A DNA stretch of 64,000 bases, taken from an uncultured Bifidobacteriaceae bacterium (lineage in GTDB: Bacteria > Verrucomicrobiota > Verrucomicrobiia > Limisphaerales > UBA11358). The notes beneath the pieces were generated by a model that worked only from the letters and a program-made list of their open reading frames with translations, was not told the DNA's origin and ran no database searches. The position numbers were made by a program, and so were the translations under genes. Location: NCBI GenBank assembly GCA_964536285.1, contig CAZHXG010000006.1:2303-66302 (forward strand). The letters run 5' to 3'. Shown one piece after another: positions 1 through 64,000 of this stretch (the first letter of the stretch is position 1; each line of letters opens with the position of its first letter).

Positions 1-126
1 CGCGGGCAGCAGCAGCACGGCCAGAACCGCAACGGTCGCGATGACGACGCACAACTCGATCAACGTGAAACCGTCACGATGTTGAGCAGAAATTTTATCG
101 GAAACAAACCGTCGCGGCGCATTCAT
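1..126 (-). CDS. Prepilin-type N-terminal cleavage/methylation domain protein (5' part only, runs off the window)
   Basis: Manual translation from ATG at 126: MNAPRRFVSDKISAQHRDGFTLIELCVVIATVAVLAVLLLPA. Contains the G|FTLIEL class III signal motif and a hydrophobic helix. Not in the ORF track. Confidence 0.85.
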   Translation of the reverse strand, partial: MNAPRRFVSDKISAQHRDGFTLIELCVVIATVAVLAVLLLPA

Positions 127-133
127 AAAATTT

Positions 134-3100
134 TCAAGGATTCAAAACGATCCGATAAAATCTTTTGTCCGTCGTCGGCGAAAAATCGGTGATGTAGCCG
201 GTGTCGCCGATGAAGGTGATGTCACCGGGCAAATCCTGCCAGCTCGGATCGTTCAAATCATTTTTGAACTGCACTTGATAGGTTTTTCCGGAAATCAACG
301 GCCAGCTTATCAAGGGATATTGGCCTTCCTGTCCGAATCCCCCGGCAAGGGTCAACTGCATGTAAAACGTGGAGGCTGAATTGATCGTGCCTGCGCCGCC
401 GGGAAACGAGGCGAGGTTGAGCGCAAAAAGATCGCTGCCAGTGTTGAAATCATCGCTTGCCAGATCGGAAGCCCAGCTTTGGAAGAAAAGTGTCTGGCTG
501 TCGCCGGTGAAAACCGGCTTGAGCGAACGGTCGTTCGCGGTGAAGTTGCCGGAGCCGCTCGCGCTCACAACAATTGTCGCGGCGTTCGAGCGGTCGTAAA
601 TGAACAAGTCCGCGAGGTTGTTGAAATCGTTTGACACGACATCGCTTGCAAAACTGCGGTAGGCGATGAAATTTCCGTCGGGACTGATGGACGGGGAATC
701 GGAACTGGCGCCGGCCGCGCCGGTGGAATTGAAATTCTGGCTGGCCAGCAGATTGGTTCCGGCCTGAAAATCGTAGAGATAGACGTTTTGATTTGTGCTT
801 GGAGGAATTTGCACGGCATAAACAAGGAATCGTCCGTCGCTGCTGAATTGGATTCCGTCGTGAGATGAAAAAGTTCCGCTCGCGCTAATCGTCAAGACGG
901 TATTTGAAACCAGGTCCGCAGCCATTAAACTTACCGACGAACCCAAACTCGGCAGATATGCCACTTTCTGTCCGTTTGCGCTGATGGAAAGAAGCGGAAA
1001 TGTGCCTAAAGCAAAAATGGAACTGTTGGTATAGGTCAGCGCGGCCAATTGGGAATTCCAGACGTATAATTTCGTCCCGGAAATCCCCGTTGCCGTGCCG
1101 ATAAAGACCACGGATTGGCCGTCAGGCGTCATGGAAGCCGAATTCACACCGCCGGATGTGAGCGCGTGAGTCGTGCCGGTTTGCAAATCGCGGAAAAATA
1201 AATTTTCGCCGCCGAACGAACCCGACGCCAGATTTGACGCTTTGCTATGAAATAAAACATAACGCCCGTTCGCGCTGATTTGCGGCGAAAAGGAATCGGC
1301 GTTTCCGGGATGAATCCCATCCGTGCTGATGCTGGCGAGCGTCGTCGCGCCGCTTTGCAGATCGCGGATGAAAATGTCCTGCGCCTTGTTCGTGTCGTTT
1401 GAGACCAGATCATCCGCCGAACTCGTGAACGCCACATAACGGCCTCCGGCGGAAATGGCGGGGTCGGTCGAAATGCTGTCGCCGACAACGCCGTTCGTGT
1501 TCACACTGACCAAAGTATTTGTGCCGGCGACAAGGTCGCGCACAAACACATCGCGGCATCCGTTCGCGTCATTGGGCGCAAGATTATCCGCGTCGCTGTA
1601 AAACGCGACGAACCGGCCGTTTGAACTTGTGGAAAACGACGTGAAGCCACTGATGCCATCGGGCGTCTGCGACGGCAAAGCCGGATCGTGGGCGGAAATC
1701 AAATCGGTTGCGGCGGCTGTCAAGTCACGCGCAAAGACGTCGTAATTCAGCCGCCGGTTGTCGCCGAGCAGATTTTCGGATTCAAACGTAACAACACTGC
1801 CATCGGCGCTTAAAGTCGGAGCTGTCGTTGGATTCACGCCCACGCCATTGCCATACGTGTCGGTGTCGAGCAATTGCGTGACAGCGGCTTGCATGTCACG
1901 GATATAGACGTGGTAATCACCGGTCAATGTGCCCGTGACCAGATTGGTGGCGCTGCTGACGAAGACGACGAACTGGCCGTTTGATGAGACCACGGGCGAT
2001 TCGCAAATTCCATTTGCCGGACCGAAATTGTTCAAGTTTGAGCTTACCAGCGCACTTGTGCCGGCTTGCGCATCCCAAAGATAAATGGCCGTGTTCGCTC
2101 CGGAAGCGCTGCCGACATTGGCGACGAATGCGGTGAACCGTCCGTCGGGCGTCATCGCCAAATCATGGATTTTTTCAAACGACTCAACGAACGACAACAA
2201 CGGCACATGGGCATTCGTATAAATGACGTCGGTCAAACCGGTTTGCCGACCGTAGCGCAAAATGATTCCGAGCGCGTATGAGCCGGTCGGAGAATTTGTG
2301 CATGCTTCAAACGCGACGAATTTGCCGTCGTCGCTGATGTTGTAATTGCAGGAAACGACATTTGTGCTGCCGGCCGCGGATTGAAAAATAGCGCGCGCGT
2401 TGGTGCTGGCCCAAATCGTATTTCCGGCGACCAGGTCGCGGACGTAAACTTCACCCGCCGTTGTCACGCCGGGAACGAGATTTGTGGCCGTGCTGTAAAA
2501 AGCAACGTAACGTCCGTCCGGCGTGATTTCCGGCGATTCCGAACTGCTGGCGTTGAGTGGATTCGAATTGGTGGCCGCGCCGACGCTGACCCACGTTGTT
2601 GTACCCGTTTGCAAATCGCGGACAAAAACGTCGGCGAGGTTGTTCGTGTCGCCCGCCACAAGATTGGAAGACGCGCTGGCAAACGCGACGTAACGTCCGT
2701 CCGGCGTCATCACCGAACCGCGCGAGACGCCGTTGCCGCTTGCGCCGTTGGTGCTCACGCTGACGAGCGTCGTCGTGCCGTTGACCAGATCGCGGACAAA
2801 AATGTCACTGACATTATTCGTGTCGTTGGCGACCAGATCGCTCGCACTGCTTTCGAAAAGCGCGAACTGGCCGTTCGTCGAAATTCCGGTCGGGAATGAA
2901 TCTCCGTTGCCGCCGCCGGTTCCGGCAAGATTGACGCTGACCAATGCGGGTGTGTCATTGGTGCGATCCCGAAGAAAGACATTCAGGTGGCGCGGAAGCA
3001 CGGAATTGTTGTTATTCGTCAGTGTCAGATTGTTTGCCGCGCTGGCGAAGAGCACAAAACGTCCGTTTGGGCTGATGATGGAAAGTCCGGAATCTCCATT

Positions 3101-3247
3101 GCCGCCCGCCGGCGCGGCAAAAAATGGATTGCGCGAGGAAACGAGTTGAACCGAGGCGCTGGCTGTTGAAAAGCCAGAGTATATGCTGAAGGCAATGGGA
3201 ATGATGAACACCCAATTCCAACCGTTGATTTTCACCGTGGCTTTCAT
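134..3247 (-). CDS. Large secreted TolB/PD40-like beta-propeller repeat protein with a C-terminal 'W...Y.VQ...DL...W...RFYR' domain
   Basis: 1037 aa. N-terminal signal peptide; many repeats of S.DG(R/Q)(Y/F)VAF.S.A..L...DTN...D(I/V)FVRDL..GTT.LVS; ends DKRFYRIVLNP. Confidence 0.85.
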   Translation of the reverse strand: MKATVKINGWNWVFIIPIAFSIYSGFSTASASVQLVSSRNPFFAAPAGGNGDSGLSIISPNGRFVLFASAANNLTLTNNNNSVLPRHLNVFLRDRTNDTPALVSVNLAGTGGGNGDSFPTGISTNGQFALFESSASDLVANDTNNVSDIFVRDLVNGTTTLVSVSTNGASGNGVSRGSVMTPDGRYVAFASASSNLVAGDTNNLADVFVRDLQTGTTTWVSVGAATNSNPLNASSSESPEITPDGRYVAFYSTATNLVPGVTTAGEVYVRDLVAGNTIWASTNARAIFQSAAGSTNVVSCNYNISDDGKFVAFEACTNSPTGSYALGIILRYGRQTGLTDVIYTNAHVPLLSFVESFEKIHDLAMTPDGRFTAFVANVGSASGANTAIYLWDAQAGTSALVSSNLNNFGPANGICESPVVSSNGQFVVFVSSATNLVTGTLTGDYHVYIRDMQAAVTQLLDTDTYGNGVGVNPTTAPTLSADGSVVTFESENLLGDNRRLNYDVFARDLTAAATDLISAHDPALPSQTPDGISGFTSFSTSSNGRFVAFYSDADNLAPNDANGCRDVFVRDLVAGTNTLVSVNTNGVVGDSISTDPAISAGGRYVAFTSSADDLVSNDTNKAQDIFIRDLQSGATTLASISTDGIHPGNADSFSPQISANGRYVLFHSKASNLASGSFGGENLFFRDLQTGTTHALTSGGVNSASMTPDGQSVVFIGTATGISGTKLYVWNSQLAALTYTNSSIFALGTFPLLSISANGQKVAYLPSLGSSVSLMAADLVSNTVLTISASGTFSSHDGIQFSSDGRFLVYAVQIPPSTNQNVYLYDFQAGTNLLASQNFNSTGAAGASSDSPSISPDGNFIAYRSFASDVVSNDFNNLADLFIYDRSNAATIVVSASGSGNFTANDRSLKPVFTGDSQTLFFQSWASDLASDDFNTGSDLFALNLASFPGGAGTINSASTFYMQLTLAGGFGQEGQYPLISWPLISGKTYQVQFKNDLNDPSWQDLPGDITFIGDTGYITDFSPTTDKRFYRIVLNP

Positions 3248-3280
3248 GCGTTGCCTTTTCTGAAGGGTAGCTTGACTTAA

Positions 3281-3309
3281 GTTATGTGTAAAAAAGCCGT
3301 TTTTGTCAA
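3281..3309 (-). promoter_or_regulatory. Sigma70-type promoter of the propeller gene
   Basis: Minus strand TTGACA (3309-3304), 17 bp, CATAAC (3286-3281), 33 bp upstream of the ATG. Confidence 0.55.
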
Positions 3310-3407
3310 GACAAAGCGCTGGTCTCGCGATGACGGCTTCATATTTCGCCGCCGGGAAAATTTTTACCGCAATTGAACGCTGATTTTTCGCCGCTCCGTT
3401 CTAAACA

Positions 3408-6400
3408 TCACGCCGCCGCCGGACTGATTCCACTTTGCGATGGTGCGTTCTTTTTGCCACGTTTGCGCGTGGTCCATTCGCGGAAGGATTCCATGTAGAG
3501 ATAAATCACCGGCGTGATGAAAAGCGTCAGGCATTGCGAGACGATCAATCCGCCGACGACGGTAAGACCGAGCGTGCGTCGTGATTCACCACCCGCGCCG
3601 AGTCCAAGTGCGATGGGCAATGTCGCCATGAGCGCGGCCATCGTCGTCATCATGATTGGCCGGAAGCGCAGCAAGCAGCCTTCATGAATCGCCTCGGCGG
3701 CATTTTTCCCGTGCTCGCGTTGCGCGACAATCGCGAAGTCAATCATCAAGATGGCATTTTTTTTCACGAGACCGATTAGCATGATGAGGCCGACGAAACC
3801 GTAGATGTTCAAATCCAAACCGAAGATCATCAACGTGAGCAGCGCGCCGAAACCGGCGGACGGCAGTCCGGACAAAATCGTGAGCGGATGTATGAAGCTT
3901 TCGTAGAGAATTCCGAGGATGATGTAAATGATGAGAATAGAAACGGCGAGCAATACAAGAAGTCCCGCCTGCGATGATTTGAAAACCGCCGCAGCGCCTT
4001 GAAAACTTCCGGTGATGGTCGCGGGCAGGTGCATATCAGTTTCGATTTTTTGCAATTGCCCGACGGCGGTTCCGAGCGAAACACCCGGCGCGAGGTTGAA
4101 GGAAATTGTCACCGACGGAAGTTGTCCGACGTGCGAAATGCTCGTCGGGCCGACGGTGCGCGTTAATTTTGCAACGGCGTTCAGCGGAATAAGATTGGGT
4201 GTGCCGTTGGTGCCGGTGACTGAACTGGCGATATACAGTTGCCCGAGTGCGTCAGGATCGCGTTGAAATTGTGGCTGGACCTCGAAGACGACCCAATATT
4301 CGGCCACATCGGCGTAAATCGTGGAAGCCTGCCGTTCGCCATAGGCATCGTAGAGGCCGTTTTCAATCTGCTGGGGTGTGACGCCGAGCGCGGCGGCTTT
4401 GTCACGGTCAATCTCCACGTTGACCTGCGGCGCGGCGATTTGCAGGTCGGTCGTCACGTCCTGAAAGCCGGGTTCGTGCGCGAGTTTGTCTGTCAGTATC
4501 GGAGCCCAATGAAAAAGTTCCTGCACGTCGGTGTCCTGCAGGCTGTATTGGTAAAGTCCTTTGCTCTGCATTCCACCGATTGGAATAATCGGCGGATTTC
4601 GCAGATAAACATTCAGGCCCGGCATCTGTGCAAATTTCACGCGCAATTCCTGGATGATCTGGTTCGCATTCAATTTCCGTTTGTCTTTCAAACGAAAAAA
4701 CATGCGGCCATTGTTCAGAGTTCCGCCGCCGATGACCGATACGAAACCGTCAACGTTCGGATCGGCGGCGACGATTTTCATCGCGGCAAGCTGATGTTCG
4801 CGCATAGCGTCGAACGAAATGTCCTGCCCCGCCTCGGTGGTGACGGCGATCCGGCCGGTGTCCTCGTCAGGGAAAAATCCCTTCGGAATCACGACGAACA
4901 AAAACACCGTCGCGACGAAAATCGCCAGCGACACAAACATCGTCGCGGGACGATGGCGCATGACAACTTGCAACGTGCGATCATAACGACGACGCAACCC
5001 ATCGAAAAATCGCTCGAAGAAGTTGTAGATTTTTCCATGTCTTTTCTCTTTTTCCGAATGTACGAACCGGCTGCACATCATCGGCGTCAGTGTCAGCGAA
5101 ACGAAACCGGAGACCAAAACTGCTACGACAATCGTCACGGCGAATTCATGCAACAACCGTCCAAGCAGTCCGCTCATGAACAAAATCGGAATGAAAACGG
5201 CCGAAAGCGACAGCGTCATCGAAACGATCGTGAATCCGATTTCTTTTGAGCCTTTCAGAGCGGCTTCCATTGCGGGCTCCCCGTTTTCCATGTGGCGCAC
5301 GATGTTTTCGAGCATGACGATGGCGTCGTCCACGACGAACCCGACGCATAACGTGAGCGCCATAAGCGAAAGATTGTCGAGGCTGTAATTGAGCAGGGCC
5401 ATGGCAGCGAATGTGCCGATGATGGACATCGGCAGCGCGAGGCTGGGAATCATTGTCGCCGACAGATTTCGCAGGAAAATAAAAATGACCATGATGACGA
5501 GGCACACAGCCAGGAATAAAGTGTGTTCCACGTCCGAAACCGATTTGCGGATGGTCAGCGAACGGTCAATGAGAATGTCCAGGTTCACCGATGCCGGAAT
5601 CGCGGCGCGGAATTGTGGCAGCAATTTTTTGATGTTGTCCACCACTTCAACCGTGTTCGCGCCCGGCTGGCGTTGGACGGCCAGCACGACGGCGCGTTGA
5701 TTATTATACCAGGCTATACTTTTGTCGTTTTGTACGCTGTCGAGAACATTGCCCAACTGTTGCAGCCGAACCGGATTGCCGTTGCGATAGGCGACAATCA
5801 TCGGACGAAAATCCGCCGCTACGTTGAGCTGACCATTCGCCTGAACGGTAAACGCCTGATGTTTTCCATAAAGCGTTCCGAGCGGCTGGTTCACGTTGCC
5901 CGCCTCGACCGCCTGCTCGACTTGGTCAATGCCGAGTCCATAGGCCGCAAGTTTGTTCGGGTCAACCTGAATACGCACGGCATAAGGCTGCGCACCGAAC
6001 ACGCCGACCTGCGCGACGCCGTTGACCTGCGAAATCTGTTCCGCCAGCAGATTCTCGGCGTAATTGTCCACGTCCGACATCGGCAGCGTCGGCGACGACA
6101 TCGCCAGAAAAATGATCGGTGAATCCGCCGGATTGACTTTCTGATAAGTCGGTGGCGTCGGCATGTTTGGCGGCAACTGTCGGCTCGCCTTTGAAATCGC
6201 CGACTGCACGTCTTGCGCCGCCGAGTCAATGTTGCGGTCAAGCGAAAATTGAATCGTGATTGACGCCGAGCCGACTGAGCTGACCGACGACATTGAATCC
6301 ACGCCGGCGATCGTGGAAAATTGTTTCTCCAACGGCGTCGCAACGGCTGAAGCCATCGTTTCGGGACTCGCGCCGGGCAGACTCGCAGAGACCTGTATCG

Positions 6401-6530
6401 TCGGATAATCCACGCTCGGCAAATCGCTGACGGGCAATTGGCGGAAACCGACAAGGCCGAACAATAAAATGGCCGCCATGACCAGCGTGGTCATTACCGG
6501 CCGGCGGATGAACAGTTCAGGAACGCTCAT
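3408..6530 (-). CDS. RND efflux permease, AcrB/MdtB-MdtC type
   Basis: 1040 aa. Starts FIRRPVMTTL; has GFVVDDAIVMLENI and GLVKKNAILMIDFA proton-relay motifs; two-repeat topology. Confidence 0.95.
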   Translation of the reverse strand: MSVPELFIRRPVMTTLVMAAILLFGLVGFRQLPVSDLPSVDYPTIQVSASLPGASPETMASAVATPLEKQFSTIAGVDSMSSVSSVGSASITIQFSLDRNIDSAAQDVQSAISKASRQLPPNMPTPPTYQKVNPADSPIIFLAMSSPTLPMSDVDNYAENLLAEQISQVNGVAQVGVFGAQPYAVRIQVDPNKLAAYGLGIDQVEQAVEAGNVNQPLGTLYGKHQAFTVQANGQLNVAADFRPMIVAYRNGNPVRLQQLGNVLDSVQNDKSIAWYNNQRAVVLAVQRQPGANTVEVVDNIKKLLPQFRAAIPASVNLDILIDRSLTIRKSVSDVEHTLFLAVCLVIMVIFIFLRNLSATMIPSLALPMSIIGTFAAMALLNYSLDNLSLMALTLCVGFVVDDAIVMLENIVRHMENGEPAMEAALKGSKEIGFTIVSMTLSLSAVFIPILFMSGLLGRLLHEFAVTIVVAVLVSGFVSLTLTPMMCSRFVHSEKEKRHGKIYNFFERFFDGLRRRYDRTLQVVMRHRPATMFVSLAIFVATVFLFVVIPKGFFPDEDTGRIAVTTEAGQDISFDAMREHQLAAMKIVAADPNVDGFVSVIGGGTLNNGRMFFRLKDKRKLNANQIIQELRVKFAQMPGLNVYLRNPPIIPIGGMQSKGLYQYSLQDTDVQELFHWAPILTDKLAHEPGFQDVTTDLQIAAPQVNVEIDRDKAAALGVTPQQIENGLYDAYGERQASTIYADVAEYWVVFEVQPQFQRDPDALGQLYIASSVTGTNGTPNLIPLNAVAKLTRTVGPTSISHVGQLPSVTISFNLAPGVSLGTAVGQLQKIETDMHLPATITGSFQGAAAVFKSSQAGLLVLLAVSILIIYIILGILYESFIHPLTILSGLPSAGFGALLTLMIFGLDLNIYGFVGLIMLIGLVKKNAILMIDFAIVAQREHGKNAAEAIHEGCLLRFRPIMMTTMAALMATLPIALGLGAGGESRRTLGLTVVGGLIVSQCLTLFITPVIYLYMESFREWTTRKRGKKNAPSQSGISPAAA

Positions 6531-7621
6531 GGCGCGTTGGTAGGCGAAATCACTGCAGGATCATTCGGACTTTTAACACTCACTTTCACGCCGGGCGCAA
6601 GACGCAGTTGGCCGTCCGTCACCACCGTTTCACCAGCTTTCAATCCTTTTTCCACAACCGTTTCATTTTGATATGTGATGCCAGTGGTCACCGGACGTTC
6701 TTCAACAGTTTGATCCGCTTTCACGACGTAGATGAACTGGCCGTTCTGTCCCGTCTGCACCGCTTGCGACGGTACGATGACTGCATCCGTCAATTCCGAA
6801 AGCGTCAAAATCACATTCACAAATTGCCCCGGCCAGAGTACGCCGTCTTCGTTCGGAAACGTCGCCTTGAGCAGTATTGTTCCCGTTGTTTGATCCACGG
6901 CGTTGTCCACGAAAGTCAAATCACCTTGCGGCGGCGGCACGGTCATGTTTTGAAAAGTGACCGAGGCTTTCAACGTTCTTTCGCGTCTCTGTTTTTGAAT
7001 TTCCGGCAGATATTGTTCCGGCACGGCGAACTCGACGTAAATCGGATGAATCTGATTGACTGTCAACAGCGTGTCATCGGGGGCTTTGACGACATTACCT
7101 TCGTGAAATTGCAAGCCGCCCGTGACGCCGTCGAACGGCGCACGGATTTCGGTGAAACTCAAATTCAATTCGTCAGATTGCACGGTTGCCGCCAGCGTAT
7201 CCCTGTTGGCCTTGCTTGTGTCGAATTGATCCTGTGATTCAATTTTTTGTTCGAAGAGTTTTTGATCACGGTTGAATTGTATTTCCGCATTGTCCAATTG
7301 CGCTTTGTCGCGCGCCAAAGCCGCTTGCGATGGACGCGGGTCAATAGTGAGAAGCAATTCATTCGATTTCACCTCCGAGCCTTCCTTGAAATGCACCGCG
7401 CTGATGATGCCGCCGATTTGCGAGTGAACCGTCACCGTTTGCACCGGCATCACATGGCCGACCGGCGGTGGGTCGATCTGTACCGGCACATTCGTCGTGA
7501 TGGATTTGACAACCGTCACCGGCACGCCCGCCGGCGCGGCCTGCTTTTTGTTGGAGCAACCGCAAACCAAAAAAACAGTGACGAGCACGCTCGCAACTGA
7601 AATGAGGGCAAATTTTTTCAC
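6527..7621 (-). CDS. RND membrane fusion protein, MdtA-like lipoprotein
   Basis: 364 aa. Lipobox-like VCGC; IRAPFDGVTG, VDQTTGTILLKATFPN and LWPGQFV motifs; stop overlaps the permease start. Confidence 0.93.
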   Translation of the reverse strand: MKKFALISVASVLVTVFLVCGCSNKKQAAPAGVPVTVVKSITTNVPVQIDPPPVGHVMPVQTVTVHSQIGGIISAVHFKEGSEVKSNELLLTIDPRPSQAALARDKAQLDNAEIQFNRDQKLFEQKIESQDQFDTSKANRDTLAATVQSDELNLSFTEIRAPFDGVTGGLQFHEGNVVKAPDDTLLTVNQIHPIYVEFAVPEQYLPEIQKQRRERTLKASVTFQNMTVPPPQGDLTFVDNAVDQTTGTILLKATFPNEDGVLWPGQFVNVILTLSELTDAVIVPSQAVQTGQNGQFIYVVKADQTVEERPVTTGITYQNETVVEKGLKAGETVVTDGQLRLAPGVKVSVKSPNDPAVISPTNAP

Positions 7622-7632
7622 GCGTCTTTTCT

Positions 7633-8280
7633 TTATTTGGCAAAACTTATTTTCACAGTCTGTGCTTCGGCTGGCCGGAACGCCACTGCGAACTTTTTCA
7701 AAAACTCCATGCGTTCGCGCTGGAATTTCGGGTCAAAAACCGATTTGCCCACGATCAATTTCGTCAATTGCGGAAACGCCACCGGGAACATCGTAAGCGA
7801 CCGCATCGCCAACATCACGTGGCGCGGATCGAACTCGGCGGAAATCTGCCCTCGCGCCTGCCGCTGCCGGATTCGTCCCAGCCCGCGCGTCACCGCTGCG
7901 CGCCGCTCTTTTTCGTCAATCACCCTTTGGCCGTCGTTTTGCAACGCTTCCCATTCGAGCATGCGAACCCAGTCCGCGTCCTTGCACGCCGCCTCGAACC
8001 AAAATGACAGGCTTTCCGCCGGATCTCCCGACAAGTTTTCGGCCCATGCCTGCCGCTCGGAAATTTTCCGGCGCAAAACCGCTTTGAACAAACCTTCCTT
8101 GTCGCCGAAATAATGGTAAAGCATCCGTTTGTTGATGGACGCGCGGCCGGCGATCGAGTCCACGCGCGCGCCGGCAAAACCTTTAGCAGCGAATTCCTTC
8201 AGCGCCGTGGACAAAATGCGTTCCCGCGTGCGTTCGGGATTCCGCGTTGTTTTCGCGTCGGTTTTAGTCGGCCCGGCCAT
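7633..8280 (-). CDS. TetR/AcrR family transcriptional regulator
   Basis: 215 aa. RERILSTALKEFAAKGFAGARVDSIA...KRMLYHYFGDKEGLF helix-turn-helix; first gene of the efflux operon. Confidence 0.93.
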   Translation of the reverse strand: MAGPTKTDAKTTRNPERTRERILSTALKEFAAKGFAGARVDSIAGRASINKRMLYHYFGDKEGLFKAVLRRKISERQAWAENLSGDPAESLSFWFEAACKDADWVRMLEWEALQNDGQRVIDEKERRAAVTRGLGRIRQRQARGQISAEFDPRHVMLAMRSLTMFPVAFPQLTKLIVGKSVFDPKFQRERMEFLKKFAVAFRPAEAQTVKISFAK

Positions 8281-8291
8281 ATGTTTGCTTA

Positions 8292-8313
8292 TAAGTAACC
8301 ATCAAGTTACTTA
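8292..8313. promoter_or_regulatory. Candidate TetR operator
   Basis: Perfect inverted repeat TAAGTAAC-N6-GTTACTTA, 11 bp upstream of the tetR start. Confidence 0.7.
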
Positions 8314-8338
8314 AAGCGCCAGCTTTATTTTTGCCGGT

Positions 8339-9175
8339 TTACCGGGGAGGGTTTGGTGGCGGCTGTTGGTCCGGGTTTTTGAGTTCCTGGATCTCCTGGA
8401 TCATCTTTGAAGCGGCTTCCTTTGAAAGTCCGTGCGAGACAAAAAGTCCGAACCGGCGTTGAAGATATTCGTCCAGACGTATCCACTGGCCTTCATATTT
8501 CACCTGGCCGGTCCACGCGCAGACGGTGACGACCTTCTGCAATTTTTCCAGACGCAACACGATGAGCACGATGAATATCAACGCCAGTGCGACTGTCCCG
8601 ATGAGAACAACCGATGTGATCTGGCTGGAAATGGTGTCGCTTTCGGCGCGTTGCTGGCTGTTGTTCAGCAAAAATTCCTCGGCTTGTCCCATCTCGAACA
8701 ACACATGTCCGATTTCATTCATGGTGTTTTTGCCTTGGTCGGTCAAAGCGATGGCCAGTTCGTTATGCAGATTGGTCTTTCCGTCAGACATCATGTTTGG
8801 ATCAATGCGCAGCCGGTCTGAAATAAGGCTTTGCAGTTCCAGAAGATTGGTCTGCTGATCCGCTTTGTCATAGGCGAGGTTTCCGAGTTCCTGAATGTCG
8901 CTGCGCACGGATGACATGGCTTTTCCGTAGGCGTTGAGATATTCGTCGCTGGCGGTCAGCAAATAACCGCGCCGTTCGGTTTCTGCGTCCAGAAGATGCA
9001 ACTGGGTTTGCTGGACAAGATTCAAAACTTTGTAGGTGTGCGCGACTTGAGAAAACGAATCTTTGAACTGCCCGCCGGTCTGATGGACAATCCAGCCGAT
9101 CACCACCAGCGCGAACATCGGCAGTGACAACCCCAGCCAGAAAAGTATCCTGTTAGTGTGCTGTATAAGCTTCAT
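8339..9175 (-). CDS. CHASE3 sensor membrane protein with a short C-terminal domain and no kinase
   Basis: 278 aa. TM, CHASE3 (VAHTYKVL...LLDAETERRGYLLT), TM, then VCAWTGQV...SHGLS tail. Confidence 0.8.
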   Translation of the reverse strand: MKLIQHTNRILFWLGLSLPMFALVVIGWIVHQTGGQFKDSFSQVAHTYKVLNLVQQTQLHLLDAETERRGYLLTASDEYLNAYGKAMSSVRSDIQELGNLAYDKADQQTNLLELQSLISDRLRIDPNMMSDGKTNLHNELAIALTDQGKNTMNEIGHVLFEMGQAEEFLLNNSQQRAESDTISSQITSVVLIGTVALALIFIVLIVLRLEKLQKVVTVCAWTGQVKYEGQWIRLDEYLQRRFGLFVSHGLSKEAASKMIQEIQELKNPDQQPPPNPPR

Positions 9176-9188
9176 ACTGTCCCCCGGT

Positions 9189-10655
9189 TCAGGTTAACGT
9201 CGGTTTTTCCTTGTGCCACCCGGTATTCTGCTCGTAGGCGTGCGCAATTTTCAAGAGCATTTCTTCGCCGAAAGGCTTTCCAAGCAACTGCAAACCGATC
9301 GGCAATTTGGGCGATTTGGTGAATCCGCACGGAATACTGATGCCGCAGATGCCCGCAAGGTTGCATGAAATCGTAAAAATATCGCTCAAATACATCTGCA
9401 ACGGGTCGTCCGACTTCTCGCCGATCTTGAACGCCGCAGTCGGCGAAGTCGGCGTGACGATGGCGTCCACTTTCTCGAACGCCTTCAAAAAATCGTTGCG
9501 GATGAGCGTGCGGACTTTCTGTGCCCGCAAATAATACGCGTCGTAATAGCCGCTGCTCAAAACGTAAGTTCCGAGAATAATCCTGCGTTTAACTTCGTCG
9601 CCAAAACCCGCGCCGCGCGTTTTGCTGTAAAGTTCAACCGGATCGTTCCCATCCACACGCAAGCCGTAGCGGATGCCGTCGAACCGCGCGAGGTTCGCCG
9701 ACGCTTCCGCCGTCGCGATGATGTAATAAGTGGCGACGGCGTAATCCGTGTGCGGCAAGGAAATTTCCACGATTTCCGCGCCGAGTTCCTGAAATTTTTT
9801 CACGGCGGCATCAACGACGGCTTTCACTTCCGCGTCAAGCCCGCCGATCATGTATTCCTTCGGCAAACCAATTTTCAGTCCCTTGATTTTTCCGTCGAGC
9901 GCGGCGGAATAATTCGGAACCGGCTGGGGCACGCTTGTCGAATCGCGCGGATCAACGCCGCTCAAAACTCCGAGCATCGTCGCCGCATCGGAAACATTTT
10001 TCGTGAACGGCCCGATTTGGTCGAGAGAACTTGCGAACGCGACAAGTCCGTAACGCGAAACACGTCCGTAAGTCGGTTTCAATCCGACACAGCCGCACAA
10101 CGCGGCGGGTTGGCGGATCGAACCGCCGGTGTCCGAGCCGAGCGAGACAATCGTTTCATCCGCCGCGACGGCCGCTGCCGAACCACCGGATGAACCTCCT
10201 GGAATTCTTGAAATGTCCCACGGATTTTTGGTGACGCCGAACGCGGAATTTTCCGTCGAGCTGCCCATCGCAAATTCGTCCATGTTAAGGCGTCCGAAAA
10301 CAATCGCGCCCGCCGCTTTCAATTTTTCGATCACCGTCGCGTCGTAAGGAGAAATGAATTTGCCGAGGATTTTTGAGGCGCAATTCAGCGGCTGGTTTTT
10401 TACGGCGAGAACGTCTTTGATCCCGATTGGAATTCCGAGCAGCGGAAGGCTTGCGTTGCCGCCGCCTTGAGAAAGCAATCTGTCGGCCGCGTCGGCTTGA
10501 GCGAGTGCATCTTTGTCATCGTGGCTGATGAACGCGTGAATTTTTCCGTCCACGCGTCCGATTTGGTCGAGACATGACTGCATCACTTCGCGCGCGGAGA
10601 CTTCGCGTTTGGCGAGTTTGGCCGTGAGTTCGGAAATGGTGAGCCGGTTCAGCAT
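9189..10655 (-). CDS. gatA: Asp/Glu-tRNA amidotransferase subunit A
   Basis: Amidase signature [24 protein letters not shown]; [22 protein letters not shown]. Confidence 0.97.
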
Positions 10656-10664
10656 CGAAAAAAG

Positions 10665-10952
10665 TTATTCCACAATTTTTGGAACGATGAAAAGTCCGTT
10701 GGCTTGTTTGGGTGCGTTGCGCATGGCTTCATCGTGTGGAAGCGACGGGTGGATTTCATCGGCGCGCGTGACGTTGACCATCGGAACCGCGTGGGCGGTC
10801 GGTTCGACGTTCGTCACGTCGAGTTCCCTCAATTTTTCGATGTAGCCAAGGATATTGCCAAGTTGCGCGCCGAGTTTTTTTTCTTCATCGGGAGCGAGCG
10901 CGATGCGCGCAAGATGTGCGACGTATTTGACATCAATTTGAGCGGCAGCCAT
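10665..10952 (-). CDS. gatC: Asp/Glu-tRNA amidotransferase subunit C
   Basis: 95 aa. VAHLARI...ILGYIEKLRELD...VEPT...FIVPKIVE; directly upstream of gatA. Confidence 0.95.
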   Translation of the reverse strand: MAAAQIDVKYVAHLARIALAPDEEKKLGAQLGNILGYIEKLRELDVTNVEPTAHAVPMVNVTRADEIHPSLPHDEAMRNAPKQANGLFIVPKIVE

Positions 10953-10958
10953 GCGCCC

Positions 10959-10987
10959 ATTGAAAACAGAAATCGGCTGCGCGGCAA
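10959..10987 (-). promoter_or_regulatory. Sigma70-type promoter of gatCA, leaderless geometry
   Basis: TTGCCG-17 bp-TTCAAT, then 6 nt, then ATG. Confidence 0.5.
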
Positions 10988-10990
10988 TTT

Positions 10991-11299
10991 TTATTCCTCA
11001 TCAAACTTCCGTCTGACGAGGGATTCGAGTTCGGTGAGGGCCTGAAGGGCGTCCGCGCCGCGAACATGCAGGGTCAATTTGCTGCCGGGACCGGCGGCGA
11101 GCATCATCAGTCCCATGATGCTCTTGCCGTTGATTTTTTCGCCGTCTTTTTCAACAAAGATTTCGCACGCGAACCGGTTGGCCGTCTTGACGAACATGGC
11201 GGCGGGCCGGGCGTGTATACCCAGCTTGTTCGAGATGGTGAGTTCTCTTTTAAGAAACTCTGTATCCGGCAATTTTTTCGCGCTCATCGGCTTGGACAT
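10991..11299 (-). CDS. ptsH: Phosphocarrier protein HPr
   Basis: GIHARPA (His15 site) and GKSIMGLMML (Ser46 site). Confidence 0.95.
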   Translation of the reverse strand: MSKPMSAKKLPDTEFLKRELTISNKLGIHARPAAMFVKTANRFACEIFVEKDGEKINGKSIMGLMMLAAGPGSKLTLHVRGADALQALTELESLVRRKFDEE

Positions 11300-11339
11300 C
11301 GGAACTTTAATTGCTGTCGTGAATTTGCGCCAATTAAAT

Positions 11340-12296
11340 TTACAATTGCGGCGGCTGGTTGCCCGGCGCCATGTGGGCGATAAGCCGGTCGTTCAATTCC
11401 TGCGCGGCGTTATAGCCGGATTTCTTCAATTTCGCCTGATATGCGGCGACTTCGACGAGCCGTGCCAGATCGCGTCCCGGTCGCACGGGAATGGTGATGT
11501 GCGGAACGTCTATGCCGAGAACTTTGACGAATTCCTGTTCCATGCCGAGCCGGTCAACGTCCGGAACCTCCTCCCACGGTTTGAGTGTGACGATGAGGTC
11601 AAGGGTTTTGTCGCGGCGGACACTTTTGATGCCGAACATGGCGGCGACATTGATGATGCCGATGCCGCGAATCTCCATGTGGTTGCGGGTCAGCTCGACG
11701 CTTGTGCCCAAGACTTCATGTCCGCCGACGAGCATCACCTTCGTCACGTCGTCGGACACAAGACTGTAACCGCGTTCGATCAGCGCAAGAACGGCTTCAC
11801 TTTTGCCGATGCCGCTGTCGCCGCGGATGATCACGCCCATGCCGAGGATGTCCACCATGCTGCCGATTTCCGTGCCGCGCGGTGCAAACATCGATTCCAA
11901 TTCGAGCGTCGCGTCGTTGATGAAAGTCATCGTGACCAGCGGTGTCTGGAAAACCGGCACGCCCGCCTTTTCAGTGGCGGCGAGAAGTTCCTTGTCCGGC
12001 TTTTGCCCGCGGCTGAAGACGATGCACGGGATTTTGTAGGCGAACAGATAGGCGTAGCGCGTCTCGCGTTGCGCGGTCGAAAGCGACCGCAGATAAAAAA
12101 ATTCCGCATGGCCGAACACCTGCACGCGTTTGTAGGCGAAATACTGCGTGAACCCGCTCAACGCGAGGCCGGGCCGGTTCACGGTCGGTTCGCGGATGAT
12201 GCGCTTCAATCCGGTCTCGCCCGCGATGAGTTTCATTTGCAACTCTTCGCCGTGCAACTTGAAAAATTGTTCAACCGTGATGGACGGATGTGCCAT
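11340..12296 (-). CDS. hprK: HPr kinase/phosphorylase
   Basis: VNRPGLALSG; Walker A GDSGIGKSE; LVSDD; HMEIRGIGII; IPVRPGRDLA. Confidence 0.96.
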   Translation of the reverse strand: MAHPSITVEQFFKLHGEELQMKLIAGETGLKRIIREPTVNRPGLALSGFTQYFAYKRVQVFGHAEFFYLRSLSTAQRETRYAYLFAYKIPCIVFSRGQKPDKELLAATEKAGVPVFQTPLVTMTFINDATLELESMFAPRGTEIGSMVDILGMGVIIRGDSGIGKSEAVLALIERGYSLVSDDVTKVMLVGGHEVLGTSVELTRNHMEIRGIGIINVAAMFGIKSVRRDKTLDLIVTLKPWEEVPDVDRLGMEQEFVKVLGIDVPHITIPVRPGRDLARLVEVAAYQAKLKKSGYNAAQELNDRLIAHMAPGNQPPQL

Positions 12297-12299
12297 AAA

Positions 12300-13052
12300 T
12301 CACAAATTAAATTCCGGGCCTAGATAAATTTCCCGCGCCTTCGGATCGTTCGCCAGAAATTCCGACGAGCCTTCGACCAGCACCTGACCTTTGTGGATGA
12401 TGTAGCCGCGGTCGATCAATTTCAAGGTTTCCCGCACGTTGTGATCCGTGATCAAAATTCCCAGCCCGCGTTCCTTCAGCCGCCGCACAATCTTCTGCAC
12501 TTCATAAACCGCAATCGGGTCAATGCCGCTGAACGGTTCGTCGAGCAACAGCAACTTCGGACTCGTCACCAACGCGCGTGTGATTTCCAGCCGTCGTTTT
12601 TCGCCGCCGCTCAACTGATACGCCTTGCTTTTGGCCACCGGAGTCAAATCCAGTTCTTCCAGCAGATACTTCAACCGCACCACGCGCTCGTCGTCCGACA
12701 TTTCGCACGTCTCCAAAATCGCCAGGATGTTTTCCTCGGCCGTCAGTTTGCGAAACACCGACGGCTCTTGCGTAAGATAACCGATGCCCAGCCGCGCGCG
12801 CTTGTGCATCGGCAGCGACGCGATGTCGCGACCGGCGAATTTCACCGCGCCTTTGTCCGGTTTCACGATGCCGACGACCATGTTGAAGGTCGTCGTCTTG
12901 CCCGCGCCGTTCGGGCCGAGCAGCCCGACGATTTCGCCCGCGTTCACGTTGACGGAAACGCCGTCCACCACGAGCCGTCCGTGATATCCTTTCGCCAGTT
13001 TTTCCGTGGCGAGCAGCAGGTCTTTGGATTTTTTTGCCGCGTATGTTTCCAT
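12300..13052 (-). CDS. lptB: LPS export ABC ATPase
   Basis: [54 protein letters not shown]. Start moved to METYAA because the ORF-track start at 13115 overlaps lptA. Confidence 0.95.
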
Positions 13053-13059
13053 TTCAAAA

Positions 13060-13626
13060 TTATTTTGGCGCGGCCGGTTTGTTTGTGTTCGCCGTCCGCG
13101 AATTTGTCCCTCCATGCGCGCCGTCCGGAATCTGTTTTAAAATCATGTGAGGATTGATGAATTGAACCTGGTCGGCGGCGCGATGCCAGATGATCACGTC
13201 GCCGGCCTGCGTCCCTTGCGCGTTCACAATTTGGGGATTGCCCGTCAGCGTCACTATTTCGTTCGTCGCGCCGTTTTTGACCTGATAAACATAGACCGCC
13301 TTCTCGCTGGTCGTGTGCATCGGCTGGCCTTTTGCGTCCGTCGAATCAATGACCACGTTCGTCTCGGCGACGATGTGTTCCATGCGTCCGCCCGGCTGCG
13401 GCAAATCCGCGACAAGCCATTCGCAGCGCAGCTTCATCTGCGGATCGCTCACGCGCACGTTGCCGCGATAGATAGCCTTGTGTGCGGTCAGGTCGAAATC
13501 CGCCTTGTCCGAATCAATCTGCGTCGGGCCGTGCGGCGTCTGCGGCGCGGCGGTCGTATTTGTTTGCGCGTTCAAATTTAAACTGTTGGTTGTTATGAAC
13601 AATGCGATGAGACAAAACTTTTTCAC
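13060..13626 (-). CDS. lptA: LPS transport periplasmic protein (OstA/LptA family)
   Basis: Signal peptide; IDSDKADF...AIYRGNVRV...LTGNPQI...GDVIIW beta-jellyroll pattern; position between lptC and lptB. Confidence 0.85.
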
Positions 13627-14087
13627 GGTGCAACTTTGTTTTCGGTCGTGCTTTCAACCACTGTGTGGACGCGGTTCGAAATGGTGAGCAATGAATCGTT
13701 TTGCCGCCACAAAAAACCTTCGCCATCGACGCGGAAGCTCCCGCTGCCGTTCTGCAATTTCAACGGCCCCGCCGAATTCGCCACGCCCTTCAATGAATCG
13801 TAAACGCATTCCGGCGCGTTCACGATCATTTCCGGTTTGCCGTCCGCGTCAAAAGTTTCCAGCTTGAGTTTTTTTATGACGAGCAGGCCGCCCGCTTGCG
13901 GCTGCGCCTCCGCGCCGGACAGACGCGACTTCATCCGCTGCTGGTTCGGGGCCGCAAAATATTCCACCGAAGTGAAATCGCTCGCGTGGCTCAAGCCGTT
14001 CTGCTGCGTCCACGCGCGCCCGCCGCAAAAAACCAATGCCGTAAGAACTGACAAAACCGGGACGGCGCTGTTCAATCCAGCTTTCAT
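13623..14087 (-). CDS. lptC: LptC-like LPS export protein
   Basis: N-terminal hydrophobic anchor plus beta-rich domain; canonical kdsC-lptC-lptA-lptB order. Confidence 0.65.
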   Translation of the reverse strand: MKAGLNSAVPVLSVLTALVFCGGRAWTQQNGLSHASDFTSVEYFAAPNQQRMKSRLSGAEAQPQAGGLLVIKKLKLETFDADGKPEMIVNAPECVYDSLKGVANSAGPLKLQNGSGSFRVDGEGFLWRQNDSLLTISNRVHTVVESTTENKVAP

Positions 14088-14629
14088 TCCGAATAATGTT
14101 CCACGAACGGCTGCCAGATTCCCTGCGCCTTCAAAATCATCTCGACCACTTCGCGCACCGCGCCGTGTCCGCCCGCCGCCTGCGTGACAAAATACGCCGC
14201 CGCCTTCGCCTCGGCCACGCCGTCCGCGACCGCGACGGAGAATCCCGCGCGCTTCAACGGCCCCAGATCCACAATGTCGTCACCGACGAAACAGACCTCG
14301 TCCCAGCCCGATTTTTCCTGCGACAAAAGTTTTTCAATCGCCGCCGTTTTACTCTGTTTGTCGTTCTGCTCGACGAGAAAATGAATTTTCAATTCCTGCG
14401 CACGAATTTTTGTAGCGGGTGACGGACGTGCCGAGACCCAGCCGATCTTCAGACCCGCGCGCCGCGCCAGCACAAGGCCGAGTCCGTCGCGGATGTTGAA
14501 GCGCTTGAATTCGCGCTCGCCGCCGATGAAAACCGAGCCGTCCGTGAGCACGCCGTCCACGTCGCAAAGGAAAAGTTTTACGCGCGCCAGTTTCTTTTTG
14601 AACGAAGATGATGAAATCAGTTTTAGCAT
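14084..14629 (-). CDS. kdsC: KDO-8-phosphate phosphatase (HAD family)
   Basis: DVDGVLTDG, RDGLGL, VGDDIVDL, GGHGAVREVVEMILKAQ. Confidence 0.93.
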   Translation of the reverse strand: MLKLISSSSFKKKLARVKLFLCDVDGVLTDGSVFIGGEREFKRFNIRDGLGLVLARRAGLKIGWVSARPSPATKIRAQELKIHFLVEQNDKQSKTAAIEKLLSQEKSGWDEVCFVGDDIVDLGPLKRAGFSVAVADGVAEAKAAAYFVTQAAGGHGAVREVVEMILKAQGIWQPFVEHYSE

Positions 14630-14630
14630 T

Positions 14631-15452
14631 TTAGCGGACGGCGTTGAAAACCTTGAGCAAACTTTTCAGCAACGCGGACATCTCGGCGAGCGGAATCATG
14701 TTTGGGCCGTCGCTCAACGCCTTGTCCGGTCGCGGATGTGTTTCCAGAAAAATTCCGTTCGCGCCGGATGCGAGCGCCGCGCGCGCGAGCACGGTCGCGA
14801 ATTCACGCTGCCCGCCCGACTTGTCGCCGCCGCCGCCGGGCAATTGCACTGAATGCGTCGCGTCAAATACGACCGGAAAGCCGAACGACTTCATGATCGG
14901 GATCGAGCGCATGTCGGCGACGAGATTGTTGTAGCCGAAGGTTGTGCCGCGCTCGGTGAGCAGGATTTTTTTCGCGCCCGCGCGTTTTGCTTTTTGCGCG
15001 ACCTGACCCATTTCAGTCGGCGAAAGGAATTGGCCTTTTTTCAGGTTCACGATCTGGCCGGTCGCGACGGCGGCCTCGATCAGATCCGTCTGGCGGCAGA
15101 GAAACGCGGGGATCTGCAAAATGTCCACGACTTCGCCGACGACGGCGGCGTGCGACTCGTTGTGGATGTCCGTGAGCACCGGCACGCCGAACTCTGCGCG
15201 GACTTTGGCGAGCACTCGCAGGCCTTCGTCGAGACCCGGCCCGCGAAACGATTTTGCGGACGTGCGGTTCGCCTTGTCGAAGCTGGCCTTGAAGACGTAA
15301 AAAATGCCGAGCGACGCGCAAATTTTTGTCAGCGAGGCGGCGACTTGCACGCACAGCTTTTCATTTTCGATCACGCACGGCCCGGCGATCAAAAACAATT
15401 GGCGCGGCGAATTGAGATTTTTCCAGATGGCGGCGTCGTTGAGCACGCGCAA
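14631..15452 (-). CDS. kdsA: KDO-8-phosphate synthase
   Basis: [55 protein letters not shown]. Confidence 0.97.
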
Positions 15453-15492
15453 GTTTTAGCAGCGGCGCGACAGAAAGTAAATGCGGCGAATT

Positions 15493-16800
15493 TCAAATCA
15501 CCGTCCCGTGCGGGATGACGGCGTTTTTGGGAATGATGACGATGCCGTCGCGGATGAAATAAAGTTCATGGTCAACGCTCTCGGCTTTTCCGGCGGGCGA
15601 AATCGTCACGTTGTTCCCGATGCGCGCGTTTTTATCAATGATGGCGTTTTCAATTTTGCATTGCGCGCCGATGCCGATGCGCGGCTTACCTTCGCGTTCG
15701 TGTTTCTGGATGGATTCCTGATGCTCGTAATCATCGCTGCCGAGGATGATGACGCGGTTCAATTCCGTTCCCGCGCCGACAAATGTCCGCAGTCCGACGA
15801 TTGAATTTCTGATATGTGCCTGATTGATGATGCAGCCGTCGGTGACGAGCGCGTGTTCGATGTGCGCGCCGTTGATTTTCGAGCCGGGCAGGTAGCGCGG
15901 GCGGCTGAAAACCGGCGCGCTCATGTCGAAGAAATTGAAGCGCGGCAGTTCGGAAACCAGATCCAGATTCGCCTCGAAAAAGGAGCGGATCGTGCCGATG
16001 TCCTCCCAGTAGCCTTGAAAGACGTAGGAAAAAACGCGGTGCGTGTTGATGGCATGCGGGATGATGTGCTTGCCGAAATCGGACAGGGGATTGTCGAGCA
16101 GGTCGCGGATCAAATTGCGGTTGAAAACGTAAATACCCATCGAAGCGAGGAATGATTCGCCGTCACCCTTGATTTTGAGCGAGGATTTTAAAGCCGGTTG
16201 CAGCTTCAATGAATCAAGCTCGCCGGCTTCCCTTGGTTTTTCCACAAAGCGCGTGATGCGGTGGTCGTCGGCGATCTGCATGATGCCGAGTGATTGCGCC
16301 TCCTGGCGTCCGACGGGGATTGTCGCGACGGTGATGTCCGCGCCTGTTTCGATGTGCTGTGTGACAACGCTGCGGAAATCCATCCGGTATAATTGGTCGC
16401 CGCTCAAGATGATGAGGTAATCGAAATCGTGGTTGAGGAAGTGGACCAGATTTTTCCGCACCGCGTCCGCCGTGCCTTCATACCACGAGGTATTGGTGAG
16501 CGTCTGCTGGGCCGCGAGGATTTCCACGAAGCCGTTCGAGAACTGGTCGAATTTGTACGTGCGCGAAATGTGCCCGTGCAGCGAAGTGGAATTGAACTGC
16601 GTCAAGATGTAGATGCGTCGGAAACCGGAGTTGATGCAGTTCGAGATCGGGATGTCCACGAGCCGGTATTTTCCCGCCAGCGGCACGGCGGGTTTGGCTC
16701 GGTCTTTCGTCAGCGGGAACAGCCGCGCGCCCTGGCCGCCGCCCATGATGACGCAAAGGACTTTGCTGACGTTGATGGATTGGCGATTTGTCTGTGGCAT
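15493..16800 (-). CDS. glgC: Glucose-1-phosphate adenylyltransferase
   Basis: GGGQGARLFPLTKDRAKPAVP, WYEGTADAV, LSGDQLYRMD, ASMGIYVF, DFGKHIIP, YWEDIGT. Confidence 0.97.
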   Translation of the reverse strand: MPQTNRQSINVSKVLCVIMGGGQGARLFPLTKDRAKPAVPLAGKYRLVDIPISNCINSGFRRIYILTQFNSTSLHGHISRTYKFDQFSNGFVEILAAQQTLTNTSWYEGTADAVRKNLVHFLNHDFDYLIILSGDQLYRMDFRSVVTQHIETGADITVATIPVGRQEAQSLGIMQIADDHRITRFVEKPREAGELDSLKLQPALKSSLKIKGDGESFLASMGIYVFNRNLIRDLLDNPLSDFGKHIIPHAINTHRVFSYVFQGYWEDIGTIRSFFEANLDLVSELPRFNFFDMSAPVFSRPRYLPGSKINGAHIEHALVTDGCIINQAHIRNSIVGLRTFVGAGTELNRVIILGSDDYEHQESIQKHEREGKPRIGIGAQCKIENAIIDKNARIGNNVTISPAGKAESVDHELYFIRDGIVIIPKNAVIPHGTVI

Positions 16801-16955
16801 AAAATTTTCGGCGCGTGAAAAATCTAACGCCGACAGCCGTCGCGATGCAAGCCGCAGATTTACGCGTGCAAAATCTTTTACGGCGATTGACTTGGCCGAG
16901 GACTTTTGAAACGCTGGTCAGGAAGTCTTAAAACAAACCTCAACCCGACAAAACT

Positions 16956-17222
16956 ATGAAAAAAAGACTGACCTATGTTTCTCCGCTTCAACTTGGAATC
17001 GTGCTCGCCGTTCTTTATGGCGTGATATCGCTGATCATCGTTCCATTTCTTATTCTTGGCGCAATATTTGGCCATGCCGGCTTCGGCGCGGTTTTTGCGA
17101 TTTTCTTTCCGGTGATTTATGCCGCAGTCGGATTCATCGGCGGCGTGATTACCGCCTTCGTTTACAACCTCGTTGCCAAATGGACGGGCGGCGTCGAATT
17201 CGTAACTTCGGACACGCCGTGA
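16956..17222 (+). CDS. Small membrane protein, DUF3566-like
   Basis: 88 aa. Two hydrophobic helices; ends YNLVAKWTGGVEF. Family name is recalled, not searched. Confidence 0.7.
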   Translation: MKKRLTYVSPLQLGIVLAVLYGVISLIIVPFLILGAIFGHAGFGAVFAIFFPVIYAAVGFIGGVITAFVYNLVAKWTGGVEFVTSDTP

Positions 17223-17228
17223 TCGGAT

Positions 17229-18512
17229 TTAATTTTTGCGCGTGATGAACGGCGCGAACTCGTCGTGGTGCTGCGGCGGAATGCGGACTTTGAAGCGCGC
17301 GGTCTTTCCGTTGTAACGGCGTTCGATGACCTGACCGACCTTGTGCAGGCGCGCGATGGCGGCGGACTGTTCGTGCGGAATCCGCAGTTCCAAAAATTCT
17401 CGGTTCGGTTTCAATTGCGTTCCGAGTTCGGCGAGCAAGGTTGGAATTCCGTTGCCCGTCGTCGCGGAAATTCCGACCGCGTGCGGAAATTTTTCCTGCA
17501 ACCGGTTCAACGCGCCGCCATCCAATTTATCCATTTTGTTGAAGACCATGATGGTGGATTTTTCGTCCGCGCCGATTTCTTTCAAAACGGAATTGACGGC
17601 GGCGATCTGCTCCTCGGCCTGCGGATGGCTGATGTCAACGACGTGCAACAACAAATCCGCCTGCACGACTTCTTCGAGCGTCGCCTTGAACGCCTCGACC
17701 AGTCCGTGCGGCAATTTTTTTATGAATCCGACCGTGTCCGTCAGCAAAACGTTCTGGTTCGTCGGCAATCTCAAACGGCGCGTCGTCGGGTCGAGCGTGG
17801 CGAACAAAATATCCTTCACCAGAACATCCGACCCGGTGAGCGCGTTGAGCAAGGTGGATTTTCCGGCGTTCGTGTAGCCGACAATCGAAGCGAGCGGCCA
17901 GTTGCTGCGCTGGCGTCCGGCGCGCTGCGTTGCGCGCTGGCGGCGGACGGTGTCGAGGTCGCGCGAAATTTTGTCAATGCGTTCGGAAACTTTGCGGCGG
18001 TCGGCTTCAAGTTGTGATTCGCCCTCGCCGCCGCGCATGCCGATGCCGCCGGCCTGCCGCGACAAGTGGCCCCAGAATTTTGTGAGCCGCGGCAGCAAGT
18101 GCTGCAACTGCGCGAGTTCGATCTGCAACTTGCCTTCGCGCGTCTGCGCGCGTCGTGCGAAGATGTCGAGAATTAGCGACGTGCGGTCCAGTATTTTGCA
18201 GTTGAAGATTTTTTCGAGGTTGCGGCTTTGCGCGGGCGAAAGCTCGTCGTCGAAAATCACGGTGTCAACGTCGTTGCGTCTGCAGAAATCTGAAAATTCT
18301 CCGGCCTTGCCTTTGCCGATGAACGTCGCGGCTTGCAGCGATTCCATTTTTTGAATCCCGTCGCCGACGACTTCCGCTCCGGCGGTTTGCGCCAGTTCCC
18401 CGAGTTCGGCGAGCAACTCGCGCGTGTCGGTGCCGTTGCGCGATTTGAGTTCGACGGCGACGAGGAAGACCCGTTCCGGCCGCGTGTTTCTGGTTTCGAT
18501 GAGTGCTTTCAA
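17229..18512 (-). CDS. hflX: Ribosome-associated GTPase HflX
   Basis: IGKGK, ILDIFARRAQTREGKLQIELAQL, VGYTNAGKSTL, FATLDPT, DTVGFI. Probable TTG start at 18512; the ORF-track start at 18620 runs into the divergent promoter. Confidence 0.95.
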   Translation of the reverse strand: MKALIETRNTRPERVFLVAVELKSRNGTDTRELLAELGELAQTAGAEVVGDGIQKMESLQAATFIGKGKAGEFSDFCRRNDVDTVIFDDELSPAQSRNLEKIFNCKILDRTSLILDIFARRAQTREGKLQIELAQLQHLLPRLTKFWGHLSRQAGGIGMRGGEGESQLEADRRKVSERIDKISRDLDTVRRQRATQRAGRQRSNWPLASIVGYTNAGKSTLLNALTGSDVLVKDILFATLDPTTRRLRLPTNQNVLLTDTVGFIKKLPHGLVEAFKATLEEVVQADLLLHVVDISHPQAEEQIAAVNSVLKEIGADEKSTIMVFNKMDKLDGGALNRLQEKFPHAVGISATTGNGIPTLLAELGTQLKPNREFLELRIPHEQSAAIARLHKVGQVIERRYNGKTARFKVRIPPQHHDEFAPFITRKN

Positions 18513-18556
18513 TTTTCTGCGGACGGCATCATAGCACAACCGGCGGATTCCGCGAT

Positions 18557-18575
18557 TTGATTTTGGAGAAATCAA
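18557..18575. promoter_or_regulatory. Inverted repeat upstream of the sigma54-type promoter (candidate regulator site)
   Basis: TTGATTT-N5-AAATCAA, perfect 7-bp arms. Confidence 0.45.
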
Positions 18576-18613
18576 GCAAATGTGCATTAAAATTGGCTCA
18601 AAATAAAGCGATT

Positions 18614-18630
18614 TAGGCACATCGCTTGCT
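18614..18630 (+). promoter_or_regulatory. Sigma54 (RpoN) -24/-12 promoter
   Basis: TAGGCAC-ATCGC-TTGCT. Exact GG-N10-GC spacing; close match to consensus TGGCAC-N5-TTGCW. Confidence 0.75.
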
Positions 18631-18642
18631 GTCTGAACCCGC

Positions 18643-19959
18643 GTGAGCCGTCACAATTCAATAATGTTTTTGCTGCGTGCTTGCGTCGCGTCGTTCGTAC
18701 TTTCAAACGCGACGCCGTTGCGCGCTGCCGATACGAATCTGGAGGAGCAGGTTCGTTTGTTGCTCAAGCAAAATGCGATTCTGCAACAGCAGTTACAGAA
18801 GCAAGGAGGCGCACTCGATGCGCTCACGAAAAAAGTTCAGGACTTGGAGACTGCGAATGCCGGGCGCGAAAATGCGGCTTCAGAAAATTCCGCGCCGGCA
18901 ATCGGTGGATACAATTTCGGCAAGGTCAATTTGAGCGGCGAAGGTGGTGTTGCATTTTTTAACACGGGCAAGGAAGGGTTCGCGCCACACTCTGAATTTC
19001 GCGTGGACGAGGCGCGACTTTTTGTCGAAGCGCCGATCTGGAAGGAAGTTTATTTTTATGGCGATGTCGATCTCGCCACGCGCGAGAACACGGACACGAA
19101 ACTTTATCTCGGCGAGTTGTATCTCGATTTTCAGGATGTGTCGCAATTGTGGGGACGTGACAACCAATTCAACATGCGTGCAGGCCGGTTAAATATTCCG
19201 TTCGGCGAGGAATATCTCACGCGCTACGCGATCGACAATCCGCTCATCTCGCACTCGCTGTCGGATTTTTGGGGCATTGATCCGGGTTTGGAGCTTTATG
19301 GTTCGGCGGGGAAATTCAGCTACGTGCTTGCGGTGCAAAATGGCGGCGGTTCCGGTGTGCAGGATTTTGACGGCGACAAATCCGTGGCTGGAAGAATCAG
19401 TTTTGATCCGAACCGCCACTGGCATTTCAGTATGAGCGGAATGCGCACGGGCGATTTGAACGCGCAGAATGATTTTCTTTCGGCGGAATGGTTTGGCACT
19501 GGGTTTTTCCGCTCATTGGGTTCGCCGGGCACAACAACGTTTCACGCAAATCTTGTCGAGGGTGATATGACGGCACGATGGAACAGCGGCCACATTAGCG
19601 CATTCGGCGGCTATGCTCGTTACGGCGACAATGATCCTGTGGCGGACAATGCTCGCGATATTTTTTATTATTCGATTGAGGGAGAGCAAAATTTGCCGCA
19701 TAAATTTTACGCGGCGGCGCGCTTCAGTGAAATCATGGCGGACAAGGGTTTTCCGATCGTCGGTTACGGAAATTTCAATAATTACTTTTTTAATACTCTT
19801 TCGACTGAACTCTGGCGCTTGAGCCTTGGATTCGGTTATCGCTTCAGCGACCGATTGGTGGTCAAAGCCGAATACTCGCTTGAACGAGGCAAGGAATCGG
19901 GCGGTGATTCAAGGAATCACGAGGATTTTTTTGGCACGGAAGCGGCTTTTAAATTCTGA
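18643..19959 (+). CDS. Outer-membrane beta-barrel (porin-like) protein with N-terminal coiled coil
   Basis: 438 aa. Signal peptide (likely ATG at 18664); coiled segment LEEQVRLLLKQNAILQQQLQK; alternating amphipathic strands; C-terminal Phe (GTEAAFKF). Confidence 0.8.
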   Translation: MSRHNSIMFLLRACVASFVLSNATPLRAADTNLEEQVRLLLKQNAILQQQLQKQGGALDALTKKVQDLETANAGRENAASENSAPAIGGYNFGKVNLSGEGGVAFFNTGKEGFAPHSEFRVDEARLFVEAPIWKEVYFYGDVDLATRENTDTKLYLGELYLDFQDVSQLWGRDNQFNMRAGRLNIPFGEEYLTRYAIDNPLISHSLSDFWGIDPGLELYGSAGKFSYVLAVQNGGGSGVQDFDGDKSVAGRISFDPNRHWHFSMSGMRTGDLNAQNDFLSAEWFGTGFFRSLGSPGTTTFHANLVEGDMTARWNSGHISAFGGYARYGDNDPVADNARDIFYYSIEGEQNLPHKFYAAARFSEIMADKGFPIVGYGNFNNYFFNTLSTELWRLSLGFGYRFSDRLVVKAEYSLERGKESGGDSRNHEDFFGTEAAFKF

Positions 19960-19961
19960 CT

Positions 19962-20663
19962 TTGAACATGAAAACTCTGTTATCGGCGGCCATTATCGTT
20001 TTGGAGTACGGCGTTGTTTCTGCGGGAACAATCGTTGGCAATGTGCATGCCGAAGGAAAGGCCGGCGCAAACGACGGCACGGCAACCGATGGCGCGTATG
20101 CGAGCAGAAAATATAAATTTGTTGAAAAGGTGGATTACCCGGCGATGCATGACTTCGTTGTCTATGTCGAAGGTTCCTTTGGCACGAACAACGTGCCAGC
20201 AACGAACACAGTGGAAGTTTCGACGATAAAGGTTGCGCAGAGGGAAGCGATTTTTTCTCCACACGTCCTGCCGGTGATGGTCGGTACGACTGTCGAATGG
20301 CCGAATTACGATGACATTTACCATAATGTCTTTTCGATGTCCGATGCGAAGCAGTTTGATCTTGGACTTTACAAAGGAAGCCCGCCGGACAAGCGAGTGA
20401 CATTCGACAAGCTGGGCCGCGTGGACGTTTTTTGCTCAATCCATACTTCCATGAGCTGCATCGTGCTGGTGCTGGAGAATCCTTACTTCGCGTCCACGGA
20501 TGAAAATGGAAACTATAAAATTCCCAATGTGCCACCCGGCAAATACAAGTTGAAGGCGTGGCACGAAAGGCTGCCCGCCGACGAACGCGAAATCACCGTG
20601 TCGACAAACGGCGAGGTCAGGGTTGACTTTGTGCTCGGTATAAAAAATTTGCCGCAATACTGA
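19962..20663 (+). CDS. Periplasmic cupredoxin-like protein with carboxypeptidase-regulatory-like beta-sandwich
   Basis: Signal peptide; VGTTVEWPNYDDIYHNVFS and VDVFCSIHTSM; C-terminal GNYKIPNVPPGKYKLKAWHE. Confidence 0.8.
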   Translation: MNMKTLLSAAIIVLEYGVVSAGTIVGNVHAEGKAGANDGTATDGAYASRKYKFVEKVDYPAMHDFVVYVEGSFGTNNVPATNTVEVSTIKVAQREAIFSPHVLPVMVGTTVEWPNYDDIYHNVFSMSDAKQFDLGLYKGSPPDKRVTFDKLGRVDVFCSIHTSMSCIVLVLENPYFASTDENGNYKIPNVPPGKYKLKAWHERLPADEREITVSTNGEVRVDFVLGIKNLPQY

Positions 20664-20670
20664 TCTAATT

Positions 20671-22926
20671 GTGAGACTCCCACGCATTTTGTTCGACATA
20701 AGCTTTCGCACGAAAGTTCTCGTGCCAGTCGTTGTTTGCATGACAGGGCTCATGGCATTGACTTTTTTTATCGTCAACCAGCGCATCAAGGAACAATCCG
20801 AGGCTGATGGCAAACGTGCGTTGGAAACAGCAGAGGCGGTGTTCCGCAATTCACAATACGTCCGCACAAAAAATTTACTGCTCCGGTTTCACAATCTGCC
20901 CAACGACACGCGCATCCGCGCAGCGTTCGTCAAAGGGGACGCCCTGACCTTGCGTGATCCGCTTCAACATCTTGTCAACGAGCAGGGCATGGACGTGGTT
21001 TTTTATGCGACGACCGATGGGAAAATTTTGGATAGCGAGGAAAGTGATCCGACATTTCCGGTTTCAACATTTGAGTCGGCGGCGCTCCCCGCGGTCAAAC
21101 AGGCTTTGCGAGGCGAGGACAAGGTTGACACGATTCGCGTGGGCGAAAAAATTTATGATGTTGTATCTATCCGCGTTTACGACGCGGAACACGTCCAGAT
21201 TGGAGTGTTGACCCTTGGTTCCGAACTTGGCGATGCGGTGGCGCAGGAATTTAGCAGGATCACGCAAAGTCAGATTGCTTTGCTTGCCGACGGACAGGTT
21301 GTTGTCTCTACGCTGACCGGTTCGGATGCGAGAGCGCAATTTATCAGCGCGTTCAAGGAGGCAACGTCGACTGGCAATGTAAATCTGAATACCGATGTGA
21401 AGCCATTCGTTCTGGGCGGACAACATTATTATGGCATCACCGGACGGTTTGACTCATTGAGCGGCGACCAGACGCTGGGTTATGTGCTGTTAAGTTCCTA
21501 CGAAGAATCTTTGAGTTCGTTGCGGACAGCGCAACAGGTTCTTTTGAGCATCAGCCTTTGTGCGATTTTGTTTGGTTCAGCGGTGGTGTGGTTTTTGGTC
21601 AACAAAGTTACAAAACCGTTGCGCGAGTTGCGCGATAGCGCCGAGGCGGTGGGTCGCGGCGACTTCACGCGCCGGGTTCCGGTGCACTGGCACGACGAAT
21701 GTGGTGAACTGGCACTGGCCTTTAACCGGATGACAGAAAATGTCCAGCAATCGCGCGCGGAACTGGAGGAAACGGTTGAGACGCTCAAGAGCACGCAGGC
21801 ACAGTTGATCCAAAGCGAAAAGCTTTCCGGCATCGGCGAGTTTGTCGCCGGTGTGACTCACGAATTGAACAACCCACTGGCTGCGGTCAGCGGTTTTTCC
21901 GAAATGCTCAAAGGCATGGATGTGGATGAGAAATACCGGCGCTATCTGGACATGATTCATAAATCGGCGCAACGTTGCCAGAAAATCGTCCAATCGCTAT
22001 TGAGTTTTGCGCGAAGACATCCGCCCGAACGTGGGGCGGTGTCGGTGAATAGTCTTATCGAGAGCGCGCTTGAAATCGTCCATTATCAACTTCGCACCAA
22101 CAACATCGAAGTTGTCACCCGGTTTGACCGAAGTCTGCCGGTCGTGCTGGCCGATTCGCATCAGTTGCAGCAAGTGTTTCTCAACATCATCAACAACGGG
22201 CGTCAAGCCATCGAAGAGCATCAGGCGCATGGAGTCATCAAGATTATTACCGAAGCGACCGAAAAACATGTCCGCGTTATCATTCACGACAATGGCCCCG
22301 GCATTCCTGAAGAAAATTTGCGACGCATCTTCGATCCGTTTTTCACCACCAAGGAAGTCGGCAAAGGCACCGGACTCGGTTTGAGTTTGTGTTACGGCAT
22401 CATCAAGGAACATGGCGGCACGATCACGCCTGTGAGCCGTCGAGGCGAAGGCGCGACATTCATCATCGAACTGCCTGTCTCGCATATTTCAGGTGACACA
22501 ACCAAGCTGTTGCGTTCGCACGACGTTGGAGTTTTAAATTCAAACGAAGGCGTCGGCAAAAAAATTCTCGTGATCGACGACGAGGAACCTATTTTGAGCA
22601 TGATTCACGAAGGATTAACCCGTCACGGATACGAAGTGGATGTGGTATCCGATGGTGAAACCGCTTTGCGCCGCCTTAAGCAAGGTCGCTGTGACTTGGT
22701 GTTCTGTGACTGGAAAATGCCCGGGCTCAATGGCCGGGAAGTTTACGAAAACCTCCGGGTGACGAATCCCGATCTTTGCCAGCGAGTCGTCTTCATTACC
22801 GGCGATGTCATCAACGAGCAAATGGAGAGATTTCTCGAAGGGGAAAAGCGACTTTGCCTGGCCAAACCCTTCACGTTTGACGAACTTCGCGGCGCAATAA
22901 GAAACGTACTCGCCGCTGCCGCGTAA
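20671..22926 (+). CDS. Membrane hybrid sensor histidine kinase (periplasmic sensor, HAMP, HisKA, HATPase, REC)
   Basis: Two TMs; HAMP ([18 protein letters not shown]...[13 protein letters not shown]); H-box THELNNPL; [29 protein letters not shown]; REC with VIDDE, DWKMPG, AKPF. Confidence 0.95.
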
Positions 22927-22980
22927 AATTTTTCACGGCGCGCTTTACTTTTTGCGTTGTTTGCGTTTTGCTTCAGACCC

Positions 22981-24243
22981 ATGAACAAGCTCAAATTTTT
23001 CTTGGCGCAACTTTTTTACTTCCTGATTTTTTCCGGTATCGTGTCCGCGCAACCGCTTCCGAAAATCGAACTCAAACCGGCCTTTCCCAATTTGCAGATC
23101 GACCGTCCGGTCTGGATGAGCGAAGCGCCGGACGGTTCGGGACGGCTTTTCGTCATCGGACAGGCCGGAAAAATCCTCATCGTGAAAAAAAGTTCGGACG
23201 GCGGCGACGCGAAGGAGTTTTTGAACATCGAGGATCGTTACCCGTATTTTGACAACGAAGACGGCCTGATGAGCATCGCGTTTCATCCCGGCTTCAAAAC
23301 GAACGGCCTGTTCTACATCTATTACAACCAGAAAAATCCGGCGGATCAACATTCGCAGCCGCAAAATTATCCGTTCCGCAGCGTCATCAGCGAAATGAAA
23401 GTTTCCGCAAGCGATCCGGACAAGGCCGACACGAATTCCGAGCGAATTCTTTTGGAAGTGCAGCAACCGTTCGGCAATCACAAAGGCGGCGAACTGGCTT
23501 TTGGCCCCGACGGTTATCTTTATCTCGGACTCGGCGACGGCGGAAACGGCGGTGATCCGTTCGGCAGTGGCCAAAGCACTTCCACTTTGCTCGCAAAAAT
23601 GCTGCGCATTGACGTAAATTCGCGCGCGACCGTTGGCTGGGGTGCGCGTCAGCATCAATTGCAATACGGAATTCCGTCAGACAACCCGTTCGTGCACGAG
23701 CCGGACATCAACAGCGGCGCGCGCAAGGAAATTTTCGCCTACGGCCTGCGTAATCCGTGGCGTTATAGCTTCGACCGCAAGACCGGCGACCTGTGGGTCG
23801 GCGATGTCGGTCAGGATTTCTGGGAGGAAGTTGACCTCGTCACCAACGGCGGCGACTACGGCTGGAGCGTCCGCGAAGGCGCGCATCATTTCAAACCCGG
23901 CCCGCCCAGCGCGCAATACATTGACCCTGTCATCGAATATCCGCACCTGCCGTCTCTTCAATCGCAGGCGATGTTTCCCGACCACAGCACAGGCCTGTGC
24001 GTGATAGGCGGTTACGTTTATCGCGGCAAAAAATATCCGTCGCTCGACGGCGTTTACATTTACGGCGACTACAACTTGGGAACGATTTGGGGATTCCGTT
24101 ACGCCCGCGACGCGAAAAAAGTCACCGCGCACGGCATGCTGCTGGACCAAAAGAAAAACATCACCAGCTTCGCGGAAGATGCGGATGGTGAACTTTACGT
24201 CCTTATGATTGACGGACAGATTTATTCGATCACCGCGCCGTGA
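22981..24243 (+). CDS. PQQ-dependent aldose sugar dehydrogenase (GSDH/YliI family)
   Basis: NHKGGELAFGPDGYLYLGLGDGG, AYGLRNPWRYSFD, DVGQDFWEE. Start set at MNKLKFF (ORF track: 22957). Confidence 0.88.
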   Translation: MNKLKFFLAQLFYFLIFSGIVSAQPLPKIELKPAFPNLQIDRPVWMSEAPDGSGRLFVIGQAGKILIVKKSSDGGDAKEFLNIEDRYPYFDNEDGLMSIAFHPGFKTNGLFYIYYNQKNPADQHSQPQNYPFRSVISEMKVSASDPDKADTNSERILLEVQQPFGNHKGGELAFGPDGYLYLGLGDGGNGGDPFGSGQSTSTLLAKMLRIDVNSRATVGWGARQHQLQYGIPSDNPFVHEPDINSGARKEIFAYGLRNPWRYSFDRKTGDLWVGDVGQDFWEEVDLVTNGGDYGWSVREGAHHFKPGPPSAQYIDPVIEYPHLPSLQSQAMFPDHSTGLCVIGGYVYRGKKYPSLDGVYIYGDYNLGTIWGFRYARDAKKVTAHGMLLDQKKNITSFAEDADGELYVLMIDGQIYSITAP

Positions 24244-24249
24244 CGAAAT

Positions 24250-25182
24250 TCAAATCTGAAAATCCAGCGCCGTTTTTTTGTCCGACTTGCTCAACACGCG
24301 CATGTCGAGGCCGTCGTAAATGACCAGCGAATTCGGCGCGACGCTGTCCATGATGAACACGTTGCCGCCGATCGTGCTGCCCGCGCCGATGATCGTCTCG
24401 CCGCCGAGAATCGTCGCGCCCGGATAAATCGTCACGCGGTCCTCGATCGTCGGATGCCGCTTCTTGCCGCGCAATTGCTGGCCGCCCGCCGTGGACTTCG
24501 CGCCCAGCGTCACGCCGTGATACATCTTCACATGATTGCCGATGACGGCCGTCTCGCCGACGACCGTGCCGGTGCAATGATCCACGAAAAAATGTGAGCC
24601 GATTTTCGCGCCCGGATGGATTTCCATTCCCGACCGGAAATGCGCCCACTCGACCATGATGCGCGGAATCAGCGGAACATTTTTCAGATACAATTCATGT
24701 GCCAGCCGCTGCACCGCGATCGCCTCGATAAACGGATACGAAACCAGAACCTCTTCCTTGCTCGCCGCCGCCGGGTCGCCGTCGAACGCGGCTTCCACGT
24801 CCGTTTTTAAAATCTCGCGGATGTCCGGCAATTTGCCGAGGAATTCTACCGTCAGTTTGTGCGCCGCCTTGGTGATTTCCTTTTTTGGCAAATCCTTGGG
24901 CGTCTGGTATTCGAGGCTCTTGCGGATTTCATCCTCCAATTTTCCAAGAACCGAATCCAGCAACGCCGCCGTTTCCATTTTGATTTCCGACGAGTGGATC
25001 AATTTCTCGTCAAAAAATCCGGGGAACAGCAGCCGCAACAAATCCATCGTGATGGCCGTGACGACGCGTTTGGACGGCAGGTTTTTCCCGTCCAGATGGT
25101 TGATGCCGCCGACGCGCGCATACGACGCGACAAGCTCGTTCGTGAGTTTGGTGACGTTTTCCACGACGCCAGTATCCTGCAA
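24250..25182 (-). CDS. cysE: Serine O-acetyltransferase
   Basis: FDGDPAA...YP, EIHPGAKIG...DHCTGTVVGETA, GVTLGA, KRHPTIED hexapeptide region. Confidence 0.9.
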   Translation of the reverse strand: MQDTGVVENVTKLTNELVASYARVGGINHLDGKNLPSKRVVTAITMDLLRLLFPGFFDEKLIHSSEIKMETAALLDSVLGKLEDEIRKSLEYQTPKDLPKKEITKAAHKLTVEFLGKLPDIREILKTDVEAAFDGDPAAASKEEVLVSYPFIEAIAVQRLAHELYLKNVPLIPRIMVEWAHFRSGMEIHPGAKIGSHFFVDHCTGTVVGETAVIGNHVKMYHGVTLGAKSTAGGQQLRGKKRHPTIEDRVTIYPGATILGGETIIGAGSTIGGNVFIMDSVAPNSLVIYDGLDMRVLSKSDKKTALDFQI

Positions 25183-25216
25183 AAAATCCTAAACGCAAGC
25201 GCGGCTAAAGCCGGTT

Positions 25217-26323
25217 TTAGATCATTCGCGAAATGGTATTAACGACGCGTTCAACGCCGATGCCCTTCATGCAGCGAAAATCAATCGGACACTCGCGCAA
25301 AAAACACGGCGAACACGGCGCATCGGATTGCAAAATGGGATGACGAAATTCACCCGAAGAAATTGGTCCGGTCAAATCTGACGACGTGCTACCGAATAGT
25401 GCGGCAACTGGAGTTCCAAGGGCGGCGGCGACGTGCATCGGGCCGGTGTCGTTTGTCAAAAGCACTCGGCAAAGTTTCAGCAATGACATGAGTTCGCGCA
25501 AAGAAGTTTGACCAATCAAATTTTTAATTTTTAATTTTGAATTTTTAGTTTCAGATTCAAATCGTGTGCCGATTTGAACATCGCCTTTTCCGCCGAACAA
25601 AATCCAAACACAATTCGTTCGCCGCTGGATTTCTTTTGCAGCGGCGATGAACCGTTCGGCTGGCCAGCGTTTGGCCGGGCCGTATTCCGCGCCGGGATTC
25701 AAACCGAAAATTGGATTTGAGATTTTCTCCAATCCGAATTTTTTCTTTGTCGATTCAATCTCTTCCGGCGCAACTAACAATTGCGGCGGCAGCGGTTTTG
25801 GATTTGCACCGAGCGCGGCAGTCAAATTGAGATATTCAAAAATCTGGTGCGCGGATTGTGGAATTTCTGGATTCAGGATTCTGGATTCAGGATTCTGCGA
25901 AATGAGCTGCCGGATTTCAGATTCGGAACGTTTCCGCATTTTCACTGCGTCCGCGCGCTGCGCGACAGTTTGCGTCAGAAAAAAATTCCGCCACGGGCGC
26001 GTATAGCCGATGCGCTTCGGAATTCCGGCCAGAAAAACTTCCAGCGCCGAGCGCGGCGAATTCGGCAGCACAAGCGCAAGATCAAAATTTTTCGCGCGCA
26101 GTTTTTTTGCGACTGCAAAAACATTTTCACCTGACGGGAACGGAATCGTTTCATTCACCGCCGGATGATTTGTCCAAAGCTCGCGCAATTTTTCCGGCGT
26201 GAGCAACCCGATGTGCGCGTTCGGAAATTTTTCGCGCAGGCGCATGAGCGCGGGCGTCGTCATCACGGCGTCGCCGAGCCAGTTGACGCCGCGAATCAGA
26301 ATTTTTTCAGGCTTCGGGTTCAC
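25217..26323 (-). CDS. waaF: LPS heptosyltransferase II (GT9)
   Basis: NWLGDAVMTTP, LNPGAEYGPAKRWP, NDTGPMHVAAALGTP...LFGST. Carries two repeat-derived insertions. Confidence 0.92.
   Translation of the reverse strand: MNPKPEKILIRGVNWLGDAVMTTPALMRLREKFPNAHIGLLTPEKLRELWTNHPAVNETIPFPSGENVFAVAKKLRAKNFDLALVLPNSPRSALEVFLAGIPKRIGYTRPWRNFFLTQTVAQRADAVKMRKRSESEIRQLISQNPESRILNPEIPQSAHQIFEYLNLTAALGANPKPLPPQLLVAPEEIESTKKKFGLEKISNPIFGLNPGAEYGPAKRWPAERFIAAAKEIQRRTNCVWILFGGKGDVQIGTRFESETKNSKLKIKNLIGQTSLRELMSLLKLCRVLLTNDTGPMHVAAALGTPVAALFGSTSSDLTGPISSGEFRHPILQSDAPCSPCFLRECPIDFRCMKGIGVERVVNTISRMI
25517..25551. repeat. AT-rich tandem heptamer tract inside waaF
   Basis: Minus strand AAACTAA AAATTCA AAATTAA AAATTAA AAATTTG, encoding TKNSKLKIKNL. 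Confidence 0.75.
25865..25897. repeat. Tandem heptamer tract (14-bp period) inside waaF
   Basis: Minus strand CAGAATC CTGAATC CAGAATC CTGAATC CAGAA, encoding QNPESRILNPE. Confidence 0.8.
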
Positions 26324-27221
26324 TCGCTGTTTCCTGTCGGTTGATTTTCACCTTTGTTTCCAATGGTTTCCAGCGTTTGTGGACCCAGAACCAGTTGGCC
26401 GGGTCGCGGCGGACATAATTCTCTTGAATGCGAAGCACGTCGCGCATGATGTTTTCGACCGGTCGCGGCTGTCCGGTTTCATCGTGAGTCGGAATTTTTT
26501 CTCCGAGTTCAAGCCGCCATTTCGCAAGCCCGACGCGAAAGCAGGCGCCGGCATAAAGTTCGCAATCGTAGCGCAGCGCAAAAATCGCCGGTGACGGATT
26601 CGTCGAGCAATCGTGGCCGAGAAACGGCAGGTGCAAACCTTTCGCGCCGCCGTGCTGGTCAATCTGCAAACTGACGGCGCACGCGGGCTGCTGCATGAAG
26701 GCGCGCAGTTTCGCACCTTCGGTTCGCCGCTCGAAAAGAAGGCAGCCGGAGCGTTCGCGCAGCATCTGCATGATGCGATTGAGCGCGGGACTGTTCAGCG
26801 CGCGATAAGTCGCGGCGCATTGATACATCGGCGCGAGGTCCTTGAACCGCGAATACAATTCAAAATTGCCGAAGTGTCCGCCGGCGTTGACGATCCGTCG
26901 CGGCGGCAGCAGGCGTTCGGCGCCGATGTATTCAGTGTGCGGCCTCAACTGTTCAAAACTCATCGCGGAAGTCTTGACGGCGCAGCAATACGTTTCGCCG
27001 ATGCGCCGGTAATTTTCCTTTGCTATGGCGCGGATTTCCTCCGGCGATTTTTCTTTTCCAAAACACATCGTCAGATTTTCCAGCGCGACGCGCCGGTGCC
27101 GGCCATCAATCCAAAACGCCAGAGCGCCGCCCGCGCGGCCGATGCGCGCGACCCACGTCAACGGCAGCGATTGGAGCAGCGCGATGACGCCGCGCGCGAA
27201 AATGTAGAGAAGGTCATCCAT
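26307..27221 (-). CDS. lpxL: Lipid A late acyltransferase (LpxL/HtrB family)
   Basis: GHFGNFE (Hx4E), QIDQH, ANWFWVHKRWK. Start at MDDLLY; the ORF-track upstream extension overlaps lpxK. Confidence 0.88.
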   Translation of the reverse strand: MDDLLYIFARGVIALLQSLPLTWVARIGRAGGALAFWIDGRHRRVALENLTMCFGKEKSPEEIRAIAKENYRRIGETYCCAVKTSAMSFEQLRPHTEYIGAERLLPPRRIVNAGGHFGNFELYSRFKDLAPMYQCAATYRALNSPALNRIMQMLRERSGCLLFERRTEGAKLRAFMQQPACAVSLQIDQHGGAKGLHLPFLGHDCSTNPSPAIFALRYDCELYAGACFRVGLAKWRLELGEKIPTHDETGQPRPVENIMRDVLRIQENYVRRDPANWFWVHKRWKPLETKVKINRQETASEPEA

Positions 27222-27228
27222 TCCAATT

Positions 27229-28401
27229 TCAACGGAAACAGATTTTGCGGACGCAGTCCTGAAAGTCATTCGCGCCGCTGACGATTTTGATTTCGACGCG
27301 CATGAAAAAGATCTGCAAATCGCGCCGGTCGATTTTTGGAAACCGCACGGCGTCCTTTTGCGTGGTGATGATGACTCCGGCCATCCGTTTTTTTGCGCGG
27401 TTGATGACATTCAAAACTTCCTGCTGGGTGAAGCGGTGATGGTCGGCGAAGCGTTTGGAATAAACTAGTTCACTGCCGAGTTTCACAAGGCTTTGCTCGA
27501 AACTTTCCGGTTGCGCGATGCCGCTCAACGACGCGACTTTTTTCCCGGCAAGAAAATCCAGGGTTTTCCTTTCGCCCGTGAAAACGTCTTCGAGGTAAAG
27601 CGGATGGTGGACGCATTCGATGATCGCCGCGCTGGAATTGAATTTTGAAATCCGTTCGCGAAGTCCGGCGCTCTGGCCGTCGCTTTTCGTGATGAAAATC
27701 GTGTGGGCGCGCGCGAGGTGCGACGGCGGCTCGCGCAACGTGCCGCGCGGAAGCAGATGCTCGTTGCCGAACGGCTGCTGGCGGTCGATCAAAACCACAT
27801 CGTGCCGCCGCCCGCGCAGATGCCAATATTGAAAACCGTCGTCGAGCAGCAATGTGTCGCAGCCGAATTTTTCAATCGCGTAGCGCCCGCTCTTCACGCG
27901 GTCCTTGTCCACAAGCACGACGACATCGCGCAGGTTTGACGCGAGCATGTAAGGCTCGTCGCCCGCCATTTCCGAATCGAGCAAAAGCGATTTGCCATCG
28001 GACACGACGCGCGGCGGATTTTGGTCCTCGCGCAGGAAAATTTTATTGGCGAGCCAGACATGGATCGGCGGCGGTTTGGAACGGTAACCGCGCGAGAGGA
28101 TCGCGACGTTGCGCCCGGCGTCGCGGAGTTCGCGCGCGAATTTTTCCACGACCGGCGTTTTGCCCGTGCCGCCGACGGTCAGGTTTCCAATCGCGATGAC
28201 CTGGACGCCAAGCGTCTTGTCGCGGAGAAGTCGGATGTTGTAAAGCCAGCGGCGCAGCTTGACGGCGACCATGAAAATTTTCGAGCTGCCGAAAAGAAAT
28301 GCACGTGTCACCTTCGCGCGAAAATCGCGGCGTTCCTCGAAGACAACTTCGAGGAAGAAAGTTTCGAGCGTTTCAGCCCATACCCGGAATTTTTCGCGCA
28401 T
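27229..28401 (-). CDS. lpxK: Tetraacyldisaccharide 4'-kinase
   Basis: [51 protein letters not shown]. Confidence 0.96.
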
Positions 28402-28442
28402 CGCCCGTCAATGTGCCAAGCGCATGGAGTCGCGGCAAGAAA

Positions 28443-28913
28443 TCAGAAACCGAGTTTTGCGATTTCGGCCTGCAATGCGACTTGGAAATCCTGCACGTCA
28501 GCCGCCGACGGTTTGTAGCCCGCCTGCTTCGGGACGACGCCGAGCCGTCCGGTCTGGTCGAGAATCCAGTCGGCACTTTGTCCGTCGCTGAACGTGACTT
28601 TGCCGCTGACGATCGCGCCGGGCTTGGCGATTTGATCCACGCTCACGGAAACGCCGGAAGCCGGCAGCGTTCCCTCCGGTGCGGGATTTTTTTCAGCGGT
28701 GAGTTTGGCCGGACTTGCGGCGGGCGGCGCGACGACTTTCGGCGGTTCGGGGTCTTTCGGCGTCAATTTCAAATCATCCACAAGGAAGCGGACTTCCATG
28801 TAAGTGAACTTCAATTTGAATTCCGACAGCAGCCGGTTTTGGATTTCTGAAAGTTTTGAGCCTTCGAGAATCCATGCGGTGACGCGCTGACGTTGCTCTT
28901 CGGTCAAATTCAT
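28443..28913 (-). CDS. Hypothetical protein downstream of sufC
   Basis: 156 aa from MNLTEEQ (ORF-track start 28985 overlaps sufC). Helical N-domain, Pro/Ala linker, beta-rich C-domain; codon usage normal for the window. Confidence 0.75.
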   Translation of the reverse strand: MNLTEEQRQRVTAWILEGSKLSEIQNRLLSEFKLKFTYMEVRFLVDDLKLTPKDPEPPKVVAPPAASPAKLTAEKNPAPEGTLPASGVSVSVDQIAKPGAIVSGKVTFSDGQSADWILDQTGRLGVVPKQAGYKPSAADVQDFQVALQAEIAKLGF

Positions 28914-28932
28914 AATTGCCAGAAAGTTTAAC

Positions 28933-29691
28933 TTAAACTTGTTTGGTAATCCAATCGTAACCCTTTGCCTCGAGTTCGAGCGCAAGTTCCTTGCCGCCGG
29001 ACTTCACGATGCGACCGTCCGCGAGAACGTGGACGAAATCCGGCACGATGAAATTCAGCAGCCGCTGATAATGCGTGATGACGAGTTGCGCGCTGTCGGC
29101 ACGCTTCAATTTGTTGACGCCGCCCGCGACGATGCGCAGCGCGTCAATGTCGAGGCCGGAATCCGTTTCGTCGAGGATGGCGAGCTTCGGTTCGAGCACG
29201 GCCATCTGGAAAATTTCGTTGCGTTTTTTTTCGCCGCCGGAAAAACCTTCATTCACCGAGCGCTTGAGCAAATCCTCGTTGAGTTCGAGCAGTTTGATCT
29301 TGTCTTTGACGAGTTCCAGAAAATCAATCGCGTCGAGTTCCGGCTGGCCTTTCGATTTGCGGATTTCGTTCAGCGCGGCCTTCAGAAAATAAGTGCTGTT
29401 CACGCCGGGAATCTCGACCGGATATTGGAACGCGAGAAAAACGCCTTCGCGCGCGCGTTCCTCGGGATCGAGTTCGAGGAGGTCGTGGCCGAGGTAATTG
29501 ACCGAGCCGCCGGTCACGTCGTAACCGTCGCGTCCGGCCAGCACTGCGGCGAGCGTGCTTTTGCCGCTGCCGTTCGGGCCCATGACGGCGTGGACTTCGC
29601 CCGCACCAATGGTGAGGCTGACGCCTTTTAAAATTTCTTTGTCTTCCACACCCGCGTGCAGATTTTTGATTTCAAGTATTGGTTTGCTCAT
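28933..29691 (-). CDS. sufC: Fe-S assembly ATPase SufC
   Basis: GPNGSGKSTL, FLAFQYPVEIPGV, RSVNEGFSGGEKKRNE, LDETDSGLDIDAL, ITHYQRLL. Confidence 0.97.
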   Translation of the reverse strand: MSKPILEIKNLHAGVEDKEILKGVSLTIGAGEVHAVMGPNGSGKSTLAAVLAGRDGYDVTGGSVNYLGHDLLELDPEERAREGVFLAFQYPVEIPGVNSTYFLKAALNEIRKSKGQPELDAIDFLELVKDKIKLLELNEDLLKRSVNEGFSGGEKKRNEIFQMAVLEPKLAILDETDSGLDIDALRIVAGGVNKLKRADSAQLVITHYQRLLNFIVPDFVHVLADGRIVKSGGKELALELEAKGYDWITKQV

Positions 29692-29706
29692 TTGTTAAAT
29701 TTTTTT

Positions 29707-29784
29707 AGCCACAGATTCTCACAGATGAAACACAGATTTCCGCAAAAAATTCTTATCTGTGAAAATCTGTGTTCATCTGTGGCT
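29707..29784. repeat. Palindromic element with three CACAGAT units per arm, between sufB and sufC
   Basis: AGCCACAGATtctCACAGATgaaaCACAGAT...ATCTGTGaaaATCTGTGttcATCTGTGGCT. Confidence 0.85.
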
Positions 29785-29788
29785 TTAA

Positions 29789-31237
29789 TCAGCCGACGCT
29801 TCCTTCCAGACTCACGCCCAGAAGTTTCTGCGCTTCGACGGCGAATTCCATGGGCAGTTCCTTGAACACTTCCTTGCAAAAGCCGTTCACGATCATGTTC
29901 ACGGCGTCCTGTGTCGCGAGGCCGCGCTGGTTGCAGTAAAAAATCTGGTCTTCGCCGATTTTGGAGGTCGAGGCTTCGTGCTCGACGCTCGCCGACGTGT
30001 TCTTCACCTCGATGTAGGGAAACGTGTGCGCGCCGCATTTGTTGCCGATGAGCATCGAGTCGCATTGCGAAAAATTGCGCGCATTCGTCGCGGTCTTCTG
30101 GATTTTGACGAGGCCGCGATAACTATTTTGGCCGTGCCCAGCGGAAATGCCTTTCGAGACGATCGTGCTGCGCGTGTTCTTGCCGATGTGCGTCATCTTC
30201 GTGCCGGTATCGGCTTGCTGATAATTGTTCGTCACGGCGACGGAATAAAATTCGCCGATGGAATTGTCGCCGAGCAAAACGCAGCTCGGATATTTCCAAG
30301 TGATGGCCGAGCCGGTCTCGACTTGCGTCCAGGAAATTTTCGAGTTCCTGCCTTTGCACAATCCGCGCTTGGTCACGAAATTGTAAATGCCGCCTTTGCC
30401 GTTCTCGTCGCCGGGATACCAGTTCTGCACGGTCGAATATTTTATCGAGGCATTGTCGAGCGCGATAAGTTCAACGACCGCCGCGTGCAATTGATTTTCG
30501 TCGCGCATCGGCGCGGTGCAACCTTCGAGATAACTCACCGAGGCACCGGCATCGGCCACGATGAGCGTGCGCTCGAACTGGCCGGTGTTGGCGGCGTTGA
30601 TGCGGAAGTAGGTCGAAAGTTCCATCGGACAGCGGACGCCTTTCGGGATGTAGCAGAACGAACCGTCGGTGAAGACGGCGGAATTCAGCGCGGCAAAAAA
30701 ATTGTCCGTGTAAGGCACGACCATGCCGAGATATTTTCGGACGAGTTCGGGATGTTCCTGCACCGCCTCGGTGAACGAGCAGAAGATGACGCCCTTCTCG
30801 GCGAGCTGTTTTTTGAAAGTCGTGCCGACAGACACGGAATCAAAAATCGCGTCCACCGCCACGCCAGCGAGTCGTTCGCGTTCGCGCAACGGAATGCCGA
30901 GCTTCTCGTAAGTCTCCAGCAACTTCGGATCAACTTCGTCGAGACTCTTCGGCGCGTTCTTTTTCGGCTTCGGCTGCGAAAAGTAAACGATGTCCTGATA
31001 ATTTATTTTCTCGTGATGCGCTTTTTGCCACGTCGGCTCGGTCATTGTCAGCCAATGACGATAGGCCTTGAGCCGCCAGTCGGTCAGCCATTCCGGTTCG
31101 TTCTTCTTGCGCGAGATCATGCGGATGGTGTCCTCGCTCAATCCCGGCGGCGCGGATTCGGTCTCCACGTCGGTGACGAAACCGTATTTGTATTCCGTCT
31201 TGACCAAATCTTCGATGGTGTCGGTTGCTGTCGGCAT
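29789..31237 (-). CDS. sufB: Fe-S assembly scaffold SufB
   Basis: [72 protein letters not shown]. Confidence 0.97.
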
Positions 31238-31252
31238 ATCAAATTTTGAAAC

Positions 31253-31684
31253 TTATTTTTTCTTCGCGCACTCGGCGCAAATGCCGTGAACGGCGATATC
31301 GTAATGATCTACTTTGAAACCCTTCGGGCGCGGCATGACAGTCGAATCGGTCGGCAGCGCAACGTCAAAAACCTCGCCACACGAATCGCAGTAATAATGG
31401 CAATGTTCCTCCATGTTCGGGCAAAAGCGCGTCGCGCCGCGTTCGAGTTGAACCTGACGAACCAAACCGCATTTTACGAGTGCGTCAAGCGTATTGTAAA
31501 CCGTCGCGTGGGAAATTTCCGGCATCGTCTTCTTTGTGCGAATGAAAACTTCCTCGGCGGTTGGATGATCGCGCTTGTGCAGGATCACGTCGTAGACATG
31601 CTGGCGCTGCGGCGTGAAACGAAAGCCGATTGTGCTCAAACGTTCGCTCAATTCGCCGTTCGATTTTTTTCCGGCCAAATTCAT
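31253..31684 (-). CDS. Fur-family (PerR/Irr-like) transcriptional repressor
   Basis: RFTPQR, DHPTAEE, ATVYNTL, HCHYYCDSC and CAEC Zn-site motifs. Confidence 0.92.
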   Translation of the reverse strand: MNLAGKKSNGELSERLSTIGFRFTPQRQHVYDVILHKRDHPTAEEVFIRTKKTMPEISHATVYNTLDALVKCGLVRQVQLERGATRFCPNMEEHCHYYCDSCGEVFDVALPTDSTVMPRPKGFKVDHYDIAVHGICAECAKKK

Positions 31685-31692
31685 TCGCGTCC

Positions 31693-31721
31693 AGAATAAG
31701 CGCGAACCCGAAGCGGGTCAA
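31693..31721 (-). promoter_or_regulatory. Sigma70 promoter of the fur-sufBC operon
   Basis: TTGACC-17 bp-TATTCT, then 8 nt, then ATG. Confidence 0.75.
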
Positions 31722-31722
31722 G

Positions 31723-31741
31723 ATTTAGAATAATTCTAAAT
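31723..31741. promoter_or_regulatory. Fur-family operator (ICE/Per-box-like)
   Basis: Perfect 9-1-9 palindrome ATTTAGAATAATTCTAAAT, 1 bp from the -35 box. Confidence 0.85.
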
Positions 31742-31758
31742 TGGAGTCGTTCTGCGAA

Positions 31759-32370
31759 TCACTTCCGGAAAACGCTGACGCGGGCGGGCGGGAAATTCAT
31801 CCAGACGACTTTCGAGGCGAGGAGTTGAAAACTTGAAGCGCCGCGCGCCTGACCCTTGCCAAGGTGATAGCTGTATTGCACCCAATTTCCACGCGGTTGT
31901 AAAATCGCGCGGATTTTTTGTGCAAGCACTTCGGCTTCCTCCGGCGGAAAATTCAGGAGCGGCAGGCTGGAAATGACGGCGCCGACGCTTCCGATCGGTT
32001 CGCGACGTTCGCGAAGCAGATCGTCCAGATGCCATGCGTCGCCGGTGATGATGTGCGCGTTGGGAAAACGTTTGCGGAGCAGGCGCGCCATCGTCGGGTT
32101 GTTTTCGATGGCCACAAGCCGGTCTTCACGCAGGCCGCGCTCGATGAGCGCCTCCGTGACCGCGCCCGTGCCAGGACCGAGTTCGAGGACGAAACTTTCC
32201 GGATCGGACGGAAGCCAGTGCGCCATCGCCGCCGCGAGTTTCGGCGAACTCGGCGCGACCGAGCCCGTTCGTTGCGGATTGGCGAACCATTCCCGCAGAA
32301 ACAAGCCTGAATCACTCAACGCCGCGATAAGTTTTTTTGCCATGACAATGCGAATTGTCGTTCGCTCCAA
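31759..32370 (-). CDS. SAM-dependent lipid N-methyltransferase, PmtA/OlsG-like
   Basis: FLREWFANPQRTGSVAPSS...LA, VLELGPGTGAVT, SSLPLLNFP, QYSY, NFPPARV. True start may be 32343. Confidence 0.8.
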   Translation of the reverse strand: MERTTIRIVMAKKLIAALSDSGLFLREWFANPQRTGSVAPSSPKLAAAMAHWLPSDPESFVLELGPGTGAVTEALIERGLREDRLVAIENNPTMARLLRKRFPNAHIITGDAWHLDDLLRERREPIGSVGAVISSLPLLNFPPEEAEVLAQKIRAILQPRGNWVQYSYHLGKGQARGASSFQLLASKVVWMNFPPARVSVFRK

Positions 32371-32434
32371 TTCTCAAGCGCCAGAATAATCCAACTGAAC
32401 CAACGCCGCAAACTTTACTTTGTGACAAATTCCA

Positions 32435-33217
32435 TCAACTGCTCTTCGACGGTGTCGTGTTGATTTTTTCGTCAAGTTTTCTGCGCAAATCGTCGCGGCG
32501 CGTTGACCAGTCAGCCCAGCCTTGTTCCCACGCTTCGCCGGTGAAATTCGTCTGCGCCTTCGACCAAATCAAATCAAGCGCGTTCAATTCCGTGTTTGCG
32601 TGGTCGGGCTCGTTCCAAGTCAAATATGATTCGGCAAGGTTCAAAATATTTTCAGGATAATCCGGCGCGAGTTTCACGGCCTGCTCCAAAAAGCTTCGCG
32701 CCTTGCGCTTGTCGCCGATGCTTGCCGGCCAGCCGGGCGCTTCCCGGTAAAGCAACCCAAGATTTCGTTCCGGCCCGGCGTAATCAAAATGTTTGTCCAG
32801 ACTCGCCGTGGTTTTGAATTCGCGCTCCATTTCCCTGACGAGCTCGAGCGCGCCGATCAATTCCGTGCGCGCGAGCTGGCCGAGATTCATGCCCAGATAA
32901 TAATGCGCCGGTGCCGACTTCGGCTCGTGCGCGATGAGTTGGCGGCACGCGGCGATGCCGTCGCCGGCGATCGCGGCGCGTTCGGCATCGTTCGTGGCAA
33001 AATCCGCGAAATCAAAACATGTACGCGCGAACTGCCACGCGTTGGCGGAGTTGTTTGTGTCCGATCGGAATTGCTTTTGCGCCTGGAAAAATTCAGCCTC
33101 GGCTCGCGCCCCAAAAACATTGTTTGTTGTCACATCGGCAAAAGCAATTCCGGCGGTGGCCAAAAATAGCATTGCGGCAGCCAATTTAAGTTTGGTTTTG
33201 GAATTAGAAGTTGCCAT
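32435..33217 (-). CDS. Secreted TPR-like helical protein (TatT-like)
   Basis: Signal peptide ending AFA; helical repeats with AHYYLGMNLG, YAGPERNLGLLYREAPGWP.SIGD, LEQAVKLAPDYPEN. Confidence 0.75.
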   Translation of the reverse strand: MATSNSKTKLKLAAAMLFLATAGIAFADVTTNNVFGARAEAEFFQAQKQFRSDTNNSANAWQFARTCFDFADFATNDAERAAIAGDGIAACRQLIAHEPKSAPAHYYLGMNLGQLARTELIGALELVREMEREFKTTASLDKHFDYAGPERNLGLLYREAPGWPASIGDKRKARSFLEQAVKLAPDYPENILNLAESYLTWNEPDHANTELNALDLIWSKAQTNFTGEAWEQGWADWSTRRDDLRRKLDEKINTTPSKSS

Positions 33218-33238
33218 CGCGTCGGGTTGTTTTATAAT
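33211..33238 (+). promoter_or_regulatory. Sigma70 promoter of the lipoprotein-hpnH-hpnJ unit, leaderless geometry
   Basis: TTGCCA-16 bp-TATAAT, then 6 nt, then GTG at 33245. The -35 box overlaps the ATG of the divergent TPR gene. Confidence 0.7.
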
Positions 33239-33244
33239 CGGCTA

Positions 33245-33457
33245 GTGAGATTAAACTGGAATTTGGCGCGGCTGGCAATGCTGGCGGCATTTGCGCTGCC
33301 GGTCGCCGGTTGCAGCGGCATCAATGCCGGCACGAGTGTTTCGCCTGCGGATTTTTTTTTGCCGGGGGCGGGACACTTTCTGAAGGCTGACCCGTCTGCA
33401 ACCAATGCGCCGGATTCATTTCCTGAAATCTCCGCCGAGGTTGCTTTAATCAAATAA
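33245..33457 (+). CDS. Small putative lipoprotein upstream of hpnH
   Basis: 70 aa from GTG: MRLNWNLARLAMLAAFALPVAG|C with lipobox; stop 8 bp before hpnH. Confidence 0.65.
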   Translation: MRLNWNLARLAMLAAFALPVAGCSGINAGTSVSPADFFLPGAGHFLKADPSATNAPDSFPEISAEVALIK

Positions 33458-33465
33458 ATAAATTT

Positions 33466-34881
33466 ATGCGTTTCCCATTCGCGCTGACAAAAAAAATCGC
33501 GAGCCACATCATCAAGCACAAACTACGCAAGACGCCGAAATTCGCGATGGTCTTGCAGCTTGAGCCGCTGCACACCTGCAATCTCACCTGCACCGGTTGC
33601 GGACGCATCCGCGAATATTCCACGTCGCTCAAGGACATGGTTCCGCTCGAACAATGTTTGCAAGCTGCTGTCGAATGCGATGCGCCGATGGTTTCCATTT
33701 GCGGCGGCGAACCGCTAATTTATCCGAAGATTGAGGAATTGATCAACGGGCTGCTCGAGCAAGGCCGGGTCATTTACGTCTGCACGAACGGGATGTTCAT
33801 GCGCAAAAAAATGCGCGATTATCTCGCGGCAATTTATTCGCCGGCGATTGAGCCGAAGTTGAAAAAGCTGCTCGCCGGAAAATTGATTACGGAAAAGGAA
33901 GCCGAAGTCATCCGCAAATCCGACGACTCAGCAAAAAAGAAAGTCGTCATTCGTCCGACGCAATGGATGTATTGGAACGTCCACGTTGACGGTCTGGAAT
34001 TCACGCATGATTTGATCGTCGAGCGCGAAGGCGTGTTCAAGGAATGTGTTGAAGCCATCAAGATGGCGAAGATCATCGGCTATCAGGTCGCGACGAACAC
34101 GACGGTTTATCGCGAGACCGAAGTGCAGGAAATCGAGGACATGTTCAAGTATTTGAGCTCGCTCGAAGTGGACGGCCATACGATTTCGCCCGGCTATGAT
34201 TATGATGCCGCCAAGAAAGACATGGTCAAGCGTCTCGGCCGCGACCCGAAGGAATTTTTCCTGACGCGCGACATGACGCGCCAGAAATTTGCGAAAATCC
34301 AGGAATGGGGCAAGGCGTTCACGATTTTCGGCACGCCGGTCTATCAGGAATTTCTCGCCGGCAAACGCGAGCTGACCTGCACCGCGTGGGCGATTCCGAC
34401 GTTCAACGTCAAGGGCTGGAAAGCGCCGTGCTATTTGATGACCGACGGCCACTATTCCGGCTATCAGGAAATGCTCACGAAAGTGCAATGGGAAAAATAC
34501 GGCGTCGTCAACGGCGTCGCGCGCGACCCGCGCTGCGAACATTGCATGGTTCACTGCGGTTACGATCCGAGCGGCGCGCTCGGCACGAATTATCAATCCG
34601 GCGACAACTGGAAAAATTTTAAATATAACTTCGGCTCAAAACCGAAACCGTATCCGTCCTCGCCGGAACTGGCGAAGCGCGCATTCAACGGCGTGACCAT
34701 CGGCAAAGGCCATCTGGCCGAGGCGAAGGCCGCGATCAATTCGCCCGCCGCTGACGCGCGCGGCGCGTTCTCGAACGAAGTCCACCACGAGTCGCACGTC
34801 GGCAGTTCCTGCGGCACGACTGACACCAGCGAGCGCGATGAGTTGCTGGCGAAAATCAAAGACGCGAAAAAGTCTGAATAA
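33466..34881 (+). CDS. hpnH: Adenosyl-hopene transferase (radical SAM)
   Basis: LEPLHTCNLTCTGC, SICGGEPLIYP, CTAWAIPT, CYLMTDGHY, DPRCEHCMVHCGYD. Confidence 0.93.
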   Translation: MRFPFALTKKIASHIIKHKLRKTPKFAMVLQLEPLHTCNLTCTGCGRIREYSTSLKDMVPLEQCLQAAVECDAPMVSICGGEPLIYPKIEELINGLLEQGRVIYVCTNGMFMRKKMRDYLAAIYSPAIEPKLKKLLAGKLITEKEAEVIRKSDDSAKKKVVIRPTQWMYWNVHVDGLEFTHDLIVEREGVFKECVEAIKMAKIIGYQVATNTTVYRETEVQEIEDMFKYLSSLEVDGHTISPGYDYDAAKKDMVKRLGRDPKEFFLTRDMTRQKFAKIQEWGKAFTIFGTPVYQEFLAGKRELTCTAWAIPTFNVKGWKAPCYLMTDGHYSGYQEMLTKVQWEKYGVVNGVARDPRCEHCMVHCGYDPSGALGTNYQSGDNWKNFKYNFGSKPKPYPSSPELAKRAFNGVTIGKGHLAEAKAAINSPAADARGAFSNEVHHESHVGSSCGTTDTSERDELLAKIKDAKKSE

Positions 34882-34913
34882 TTTTTGGAGAGCGAAAATT
34901 TTTTGGAATCTAA

Positions 34914-36365
34914 ATGAGCAAAACACTTTATCTTTCACCACCAAGTTTTGACGGTTTTGACGGTGGCGCCGGCGCGCGTTATCAGGCGCGGCGCGAAGTC
35001 ACCAGCTATTGGTATCCGACGTGGCTCGCGCAACCCGCCGCGCTCACGCCGAATTCCAAACTGCTCGACTGTCCGCCGCACGACATTGATTTGAAAAAAT
35101 GTCTGGCGATTGCGAAGGATTACAACCACGTCATCATCAACACGTCCACGCCGTCGCTGAAAAACGATTGCAAAGTCGCCGAAGCCATCAAGGCGCAGCG
35201 GCCCGACACGAAAATTGGTTTCGTCGGCGCGCACACGATGGTTTTGCCAACCGAAACGTTGAAAGCATCACCCGCGATTGACTGGGTCGGGCGCAAGGAA
35301 TTTGATTTCACTTGCAAGGAAGTCGCCGAAGATCGCGACTTCGCGACCATCGCCGGTTTGTCCTACAAAAATCGTGACGGAAAAATCGTCCACAATCCGG
35401 AGCGCGAAATGATTCAGGACATGGACACGCTGCCGTGGGTGGCGGACGTCTACAAACGCGATTTGCAGATCGAAAAATATTTCATCGGTTACCTGCTGCA
35501 TCCGTATATTTCGATGTATACGGGCCGCGGCTGTCCGGCGCAATGCACGTTCTGCCTCTGGCCGCAGACGATTGGCGGACACAAATATCGCGTCCGTTCG
35601 CCGCAAAATGTCGCCGACGAAATGGCCTACATGAAGAAAATTTTTCCGCAGGTGCGCGAATTTTTCTTTGACGACGACACATTCACCGCGAATCTCCCGC
35701 GCGCCCGCGAAATTGCCAAGAAGCTTGCGCCGCTCGGCGTCCACTGGAGCTGCAACAGCCGCGCGAACCTTGACTACGACACGATAAAATCTTTCAAGGA
35801 CAACGGCCTGCGTTTGTTCCTGGTCGGCTACGAAAGTGGCAACGATGACATTCTGACGCGCATCAAAAAAGGCGTAACGATGGACGAAATGCGCCGCTTC
35901 ACGAAAGATTGCCATCGCGCGGGCGTCGTCATTCACGGCACGTTCATTTTAGGTTTGCCGGTGGAAACGAAACAGTCCATCGAGAACACGATCAATTTTG
36001 CGAAGGAACTTGACGTGTTCTCGCTGCAAGTTTCACTCGCCGCGCCGTATCCGGGCACGGAACTTTACGAAATGGCGAAACAAAACGGCTGGTTCGTGAA
36101 GAAGGACAAAACGGATTTGGTCGAGAGCGACGGTCTGCAACAGAGCACGCTTGAATATCCCGGTTTGGACAAGGATAAAATTTTCGAGGAAGTGGATCGT
36201 TTTTATCGCACGTATTATCTGCGCCCGAAGCCGATTTTGCGCATCATCAAAACGATGCTCGAGGACAAGGACATTTTGGTCCGCCGCTGCCGCGAAGGTT
36301 ACGAATTTTTCAACAGCCTGCGCCAGCGCAAGAGCGATCTTGCAGCCGCGAAAGCCGCCGCCTGA
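34914..36365 (+). CDS. hpnJ: Hopanoid-associated radical SAM protein
   Basis: PPSFDGFDGGAGARYQARRE..S.WYPTWLAQPAAL; GRGCPAQCTFCLWPQTIGGH. Confidence 0.93.
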   Translation: MSKTLYLSPPSFDGFDGGAGARYQARREVTSYWYPTWLAQPAALTPNSKLLDCPPHDIDLKKCLAIAKDYNHVIINTSTPSLKNDCKVAEAIKAQRPDTKIGFVGAHTMVLPTETLKASPAIDWVGRKEFDFTCKEVAEDRDFATIAGLSYKNRDGKIVHNPEREMIQDMDTLPWVADVYKRDLQIEKYFIGYLLHPYISMYTGRGCPAQCTFCLWPQTIGGHKYRVRSPQNVADEMAYMKKIFPQVREFFFDDDTFTANLPRAREIAKKLAPLGVHWSCNSRANLDYDTIKSFKDNGLRLFLVGYESGNDDILTRIKKGVTMDEMRRFTKDCHRAGVVIHGTFILGLPVETKQSIENTINFAKELDVFSLQVSLAAPYPGTELYEMAKQNGWFVKKDKTDLVESDGLQQSTLEYPGLDKDKIFEEVDRFYRTYYLRPKPILRIIKTMLEDKDILVRRCREGYEFFNSLRQRKSDLAAAKAAA

Positions 36366-36422
36366 CCCGGATTTTGCCGAGTCGCACCCGCAACACAAAC
36401 CATCAACCAAAAGGATTCCGCC

Positions 36423-36647
36423 ATGGAAACGACCGAAGAAAAAAAGTGTTGTGAAACCAAGAAATGCTGCTGCTTCTGCCACAAAGCGCCCGGCTTGCTG
36501 ATTGTCCTGATCGGCGTCGCTATCCTGCTGGGCGTGCTCGACGTGATAAGAGGGAAAGCCGAGTGGATCACCATCGCAATCCTCATCATCCTGCTCGGAT
36601 GCAAGAAAATGTGCGGCGGCAAATGCAAGTGCTGTGACAAGGCATAG
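36423..36647 (+). CDS. Cys-rich small membrane protein
   Basis: 74 aa, 11 Cys clustered at both ends around two hydrophobic helices; AAGGA Shine-Dalgarno-like site upstream; followed by a terminator. Confidence 0.75.
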   Translation: METTEEKKCCETKKCCCFCHKAPGLLIVLIGVAILLGVLDVIRGKAEWITIAILIILLGCKKMCGGKCKCCDKA

Positions 36648-36670
36648 GCAGTTTCATTTTAAAAACACAC

Positions 36671-36701
36671 AGGCGCGTCAACGACGATGCGCCTTTTTTT
36701 T
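36671..36701 (+). terminator. Intrinsic terminator
   Basis: AGGCGCGTC-AAC-GACGATGCGCCT bulged stem followed by a T run. Confidence 0.65.
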
Positions 36702-36722
36702 ATTCCCGCCATCGCTCTAAAC

Positions 36723-36989
36723 TTAAGCGCTGACCGGCGATGTCGAAATATTTTCTGCAACCGTGCCGGTTTCACCAACGCCCTTGCCGCGTCCGTGGTC
36801 CAGATTAACGAATTGTTTCGTCTTGGGGATGTAGGCGACGATGTTGAATTTGCCGATGGATTCTTTTTTCGCGGTGTCAAAGGCGACGCCCGTCGTCTTG
36901 AAGCATTTGCCAAGTGAGGCGTTTTTTGTCCATTGGTTGTCGCCGGTGAGATATTCCAGGCTCTCTTCGTTCTCGATCAAGATATTCAT
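36723..36989 (-). CDS. Small hypothetical protein
   Basis: 88 aa from MNILIENEESLEYL; the upstream part of the ORF-track ORF overlaps the arfB-like gene. Confidence 0.6.
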   Translation of the reverse strand: MNILIENEESLEYLTGDNQWTKNASLGKCFKTTGVAFDTAKKESIGKFNIVAYIPKTKQFVNLDHGRGKGVGETGTVAENISTSPVSA

Positions 36990-37077
36990 GAACAGACAAG
37001 TTACCAGATTTCTGCGAAGAGCACGCATACAATCGGAGATTATATTTCCGTCTGACGGCCCGGCGGCACCTTCGTCT

Positions 37078-37491
37078 TTATTCCAACGCGACTGGCCGGC
37101 GCGCGGATTTCTTTTCGGCGTGACGGGATTTGTCGGCGAGCATTTTGTTTTTTGCGCGCCGGGAACGTTTGCGTTTTTGCCGGCGGATTTTTTCGATCTC
37201 GGCGCGTTTCGCGGCCACAAAACCGTTTTTCATCGCTTCAATCTTGTCGAGCAACAATCGGCGGGCGATGAAGCGGTTGAGTCCCTGCTGTCGCGTCTCC
37301 TGGCATTTGACCTGCAAACCGGTCGGACAATGCAGCAGCATGACGCAGGTGGAAGTTTTGTTGACGTTCTGTCCGCCGTGGCCGCCGGAGCGGACGAAAC
37401 TTTCCTCGATGTCCGCCTCGCGCACGCCCAGCGCGGCCATTCGTTGCGCGAGATGGCTTTCCTTTTCTACGCTGACGGGAAATGCGCCCAT
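37078..37491 (-). CDS. arfB: Peptidyl-tRNA hydrolase / ribosome rescue factor, ArfB(YaeJ)-like
   Basis: SGGHGGQNVNKTSTCV (GGQ motif), CQETRQQGLNR, very basic C-terminal tail. Start at MGAFPV. Confidence 0.8.
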   Translation of the reverse strand: MGAFPVSVEKESHLAQRMAALGVREADIEESFVRSGGHGGQNVNKTSTCVMLLHCPTGLQVKCQETRQQGLNRFIARRLLLDKIEAMKNGFVAAKRAEIEKIRRQKRKRSRRAKNKMLADKSRHAEKKSARRPVALE

Positions 37492-37499
37492 GCTAAAAT

Positions 37500-40208
37500 T
37501 TATTTCGGCACCGGCCCTTGAGTCACCTGCACAAGGTCGCCGGGACGAATCCATTTTGCGAAAGCCTTTTGGATGTCTTTCGCGTCGAGCTTCGCCCAAA
37601 TCCGTCCGGCGCGGACCGGTTCGTCCAACGGCAGATCAAGCGCCGTGTAATGCAGCCAGCCCTGCGCGATATAATCCACGCTTGATTCGGCGAGCGGAAT
37701 GTCGCGAAGAAGACCGATCTTGGTCTGAAGCAATTCTTGCGGTGAAACTTTTTTCGTCTGCATGTCCTTGACGTCGCTCAAAATGATGTCGCGCGCCTTC
37801 GAAACGTTCGGGGGGTCGCAGCCGAATTCAAATTGATAAACACTGCGCGTCAGGCCGGCGTTGAACGTCGGAAAAACGTAATAGACCAGCCCGCTCTTCA
37901 CGCGGAGGTCTTGATACAAACGGGTGGCGAAGGAATTTCCCCCGAGCACATGGTTGCCCAACTGCAAGGCGTAGTAATCGGCGTTGGTGCGTGAGAGCGG
38001 CAACGTTTCGGCCAGAAGTACCTTGTCCTGCACGCGGCTGGAATCCGGCACTTGGATCGTGAAAGCGGCATTGGGCGGAGCCGGCGGAAAAAGCGTGTCC
38101 GGTTTTTCGCCGTCGACTTTCCAACCGCCAAAATATTTTGAGACGACGGCCACGGCGTTTTCCGGCGAAACATTGCCGATGACAACAATGGTCGTGAGGT
38201 CGGGACGGAACGCAGCGTGATAATAATTTTTCACGTCATCAATCGTGAGTGACTTTATGGAATCCGGCGTCGTCTCGCGTTGCGCCGGGTCTTGTTTTGG
38301 GAACAGCGCGGCGTTCAGCGAGCGTCCGAGGATGTGATCGGGACTCCGCAATTCTCCGGCGGCGGCGGCGGCGAGTTGCGGTTGGAGGATCTTGAAATCG
38401 TTTTCGGGCAGAGCCGGGGAAAGTTCGTTGTCCGCGAGCAGTTGCACGCCGCGCTCGAATTGGTCGGTCAAGACTTGCAACGAAAAATCCGCGCCAGCCG
38501 ATTCAACCGCGCCGATGTCATCAAGCGCCTTTTGGAAGGCGAGCCGGTCTAGCGATTTTGTGCCGTAGGAAAAAAGCTGGCCAAGCGCCGAATCCACGCC
38601 GTCCTTGCCCGCGGGCATCTGGACCTTCGGATTGTTTTTGACGCGGCCATAAACGCTGACGGTGTCGCTGATGGTTTCCGGCTGCACGACGAGCTTGATT
38701 CCGTTGGGCAGATTTGTGATGAATGGATCCAGCGTCGAAACGGGAATCTCAAGCTGCTTGTTGATTTTTTCGGCCCACGGCGGCAGCTTCACGTTGACGT
38801 TCTTTGAAGACGCAAACGATTCCGCGCCGCCGAAACTTTTTGACGAGATCGGTTTGTCCGAGGGTTGCGGCGAGAGGATGGCGGAAATGGCGTGGTCAAA
38901 ATCCAGATATTGTTTCGCGACGCGATTGACATCTTCAACGGTGACTTTGCGGAACGCGTTGATGTCGTCGTCCGGCGACTGCCGACCTTCGTTCGCGACC
39001 GCTTCCGACCACGCCGACGCCAGTCCCTGGACGGAATTTTTCTGCAACTCGGCGCTCGCGATTTCGCGGCGTTTGGCCGCTTCGACCAGATCGGCGTTGA
39101 TGCCATTGGCGATCTCGGCGAGAAGGATTTCCTTCACTTGATTCAACAAATTTGTTGAATCGCCGCCCGCCGGAAATCCGGCGAACGCATAGCCGAGGCC
39201 GAATTTTTGCAAAGTCTCATAATCAAATTCGGCGGACAGCGCCTTGCCTTCCGGCACGAGGCCGTAAAGTTTTCCGCGCTGGCTGCCCAGCACGTCGGAC
39301 AAAATCTGCGCGGCGGCGAAGTCGGGATTGTCGGAGCCGGGAAAACGAAATGAGATAGCAATCAGTCCATTCGGCAAATCGGTGTCGAGCTTCATCGTGT
39401 CCGGTTTCACCGGCTGAAAATTGAATTCGGGCCGCGCGGGAAGTTCCTTGGACGGAATGCCGCCGAAAATTTTCCTCACCTGTTCCAGCGTTTGTTCCGT
39501 CTGAACGTCGCCGACGATGACGAGGATGGCGTTGTTCGGCGCGTACCACGTGTTGTGGAATTTTCGCAGCTCGGCGTCCGTCGTTTTGTCGAAGGACGGC
39601 CGCGTGCCGAGCGGGCTGTGTTCATACGGCGAGCCTTTGAACATGGCCGCCAGAAGCTGCTCGTAAAAGACGTATTCGGGATTCGACAAATCCGCTGCGA
39701 CTTCCTGCTCGATGGCGCCGCGTTCCTTTTCCCAAAGTTTTGAATCCGCCAAAAAGTCGCGCATCCGCACGGCTTCGATGTGCAGGGCGACGTCCAGATG
39801 CTCGACGGGCATGGAGAAAAAATATTGCGTGATGGCGTGTTGCGTGTCCGCGTTGTCGTCGCCGCCCAAAGCCGCCGTGATGCCCGCCAACTGGTCGGCA
39901 GACAATCCGGGGCTGCCGCGGAACATCATGTGTTCCGTCGCGTGCGCCGTGCCGGGAAATGCGGCGGGACATTCGTCCGCGCCGACGCGATAATTGATCA
40001 TCGTGGTGACGACCGGCGCGAGCGTGTTGCGGACGATGATGACTTGCAGGCCGTTGGTCAGCGTGGTTCGCAACACATCCTGTTTGGACGAGACTTCGCC
40101 GGTCGCAGCCCGGGTTGCAGAAAACAATCCGAGCAGGAGATGAAAAACGAGAACCAGCGAGACGGCTCGCACGCTTTTATTTGCAGTCATAATAGAATTT
40201 TCAGACAA
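37500..40208 (-). CDS. Secreted M16 family zinc peptidase
   Basis: 902 aa. Signal peptide; HATEHMMFRGS (HxxEH); duplicated TLxNG...PNN/RPD halves. Confidence 0.92.
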   Translation of the reverse strand: MSENSIMTANKSVRAVSLVLVFHLLLGLFSATRAATGEVSSKQDVLRTTLTNGLQVIIVRNTLAPVVTTMINYRVGADECPAAFPGTAHATEHMMFRGSPGLSADQLAGITAALGGDDNADTQHAITQYFFSMPVEHLDVALHIEAVRMRDFLADSKLWEKERGAIEQEVAADLSNPEYVFYEQLLAAMFKGSPYEHSPLGTRPSFDKTTDAELRKFHNTWYAPNNAILVIVGDVQTEQTLEQVRKIFGGIPSKELPARPEFNFQPVKPDTMKLDTDLPNGLIAISFRFPGSDNPDFAAAQILSDVLGSQRGKLYGLVPEGKALSAEFDYETLQKFGLGYAFAGFPAGGDSTNLLNQVKEILLAEIANGINADLVEAAKRREIASAELQKNSVQGLASAWSEAVANEGRQSPDDDINAFRKVTVEDVNRVAKQYLDFDHAISAILSPQPSDKPISSKSFGGAESFASSKNVNVKLPPWAEKINKQLEIPVSTLDPFITNLPNGIKLVVQPETISDTVSVYGRVKNNPKVQMPAGKDGVDSALGQLFSYGTKSLDRLAFQKALDDIGAVESAGADFSLQVLTDQFERGVQLLADNELSPALPENDFKILQPQLAAAAAGELRSPDHILGRSLNAALFPKQDPAQRETTPDSIKSLTIDDVKNYYHAAFRPDLTTIVVIGNVSPENAVAVVSKYFGGWKVDGEKPDTLFPPAPPNAAFTIQVPDSSRVQDKVLLAETLPLSRTNADYYALQLGNHVLGGNSFATRLYQDLRVKSGLVYYVFPTFNAGLTRSVYQFEFGCDPPNVSKARDIILSDVKDMQTKKVSPQELLQTKIGLLRDIPLAESSVDYIAQGWLHYTALDLPLDEPVRAGRIWAKLDAKDIQKAFAKWIRPGDLVQVTQGPVPK

Positions 40209-40367
40209 ACGATAGACGCCGGACGTTCAAGTGCGAGAAAAAACATGACAAGAATGATTGTCGGCATTGCCTCAATTTGGCGCATTTCCCGGCCTGCCAT
40301 GAGACAGGCGTTTACATCGCGTGCGAATTTGATTGGCATTCTTTATGCGGGCATTTAACTTCGAACT

Positions 40368-41060
40368 ATGATTGCTGCGGTAACACAAGCTACACATTCC
40401 GGTTCATCCTGGTCTCTCGACAACCTGCCGTTCAACATCTTCGACTTGGCGCTGGTGGCGGTGATCGCCTTCGGACTTTTTCGCGGACGCAGAAATGGCA
40501 TGACAAAGGAAGTCTTGCCGACATTCCAATGGATTACAATCGTCCTGGTGTGCGGGCTTGGCTACGAAATGATCGGGGAACTGGTCGTCAACATTTCCGG
40601 ATGGGACAAACTCCTGGCTTACGTCTTGAGTTATCTTTTTCTGGCGCTTCTTGTGTATCTGCTGTTTGTGCCGTTGAAAAAAGCCTTGATGCCGCGCCTG
40701 ACGGGCAGCAATTATTTCGGCGGCGCGGAATATTATCTGGGCATGGTCTCGGGCATGATCCGCTATGTCTGCATCCTCCTTTTCTTTCTGGCGCTGTTGA
40801 ACGCGCCGTATTACACGGCGGCGGAAATTCAAGCGCACCAGGCTTATGCCGCGCGCTGGTATGGCGGCGGAGAAAAAGGTTTCAGCGGCGACTATTTCCC
40901 GACCCTGCAACAGGTGCAGGAAGATGTTTTCAAAAAATCCCTCATCGGCCCTTTCATCAAGGATTATCTCGGCGCTGTGCTCATCAATTCCGTTCCGAGC
41001 GATGCCGACAAACAAAAACTGGTGCCGCAGAAAAAACCGATCATCCACATCGGAAATTGA
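40368..41060 (+). CDS. cvpA: CvpA (colicin V production) family membrane protein
   Basis: FDLALVAVIAFGLFRGRRNGMTKE; several TMs; LGMVSGMIR. Confidence 0.75.
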   Translation: MIAAVTQATHSGSSWSLDNLPFNIFDLALVAVIAFGLFRGRRNGMTKEVLPTFQWITIVLVCGLGYEMIGELVVNISGWDKLLAYVLSYLFLALLVYLLFVPLKKALMPRLTGSNYFGGAEYYLGMVSGMIRYVCILLFFLALLNAPYYTAAEIQAHQAYAARWYGGGEKGFSGDYFPTLQQVQEDVFKKSLIGPFIKDYLGAVLINSVPSDADKQKLVPQKKPIIHIGN

Positions 41061-41086
41061 AGGGCGCGTCGCGCCACTGAAAGCGC

Positions 41087-42889
41087 ATGGCCGGAATTTC
41101 TCCCGCAACCCTCGAACGCATCCGCGCCGCCAGCGACATCGTTGACGTCATCGGCTCGTATCTGCCGCTGAAAAAAGCCGGCGCGAACTTCACCGCGCTC
41201 TGTCCGTTCCACAAGGAAAAGACGCCGAGCTTCAACGTCAATCCGCACAAGCAGATTTTTCATTGCTTCGGCTGCCACAAAGGCGGCGACGTTTTCACCT
41301 TCGTCAAGGAATACGAAAATATCGGCTTCGTGGACGCCGTGCGCCGTCTCGCCGAACGCGCGAAAATTCCGCTGGAGTTCGACAACAATCCCGCCGCACA
41401 GGAATCACGTCATCTCAAGGATCAATTGCTGGAAATCCATGAGAAAATCACGCAGCGCTGGCAAAATTGTCTCGCCAACGAAGCCGCCGGACAACTCGCG
41501 CGGGATTATTTGGCCAAGCGCGGCGTTTCCGCCGCCGCGATAAAATTATTCAGGCTCGGTGCCGCGCCGGAACTTTGGGACGACACGGTGAACTGGGCGA
41601 AAAGCAAAAATTACGAATTACCGCTCGTCGAGAAAGCCGGACTCATCATCCGTAAAGAAGAAACCGGAAATTACTACGACCGTTTTCGCGGGCGACTCTT
41701 GTTTCCGATCTGCGACGAACAGGGCAGGGTGATCGGTTTTAGTGGACGCGTTCTATCCGGTGATGAAAAAACGGCGAAGTATGTCAACTCGCCCGAAACG
41801 CCGATTTTCACCAAGAGTAAAGTTTTCTTCGGCCTCGACAAATCCAAACGGGCGATTCTCGACGCCGGATTCGCCGTCGTCTGCGAAGGGCAGCTCGACT
41901 TGATTGCGTGTTTCATGGCCGGAATCCAAAACGTCGTCGCGCCGCAGGGCACGGCCTTCACCGACCAGCACGCGCGCATCATCAAACGCTACGTCAACGA
42001 AGTCGTTTTGTGTTTCGATTCCGACAATGCCGGACAAAGCGCCGCCGTCCGTTCGCTCGACCATCTGCTCGCGTCCGGCCTTGCGGTGCGCGTAGCCGTC
42101 GTGCCCGCGCCACACGACCCGGACAGCTTCATCAAAAATTTCGGCGGAGAAAAATTTCGTCAACTCGTCGAGAATGCCGAGGGATTTTTCGATTATTTTT
42201 TAAATCGTCTTTGCACGCAGAACGACGCGAACAGCGACAAAGGCCGGATCGCCATTTTACACGCCATGGCCGAAGCCGTTCACAAAACCGGCAATGTCGT
42301 TTTGATTGACACTTACGCGCAAAAAACCGCGCTGCGATTGGGCGTTTCACCTGAAGCTGTCCGCGCTGAATTCAAAAAAGTTCCTGTCACAAAGACCGCG
42401 CCGGACGAAGGCGAAGACGAATCTTTTGAGGCCGCCGAATCCGAAGCGCCGCGCCCGTCGCTGTATGAATTTCATCTGCTAAAATTGCTTTTGTTGCACG
42501 ACGGGCTGGTTTCGTGGGTCGCGTTGCATCTGGACTTGAATTGGGTTTTGCATCCATTGGCGCGGCAGATTGTCGAACGGCGGCTCGCGACGCAACAAAA
42601 TGAAAACTGGAAAAGTCTCGCCGCGTTTTTGGACGGGTGTGAATCGGCGGAAATGCGCAGTCTCGTCACCGAAGCGGTCGCCGAGGACCGGAAGATTCCG
42701 AATCCTGAAACACAACTGGCCGATGTGATTTTGAAATTGCGCAACCAGTTTCTCGACCGTCAAATCGCCGCGCTGACACAAAAGGCAAGTCAGTCGGAAA
42801 TTTCCGACGCTGAAAAAATTGAGTCGCTGCGCCAGCAACAAAAATTGCGCGAGCAGAAACGCGCGCAACTCTCACAATTGCAAAATTAA
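41087..42889 (+). CDS. dnaG: DNA primase
   Basis: CPFH...CFGC Zn finger, YDRFRGR, KYVNSPET, EGQLD TOPRIM, FDSDNAGQ, DPDS. Confidence 0.98.
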   Translation: MAGISPATLERIRAASDIVDVIGSYLPLKKAGANFTALCPFHKEKTPSFNVNPHKQIFHCFGCHKGGDVFTFVKEYENIGFVDAVRRLAERAKIPLEFDNNPAAQESRHLKDQLLEIHEKITQRWQNCLANEAAGQLARDYLAKRGVSAAAIKLFRLGAAPELWDDTVNWAKSKNYELPLVEKAGLIIRKEETGNYYDRFRGRLLFPICDEQGRVIGFSGRVLSGDEKTAKYVNSPETPIFTKSKVFFGLDKSKRAILDAGFAVVCEGQLDLIACFMAGIQNVVAPQGTAFTDQHARIIKRYVNEVVLCFDSDNAGQSAAVRSLDHLLASGLAVRVAVVPAPHDPDSFIKNFGGEKFRQLVENAEGFFDYFLNRLCTQNDANSDKGRIAILHAMAEAVHKTGNVVLIDTYAQKTALRLGVSPEAVRAEFKKVPVTKTAPDEGEDESFEAAESEAPRPSLYEFHLLKLLLLHDGLVSWVALHLDLNWVLHPLARQIVERRLATQQNENWKSLAAFLDGCESAEMRSLVTEAVAEDRKIPNPETQLADVILKLRNQFLDRQIAALTQKASQSEISDAEKIESLRQQQKLREQKRAQLSQLQN

Positions 42890-42923
42890 AAAGGCGCAAT
42901 CCATTTCGGACTGCGCCTTTTTT
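42888..42923. terminator. Bidirectional intrinsic terminator
   Basis: AAAAAGGCGCA-(ATCCATTTCGGAC)-TGCGCCTTTTTT between convergent genes. Confidence 0.85.
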
Positions 42924-42939
42924 GCTAGAGCGGCAAAAT

Positions 42940-43353
42940 TTATTTCGCGCCTTGGTCAATCCACGCGCGGATCAAGCCGATTTGTTCCGGAGTGAGCGGC
43001 ACGGCCTTTTTGCCTTTGGGCATAAAGGTGTCGGGGTCGCCCACATGAGCTACGCTCAAAACAAGATCGCTCTTGGTACTGTTGCCCGGAATGATCACTT
43101 TTCCATCTTTGCTGCCTTTGAGCGCGCCTTCGAGGGTGTCGAGCGACAGTTTGGCTGCCTGTTTTGGCTTTTTACTGTCATGGCACTTTAGGCAGGCGAC
43201 ATCAAAAATCGGTTTGATGTCCGTTGCGTAAGTCACGCCGGTTTTTGTCGAGGCTGGCGGTAACGTGGGTGCTGCGCCGTCGGCATAAGCGGCAACGGCC
43301 AGTCCAAACGTGGCGGCCAATGTGACGGTGATGAATTTGGTCATGGTTTTCAT
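42940..43353 (-). CDS. Monohaem c-type cytochrome (planctomycete cytochrome c-like domain)
   Basis: Signal peptide; DIKPIF..ACLKCH; IIPGNSTKSDL; MP; IGLIRAWIDQGA. Confidence 0.88.
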   Translation of the reverse strand: MKTMTKFITVTLAATFGLAVAAYADGAAPTLPPASTKTGVTYATDIKPIFDVACLKCHDSKKPKQAAKLSLDTLEGALKGSKDGKVIIPGNSTKSDLVLSVAHVGDPDTFMPKGKKAVPLTPEQIGLIRAWIDQGAK

Positions 43354-43443
43354 TTGTAAATTTTATTTTGTTTCGCGGACGATTTCATCTTAAGACGCCA
43401 GGGATGTCAAAAAGTTTCAGTCAAAAACTTCGCGCAAGCCGGC

Positions 43444-43472
43444 TTGCGGGCGACCTGCCGTTCCGTCAATCT
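43444..43472 (+). promoter_or_regulatory. Sigma70-type promoter, leaderless geometry
   Basis: TTGCGG-17 bp-CAATCT, then 6 nt, then GTG at 43479. Confidence 0.45.
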
Positions 43473-43478
43473 TTGCGC

Positions 43479-44333
43479 GTGAACATTGAGGATTTTTCCG
43501 ATGCGATGCTTGTCGTTCTCGGCCACGGCACGGTTTTGAACGACAATTCCGCTGCGCCGGTTTTCCAGCACGCGGCGGAATTGCGCCGCCGGAAAATTTT
43601 CGCCGAAGTCCGCGAGGCGTTCTGGAAACAGGAGCCGCAAATCAAAAAAGTCCTGGCTGATATTTTCGCGTCGCGAATTTTTATCGTACCACTCTTTATC
43701 AGCGAAGGCTATTTCAGCACCGAAATCATTCCGAAGGAACTCGGTTTTGATCTTCCTCGAACTTTAAGATTGAAAACTGAAAACTCTGAAATTTTTTACT
43801 GCAAGCCGATTGGTTCGCATGAAAGCATGACAAAGGTCGTTTTGTCTCGCGCGGATGAAGTCGTGAAAAAATTTCCGTTTCCACGCCCGCCGAAAAATTC
43901 AGAGACAACGCTGTTCATCGCCGGTCACGGCACGGAGAAAAATGAGAATTCGCGCAAAGTCATCGAGCGGCAGGTCGGATTGATCCGTGACATGAAGGTT
44001 TACGCGGATGTTCAAGCGATTTTTCTGGAAGAATCGCCGCACATTTCGGATTGTTTTCAAATCGCGCGGACAAAAAACATCGTCATCGTTCCCTTTTTTA
44101 TCAGCGACGGTTTGCATACGCAGGAAGATATTCCGGTTTTGCTGGGCGAGCCAGAACGGATCGTGAAACAACGGCTCGCTACTGGCCAGCCTGTCTGGCG
44201 GAATCCGACTGAAAGGAACGGCAAGCTCGTCTGGTATGCACCGTCCGTCGGCACTGCGCCGCAAATCGCCGACGTGATTTTGGAACGAGTGATCGAAACT
44301 TGTAGCAGCCGACGTAAGTCGGCTCAAATTTGA
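43479..44333 (+). CDS. CbiX/SirB-like chelatase-fold protein (two domains)
   Basis: Duplicated VLGHGT...VPLFISEGY and IAGHGT...VPFFISDGLH. Start set at GTG 43479 (ORF track: 43368). Confidence 0.8.
   Translation: MNIEDFSDAMLVVLGHGTVLNDNSAAPVFQHAAELRRRKIFAEVREAFWKQEPQIKKVLADIFASRIFIVPLFISEGYFSTEIIPKELGFDLPRTLRLKTENSEIFYCKPIGSHESMTKVVLSRADEVVKKFPFPRPPKNSETTLFIAGHGTEKNENSRKVIERQVGLIRDMKVYADVQAIFLEESPHISDCFQIARTKNIVIVPFFISDGLHTQEDIPVLLGEPERIVKQRLATGQPVWRNPTERNGKLVWYAPSVGTAPQIADVILERVIETCSSRRKSAQI
43771..43790. repeat. Short TGAAAAC tandem inside the CbiX-like gene
   Basis: TGAAAAC TGAAAAC TCTGAA, in the inter-domain linker RLKTENSE. Confidence 0.4.
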
Positions 44334-44360
44334 AATGAGCGGACTCACGTCCACTGCTAC
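44302..44360. repeat. GTAG-type REP doublet (REPIN-like)
   Basis: Left GTAGCAGCCGACGTAAGTCGGCTC; right copy reverse-complements to GTAGCAGTGGACGTGAGTCCGCTC; 11-bp spacer; each unit has its own internal hairpin. Confidence 0.85.
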
Positions 44361-44375
44361 GATTGAAATAAATTT

Positions 44376-45458
44376 ATGAAAAAACTACGGATTGGATTTT
44401 TGAGCACGGCGGGCATCGCCCGGAAAAATTGGAAAGCAATTTTCAGTTCCGGCAACGCAATCGTTTCCGCCGTCGCCAGCCGCGACATTAAGAAAAGCCG
44501 CAAGTTCATTGACGAATGTCAGCGCAAATTTGCATTCGCAAAAAAACCGCACGCATTTGGCAGTTACGACGAACTGCTCGCGTCGCCGGACGTGGACGCT
44601 GTTTATATTCCTTTGCCGACCGGTTTGCGCAAGGAATGGGTCGTGCGCGCCGCAAAAGCGGGCAAACACGTCGTCTGTGAAAAACCGTGCGCGGTGGACG
44701 CCGCCCATCTCGAAAAAATGATTTCCGTGTGCGCAAAAAACCGCGTGCAATTCATGGACGGCGTGATGTTCATGCACAATCCGCGCCTGCCGGAAGTCCG
44801 CAAATTTATGGACGACGGCAAAAGCGTCGGCGAAATCCGGCGGATTTCATCGGTGTTCAGCTTTTTTGGCGGCGGAAATTTTTTCCGCGACAACATCCGC
44901 GCGGACGGCGCGCTCGAACCTGCTGGTTGCCTCGGCGATCTGGGCTGGTATTGCATCCGTTTCACGTTGTGGGCGATGAATTGGAAACTGCCGCGCACGG
45001 TCACCGGAAAAATCCTTTCGCAATCCACCGCGACCGGCGGGCGCGTACCCGCGCCGGTTGAATTTTCCGCCGAACTGTTTTTTGACGGCGGCGTTTCCGC
45101 CGACTTTTATTGTTCGTTTATCGCCGAGCGGCAGCAATGGGTTTCCGTCATCGGCAAAAAAGGTTATTTGTGGATGCCTGATTTTGTCCATCCGTTCGAC
45201 AGCCGCGCGCCCGCATTTGAAGTCAATCAAACCGGAATCCGCGTCAAGGTTCCCGGCGCGGGAAGTCATCCGCGCGGTGCCGACCCGATGGACATGGGCC
45301 ATGCGACGGCGCAGGACACCCTGATGTGGCGCAATTTTGCGAAACACATTTCTTCCGGCAGGCTGAACAAGGACTGGCCGATGTGGGCGCTGAAAACGCA
45401 AAAGGTTTTGGACGCCTGCCTTGAATCAGCTTTGAAGAATCGCGCCGTTAAATTGTGA
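44376..45458 (+). CDS. Gfo/Idh/MocA family oxidoreductase
   Basis: LRIGFLSTAGIA, VDAVYIPLPT, GKHVVCEKP, GCLGDLGWYCI. Confidence 0.93.
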   Translation: MKKLRIGFLSTAGIARKNWKAIFSSGNAIVSAVASRDIKKSRKFIDECQRKFAFAKKPHAFGSYDELLASPDVDAVYIPLPTGLRKEWVVRAAKAGKHVVCEKPCAVDAAHLEKMISVCAKNRVQFMDGVMFMHNPRLPEVRKFMDDGKSVGEIRRISSVFSFFGGGNFFRDNIRADGALEPAGCLGDLGWYCIRFTLWAMNWKLPRTVTGKILSQSTATGGRVPAPVEFSAELFFDGGVSADFYCSFIAERQQWVSVIGKKGYLWMPDFVHPFDSRAPAFEVNQTGIRVKVPGAGSHPRGADPMDMGHATAQDTLMWRNFAKHISSGRLNKDWPMWALKTQKVLDACLESALKNRAVKL

Positions 45459-45501
45459 ATTGTTGAATCGGCTCAACGATTCAACGATTTAACGATTCAC
45501 G
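45455..45501. repeat. AACGATT-octamer palindromic element, copy 1
   Basis: GTGAATTGTTGAATCG-GCT-CAACGATT CAACGATT TAACGATT CACG. Confidence 0.75.
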
Positions 45502-45524
45502 AAACATCTTTCATCCATTATCTT
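45496..45524 (+). promoter_or_regulatory. Promoter of tyrA-aroA-cmk-plsC, leaderless geometry
   Basis: TTCACG-17 bp-TATCTT, then 6 nt, then GTG at 45531. The -35 box lies inside the repeat. Confidence 0.5.
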
Positions 45525-45530
45525 TGCCGC

Positions 45531-46415
45531 GTGCGCTTTCGGAAAATCACCATCATCGGCGTCGGCCTGCTCGGCGGCTCAATCGGGCTGGCTGCGAAGC
45601 GCAAAAAGCTCGCCCGCGAAGTCGCCGGTTTTGTCCGGCGCGCTTCGAGCGTCCTCGAATGCAAAAAATTCCGCGCGGTGGATTTCGCGACAACGGATTT
45701 GCGACGTGCGGTTGAAAACGCCGATCTAATTATTCTTTGCACGCCGCTGGCGCAAATGCGTTCGCTGACGGAATGCTTTTTGCCGGTGCTCAAACGCGGC
45801 GCGATCGTCACCGATGTCGGCAGCGTGAAATCCGGCGTCGTGCGCGAACTCGAATCGCTCGTCCAAAAATCCGGCGCGCATTTTGTCGGTGCTCATCCGA
45901 TGGCCGGCGCGGAAGAAACCGGTGTGGCCGCCGCGCGCGCGGATTTGTTCGCAAATGCCGTTTGTGTTTTGACGCCGACAAAAAAGACAAACAAGGCTGC
46001 GCTGAAAAAGGTTGGACAATTTTGGAAATCGGTCGGGTCGCGCGTGTTGAAATTGCCGCCGGAAACGCACGACGCGCTTGTCAGCCGTTCAAGCCACTTG
46101 CCGCACGTCGTTGCGGCGACGCTGGCGAATCTGGTTTTGAATCCTGCAAGCCCAAAACAACAGGCGGCGCTTTGCGCCACCGGTTTCCACGACACGACGC
46201 GCATCGCTTCCGGCTCGCCCGAAATGTGGCGCGACATCGCGCTGGCCAACCGGAAAAATCTGGCGAAGTCGCTGGACATTTTCGTTTCCGAATTACAAAA
46301 GTTTCAGCGTGTTTTGAAAAAGTCCGACGCGAAAGCCGTCTCAAAATTTTTCGAGGCCGCAAAATCACGGCGCGACCATTGGCGCGCGAATTCAATTTCA
46401 ACTTCGCCGGAATAA
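45531..46415 (+). CDS. tyrA: Prephenate/arogenate dehydrogenase
   Basis: IGVGLLGGSIG, VTDVGSVK, FVGAHPMAG, HD..V...SHLPH, TRIASGSPEMWRDI. Confidence 0.95.
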   Translation: MRFRKITIIGVGLLGGSIGLAAKRKKLAREVAGFVRRASSVLECKKFRAVDFATTDLRRAVENADLIILCTPLAQMRSLTECFLPVLKRGAIVTDVGSVKSGVVRELESLVQKSGAHFVGAHPMAGAEETGVAAARADLFANAVCVLTPTKKTNKAALKKVGQFWKSVGSRVLKLPPETHDALVSRSSHLPHVVAATLANLVLNPASPKQQAALCATGFHDTTRIASGSPEMWRDIALANRKNLAKSLDIFVSELQKFQRVLKKSDAKAVSKFFEAAKSRRDHWRANSISTSPE

Positions 46416-46423
46416 ATTTCGAG

Positions 46424-47767
46424 ATGCCGCTTCCAGAACTCATAGAGATTGTTCCATTGAAAAAGCCGGTGCGGGCGGAAGTCACCGTGCCCGGTTCGAA
46501 GAGCATCACGAACCGCGCGCTGATCCTGGCCGCGTTGTCCGACGGCAAAAAAGTTTTGCAAGGTGCGCTCTGGAGCGAGGACACGCAAGTGATGACCGAA
46601 GCGCTCCAGAAATTGGGATTCCAGATCAAGATCGAACCTGACCCGGAAGAATTTTGCAATCGGACCATCACCGTCAAAGGACTTGGTGGAAAAATTCCGA
46701 ATGCGGGAACGGCGGAAAAGCCGTTGGAACTGTTCGTCGGCAACGGGGGAACGGTGGCTCGATTTTTGACGGCGATGGTTTGTCTGGGCAAGGGAGTTTA
46801 CCGGTTGCATGGCGTTCCGCGAATGCACGAGCGTCCGCAGGCGGCCTTGTTCAAGGCGCTGCGCAAACTTGGTTATCGCGTCGAATCCGAAAACGGAAAT
46901 GACAGATTGCCCGTGAAAATTTTCGGCGAAGGTCCGAAATCCGGCAAATGCACGGTGAGCATCGAGGAGAGTTCGCAATTTGCGAGCGCGTTGTTGATGT
47001 GCTCGGTCATCGCCGGCTGGCAGATCAAAATCATCGGAGAAAATGCCGAGGAGTCGCCTTACGTCTACATGACCCGCGAGATGTATTCCTATTTTTACTG
47101 GAGCAAAAAAAACAGTCCGCATCCCGAATACGGCATGAAGGACGGTGTCTATCCGGTTGACCCGGATTCTTCCAGCGGCAGCTATTTTTTGGCGGCCGGC
47201 TGGATTCTCGGCGGTTCCGACCAGAACGATCCGCATCCGGTCGCGGTGGCGCGCTGGCCGATTTTTGGCGCGGGCTCTCAAATCGACACAAAATTTTCAA
47301 ATTACAGGTCTCTTCCCAAGACGGTTTCCAGACAAAACGATCTCGGCGACAGCATCATGACGGCGATCGTCATCGCACCGTTCGCAAGTCACGCCGTGAA
47401 ATTCACGGACTTGGGCCGCTTGCGGGTCCAGGAAACGGAACGCGTCGCCGCGTTGCGAACCGAATTGACCAAGTGCGGGGCAAGGGTCGAGGAAAAAGGC
47501 GACACGCTGACGGTCTTTCCCTCGAAACCGTCCGAGCTTCACGGAGCGGAAATCGAAACTTACGGCGACCATCGCATGGCGATGTGTTTTGCAGTTCTGG
47601 GGCTGAAAATTCCCGGCGTCAAAATTAAAAATCCCGCGTGCGTGAAAAAGACGTTCCCAAATTTTTTCCAAAAACTTGCCTCGCCGCCACCGCACGGCCT
47701 GGGCGCGACGATTTTGGACGTGAAGTCGGGACGGAAACTGAAGCTGGATGAATTGTTTGCGGATTAA
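46424..47767 (+). CDS. aroA: EPSP synthase
   Basis: VPGSKSITNR, GNGGTVARF, SSQFASALL, RVQETERVAAL, YGDHRMAMCF, KKTFPNFF. Start at MPLPEL; the ORF-track 676-aa ORF includes a spurious upstream overlap. Confidence 0.95.
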   Translation: MPLPELIEIVPLKKPVRAEVTVPGSKSITNRALILAALSDGKKVLQGALWSEDTQVMTEALQKLGFQIKIEPDPEEFCNRTITVKGLGGKIPNAGTAEKPLELFVGNGGTVARFLTAMVCLGKGVYRLHGVPRMHERPQAALFKALRKLGYRVESENGNDRLPVKIFGEGPKSGKCTVSIEESSQFASALLMCSVIAGWQIKIIGENAEESPYVYMTREMYSYFYWSKKNSPHPEYGMKDGVYPVDPDSSSGSYFLAAGWILGGSDQNDPHPVAVARWPIFGAGSQIDTKFSNYRSLPKTVSRQNDLGDSIMTAIVIAPFASHAVKFTDLGRLRVQETERVAALRTELTKCGARVEEKGDTLTVFPSKPSELHGAEIETYGDHRMAMCFAVLGLKIPGVKIKNPACVKKTFPNFFQKLASPPPHGLGATILDVKSGRKLKLDELFAD

Positions 47768-47774
47768 ATTTTGA

Positions 47775-48434
47775 TTGATGAAGCAACCGATTGTCATTGC
47801 GATTGACGGCACGAGCGCGAGCGGCAAGAGCACGAACGCAAAACTCGTGGCCAAGGCGCTCGGTTATGTTTACGTGGACACCGGCTCGATGTATCGCACG
47901 CTGGCGTGGTATTGCCTGCAAAAGCGCGCGGATGTTCACGACACGAAGTCCGTCGCCGCGCTCTGCCGCAAATGGAAGACGAAACTCGAGTGCGTCGAAA
48001 AAAACAATCTGCGCGCGGTTCATTTGCTCGTGGACGGTTATTTTCCCGAAAAAGAAATCCGCACCGCCGAGACGAGCGCGGAGGTTCCGCATGTCGCCGC
48101 CGTTCCGAAAGTGCGCGAATGGATGGTCAAGCGCCAGCGCGAGTGTCTCCAGTTCGGCAATCTCGTGATGGAAGGCCGCGACATCGGCACGAATGTTTTT
48201 CCTGAAACGGATTTCAAGTTTTATCTCGATGCGAAGCTGGAAGAGCGCTCGCGCCGCCGCGCCGCCGACGGCATTGATGAAAATCTTGCGGCGCGCGACC
48301 AGCGCGACAGCCAGCGCGCCGTCGCGCCGCTGATGATCCCGCTCGGCGCGCGCGTCATCAACAATTCCAACCTGACTTCGGAGCAGACGAGCGGGCTTTT
48401 GATCGCGGAAATTCAAAAACGACTGAACAAATGA
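47775..48434 (+). CDS. cmk: Cytidylate kinase
   Basis: IAIDGTSASGKST, YVDTGSMYR, VMEGRDIGTNVFP, RDQRDS. Confidence 0.95.
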   Translation: MMKQPIVIAIDGTSASGKSTNAKLVAKALGYVYVDTGSMYRTLAWYCLQKRADVHDTKSVAALCRKWKTKLECVEKNNLRAVHLLVDGYFPEKEIRTAETSAEVPHVAAVPKVREWMVKRQRECLQFGNLVMEGRDIGTNVFPETDFKFYLDAKLEERSRRRAADGIDENLAARDQRDSQRAVAPLMIPLGARVINNSNLTSEQTSGLLIAEIQKRLNK

Positions 48435-49069
48435 ATTTTCTCTATCGCTGCGGCTGGATTTTTTTTCGCGTGTTGTTCACGGTTTATCTGCGCTGGCGCG
48501 CCTTCAACGCGGAGCGCGTGCCGCGAACAGGTTCGGTGATCCTTGCCTGCAATCACGCGAGCATTCTCGATCCGCCGGTCGTCGGCTGCGCGTTGCACCG
48601 CCAGATCAATTATCTCGCGCGCGCGACCTTGTTCGACATCCCGGTCGTCGGCTGGCTGTTCCGCAAATGGAATTCGATTCCGATTGATCGCGACGGCGGC
48701 AACGCAGCGGGCCTGCGCATCATTTTGGAGCGACTACACGCGGGCAACGGCATCATCCTTTTTCCCGAAGGCACGCGCACGCGCGACGGAAATCTGCAGC
48801 CCGCGCATTCCGGTATCGGTTTGATCGTCGCGAAATCGGACGCGCCCGTCGTGCCGGTGCGGACGTTTGGAACGTTTGAGGCATTGGGCCGGGACATGAA
48901 ATTTCCGCGCCCAAAAAAAGTCGCGGTGAAGTTCGGTCGGACGATGAATTTTGAAAAATTGCGCGCCGAGTCGAAAACCTGTTCCAAGGCGCGGCTCAAG
49001 GAAATCTACCAGCAGATCGCCGACGAAATCATAACCGAAATCGCGAAGCTCGAACCGCGCGCGGATTAA
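48431..49069 (+). CDS. plsC: 1-acyl-sn-glycerol-3-phosphate acyltransferase
   Basis: NHASILDP, FPEGTRTRDG, PVVPV. Confidence 0.92.
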   Translation: MNFLYRCGWIFFRVLFTVYLRWRAFNAERVPRTGSVILACNHASILDPPVVGCALHRQINYLARATLFDIPVVGWLFRKWNSIPIDRDGGNAAGLRIILERLHAGNGIILFPEGTRTRDGNLQPAHSGIGLIVAKSDAPVVPVRTFGTFEALGRDMKFPRPKKVAVKFGRTMNFEKLRAESKTCSKARLKEIYQQIADEIITEIAKLEPRAD

Positions 49070-49398
49070 ATCCCCAGGTTCGACAGCGTGTTGCTGATGT
49101 TGTTGACGATCTGGACGAGTTTGGGATGCGATTGCTCGAAGCCCTCGACCGACGATTGCAGTCCGCGCACGGAAATTTCGCGCAACTGCGGATTTTGTTC
49201 TTTGCGCGTGGCTTCGTGCGCGGAAATTTTTGCGAACTCCGCGATGCTTCTGGCCTGTTCATCGTGCGTCTTCTCCAGTGAGCCGACTTCGGACTTGAGT
49301 GTGCCGAGCAACCGGAGCAGTTCGTGTTTGCGTTCCTCGCCGATGGAACTTGAGCCGCGAATCTTCGCTTCAATTTCGCCAATCGTTTTTTCGATCAT
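49066..49398 (-). CDS. DUF4404-like small helical protein
   Basis: 110 aa; ends FEQSHPKLVQIVNNISNTLSNLGI, the recalled family signature. Confidence 0.75.
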   Translation of the reverse strand: MIEKTIGEIEAKIRGSSSIGEERKHELLRLLGTLKSEVGSLEKTHDEQARSIAEFAKISAHEATRKEQNPQLREISVRGLQSSVEGFEQSHPKLVQIVNNISNTLSNLGI

Positions 49399-49404
49399 GT
49401 AATT

Positions 49405-49432
49405 AAAGTATCCGCCGTGGAAAATTCAGCAA
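49405..49432 (-). promoter_or_regulatory. Sigma70-type promoter, leaderless geometry
   Basis: TTGCTG-16 bp-TACTTT, then 6 nt, then ATG. Confidence 0.5.
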
Positions 49433-49438
49433 GCGTCT

Positions 49439-50094
49439 TCACCATCTTCCGATGCGCGGTAAAACCGGTTGAACGAGTTCCCAAATTTTTGCGAAGGTGC
49501 TTTCAGCCGAACCTGAACCGTCCACGACGTGAACACGCTTCGGTTCGGTAGCGGCAATCGCATCGTAACCTTTGGCAACGCGCGCGAAGAAATTTTTGTC
49601 CGCCTCTTCGATCCGGTCGCGCATGAACGGTAAAGTGGACTGGCGCATCGCGAGGCGCAATTCGCTGATTTCCTGCGGCACCGTCAGCAACAGCGTCAAA
49701 TCGGGCATCGTCTCGCCGACAGCAACGTCAATCACGGCCTTGACCATTTTTAAATCGAGTTGCCGGCCATGACCTTGATACGCCGTGGTCGAATCGTGAA
49801 AGCGGTCGGACAAAACAATTCTTCCGGCGGCGAGCGCGGGCCGGATGATTTCGCGAACGAGTTGCGCGCGGCTGGCGTTCATTAAAAGCAACTCGGCTTC
49901 CGCCGTCATCGCCGCGTTGTTTTTGCTGTGCTTGAGCGTGTGGCGGATTTCCTCGCCGATGGCCGTGCCGCCCGGCTCGCGCAACGCGAGCACGTTTTGA
50001 TAGCCCAGCTTGCGCAATTGTTGCGCGAGCAGTTCCACCTGCGTGGATTTGCCGCAACCCTCGGTGCCATCGAACGTGATGAACAAGCCTTTGC

Positions 50095-50098
<4 letters not shown>
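49439..50098 (-). CDS. tmk: Thymidylate kinase
   Basis: FITFDGTEGCGKSTQ, REPGGT, LSDRF.DST.AYQG, PDLT.LL. Confidence 0.95.
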
Positions 50099-51495
<1,397 letters not shown>

Positions 51496-51628
51496 TTGCG
51501 TCCGCGCAAGTTAAGGCGCGGCACGGGAAAGCTAAAGTGGAAATTTATTTCAGTTCGAGTTGTCGGCAATTGTTTTTGCCGTTTCCCAATTACGTTTGAA
51601 CTTGAAAAGGCAGGGAAAACCAACGAAC

Positions 51629-52633
51629 TCACGGCTTCAAAGAAGCGGTGTAGGCTGCCAGCGACAACATGTCGCCATCCGTAAGCTTCGCCACGGTGTG
51701 TTTCATGAGGACGCTGCCGATCCCAGCCCGGCTGCCATTTCTAAAATCATAAAGCTGGCGGAAAATGTAGCTGGGTGAGCGCCCCGCGATTCCGGGGATT
51801 GTCACAGTTCCCTTCAGATCGGGCCCGTGGCAGGTTCGACACTGAATCGTCTTGTCGCCGCGCCCGGTGATGGCAAGGGTTTGACCTGCCTGAACGCTGC
51901 CAACCGGCACATACGCGATGAACCGGGAGTGCGTGTCACGGTGTTCAAACTGTTCCAGATCTTCCGGCACTTCGATAATGCGCTGGCCGATCGGTTCGGT
52001 GTCGCCGGTGTTCACGGCGGCCAGAAACCATCCGGCGACATAACTTTTAGGAACGGTATTGGTTTCAATGACCCGGATAAGTTGTTTCGGTTTTAATGCG
52101 GAAAAATAGGTGGCCGCAGCGGCGACCTCGTCGTCGGTGACAGCTTTGGCAAGTGAGGTCATTGCTTGCGGCGGAAGTCTTTGCGGCACCGAAGTCTTCC
52201 GGGCACCGCTTTTGAAATCGGCCATCTGCTGGATGATGTAGGCCGCAGGCAGGCCAGCGAGGCTCGAATTTTCGGGGCCGCCCGGTCCATCGGCCCGATG
52301 ACAGAAGCCGCAAGCATAAACACCGGGCTTGCGGCCGTGCATCACGACGTCGGGCATGGGGGCATGATCTTCGGGATGCCAGTCCGGTGCCATGAAGAGA
52401 TCACGCAATTGGCCAAGACTGTAAGCGGCATTGCTATCCGGAACATGTTTCAGTTTGCCATCGTCGGTGGCCGGTTTGAAATCCGGCGGATTCACCGGAT
52501 AAGCCCACGCTGGCGGTTCTCTTTGGCTTTGCGCAGTTGCGTCTGCCGCCCGGACCGGTGCGGACACCATCATGAGCAACAATGCGAATTTCCGGCTGGG
52601 GCGGGACAGCGTGTTGAACAGTTTTAGAGCCAT
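51629..52633 (-). CDS. Periplasmic di-haem c-type cytochrome (c4-like) with cysS-derived N-terminus
   Basis: CGFCH and CRTCH haem motifs, each followed by a Met in a helix (PPQAM, SVLM); N-terminus MALKLFNTLSR identical to CysS. Confidence 0.88.
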   Translation of the reverse strand: MALKLFNTLSRPSRKFALLLMMVSAPVRAADATAQSQREPPAWAYPVNPPDFKPATDDGKLKHVPDSNAAYSLGQLRDLFMAPDWHPEDHAPMPDVVMHGRKPGVYACGFCHRADGPGGPENSSLAGLPAAYIIQQMADFKSGARKTSVPQRLPPQAMTSLAKAVTDDEVAAAATYFSALKPKQLIRVIETNTVPKSYVAGWFLAAVNTGDTEPIGQRIIEVPEDLEQFEHRDTHSRFIAYVPVGSVQAGQTLAITGRGDKTIQCRTCHGPDLKGTVTIPGIAGRSPSYIFRQLYDFRNGSRAGIGSVLMKHTVAKLTDGDMLSLAAYTASLKP

Positions 52634-52656
52634 TTGCGTCTGCGCAAATTAAGGCG
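52605..52656. repeat. Direct repeat copy B at the start of the cytochrome gene
   Basis: See copy A; offset 1138 bp. Confidence 0.9.
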
Positions 52657-52685
52657 GGAGCGGCGGAAAGAAAAGAGAAACAGAT

Positions 52686-53456
52686 TTAATTTTTCGGCGC
52701 TTCGGTTTGATTCGTCGCTTTTGGCTGGAGCCGTTTGCAGCGTTCAACAAACAAAAAGAAAACGCCGGGGCCGAAGCAGAGCAGCATGACGGAAATGCCG
52801 GTGGCGATGCCCCAAAAAGTTCCGGCGGGCGCGCAGCAATCGTCGCGGCGGCGGACGATGACGTGGCTCGGCACGGCGATGATGAGTTCGAGGATGCTGC
52901 CCCGCAGCAACCAGCGCGTGAGCCGTTTGACGAGCGCGTCGGGGTCGTCCGATTTTGTGGCGCGGCGGAAAACGATTGCCCAAACCAGCCAGAAAACGAA
53001 AACGGTGACAATCATGGTGAGCAGCGCACCCAAACCCGAATTGTTGGTTGTGGTCTGGCCGTTTTGATTTGCGCCAAAATTGAAAAGAGCGGACAAATCA
53101 AAAAGTTCAAAAGTCTTGTCCGTGAAAATGGCGCAAAGGATAGAGAAAATTCCGGCGAAGCAGAGGTTCGCCAGAAAAAATGCGCTGACAATGATTGGAG
53201 TTTGGAGCGGGCGTCGCGTGGGCAGGCGGCGTTCGGCGATGTTGATGGGCAGCAGGAGCAGCAAGACTTGTCCGGCGACCAGCACGGCGAGCCAGACCCA
53301 GTAGCCCCAGTTCAAATAAATTTTCCAGACTTCGTTGAAAGATGCGCTGCTGTCAGTTTTCCCCCAATTGCCGAAGGCGATTGAAATTGCCGGCACAGTC
53401 AACAAAATCAAGGCGAACGCGTAAAGAAGAACGGTATAGATTGCCCAGCGTTTCAT
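52686..53456 (-). CDS. Polytopic membrane protein of unknown function
   Basis: 256 aa, about 6 hydrophobic segments; VPSHVIVRRRDDCCAP motif. Confidence 0.8.
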   Translation of the reverse strand: MKRWAIYTVLLYAFALILLTVPAISIAFGNWGKTDSSASFNEVWKIYLNWGYWVWLAVLVAGQVLLLLLPINIAERRLPTRRPLQTPIIVSAFFLANLCFAGIFSILCAIFTDKTFELFDLSALFNFGANQNGQTTTNNSGLGALLTMIVTVFVFWLVWAIVFRRATKSDDPDALVKRLTRWLLRGSILELIIAVPSHVIVRRRDDCCAPAGTFWGIATGISVMLLCFGPGVFFLFVERCKRLQPKATNQTEAPKN

Positions 53457-53582
53457 GGAATTTTTTGGATTGAGCCATGAAGTTCAACGCCGCGCCAGAG
53501 AAATCGTTTCGCAAATTTTACTTTCGCGTCTTGCCATTTTTTTATTTTCACCGCAAACTGTTGAAAACAAATTCACAACGAC

Positions 53583-54878
53583 ATGAGCAAAGAGGCAAAA
53601 CTGGAACTGGACGGAAAAGCCTACACGTTGCCGACGGTTGAAGGCACTGAAGGAGAAAAAGCGGTGGACGTTTCGTCGCTGCGCGCGAACACCGGCTACA
53701 TCACGCTCGACGAAAGTTACGGCAACACCGGCTCATGCGTCAGCAAAATCACGTTCATTGACGGCGACAAGGGAATTTTGCGTTATCGCGGCATCCCGAT
53801 TGAGGAATTGGCGGAGAAATCCACGTTCATCGAAGCGGCGTATCTCATCATCTACGGCGATTTACCGAACCGCGCGCAGATCAAAAGCTTTTCGGATTTG
53901 CTGACGGAGCATTCTTTTTTGCATGAGAGTATGAAGTTTCATTTTGAGGGTTTTCCCGTCGGCGCGCATCCGATGGCGATTCTCTCGGCGATGATCAACG
54001 CGGCAAGTTGCTTCGACGAAAAAATCATGCGCTGGCAATGGAGCAAGACCAGGGAATTTGACATCATCGTCACGAAATTGATTTCGCAAGTGAGGACGAT
54101 TGCGGCGTATTCGTATCGCAAATCGCGCGGGCTGCCGCTGATTTATCCAAAGAAGGCCTACAAATACACGGCGAATTTTCTGCATATGATGTTCTCCTCG
54201 CCGTACGAGGAATTTGAAATCAAACCGGAAGTCGTCAAGGCGCTGGATTTGATTTTTCTGTTGCACGCGGATCACGAGCAGAATTGTTCGACTTCGACGG
54301 TGCGGATGGTTGCCTCAAGTCAGGCGAATCTTTTTGCGAGCGCATCGGCGGGGGTTTGCGCATTGTGGGGGCCGCTCCATGGCGGCGCGAACCAGGCCGT
54401 GATCGAGATGCTCGAGGAAATCCACAAGACCGGCGATGACGGCTCGAAATTTGTCTCGGCGGCGAAGGACAAGAACAGCGGAAAAAAATTGATGGGTTTC
54501 GGGCATCGCGTCTATAAAAATTACGACCCGCGCGCCAAAATCATCAAGAAAGCATGTGATGAAGTTTTATCCAAGTTGCACATCTCTGACCCGTTATTGG
54601 ACATAGCGAAACATTTGGAAGAGGCCGCGCTCAAAGATTCTTATTTCGTGGAACGTAAACTATATCCGAACGTTGATTTTTACAGCGGTATCATCATGCG
54701 GGCGCTGGGGATTCCGATGGAAATGTTTCCGGTGATTTTTGCGATTGGCCGGATGCCCGGCTGGATTGCCAATTACAAGGAAATCATGGAAGACCCGAAG
54801 AGCCGTATTTCCCGTCCGCGGCAGATTTACATCGGGCGTACAGAAAACCACTACGTGCCGTTGGAAAATAGAAAATAG
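53583..54878 (+). CDS. gltA: Citrate synthase
   Basis: [56 protein letters not shown]. Confidence 0.98.
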
Positions 54879-54959
54879 CTTTTGTTTCTGACGTTTTGAC
54901 GGGTTGGAGTGATTCGCTCAAAGGGTATGATTTTTGCTTCGCTTTAGTGGAAATTTGTT

Positions 54960-56054
54960 GTGAAAAAAATTCTGGTCATAGACGACGAAGAATGGTTGCG
55001 CGAGATGATCCAACTCGCATTGCAACAAAAGGGCTTCGAAGTCATCGAATCGGCCAATGGTACGGACGGTATCGAAAAAGCGCGCAAAGAACTTCCAGAC
55101 CTCATCCTCTGCGATGTCAACATGGGAAAAGTGGACGGCTACCTGACATTGTCCGCGTTGCGCACCGAAGCGCCCACCGCCGCGATTCCTTTCATCCTGA
55201 TGACCGGCCTTGCCGACAACGCCGGCATGAGACACGGCATGGAACTTGGTGCCGACGATTATCTACCCAAACCTTTTACGACCGAGGCGCTTTATGCCGC
55301 AGTGGACGCGCGACTCAAAAAGGCGCAGACACTCCGCGACGAAGCCGAACGCAAGCTCACCCATCTGCGCGACAACATCAGCCTAATGATGCCGCACGAG
55401 ATGCGCACGCCGCTGAACGGGATTCTTTCCAACGCCGAATTGCTGGCAACTTCCGCCGTGACGCTCAAGCCGGCTGAAATCGCCGAAATGGGTCAGGAAA
55501 TCCACAAGTCCAGTTTGCGGCTGGAACGGCTCATCGAAAATTTCCTGGTTTACGCGCAGTTGGAACTCATCGCCACCGATCCGAAAAACATCAACGCGCT
55601 GCGCATCGGCAGAACGGAACATCCCGCGCCGCTTCTGAAAAAACTTGCCGAAGCGCAAGCCGCGCAGGTAAACCGCCCGCATGATTTGACAATTGAGGTG
55701 ATGGATATTTCCGTGCCGATGTCCGAGGAATATTTCAGCAAAACTGTGAATGAGTTGTTGCACAACGCCTTCAAGTTTTCCAAGGCCGGTTCGCCCGTCT
55801 GTATAACATTGGCGGAAGCGTTCAACGGTATTGTCCTTTCCGTCAGCGACAAGGGACGCGGATTTTCCACCGAGCAGATCAAACGCATCGGCGCTTACAC
55901 GCAGTTCGACCGCAAGATTCAGGATCAGCAGGGATTGGGACTTGGTCTGGCCATCGCCAAGCGGTTGGTTGAGTTGCATGGCGGCACGCTTTCAATCGAA
56001 GGGGATAAAGGCGCGACCGTCACCGCGAAATTTCCCAAGGCAAAACCAGATTGA
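54960..56054 (+). CDS. Cytoplasmic hybrid REC-histidine kinase
   Basis: REC (VIDDE, DVNM, DYLPKPF), then HEMRTPLNGI H-box, HNAFKFS, DKGRG, GLGLGL. Confidence 0.93.
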   Translation: MKKILVIDDEEWLREMIQLALQQKGFEVIESANGTDGIEKARKELPDLILCDVNMGKVDGYLTLSALRTEAPTAAIPFILMTGLADNAGMRHGMELGADDYLPKPFTTEALYAAVDARLKKAQTLRDEAERKLTHLRDNISLMMPHEMRTPLNGILSNAELLATSAVTLKPAEIAEMGQEIHKSSLRLERLIENFLVYAQLELIATDPKNINALRIGRTEHPAPLLKKLAEAQAAQVNRPHDLTIEVMDISVPMSEEYFSKTVNELLHNAFKFSKAGSPVCITLAEAFNGIVLSVSDKGRGFSTEQIKRIGAYTQFDRKIQDQQGLGLGLAIAKRLVELHGGTLSIEGDKGATVTAKFPKAKPD

Positions 56055-56060
56055 TTCCGT

Positions 56061-56891
56061 TTAGTGCTGCAACCGGCCGTAAAGAAAAGTGAGGCCGCGT
56101 TCGACGAGTCCGGCGATCAAAAATACCAAGACGATTCCCACGACCGGTGTGAAATCCGCCTTGCCGGCACGCAACGGAATTTTTCGCAACGGCCACAACA
56201 GGATTTGGGAAGTTGCATTCACATAATTCCAAAGCGGATGTTTGCCGAAATAGATGTAGGCATTGAGCAGATGCAGCGTGAGCAGCGCAGCGATGAGAAA
56301 TTTCCAGGCGACGTAACTGCCGAGAGCGATGATGAGCGATTCTTCGATGCGATGCGCCGTCGAAATCGGGTTCGGGATGAGTTGGAGCGACTCGAACAAC
56401 CAGCTTGCCAGCCACCAGAGCAATGCCGTGATGACGAGCGGTAAAAATAATTTTACTCCACGCGACCAATTGTCAATTCCACCCAATGGAATCCGCACGA
56501 GATGGTGAATCGGTTCCGGTCCGCGCAAAATGGACAACAGCAGCAGCCAGAGATAAAAAATCCCGAGCGTCAATCCAAAGCTGAAGAGCGAAAATAAAAG
56601 TATCCGCCAAAACGAATCGCTCGAGAAAAAGAGTGTGATGACGCCGAGGTCCAGCTTGCCCGACCAATGCGCCGCCGAACCGATTTGCCAGTAAAACAGC
56701 GCGCGCAAAATCAGTAGCGAGCAGATGGCCGCGAGCAGATGCCAGCGCCGGAAACGTTGCGGCGCGGCGCGGCGCAACGTGCCGATTAGCGTCGCGGGTG
56801 TCCGTTTGTTGAGCGGATCAAATCGCACCGACCGCCAGTTCAGCCACAATAGCAGCCCCGCAAGGTTCAAAATGAAATCAATGTAGCCCAC
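56061..56891 (-). CDS. YggT-like membrane protein (extended)
   Basis: Multiple TMs; C-terminal PLRKIPL...DFTPVVGI YGGT-like motif. Confidence 0.65.
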   Translation of the reverse strand: MGYIDFILNLAGLLLWLNWRSVRFDPLNKRTPATLIGTLRRAAPQRFRRWHLLAAICSLLILRALFYWQIGSAAHWSGKLDLGVITLFFSSDSFWRILLFSLFSFGLTLGIFYLWLLLLSILRGPEPIHHLVRIPLGGIDNWSRGVKLFLPLVITALLWWLASWLFESLQLIPNPISTAHRIEESLIIALGSYVAWKFLIAALLTLHLLNAYIYFGKHPLWNYVNATSQILLWPLRKIPLRAGKADFTPVVGIVLVFLIAGLVERGLTFLYGRLQH

Positions 56892-56895
56892 AAAA

Positions 56896-56952
56896 AATCG
56901 TTGAACCGCTGAATCACGAATCGTTGAACCGATTTAACAATTCACGATTCGA
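56896..56952. repeat. AACGATT-octamer palindromic element, copy 2 (inverted relative to copy 1)
   Basis: GAATCGTTGAACCGATTTAACAATTCAC matches the reverse complement of copy 1 (GAATCGTTGAGCCGATTCAACAATTCAC) at 26 of 28 positions. Confidence 0.75.
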
Positions 56953-56958
56953 CGACGT

Positions 56959-57861
56959 TCACATCATCTTCAAAAGCGTGTCTGCCATTTCGCTCGGCGT
57001 GACAGCGACGCCGATGCCGGCGGATTTGAACGCGGAAATTTTTGCCTCGGCAGTTCCTTTGCCGCCGCTGACGATGGCACCCGCGTGACCCATACGGCGT
57101 CCAGGCGGAGCCGTTGCGCCCGCGATGAATCCGGCGACTGGCTTCTTGCAATTCTTTTTTATCCACTCGGCGGCTTCTTCTTCCGCGCTGCCGCCGATTT
57201 CGCCGATCATAATGATTCCGTGCGTTTCCGGGTCGTCGTTGAAAAGTTTAATCACGTCCAAATGCGACGTGCCGTTGACCGGATCACCACCGATGCCGAC
57301 GCAGGTGGACTGGCCGACACCGCGCGATGTGAGTTGCCAAACCGCTTCGTAAGTCAACGTGCCGCTGCGCGAGACGACGCCGATGTGTCCCTTTTTGTGG
57401 ATGTAACCGGGCGCAATTCCAATTCTGCAACCGCCGTGAGAATCTTTTCCTTCGCCGGGCGTGACGACGCCGGGACAATTCGGTCCAATGAGCCGTGTCT
57501 TGGTGTTGCCTTGCATAGCGCGCTTGACGCGAATCATGTCGCGCACGGGAATTCCTTCCGTGATGGCGACGACGAGTTCAAGTCCGGCGTCCGCGCCTTC
57601 GAGAATCGCATCGGCGGCAAACGGCGGCGGAACAAAAATTGCGCTGGCCGTCGCACCGGTTTGCTTCACCGCATCGGCGACGGTGTCGAAAATTGGAACT
57701 TTTTTCCCAGCGTGTTCAAAGAATTGTCCGCCTTTGCCGGGCGTGACGCCGGCGACGATTTGCGTGCCGTAATCAATCGAGAGTTGCGCGTGCTTCGCGC
57801 CAAAGCTCCCAGTGATGCCCTGGACGAGAACCTTGGTGTTGGGTTTGACTAGAATGGACAT
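56959..57861 (-). CDS. sucD: Succinyl-CoA synthetase alpha subunit
   Basis: [47 protein letters not shown]. Confidence 0.98.
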
Positions 57862-57868
57862 GAGAAAA

Positions 57869-58228
57869 TTATTTTGCCTTCCGTTTGTGAATCATGATCT
57901 GGTTGCCGTCGGGATCGAGGATGATGGCGAAGCGGCAGACGGGCGTGTCCATGGCTTCCGTGGAAAATTTCACGCCGCTCGATTTCAACCGCGCGATCTC
58001 CGTGTCCAGATCGTCCACTTCAAACGCGATGCACGTTCCATCCGGCGACGGCTTCCAGACCTCGCCATAGCAGCCGATGCCCAAAGTCCCGTTGCCGATT
58101 TCGTATTCGACCCACATGCCGCCGGCGGATTCCATCGCCGGTTTGAGGCCGAGCACGCCTTCATAAAATTCGCGCGCGCGTTTGATGTCCGTGACCGGCG
58201 TGCCGGTGAATGCGATTTCGGTGATCAT
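57869..58228 (-). CDS. VOC/glyoxalase family protein
   Basis: 119 aa from MITEIAF; [18 protein letters not shown]...AFEVDDLD...DPDGNQI. The upstream part of the ORF-track ORF overlaps sucC. Confidence 0.88.
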
Positions 58229-58230
58229 AA

Positions 58231-59436
58231 TTATTTCCTGACCGCCTTCACAACCTTCTGCGCCGCATCCGCCATCGAATCGCCGGTGATGATGGCGACG
58301 CCGGATTCGGCCAGAGTTTTTTTGCCGGCGAGAACGTTGTTGCCTTCGAGCCGCACGACGAGCGGAATTTTCAAGTGCGTTTCCTTCACCGCCGCGACGA
58401 TGCCGGTGGCGATGACGTTGCAATCCATGATGCCGCCGAAAATGTTCACGAGGATGCCCTTCACGTTCGGGTCGCTCAAAATGATCTTGAACGCCGCCGT
58501 GACCTGTTCCTTGCTCGCGCCGCCGCCTACGTCGAGGAAGTTCGCCGGGCTGCCGCCGAAATGCTGGATGATGTCCATCGTCGCCATCGCGAGGCCCGCG
58601 CCGTTGACGAGGCACGCGATGCTGCCGTCGAGCTTGATGTAATTGAGCGAAAATTTCGACGCCTCGATTTCCAGCGGCGCTTCCTCGTTCAAATCGCGCA
58701 TCTCCAAAATATCCTTGTGACGATAAAGCGCGTTGTCATCGAGCGAAATTTTTGCGTCGAGCGCCACAACCGTTTCCTTTCCATCGGCCAATTCGATGAC
58801 CGCGAGAGGATTTAATTCCACCATCGCGGCGTCACATTCCCACCAAGTGTTGTAAACTCCAGTTATGAGTTTTACACCGGCATTGAACAAATCACTCTTG
58901 AGTCCGAGTGCCGCGGAAATTTTGCGCGCCTGAAACGGCATGATCCCGACGGCGGGATCAATGTGTTCCTTGAAAATCTTTTCGGGAAATTTCTCGGCGA
59001 CTTCCTCGATGTCCATGCCGCCCTCGGTGCTGGCCATGATGAGCGGACGCGAATTCGCGCGGTCGAGCAGCACGGCGAGGTAAAATTCCTTTTTGATCTT
59101 CGCGCCAGCTGCGAGCAACAGCGTCTGCACTTTGCGCCCGTCCGCGCCGGTTTGTTTTGTGACCAAAACATTGCCGAGCATTTTTTCGGCGAAGCCAACC
59201 GCCTCGTCCACGGACGCCGCGACCTTTACGCCGCCTTGAAAACCGGATTTGAAAGTTCCCTTGCCGCGTCCACCCGCGTGGATCTGCGATTTGACAACGA
59301 CGCGTGAAGAAGCGCCGGCGACAATCTTGTCCGCCGCCGGTCGCACTTCGGCGAGCGATTTGGCGGGGATTTCGAGCGGGACGGTGACGCCGTATCTGGC
59401 GAGCAACTCTTTAGCCTGGTATTCGTGGATGTTCAT
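58231..59436 (-). CDS. sucC: Succinyl-CoA synthetase beta subunit
   Basis: [56 protein letters not shown]. Confidence 0.98.
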
Positions 59437-59502
59437 GTCAAAAAAACTTGTCAATTGAATGGATGTTGGTAGAAAAAATCAATCCTTAACCCCTAAAAAC
59501 TT

Positions 59503-59769
59503 ATGAAACCACATCGCGGCGTTCTCATTCTGGTTCTTGGCATCCTCGCTTGGGTTATCTGCTTTCCGTGTGGAATCGCCGCATGGATAATGGGCAACAG
59601 CGACCTCAAAGAAATGGACACAGGAACGATGGACCCCAGTGGTCGCGGCATGACGTTGGCTGGAAAAATCTGTGGAATGATTTTGACGATTTTAATGATT
59701 CTTGCTTTTGTCGGTGGATTTTTGGCTGCGCTTATCGTTGGCGCTTTGCATCATCGCGCCGCGCAATAA
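59503..59769 (+). CDS. DUF4190-like small membrane protein
   Basis: HRGVLILVLGIL...CGIAAWIMG..DL..M...GRGMTLAGKICG. Confidence 0.8.
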   Translation: MKPHRGVLILVLGILAWVICFPCGIAAWIMGNSDLKEMDTGTMDPSGRGMTLAGKICGMILTILMILAFVGGFLAALIVGALHHRAAQ

Positions 59770-59817
59770 CGCCATTTACCTTGAATCCTTGGCCGCGCGC
59801 GGGCAATTTGCGCCGCG

Positions 59818-60843
59818 ATGAATAAACTTTTTCCGTTGCTGGCAGTCTTGTCTCTCGCATTTCACGCGACGCCGACGCGTGCGGCTTTTATCAACGGACA
59901 AAACTACGTTGCCATTTCAGATTGGGCGCGCGGGAACGGCTTTTACGGTTTTACGCGCAATCGCGGCGACGAAATCGTTTTGACGAACCGCACGGCGCGG
60001 CTGGTGTTCGACGTGGATTCGGCGCAGGCGGAAATCAACGGCGTGAACGTGCGGCTTTCATTTCCAGTCGCAAAAGGAGCGCTCATTTCGCAGTTGGATT
60101 TGGACAAGATGGTTCGTCCGTTGCTGTTTCCGTCGCGCTACGCCGAGCCGAGAAAAATTACTACGATCTGCCTCGACCCCGGCCACGGCGGGAAAGACAC
60201 CGGCAATCGCGTTCCCGGTTTTTTCTGGCACAACGAAAAAACCTACACGCTCGAACTGGCGTTTGAATTGCGCGACCAGCTCAAGCAGGCCGGCTTCAAA
60301 GTCATCCTCACGCGCAACAAAGACACTTACGTGGATTTGCCCGCGCGTCCAGCGGTCGCGAACCGCAATGGCGCGGACTTGTTCGTCAGCTTGCATTTCA
60401 ACGCGACGCAAAACGGCAAAAACGAAGTGAAAGGGCCGGAGACCTATTGCATCACGCCCATCGGCGCAAATTCCAGCAACGAGGAGAGTGTCGAATTCAG
60501 CAGCGGGATCGGCACCGGCCCGACCGCCGCGAATCACAGCGAAGACAGGAGCCTGTTGCTCGCATATCAGATACAAAAATCGCTCGTGCAAAATCTGAAT
60601 GCTGATGACCGCGGCGTGCGGCGCGCGCGATTTGCCGTCTTGCGCGACGCGGCGATGCCAGCGATTTTGATCGAAAGTGGCTACATGACAAATCCAACTG
60701 AAGGCAAAAAAATTTACGACTCAACCTATCGGAAAAAAATGGCTGCGGCGATTGTTAAGGGAATCCTCTCTTATCAGAAACTGACCGCGCCCGTGGTTTC
60801 GTCTCCGGTGGCGACGCCGAATAAAATTCCTAACGTGAGATAA
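59818..60843 (+). CDS. N-acetylmuramoyl-L-alanine amidase (Amidase_3)
   Basis: ICLDPGHGGKD, NEK, LTRNKD, FVSLHFNA, PAILIESGYM; signal peptide. Confidence 0.93.
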   Translation: MNKLFPLLAVLSLAFHATPTRAAFINGQNYVAISDWARGNGFYGFTRNRGDEIVLTNRTARLVFDVDSAQAEINGVNVRLSFPVAKGALISQLDLDKMVRPLLFPSRYAEPRKITTICLDPGHGGKDTGNRVPGFFWHNEKTYTLELAFELRDQLKQAGFKVILTRNKDTYVDLPARPAVANRNGADLFVSLHFNATQNGKNEVKGPETYCITPIGANSSNEESVEFSSGIGTGPTAANHSEDRSLLLAYQIQKSLVQNLNADDRGVRRARFAVLRDAAMPAILIESGYMTNPTEGKKIYDSTYRKKMAAAIVKGILSYQKLTAPVVSSPVATPNKIPNVR

Positions 60844-60871
60844 AAATCGCCCGCCGTTCACCAACCGCGTT

Positions 60872-61948
60872 TCAAACCGGTACCGTCACCAGACTGGATT
60901 TGATCAGGGACGGTTTGCTGTGATAGAGCGCCACCAAGGCCGCCCCGATCGCCTGCGAAAGTTCGCCCAGCGCCGCCGGGACAATGGTCACGCGCGTTCG
61001 CTGCGCCGGCCAGAGATAAGGATTCGCCGTCTCGCGGATGATCCGGAGATAGCGTGCGCGGAATTCCTCGGTCGTGGCTTCCGTGTCCATCAGCCCGCCG
61101 CCGATGACGACGAATTGCGGGTCAAGTACCATGGCAAGATTCGCGACGTGCAAACCCAGCGCCTTCGCCTGAAAATCAAAAATTTCCACCGCGAGCGGAT
61201 CGCCTTTTTGCGCCAGTCCGCGCAGGGACAAGGCCTTTTCCTTGGGCGTCGCAGTTGATTTGGCCAGTTCGTGGCCGGAATATTTTGGCAAAATCTCGGT
61301 CAGAAGCTGCGGCAGGCCGGAGAGAGTGGTGTAGGCTTCGATGCAGCCCCAGTTTTTGCCGCAGCCGCAGGAAAAAGATTTGATGTTCAAAAGATGCAAC
61401 GGCGCGGGCATGTGCGCGCCTTCCATTCCGGCCAGCGTGTCGCCTTCGAGCGGCAGCCCGTGACGGTCAATGAAAGCGCAACCGAGACCGGAGCCGGGGG
61501 CGAGCAGAAGCACGGCACCGTGGCCGGTTCCACGCAAATGCTGCGCCTCGGCCACGCCGCCATAATTGCCGTCGTTGCCGACCGTCAGCGCAATTTTGCG
61601 CCCGGATTTTTTTGCAAGTGCGGAACTGTAGGCGTCGTGGACGTCCCAGCCCTCGAAGCCGGGCGGCAGATTGGCCGAGCGGTCGAGCACGCCGTAGCTT
61701 TGAAACGGTCCGGGGATGGCCAGTCCCACTCCGGCGATGTCGTCCCACTTCAGCCTGTTCTGTTCCAGAAAATCAGTGATGGCCTCGACCCAGGTTTGCA
61801 CGACCTTTGCCGGGCCGGCCTGGGAATTGGTCGGCCGTTGGAGGAGTTTGGTCGAAATCATTTTTCCGTCGGCCCGGACGCCGCCCACTTTGGACGTGGT
61901 GGCTCCGCCGTCCGTGCCGATATAAATGTGCTGCTTGGCGCTCATCAT
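60872..61948 (-). CDS. ROK family sugar kinase
   Basis: GTDGGATT, GLAIPG, NDGN, APGSGLG, EGAH, CGCG...GCIEAY. Confidence 0.88.
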   Translation of the reverse strand: MMSAKQHIYIGTDGGATTSKVGGVRADGKMISTKLLQRPTNSQAGPAKVVQTWVEAITDFLEQNRLKWDDIAGVGLAIPGPFQSYGVLDRSANLPPGFEGWDVHDAYSSALAKKSGRKIALTVGNDGNYGGVAEAQHLRGTGHGAVLLLAPGSGLGCAFIDRHGLPLEGDTLAGMEGAHMPAPLHLLNIKSFSCGCGKNWGCIEAYTTLSGLPQLLTEILPKYSGHELAKSTATPKEKALSLRGLAQKGDPLAVEIFDFQAKALGLHVANLAMVLDPQFVVIGGGLMDTEATTEEFRARYLRIIRETANPYLWPAQRTRVTIVPAALGELSQAIGAALVALYHSKPSLIKSSLVTVPV

Positions 61949-61989
61949 TTTCAGGTGAAAGGTTTACTTAAATACCAGCGCGCCGGCGG

Positions 61990-62018
61990 AAAGTAAATTC
62001 CTAACTGCCGGGCGTCAA
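61990..62018 (-). promoter_or_regulatory. Sigma70 promoter of the ROK gene
   Basis: TTGACG-17 bp-TACTTT. Confidence 0.6.
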
Positions 62019-62109
62019 CAATCCACGACACCACGACCCAATTTTCCGGCAACAATCTGACAGACATCATCAGGTTCTGCTTGGCAAGCACGCGTTTAAT
62101 GGATTAGCT

Positions 62110-62661
62110 GTGGACATGAGTATCGTCACCAAAACCGGGGACGCGGGCACGACGGCGTTGATGTATGGACGGCGCGTCGCGAAAAATCATCCCCGCGTGG
62201 AGGCTTACGGCTCCGTGGACGAACTCAACGCCGCGCTCGGCCTCGCGCGCGCGACGGCGCAGCACGATTTCATCCGCGACAACCTGCTCGCCATCCAGAA
62301 AGACCTCATCGTGCTCATGGGCGAACTCTGCGTGCAGCCGGAAGACTTGAAACGCTACTTCGACGACGGCTACCTGCCCGTTACGCCGGACATGACGGCG
62401 AGGCTCGACGCGCTCGTCAAGGAAATCGAGGCACAGAACATCAGCTTCAAAGGCTGGGCGACGCCGGGCGCGATAAGGGATTCCGCCGCGCTTGATGTGG
62501 CGCGGACGGTTTGCCGACGGGCAGAGCGCAACATCTGCGCGCTGAAGTTCACCGGCGAGCTGCGCAATCTGGAGATCATCGTCTACCTCAACCGATTGAG
62601 CGACTTGCTCTGGCTCTTCGCGCGCTGGGTGGAAACGAAAAACAGTTCAGGTGAAAAATGA
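62110..62661 (+). CDS. pduO: ATP:cob(I)alamin adenosyltransferase (PduO type)
   Basis: IVTKTGDAGTT, AYGSVDELNA, ARTVCRRAER, YLNRLSDLLW. Confidence 0.92.
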   Translation: MDMSIVTKTGDAGTTALMYGRRVAKNHPRVEAYGSVDELNAALGLARATAQHDFIRDNLLAIQKDLIVLMGELCVQPEDLKRYFDDGYLPVTPDMTARLDALVKEIEAQNISFKGWATPGAIRDSAALDVARTVCRRAERNICALKFTGELRNLEIIVYLNRLSDLLWLFARWVETKNSSGEK

Positions 62662-62664
62662 AAC

Positions 62665-62690
62665 ACGCGCAGGGTAGGAGACCTGCGCGT
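62665..62690 (-). terminator. Hairpin terminator between convergent genes
   Basis: ACGCGCAGG-N8-CCTGCGCGT; U-rich tail on the minus strand. Confidence 0.65.
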
Positions 62691-62714
62691 ATGGCGGGGA
62701 GCAACCGAAGTTGA

Positions 62715-63788
62715 TTAGGAGCGGTTGCGTTTGCGGAAACCCAACAAAGTTGCGAGGCCCAATCCCACGAGCGCGTAGGAAGTGGGTTCGGGAACAACTT
62801 GTGGTACGAATTCCAAGCCGCGGAAGGCTTCGTTGGAGCCTGCGGTGTCGAGAACGGTCGCGCCGGAAGTCGTGCCGGAGCCGGCGTCGGTGATTTCGAC
62901 GAGGCTTGTTCCAGACTCCGTCGTCGCATAAAGCACAGGTTGAGCGCCGCTGAAATCCGCAACGACTGCATTCATGGCAGTGCCGCTGTCGAGGGTGTAG
63001 GCAAAAGACCAGACGCCGCCGCTATAGTTGTAACGCGAGATGCCGCCATTGGCTCCGGAGGCGGTGTTGGCCACATAAGCAATGGTCATGTTCGGATTGA
63101 ACGTGAAGTCGGAGGGATTTGCGCCGGTTGCAAAAAGGAGCGTCGGTGCGACGGGGCCGCTGGTCGGTGTGCCGGTGAATTCAAAAATGCCCGGCGTGCC
63201 TTTGGCGGTGCTGAAGAAGAGGTTGCCGCCGATGTCCTGGATCGCAAGGCTGTTGGAGAACACGATTTGGGAAGGTGTTCCGCCTCCCAAATAAACCGTG
63301 CCGCCGGTGGCTGCGGCGCCCGCGCCCCAGAAATTGCCGCTGCCGTCGCTTGTGCCGCCGCGGATGTTGTTGCCGTTGTAAAAAGTGGTCGTCGTGGCGG
63401 CGAGCGAGTAATTTCCATTTGCGTCCACCGTGCCGACGCCGCGTGGAATGGTGGTTGAACCTGCAACCCCGGCGGTGCCGGCGCTTGTATTGTATCCTGC
63501 GAAAACGAGATATTGGTTGCCGGCTGAAAGGCTCAACTGTCCTTCAGACGCGGCCGTGCCGCTGTCAACCAAGGCGGAAGAACCGGTCGTGGGAATCGCC
63601 AGGCTGTTCACAAAACCACCAATGGTGGTGTATTGATCCAGAAAAATCGCGGTGCCGGCGCTTGAGAGCGCGCCGCTGCCGGTGCCATCCCGCAACACGA
63701 CGAGATTGCCGGGTGTGAATTGAGCTTGGGCCGCGGTCAGCGAAGCGATGAGCAGCGCCGCCAGAGAAACAATTTTTTTATTTTTCAT
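62715..63788 (-). CDS. PEP-CTERM sorting domain protein
   Basis: Signal peptide; Gly/Thr/Ser-rich body; VPEPTSYALVGLGLATLLGFRKRNRS (PEP, TM, basic tail). Confidence 0.95.
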   Translation of the reverse strand: MKNKKIVSLAALLIASLTAAQAQFTPGNLVVLRDGTGSGALSSAGTAIFLDQYTTIGGFVNSLAIPTTGSSALVDSGTAASEGQLSLSAGNQYLVFAGYNTSAGTAGVAGSTTIPRGVGTVDANGNYSLAATTTTFYNGNNIRGGTSDGSGNFWGAGAAATGGTVYLGGGTPSQIVFSNSLAIQDIGGNLFFSTAKGTPGIFEFTGTPTSGPVAPTLLFATGANPSDFTFNPNMTIAYVANTASGANGGISRYNYSGGVWSFAYTLDSGTAMNAVVADFSGAQPVLYATTESGTSLVEITDAGSGTTSGATVLDTAGSNEAFRGLEFVPQVVPEPTSYALVGLGLATLLGFRKRNRS

Positions 63789-64000
63789 TTTTTGTTTTTA
63801 GTTTGTTTGTTAATTCAGCCGGCAATGTATCAATCTGAAATTCAGCACCGATTTTTCCCCTTATCAACCACCTGCAATCTGGCGGCAAGAACTGAAAAAT
63901 GCTCACCATATTTTGCAAAATGCTATGCGAATTCGCACCTATAAGATTCAAACTGATACATGATACACCGCCATTCAGTCCTGATTGATTTCTGCTGCGG

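Follow-up and report, generated by a model that had tools for sequence, protein, structure and literature searches.

The YfiBNR (TpbB) system of Pseudomonas aeruginosa consists of three proteins that occupy the outer membrane, the periplasm and the inner membrane, in which the soluble periplasmic protein YfiR, reported to be redox-responsive, controls the inner-membrane signalling enzyme through contact with its periplasmic domain. In LuxP–LuxQ, TorT–TorS and NspS–MbaA, the actual receptor is a secreted partner, which binds to a periplasmic domain of the sensor that is double-PAS/Cache-like. Cell-surface signalling of the Fec type is built from a TonB-dependent transducer, an anti-sigma factor and an ECF sigma factor. 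Literature entries for these systems include PMC3375315 (YfiBNR) and PMC8079147 (NspS–MbaA). The locus reported here would, judging by its predicted products, be a form of such accessory-protein-dependent envelope sensing. The preliminary description of this DNA knew of no characterised function for its three genes, and a literature search likewise yielded neither a paper describing the module nor a characterised example.

In the window (the whole stretch of DNA analysed, 64,000 nucleotides), three same-strand open reading frames between 18664 and 22926 encode a porin-like beta-barrel, a secreted cupredoxin and a hybrid sensor kinase (Table 1). Because a database protein identical to the barrel product has 431 residues, the barrel gene is taken to start at its ATG, and the length of the cupredoxin homologues (230–231 residues) favours the ATG as the start of the second gene. 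Depending on these starts, the intergenic gaps are 2 (or 8) nt between the barrel and cupredoxin genes and 7 nt between the cupredoxin and kinase genes, in agreement with the tight linkage claimed in the preliminary description, as is the absence of an adjoining response-regulator gene: the neighbours are hflX, upstream on the opposite strand, and a GSDH-type gene downstream. No sigma54 activator, HPt protein or rpoN is encoded within the 64-kb window. The GSDH-type gene begins approximately 54 nt past the kinase stop, a scan found no convincing terminator between the two, and it may be co-transcribed with the trio. Its synteny is limited to close relatives (L002, L004, L005, L008, L087 and L088); it is absent from L001, L089 and other phyla, and lies outside the conserved module.

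Table 1. Features of the locus, in coordinates of the 64,000-nucleotide window.
Feature	Coordinates	Strand	Basis and remarks
Conserved upstream block GCGATTTGATTTT	18552-18564	.	Kept in the window, L002, L003, L004, L087 and L088 amid diverged intergenic DNA
Perfect 7-bp inverted repeat TTGATTT-N5-AAATCAA	18557-18575	.	Read from sequence; overlaps GCGATTTGATTTT
Weak sigma70-like match	18564-18593		
Sigma54-type -24/-12 element AGGCACATCGCTTGCT	18615-18630	+	GG at 18616-17, GC at 18628-29; canonical spacing
Predicted start site for AGGCACATCGCTTGCT	about 18640-18642		
Outer-membrane porin-like beta-barrel, 431 aa	18664 (ATG)-19959; alternative GTG 18643	+	Fold search, AF2 model
Secreted type-1-copper protein, 233 aa (231 from ATG 19968)	19962 (TTG)/19968 (ATG)-20663	+	Pfam, PDB sequence matches, AF2, Foldseek
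Cupredoxin domain, about residues 88-170	20223-20471		
Hybrid sensor histidine kinase, 751 aa	20671 (GTG)-22926	+	Pfam domains well above cut-offs
Periplasmic dCache_3 region of the kinase, residues 36-288	20776-21534		
Secreted GSDH-type (PQQ-dependent sugar dehydrogenase-like) protein	22981-24243	+	Pfam GSDH 3.5e-39

The kinase is organised as a first transmembrane segment (residues 15–35), a periplasmic region, a second transmembrane segment (residues 289–311) and HAMP, HisKA, HATPase_c and REC domains. The periplasmic region, between the two transmembrane segments, contains a dCache_3 domain (PF14827; residues 66–242) that scores 50.7 bits against a cut-off of 25.7. Within this sensor domain no Cys, His or Met is conserved, a pattern consistent with sensing through a protein partner and not through a metal held by the domain. 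The H-box HELNNPL carries His397, and the REC domain contains the acidic pair DD 637–638, the acceptor Asp680 and Lys732. Pfam detects neither an HPt nor an output domain, so that the NtrB-like H-box and REC domain without an output, as first read from the sequence, are upheld. The best matches of the kinase core include models of AtoS and ZraS. Because all NCBIfam matches fall far below the equivalog cut-offs (245 bits against 1200 for EspC, 238 against 646 for AtoS), no named kinase is its orthologue, and AtoS, ZraS, EspC, CckA and others were rejected as candidates on these scores.

The product of the second gene has PDB sequence matches that are cupredoxins, and its cupredoxin domain is inserted in a CarboxypepD_reg beta-sandwich. 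CarboxypepD_reg scores above its Pfam cut-off and Copper-bind (PF00127) just under (20.3 bits against 21.2), while PF00127 is carried by some close homologues. The predicted copper ligands His121, Cys158, His161 and Met164 align with those of 5fc9, 9cck and amicyanin, and all four ligands of the H...C-x2-H-x2-M pattern are present in 82/82 related loci and are invariant or nearly so in the alignment (A1). An AF2 model (pLDDT 85.7 overall, ∼96 across residues 90–225) is matched by Foldseek with a probability of 1.00 to amicyanin, pseudoazurin, plastocyanin and the NirK cupredoxin domain, at target-normalised TM values of 0.6–0.8, confirming at the level of the model a Greek-key cupredoxin fold.

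The barrel protein has a signal peptide, a periplasmic coiled coil at approximately residues 26–68, roughly 16 predicted strands and a C-terminal ...AAFKF. It falls below the Pfam cut-off for BBP2 (19.8 bits against 26.2) and cannot be placed by sequence in Porin_O_P, BBP2 or Porin_4, while only some homologues have a weak annotation, either PF07396 (Porin_O_P) or PF07642. The AF2 model, a long helix followed by a barrel, is of moderate confidence (mean pLDDT 61); with it, Foldseek retrieves the 16-strand trimeric porins OmpT, Omp32, PorB, OprO, DcaP and OmpM1, the first five at E values of 1e-10 to 1e-9 and TM values of 0.45–0.66. A periplasmic coiled-coil stalk on the barrel is a feature in Verrucomicrobiota.

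Comparison of 82 related loci from at least eight phyla establishes that the trio is a real module in which the cupredoxin is coupled to one family of sensor domain whatever the output. A profile of the periplasmic domain only matched exactly one protein per locus in 75 of the 82 loci and left the remaining kinases of the flanks unmatched; of the seven loci that gave no match, most break off shortly past the cupredoxin gene. The gene for the sensor-domain protein directly follows the cupredoxin gene (typically at −3 to +30 nt, often with a start/stop overlap, which suggests stoichiometric co-production) or the barrel gene. Cupredoxin, sensor and barrel are the only families recurrent across the neighbourhoods, and they stay together across unrelated genomic contexts. 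A porin-like barrel is nearly always present: the barrel family itself occurs in about 60 loci, in the orders barrel-cupredoxin-sensor, cupredoxin-sensor-barrel and cupredoxin-barrel-sensor, and other loci have divergent barrels with a signal peptide and coiled coil, or DUF3034.

The outputs, by comparison, are interchangeable. At least seven architectures occur among the loci, the same sensor domain being joined to kinases (36/48), HD-GYP (5), class III cyclase (3), GGDEF (2) and SpoIIE (1) domains. That cytoplasmic outputs vary on a constant sensor domain points to a role of the cupredoxin and barrel in signal input. Proteobacterial clusters encode the barrel, a cupredoxin-like protein and a GGDEF-EAL (c-di-GMP) enzyme with a homologous sensor domain; a cluster of this kind, to which the preliminary description compared the trio, thus exists. 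Also encoded in these clusters is a group 1 truncated haemoglobin with a signal peptide, an indication of O2 or NO chemistry. The suggested NtrB/NtrC connection also finds support, in acidobacterial versions that have an NtrC-type sigma54 activator directly after the kinase (L032, L037, L047, L053 and L078) or fused to it (L031).

The module is an uncharacterised signalling unit of many bacterial phyla, and the cupredoxin is probably the partner of the sensor kinase. Taken together, the checks that could be made on the interpretation in the preliminary description support it. Our main reading, to which we assign a probability of roughly 0.6, is that the three genes form one conserved envelope-spanning sensory module, with the cupredoxin as a receptor or co-sensor read by the sensor and with sigma54-dependent autoregulation. 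A channel of the trimeric-porin type would admit an oxidant or reductant that sets the state of the cupredoxin, as primary receptor or co-sensor; what is read is most likely whether the copper centre is oxidised or reduced, and direct contact with the dCache_3-type periplasmic domain of the receptor would switch the cytoplasmic output. A point against this reading is that type 1 copper proteins change little structurally between Cu(I) and Cu(II). In the window, the output would be the NtrB/AtoS-like hybrid kinase, probably signalling to an unlinked NtrC-type activator, which may in turn drive the promoter before the barrel gene, resulting in positive autoregulation. The inferred elements of this scheme are the contacts between the proteins, the nature of the signal, the partner in the phosphorelay and the autoregulation.

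A −24/−12 element had been proposed ahead of the barrel gene, and AGGCACATCGCTTGCT matches 10 of the 11 specified positions of a TGGCAC-N5-TTGCW-like sequence, has its GG and GC doublets 12 nt apart and lies 35 nt before the barrel ATG, a distance suitable for a sigma54 promoter. A search for RNA runs containing the sequence found none. Counted over the window by itself, the frequency of the motif does not stand out from chance (seven one-mismatch matches against 6.08 expected). Across 586 kb of sequence from the clade, 8 of the 19 sites scoring at least 10/11 lie just upstream of the barrel gene and four more loci score 8–9 at the same position, against a background of 0.0019 per 60-nt window, a conservation that is among related syntenic orthologues and is not phylogenetically independent evidence. 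The element recurs with identical spacing to the ATG in L002, L003, L005, L006, L011, L087 and L088 and in weaker versions in L001, L004, L009 and L010, and is kept within intergenic DNA whose flanks have diverged. It is absent from the Opitutae, from L089 and from the acidobacterial loci that encode the activator, and is limited to one Verrucomicrobial clade rather than general to the module. Farther upstream, the region comprising GCGATTTGATTTT and the inverted repeat, the latter not conserved among relatives, has two readings: a candidate activator site, or a portion of the promoter or 5′ end of the divergent hflX gene. The interval from the start of that gene to the −24 element leaves little space for an upstream activator site of the classical kind.

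It is possible, if somewhat unlikely, that the sigma54-like element instead belongs, as a conserved feature, to the promoter or leader of the divergent hflX gene and that the housekeeping sigma factor transcribes the trio. The element does sit in a short divergent intergenic region and is not enriched in the window itself, the weak sigma70-like match lies upstream, a hairpin overlapping AGGCACATCGCTTGCT is terminator-like by score on the minus strand, and the motif is missing from L089, whose context differs; moreover, no activator gene is nearby, neither GAFTGA nor an AAA+ activator being found across the 64 kb of the window or in the relatives' 10-kb flanks. However, the conserved positions are exactly GGCAC-N5-TTGCT at a constant distance from the barrel ATG, L087 and L088 do not keep the hairpin arms, the motif is retained in L003, L006 and L011, and this type of kinase pairs with sigma54 activators in distant homologous clusters.

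The strict conservation of the copper ligands also accommodates the doubtful proposal that the channel admits copper and that the receptor distinguishes apo from holo cupredoxin, in which case the module would report copper in the periplasm and not a redox state. Precedent is provided by two-component systems that respond to copper and have accessory proteins binding it in the periplasm (CopRS, CusRS and PcoRS with PcoC), a P-type ATPase and a cytochrome c are encoded near one surveyed locus, and a distant S. meliloti homologue adjoins a SCO copper chaperone, but without a sensor. Against copper sensing, type 1 sites bind copper very tightly and are not known to act as reversible sensors, no family of copper-efflux proteins, multicopper oxidases or chaperones turns up repeatedly in the 82 neighbourhoods, and the secreted truncated haemoglobin noted above suggests a different chemistry. 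Finally, although regulators often adjoin their targets, a sigma54 motif precedes the barrel gene, the kinase gene in the syntenic clade is followed by one for a secreted GSDH-type dehydrogenase and periplasmic quinoprotein dehydrogenases pass electrons to cupredoxins of the amicyanin type, it is improbable that barrel and cupredoxin are mere cargo for periplasmic electron transfer or uptake (for instance, for the GSDH-type enzyme) whose expression the sensor regulates, since the linkage follows the periplasmic sensor domain, HD-GYP, GGDEF-EAL, cyclase and SpoIIE outputs are not transcription regulators of neighbours, no dehydrogenase or oxidase recurs across the loci, and the overlaps of cupredoxin and sensor genes speak for joint production.

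By fold search, the barrel is predicted to be 16-strand and porin-like, as are the trimeric porins of the DcaP, OprO/OprP and OmpM1 types, and it shares an N-terminal periplasmic coiled coil with DcaP and OmpM1, which carry it as a stalk; it differs in that the sequence similarity lies below Pfam cut-offs and in being encoded with a sensor, which those porins are not. The cupredoxin has the fold and His/Cys/His/Met set of amicyanin, pseudoazurin and plastocyanin, with the amicyanin-like C-x2-H-x2-M spacing. Whereas those proteins are electron shuttles of one domain, with genes that accompany those of their redox enzymes, it is nested in a CarboxypepD_reg sandwich and encoded with a signalling receptor rather than an oxidoreductase. 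The kinase has in common with the NtrB–NtrC pairs AtoS–AtoC and ZraS–ZraR the HELNNPL H-box, a −24/−12 element before its operon and, in distant homologous clusters, an adjoining REC-AAA+-HTH_8 activator, but is a hybrid with its own REC domain and no linked activator gene.

Among systems that span the envelope, Fec-type signalling resembles the scheme proposed for the module in concept, a dedicated outer-membrane protein passing a signal through the envelope to a regulator in the cytoplasm, although its components are entirely different: TonB box, plug, anti-sigma factor and ECF sigma factor are all missing from the module. YfiBNR likewise spans outer membrane, periplasm and inner membrane, with the soluble periplasmic control exerted by YfiR and proposed here for the cupredoxin. 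In place of a porin-type barrel, however, YfiBNR has the Pal/OmpA-like lipoprotein YfiB, YfiR lacks both a metal centre and the cupredoxin fold where the module has a predicted type 1 copper protein, and the sensor domain of YfiN is unrelated to dCache_3 and serves a single type of output (diguanylate cyclase), whereas the outputs of the module vary. LuxP, TorT and NspS have the periplasmic-binding-protein fold, bind small ligands and lack a redox metal centre or a dedicated outer-membrane component. In LuxP–LuxQ, TorT–TorS and NspS–MbaA, as in the module, the partner gene adjoins the sensor gene and the outputs are kinases or c-di-GMP enzymes, and the genomic coupling of partner and sensor expected of accessory-protein-dependent sensors is what the surveyed loci display, independently of output.

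Across unrelated genomic contexts, the barrel, cupredoxin and sensor genes stay together as a trio. An alignment of diverse members of the cupredoxin family was used to fetch 80 genomic loci, and seven were added from metagenome contigs and annotated plasmids; the 80 represent Verrucomicrobiota, Acidobacteriota, Gemmatimonadota, Armatimonadota, Planctomycetota, Proteobacteria, Myxococcota, Zixibacteria, Calditrichota and others. When a profile was restricted to residues 36-288 of the kinase, its periplasmic dCache_3 region, it matched exactly one protein in 75 of the 82 loci scored. The matching protein is always encoded directly 3' of the cupredoxin gene (stop and start codons often overlap) or after an intervening barrel gene, and other kinases in the locus flanks gave no match. 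The seven loci that lack a match are mostly contigs ending just past the cupredoxin gene. A barrel profile finds a homologue in about 60 loci; the others encode instead a barrel-like protein with a signal peptide, a coiled coil and an aromatic C-terminus, and in Proteobacteria the barrel equivalent is a DUF3034 protein. Three gene orders occur (barrel-cupredoxin-sensor, cupredoxin-sensor-barrel and cupredoxin-barrel-sensor), and all-against-all clustering of neighbourhood ORFs yields these three as the only recurring families. The preliminary description had read the three genes as a candidate sensing system; the observation is confirmed, and the interpretation finds support at the level of comparative genomics.

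The cytoplasmic part of the sensor is exchanged from locus to locus. Histidine kinases occur there in forms that have or lack PAS and REC domains, as do kinases that an NtrC-type activator follows or is fused to; other loci have a class III cyclase, GGDEF with HD-GYP, HD-GYP alone, GGDEF-EAL or SpoIIE. One constant extracytoplasmic domain, exchanged outputs and a permuted gene order are the signature of an input module; a regulator with its target genes would be expected to show a different pattern. For the cupredoxin family, a search of representatives with a single protein returned 163 clusters at E-values up to 1e-30 and, with the limit relaxed to 1e-10, more than 5000, and a genome scan gave at least 584 confirmed genomic matches. 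Carriers include soil and rhizosphere Verrucomicrobiota, Acidobacteriota, Gemmatimonadota, Armatimonadota and Proteobacteria, and distant cluster members are named only 'hypothetical protein' or 'plastocyanin'.

In the AF2 model of the gene 2 product (pLDDT 85.7), a cupredoxin domain (approximately residues 88-170) is nested in a CarboxypepD_reg beta-sandwich composed of strand 22-31 and residues 176-226. Foldseek retrieves amicyanin, pseudoazurin, plastocyanin and the cupredoxin domain of NirK, and in alignments with cupredoxins of known structure His121, Cys158, His161 and Met164 fall on the type 1 copper ligands. The modelled fold and aligned ligands of the predicted protein are those of a type 1 copper protein. 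Its neighbour is a receptor gene rather than a redox enzyme gene, and inspection of members with longer N-termini for domain fusions yielded only tandem duplications and one weak cytochrome b562 match. A distant cupredoxin/CarboxypepD_reg homologue with a C-x2-H-x2-M loop is present on Sinorhizobium meliloti pSymA (L085 4704-5423), where no sensor adjoins it and the neighbours are a gene for an SCO copper chaperone, hemA and a metallophosphoesterase; it looks like a separate subfamily with another role.

Features of the trio, its surroundings and compared loci (window positions unless a locus handle is given)
Feature	Position	Strand	Remarks
Conserved block GCGATTT(G/C)ATTTT with overlapping inverted repeat	18552-18575		block 50-75 nt upstream of the -24 element and kept across syntenic relatives
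Trio, three same-strand genes	18643/18664-22926	+	ORF reading
Gene 1, porin-like barrel	ATG 18664-19959	+	431 aa; start from identical database entry
Gene 2, secreted cupredoxin protein	19962 or 19968 to 20663	+	Pfam, fold and ligand evidence
Gene 3, hybrid sensor kinase	20671-22926	+	Pfam
hflX	start codon uncertain: GTG 18620, ATG 18587, or further in		divergent from trio
Secreted GSDH-type gene	22981-24243	+	PQQ sugar dehydrogenase-like; ~54 nt past kinase stop
Housekeeping cluster	11340-16800	-	hprK, lptB, lptA/lptC-like, kdsC-like phosphatase, kdsA, then glgC
Second two-component protein	54960-56054	+	364 aa; N-terminal REC, then HisKA/HATPase core
Kinase-activator single ORF	L031 6357-9623		Acidobacteriota MAG; 1088 aa; dCache_3-HisKA-HATPase-REC-AAA+-HTH_8
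Group 1 truncated haemoglobins with signal peptide	L083 5486-5926; L086 3258-3821		inside DUF3034/cupredoxin/GGDEF-EAL clusters

The kinase consists, in order, of a transmembrane segment, dCache_3, a second transmembrane segment, HAMP, HisKA (HELNNPL, His397), HATPase_c and REC (Asp680); a Pfam scan detected no HPt and no output domain. Its core is AtoS/ZraS-like, yet scores far under every NCBIfam equivalog cut-off, and on these scores the protein is the orthologue of no named kinase. Searched against PDB sequences, the periplasmic part of the sensor matched DcuS only, at insignificant scores. Because no Cys, His or Met is conserved in this domain, whereas the His and C-x2-H-x2-M loop of the predicted copper site are kept in 82/82 cupredoxin homologues, the input side has no candidate for a metal or redox centre other than the cupredoxin. 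We consider it probable that the cupredoxin acts on that side of the sensor.

A -24/-12 motif had been noted ahead of the trio. The element, AGGCACATCGCTTGCT (18615-18630), agrees with 10 of the 11 specified consensus positions and has the correct GG/GC spacing. One-mismatch matches within the window are in no excess over chance, and the case for sigma54 therefore rests on conservation among orthologues. The same element lies 31-35 nt ahead of the barrel ATG in seven relatives (L002, L003, L005, L006, L011, L087 and L088), with weaker versions in L001, L004, L009 and L010; in 586 kb of clade sequence there are only 19 such sites, eight of them at this barrel-upstream position. At the thresholds used, the element is absent from L089, Opitutae, Acidobacteria and other phyla, and is therefore a feature of the clade and not of the module. 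It is also possible, as a rival reading, that the element belongs to the control region of the divergent hflX. The surrounding intergenic DNA has diverged among relatives except for a second block, GCGATTT(G/C)ATTTT, which may be either a binding site for an activator or a piece of the promoter or 5' end of hflX. In the window this block overlaps a perfect inverted repeat (TTGATTT-N5-AAATCAA) that relatives do not keep. Self-induction of the trio would be plausible; we rate sigma54 autoregulation at somewhat less than even odds.

The activator itself would lie elsewhere: a six-frame search of the window for GAFTGA and ESELFGH, together with phmmer using an acidobacterial activator, found only the REC-kinase at 54960-56054, the sole other REC-containing ORF found in the window, and the 10-kb flanks of relatives hold no activator gene. 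In acidobacterial clusters the barrel gene is followed by those for the cupredoxin, the kinase and a REC-AAA+-HTH_8 protein, in that order, and in L031 kinase and activator form a single ORF, which may be a genuine fusion or an error of assembly. Given these arrangements and the NtrB/AtoS-like H-box, we infer that the window kinase may feed an NtrC-type activator. In many Proteobacteria rpoN occupies the position after lptB; in the window hprK comes straight after lptB, with no rpoN between.

Flanking the trio are hflX and a secreted GSDH-type gene, with no clear terminator between the latter and the kinase stop. The GSDH-type gene is syntenic with the trio in close relatives only and is missing beside the module elsewhere; it might be co-transcribed with the trio, and its product may serve the cupredoxin as redox partner. 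An Rfam scan of 18300-24400 gave no match. Among the matches listed, the close relatives are Verrucomicrobiia/Limisphaerales MAGs; matching DNA sequencing runs place the origin of the sequence in rhizosphere metagenomes, and a search of sequencing runs for start-site evidence placed the window sequence in no RNA run.

The proteobacterial cluster of barrel, cupredoxin and c-di-GMP enzyme mentioned in the preliminary description does exist, and its sensor domain is homologous to that of the window (periplasmic-profile E-values 1e-31 to 7e-19; dCache_3 at 71 bits). Its genes carry the database names 'methylamine utilization protein' and 'EAL domain-containing protein'. The former name occurs in the literature searched only in omics tables, as for BPSS0404, induced 23-49-fold in Burkholderia pseudomallei inside macrophages, a possible family member that we do not count as evidence. 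The Caballeronia and Novosphingobium clusters include a group 1 truncated haemoglobin with a signal peptide, presumably periplasmic. Secreted truncated haemoglobins are unusual, and their presence hints at O2 or NO chemistry. Clustering of locus neighbourhoods finds no recurring copper-homeostasis gene near the module; together with the haemoglobins, this weakly favours redox, O2 or NO sensing over copper sensing, though redox, O2 or NO as the actual signal we still regard as doubtful.

The 431-aa database entry that backs the barrel start is identical to, and is, the window's own product. The sequence reads as a signal peptide, a heptad-rich segment (EEQVRLLLKQNAILQQQLQKQ...) and a body abundant in beta-strand pattern that ends in ...AAFKF. 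BBP2 is the sole Pfam match, below threshold; NCBIfam has no model for barrel or cupredoxin, and some database entries label barrel relatives phosphate-selective porin O/P. The AF2 model (mean pLDDT 61; 80-90 in the C-terminal half) has a single long helix (26-68), after which come about 16 strands, and Foldseek matches it to the 16-strand trimeric porins OmpT, Omp32, PorB, OprO, DcaP and OmpM1. A Cyc2/rusticyanin-like or MtrB-like electron conduit is rejected because the barrel is porin-sized and lacks a haem motif. In L001 (8646-9994), a long-read metagenome contig, the barrel gene is broken into at least four ORF fragments beside intact cupredoxin and kinase genes; assembly frameshift errors are probably responsible, though the gene may be a pseudogene.

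The best explanation of the trio is a conserved module of outer-membrane channel, periplasmic type 1 copper co-sensor and dCache_3 receptor, predicted from sequence and wired in the window to a hybrid kinase and probably to a sigma54 promoter. At its fullest, this reading would make the trio the first signalling system to have a blue-copper protein as the receptor proper: a phylum-spanning, modular, trans-envelope input device, built from a dedicated porin, a type 1 copper co-sensor and a dCache_3 domain, that would report extracellular or periplasmic oxidant/reductant state (O2, NO, electron donor). Evolution would have plugged it into outputs as varied as histidine kinases, sigma54 activators, cyclases, phosphatases and enzymes of c-di-GMP metabolism. 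We give it a probability of about 0.35. Most sensor kinases and c-di-GMP enzymes of bacteria have, to our knowledge, no known input; here, a whole class of receptors can be picked out by a single, easily recognised partner protein whose type 1 copper site is intact. If the cupredoxin is the receptor, a redox metalloprotein as co-receptor would be a new sensing principle, offering a testable handle on redox and oxygen perception in abundant, little-studied soil phyla and correcting the misleading names 'plastocyanin' and 'methylamine utilization protein'. The wide distribution and unusual receptor chemistry make the module worth experimental follow-up, and the culturable carriers Caballeronia, Comamonas and Novosphingobium render the hypothesis directly testable.

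A full-text search of the literature found no study describing the module, in line with the earlier statement that no characterised function was known for the trio; coverage was incomplete, and this is absence of evidence only. A Stenotrophomonas periplasmic c-di-GMP module proved to be unrelated. As a class, the module would belong to accessory-protein-dependent envelope sensing, in variant form. It functionally resembles LuxP-LuxQ, TorT-TorS and NspS-MbaA, which depend on a secreted partner, and like YfiBNR it is a three-compartment system; it differs from all four in its use of a blue-copper protein and a dedicated porin-type barrel.

Follow-up and report, generated by a model that had tools for sequence, protein, structure and literature searches.

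A PerR-like Fur-family regulator with a cysteine in its predicted metal-sensing site heads a suf operon in a soil verrucomicrobium

The regulator-sufB-sufC operon and its operator

The window analyzed here (the whole 64-kb stretch of DNA, from a soil verrucomicrobium) carries on its minus strand a regulator-sufB-sufC operon headed by a 143-residue Fur-family gene (Table 1). No terminator-like site is present in the gap between the regulator gene and sufB, and in the RNA runs, which contain relatives at 82-95% identity only, a metatranscriptome contig from one such relative crosses the regulator-sufB junction. Downstream of sufC lie a small conserved ORF (∼156-180 residues), which matches no family in Pfam or NCBIfam and is found again in the closest relatives, and then lpxK, likewise on the minus strand. 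Genes for SufD and SufS are absent from the whole 64-kb window, where a SufD query matches sufB alone.

Table 1. Positions of the genes, promoter elements, and sensing-site codons in the window, with sites on other contigs named by their L numbers
Feature	Position	Strand	Remarks
PmtA-like methyltransferase	31759-32370	-	Upstream of the 74-nt intergenic region that precedes the regulator gene
Two large radical-SAM-like ORFs	33466-36365	+	Upstream; unrelated to the regulator finding
Fur-family (PerR-like) regulator, 143 aa	31253-31684	-	Gene 1 of the operon; Pfam FUR match, PerR alignment
sufB	29789-31237	-	15 nt past the regulator stop; NCBIfam SufB 925 bits (cut-off 717)
sufC	28933-29691	-	TIGR01978 363 bits (cut-off 213)
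sufB-sufC spacer cassette	29707-29784		78 bp; 3 CACAGAT units opposing 3 ATCTGTG, spacing 10-11 bp
19-bp palindromic operator ATTTAGAATAATTCTAAAT	31723..31741		Read from the sequence; counterpart in 79 loci
-35 hexamer TTGACC	31716..31721	-	Promoter scan; one to two bases downstream of the operator
-10 hexamer TATTCT	31693..31698	-	Promoter scan; 17 nt after the -35; 8 nt before the ATG
Sensory loop C88-P-N-M-E-E-H94-C95-H96	31397..31423	-	C88, N90, H94, and H96 invariant in the clade
C88 codon TGC	31421-31423 (gca)	-	Codon inspected by eye
H94 codon CAT	31403-31405	-	Codon inspected by eye
C95 codon TGC	31400-31402	-	Codon inspected by eye
H96 codon CAT	31397-31399	-	Codon inspected by eye
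H40 codon	31565..31567	-	PerR H37, DNA-binding-domain ligand; invariant (81/81)
D107 codon	31364..31366	-	PerR D104; 80/81
Exact 17-mer box, other contigs	L124 6701-7779; L118 3680; L159 7125; L125 5680; L130 4292; L114 7013		
Non-clade PerR-like protein, Cys at Asp85 position	L084 1460-1897		Beside a ferritin and a 2Fe-2S ferredoxin gene

Cassettes analogous to the one in the sufB-sufC spacer, made of other 7-mers, occupy the regulator-sufB spacers of related loci (CACGAAT/ATTCGTG in L033, L035, L038, and L040 and CACAGAG/CTCTGTG in L025). The regulator-sufB spacers of L004, L005, L021, L023, L027, and L031 hold repeated copies, six at most, of GATTTAAC(A/G) or GGTTTAAC, which may serve as an additional regulatory or RNA element.

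The operator can be written in two ways, as ATTTAGAA-TAA-TTCTAAAT in the manner of the ICE consensus (TTTAGAA-N3-TTCTAAA; PMC1698941) or as the 7-1-7 repeat ATTTAGAAT-A-ATTCTAAAT. The ICE sequence has a single exact match in the 64-kb window, located at the operator, where by our own arithmetic ∼5e-4 exact matches per window are expected by chance. Counterparts occur in 79 related loci, for the most part 29-46 nt ahead of the regulator start codon (36-41 nt in 49 of the 79), with TTGAC(A) following straight after the box in most of them. The first-pass annotation had described this site as a perfect ICE-type operator abutting the -35 box, and both points are borne out; its further statement that the operator sits on sufBC is correct insofar as the box lies on the promoter of the operon, but the gene that it directly precedes is that of the regulator and not sufB.

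Across the loci, the middle N3 of the box reads T-w-A, which makes the site an 8-1-8 repeat with a 7-1-7 core, TTTAGAAT-w-ATTCTAAA; in six loci, the two half-sites have changed as a pair (TTTGGAA...TTCCAAA). TTGACA begins two bases past the box in most lineages, whereas in Chthoniobacterales-type loci the right arm of the box overlaps the -35 element (TTCTTGA), a shift of ∼6 bp relative to the other group. Such variable spacing between the box and the -35 element is in keeping with promoter occlusion rather than helix-face-dependent activation, and the arrangement points to the regulator being a repressor of the suf promoter. Since the regulator ORF has no possible start codon further upstream, the mRNA of the operon probably has little or no leader.

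Across 873 kb of related DNA, the only further sites with up to two mismatches are two directly before sufB; in L042 and L063, a box is placed there, between the regulator gene and sufB. A search near the suf promoters for the classical Fur box (TGATAAT-N-ATTATCA, up to three mismatches) gave none, its single match being the ICE-like box itself. In several Opitutae loci, TTATTCCAAT lies close to the -10 region as a second half-site, and in one Opitutae-type locus (L082, 5900-6000), the upstream palindrome is a different one (TTTAAT-GAT-ATTAAA).

Metal-site residues, conservation, and suf linkage of the regulator

The regulator matches the Pfam FUR family (PF01475) at 84.9 bits (cut-off 23.1; E = 6e-24), and its best relative of solved structure is B. 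subtilis PerR (2fe3; phmmer E = 2e-23). In the phmmer alignment, H40, H94, H96, and D107 coincide with PerR H37, H91, H93, and D104, C95 takes the place of Y92, and both CxxC pairs align with the structural Zn(Cys)4 site. Four of the five PerR site-2 ligands are thus retained, and the fifth, D85, is replaced by Cys88. The window protein has seven cysteines in all. An AlphaFold2 model built from 43 orthologues (pLDDT 80) superimposes on the closed PerR-Zn-Mn structure (3f8n) with a TM score of 0.76-0.80 and an rmsd of 2.8 Å and fits apo/oxidised PerR poorly (TM ∼0.53, rmsd >15 Å); its top Foldseek hits are exclusively Fur-family structures.

The protein falls short of the cut-offs of all NCBIfam equivalog models: it scores 89.7 and 74.2 bits with the PerR models (cut-offs 180 and 200), 81 with the Bacillus Fur model (220), 71.3 and 67.6 with the Irr/IrrA models (150 and 170), and 42.6 with the Zur model (167). 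As a control, the sequence of B. japonicum Irr scored 213 and 209 with the Irr models, which validates the yardstick. We therefore rejected assignment to PerR (because of the Cys at the D85 position and the scores below the PerR equivalog cut-offs) and to Irr (scores below the Irr/IrrA cut-offs); an identity as Zur was likewise rejected, as neither the score nor the DNA-binding-domain ligand nor the neighboring genes are of the Zur type.

Among 1.8 billion representatives, a full HMMER search returned homologues that share the motif R-x-C-[PAS]-N-[ML]-x-[ED]-H-x-H-F, the more distant neighbors of this clade reading mostly R-x-D-P-N...H-H-H. Scanning a single genome for each species gave 80 loci, most of them labelled Verrucomicrobiota (Limisphaerales/Pedosphaera, Verrucomicrobiales, Chthoniobacterales/Terrimicrobiaceae, and Opitutaceae); ∼10 MAG records carry the label of another phylum or none. 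In the sequences examined here, the clade is found almost only in Verrucomicrobiota. It should be noted that L001, L003, L005, L006, L015, and L034 are labelled Bifidobacteriaceae, Burkholderiales, Haliangiales, or Klebsiella, with a locus identity of 51-78%, and that these labels look wrong, or the bins contaminated. The clade is monophyletic in two FastTree trees computed from two alignments (support 0.84-0.86) and is derived from PerR/Irr-like Fur-family proteins, among which it is placed in both; its sister group, Irr or PerR, shifts between the alignments. Compared with the Asp-type neighbors, the D-to-C replacement is the sole clade-specific change in the metal site.

Conservation within the clade separates the sensing-site residues from the remaining cysteines. 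C88, H40, H94, H96, and N90 are found in all 81 orthologues and D107 in 80, while Pro89 is present in 57 of the 81 and is Ser or Ala in the other 24. Outside the CxxC pairs, C65 occurs in 73 orthologues, C72 in 60, and C95 in 28, and one orthologue has no cysteines beyond C88 and those of the Zn site. Both CxxC pairs are present in 77/81 and have been lost together in an Opitutae subgroup; its four suf-linked members have kept C88 and the histidines. All four Zn-site cysteines are gone from the Opitutae-type members L070, L076, L079, L080, and L082.

The suf genes lie immediately 3' of the regulator gene in 80/80 genome loci, in the order regulator-sufB-sufC or regulator-sufC-sufB(-sufD). Four further divergent members (38-46% identity, one of them without the Zn site) are suf linked too, giving linkage in 84/84 related loci, mostly from Verrucomicrobiota MAGs, which marks the protein as a dedicated suf regulator. 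Two proteins outside the clade show no linkage to suf: an Asp-type neighbor (P0178) and a protein that has acquired a Cys at the D85 position independently (P0261), whose gene adjoins those for a ferritin and a 2Fe-2S ferredoxin. The latter PerR-like protein, encoded on L084, carries its Cys in the sequence RYCTNLEPHHH, and its neighborhood is a second link of the Cys variant to iron handling and not to peroxide defence.

Much of the initial description of the protein has therefore held up, namely its PerR-like Fur-family character with Cys at the Asp85 position, the pairing of its other ligands with those of PerR, and its casting in the role of IscR or SufR, here as the dedicated suf regulator that the strict linkage indicates. 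Whether Cys88 goes together with suf linkage had been singled out beforehand as a check, and Cys is present at this position in 81/81 suf-linked orthologues. The idea of a Cys-enriched sensory site that includes Cys95 has not survived: given its occurrence in only 28/81 orthologues, Cys95 is a lineage feature and was rejected as part of the sensory site of the clade.

The sensing site, the class of the box, and the signal

A cysteine in the hinge is a feature that distinguishes Zur from Fur (PMC11672702). In a BLASTP alignment with S. coelicolor Zur (ScZur; verified to be identical to 3mwm/7vo0), C88, H94, and H96 of the regulator coincide with C79, H85, and H87, and the DNA-binding-domain ligand of Zur, ScZur D65, corresponds to Arg76. 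Because Arg76 replaces this Zur ligand while the PerR-type H40 is invariant and D107 nearly so, the sensing site is, judged from its residues, a hybrid 3His/Cys/Asp site that combines the geometry of PerR with the thiolate of Zur.

The same alignment, with a hinge Cys that is the mark of Zur as against Fur, would suit a zinc sensor or a Zn-thiolate redox switch, in which the hinge site holds Zn(II) as in Zur until peroxide, disulfide stress, or HOCl oxidises Cys88, which frees the zinc, opens the hinge, and derepresses suf. There are precedents in S. oligofermentans PerR, which is inactivated when its Zn-bound cysteines are oxidised, and in S. coelicolor CatR, a redox regulator of Fur-like type whose Cys4Zn site is structural (both PMC7380579), and most members of the clade have extra cysteines that could take part (C65, C72, or C95). 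We nevertheless consider a zinc-based switch quite improbable: Arg76 stands where Zur has D65, the score with the Zur model is 43 bits (cut-off 167), and the locus has neither zinc-uptake genes in its vicinity nor a Zur box as its operator. Moreover, C88 is the only cysteine shared by all members, one of which has just C88 and the Zn site, and Zn-dependent repression of suf would make little physiological sense.

The position of the gene at the head of a suf operon and its implied autoregulation, as in the case of iscR and sufR, together with the seven cysteines of the window protein, bring to mind a direct sensor of Fe-S clusters, with either the CxxC pairs or Cys88 and nearby His/Cys residues holding the cluster, as in IscR/SufR; binding of a [2Fe-2S] cluster has been reported for E. 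coli Fur (PMC11001641). The pattern of conservation makes this very improbable. Besides the Zn(Cys)4 site there is one invariant cysteine, C95 is found in about a third of the orthologues (28/81), and the four suf-linked Opitutae members without CxxC pairs retain C88 and the histidines, all of which argues against a cluster site common to the family; the invariant residues are, position for position, those of the mononuclear PerR site.

The class to which the operator belongs bears on whether the regulator is a heme sensor of the Irr type. The B. subtilis Per box is TTATAAT-N-ATTATAA, from which the clade box TTAGAAT-N-ATTCTAA differs at one symmetric position, and predicted PerR boxes of Desulfovibrio have a GAAT-N-xTTC core in common with the clade box (PMC545781). 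When metagenomes were scanned for the exact 17-mer TTTAGAAT-N-ATTCTAAA, most matches were AT-rich chance occurrences, the informative contigs being those of ∼50% G+C or more. On unrelated contigs of this kind, the 17-mer is found ahead of an Asp-type perR-rubrerythrin operon (as two tandem boxes) and ahead of ahpC, katG, Dps/ferritin-like, erythrin-VIT1 (MbfA-like), and nrdD genes. Together with the core shared with Desulfovibrio, its presence before perR-rubrerythrin and other peroxide-defence genes identifies the box as one of the PerR class; in terms of sequence, it is a 7-1-7 site of the PerR/Irr class and not one specific to Irr.

An Irr-like sensor would bind heme through the Cys88 thiolate (within Cys88-Pro89) and His94/His96, with the result that DNA binding is lowered or turnover of the protein is triggered, and suf expression would then follow heme and iron status, as in Rhizobiales. 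This is an unlikely reading, although it has several points in its favor. The box has the sequence of the ICE consensus, and in Rhizobiales suf is under the control of Irr (PMC1698941); the heme sites of Irr are a Cys-Pro motif and the His cluster H117-119 (PMC11442138), which aligns with H94/H96, and Cys-Pro is present in the window protein and in 57/81 orthologues. In one of the two trees, Irr and the clade also share a supported group (0.80), but this sister relationship is lost with the other alignment. As for the Cys-Pro motif, the proline is Ser or Ala in 24/81 orthologues, and D-P-N is common in the Asp-type neighbors, so that one D-to-C replacement in the ancestral motif accounts for Cys-Pro. 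The peroxide-defence genes that elsewhere use the same box, the scores of 68-71 bits with Irr models whose cut-offs are 150-170, and the retention by the window protein of the Zn(Cys)4 site that Irr lacks also argue against it.

That Cys88 and His94/His96 hold heme or an Fe-S cluster, or form a reversible thiol switch, is on the whole rather unlikely; if it were so, the clade would represent an independently evolved, phylum-wide class of Fur-fold sensors of Fe-S biogenesis, beside IscR, SufR, and RirA.

The reading that we prefer is that of a metal-dependent, autoregulated suf repressor with Fe(II) as its co-repressor, released by iron shortage or by oxidants, and we put its chances at about even. 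A dimer of the regulator would bind the 19-bp palindrome TTTAGAAT-N-ATTCTAAA at or over the -35 element of the only promoter of the operon and so block RNA polymerase. DNA binding would require metal at hinge site 2 (H40, C88, H94, H96, and D107), i.e., a PerR site in which a Zur-type cysteine takes the place of Asp85. We take the co-repressor to be Fe(II), which the thiolate should favor over Mn(II). Iron shortage would empty the site, and attack of peroxide or O2 on the Fe-thiolate/His site would inactivate the protein; either release event would raise the expression of suf and of the regulator itself.

The pairing of repressor, operator, and suf genes in this scheme is highly probable, and the proposed Fe(II)/oxidant signal is evenly balanced. 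An aspartate (not Glu) at the D104 position has been tied to peroxide sensitivity (PMC11672702), and the regulator has Asp at this position (D107), as have 80/81 orthologues. In S. mutans, which has SUF as its sole Fe-S system, sufCDSUB is repressed by PerR and induced by oxidants and by iron limitation (PMC11631912), and the oxidation of cysteines has been described as an input to PerR (PMC7380579). Conservation of the ligands does not by itself identify the signal, since Irr, with the same site-2 positions, senses heme, and Zn(II) could fill the His3/Cys/Asp site in vivo, as it does in Zur. It also counts against the Fe(II) model that a cell would have no obvious benefit from repressing its sole, housekeeping Fe-S system when iron is sufficient.

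Comparison with known systems

In the literature searched, we found no description of this clade and no account of how Fe-S cluster synthesis is controlled in Verrucomicrobia, and no curated model names the clade. The regulator-operator pair appears to provide this control in a phylum that is abundant in soil, water, and the gut, and the clade would constitute a new named subfamily for annotation pipelines. It is also a natural experiment in Fur-family metal sites, with a residue diagnostic of Zur fixed on a PerR scaffold that is devoted to one operon; knowing which metal or oxidant it responds to would reveal how the exchange of one ligand alters selectivity.

Among the systems with which it can be compared, PerR of B. 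subtilis (2fe3, 3f8n) is the closest in sequence and in its closed holo fold, and it shares H37/H91/H93/D104, the Zn(Cys)4 site, and an operator one symmetric position away, with suf repression known from the S. mutans protein. The clade differs in having Cys in place of Asp85 throughout, in a score of 90 bits for the window protein against a PerR cut-off of 180, in having suf and not katA, ahpC, or mrgA as its only linked target, in an apparently leaderless transcript, and in its near-restriction, as seen here, to Verrucomicrobiota.

With Irr of Bradyrhizobium and Rhizobium, the regulator has in common an operator identical to the ICE consensus, the control of suf, a similar recognition helix (SLATVYNTL), the HxH motif, and, in one subgroup of the clade, the lack of Zn(Cys)4. 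It falls below the Irr cut-offs, however, has no N-terminal heme-regulatory motif, carries Cys88 where Irr has Asp, and does not come from an alphaproteobacterium. The likeness to Zur (S. coelicolor 3mwm and M. tuberculosis 2o03) consists of the hinge Cys followed by H-x-H at a spacing to the first CxxC that is identical, but the DNA-binding-domain ligand is the PerR-type His40 and not the Asp of Zur, the operator and linked genes are unrelated to zinc, and the clade nests among PerR/Irr-like proteins.

As with IscR and SufR, the regulator is encoded at the start of an operon for Fe-S assembly, and an operator of its own on the operon promoter implies autoregulation, but its fold is that of Fur and not of the Rrf2 or SufR type, and the clade lacks the three or four conserved cysteines that ligate a cluster. 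Control of suf by Fur, PerR, and Irr is already known; what is new is a subclass in Verrucomicrobiota that is dedicated to suf and in which an Asp-to-Cys replacement has become fixed in the sensing site.
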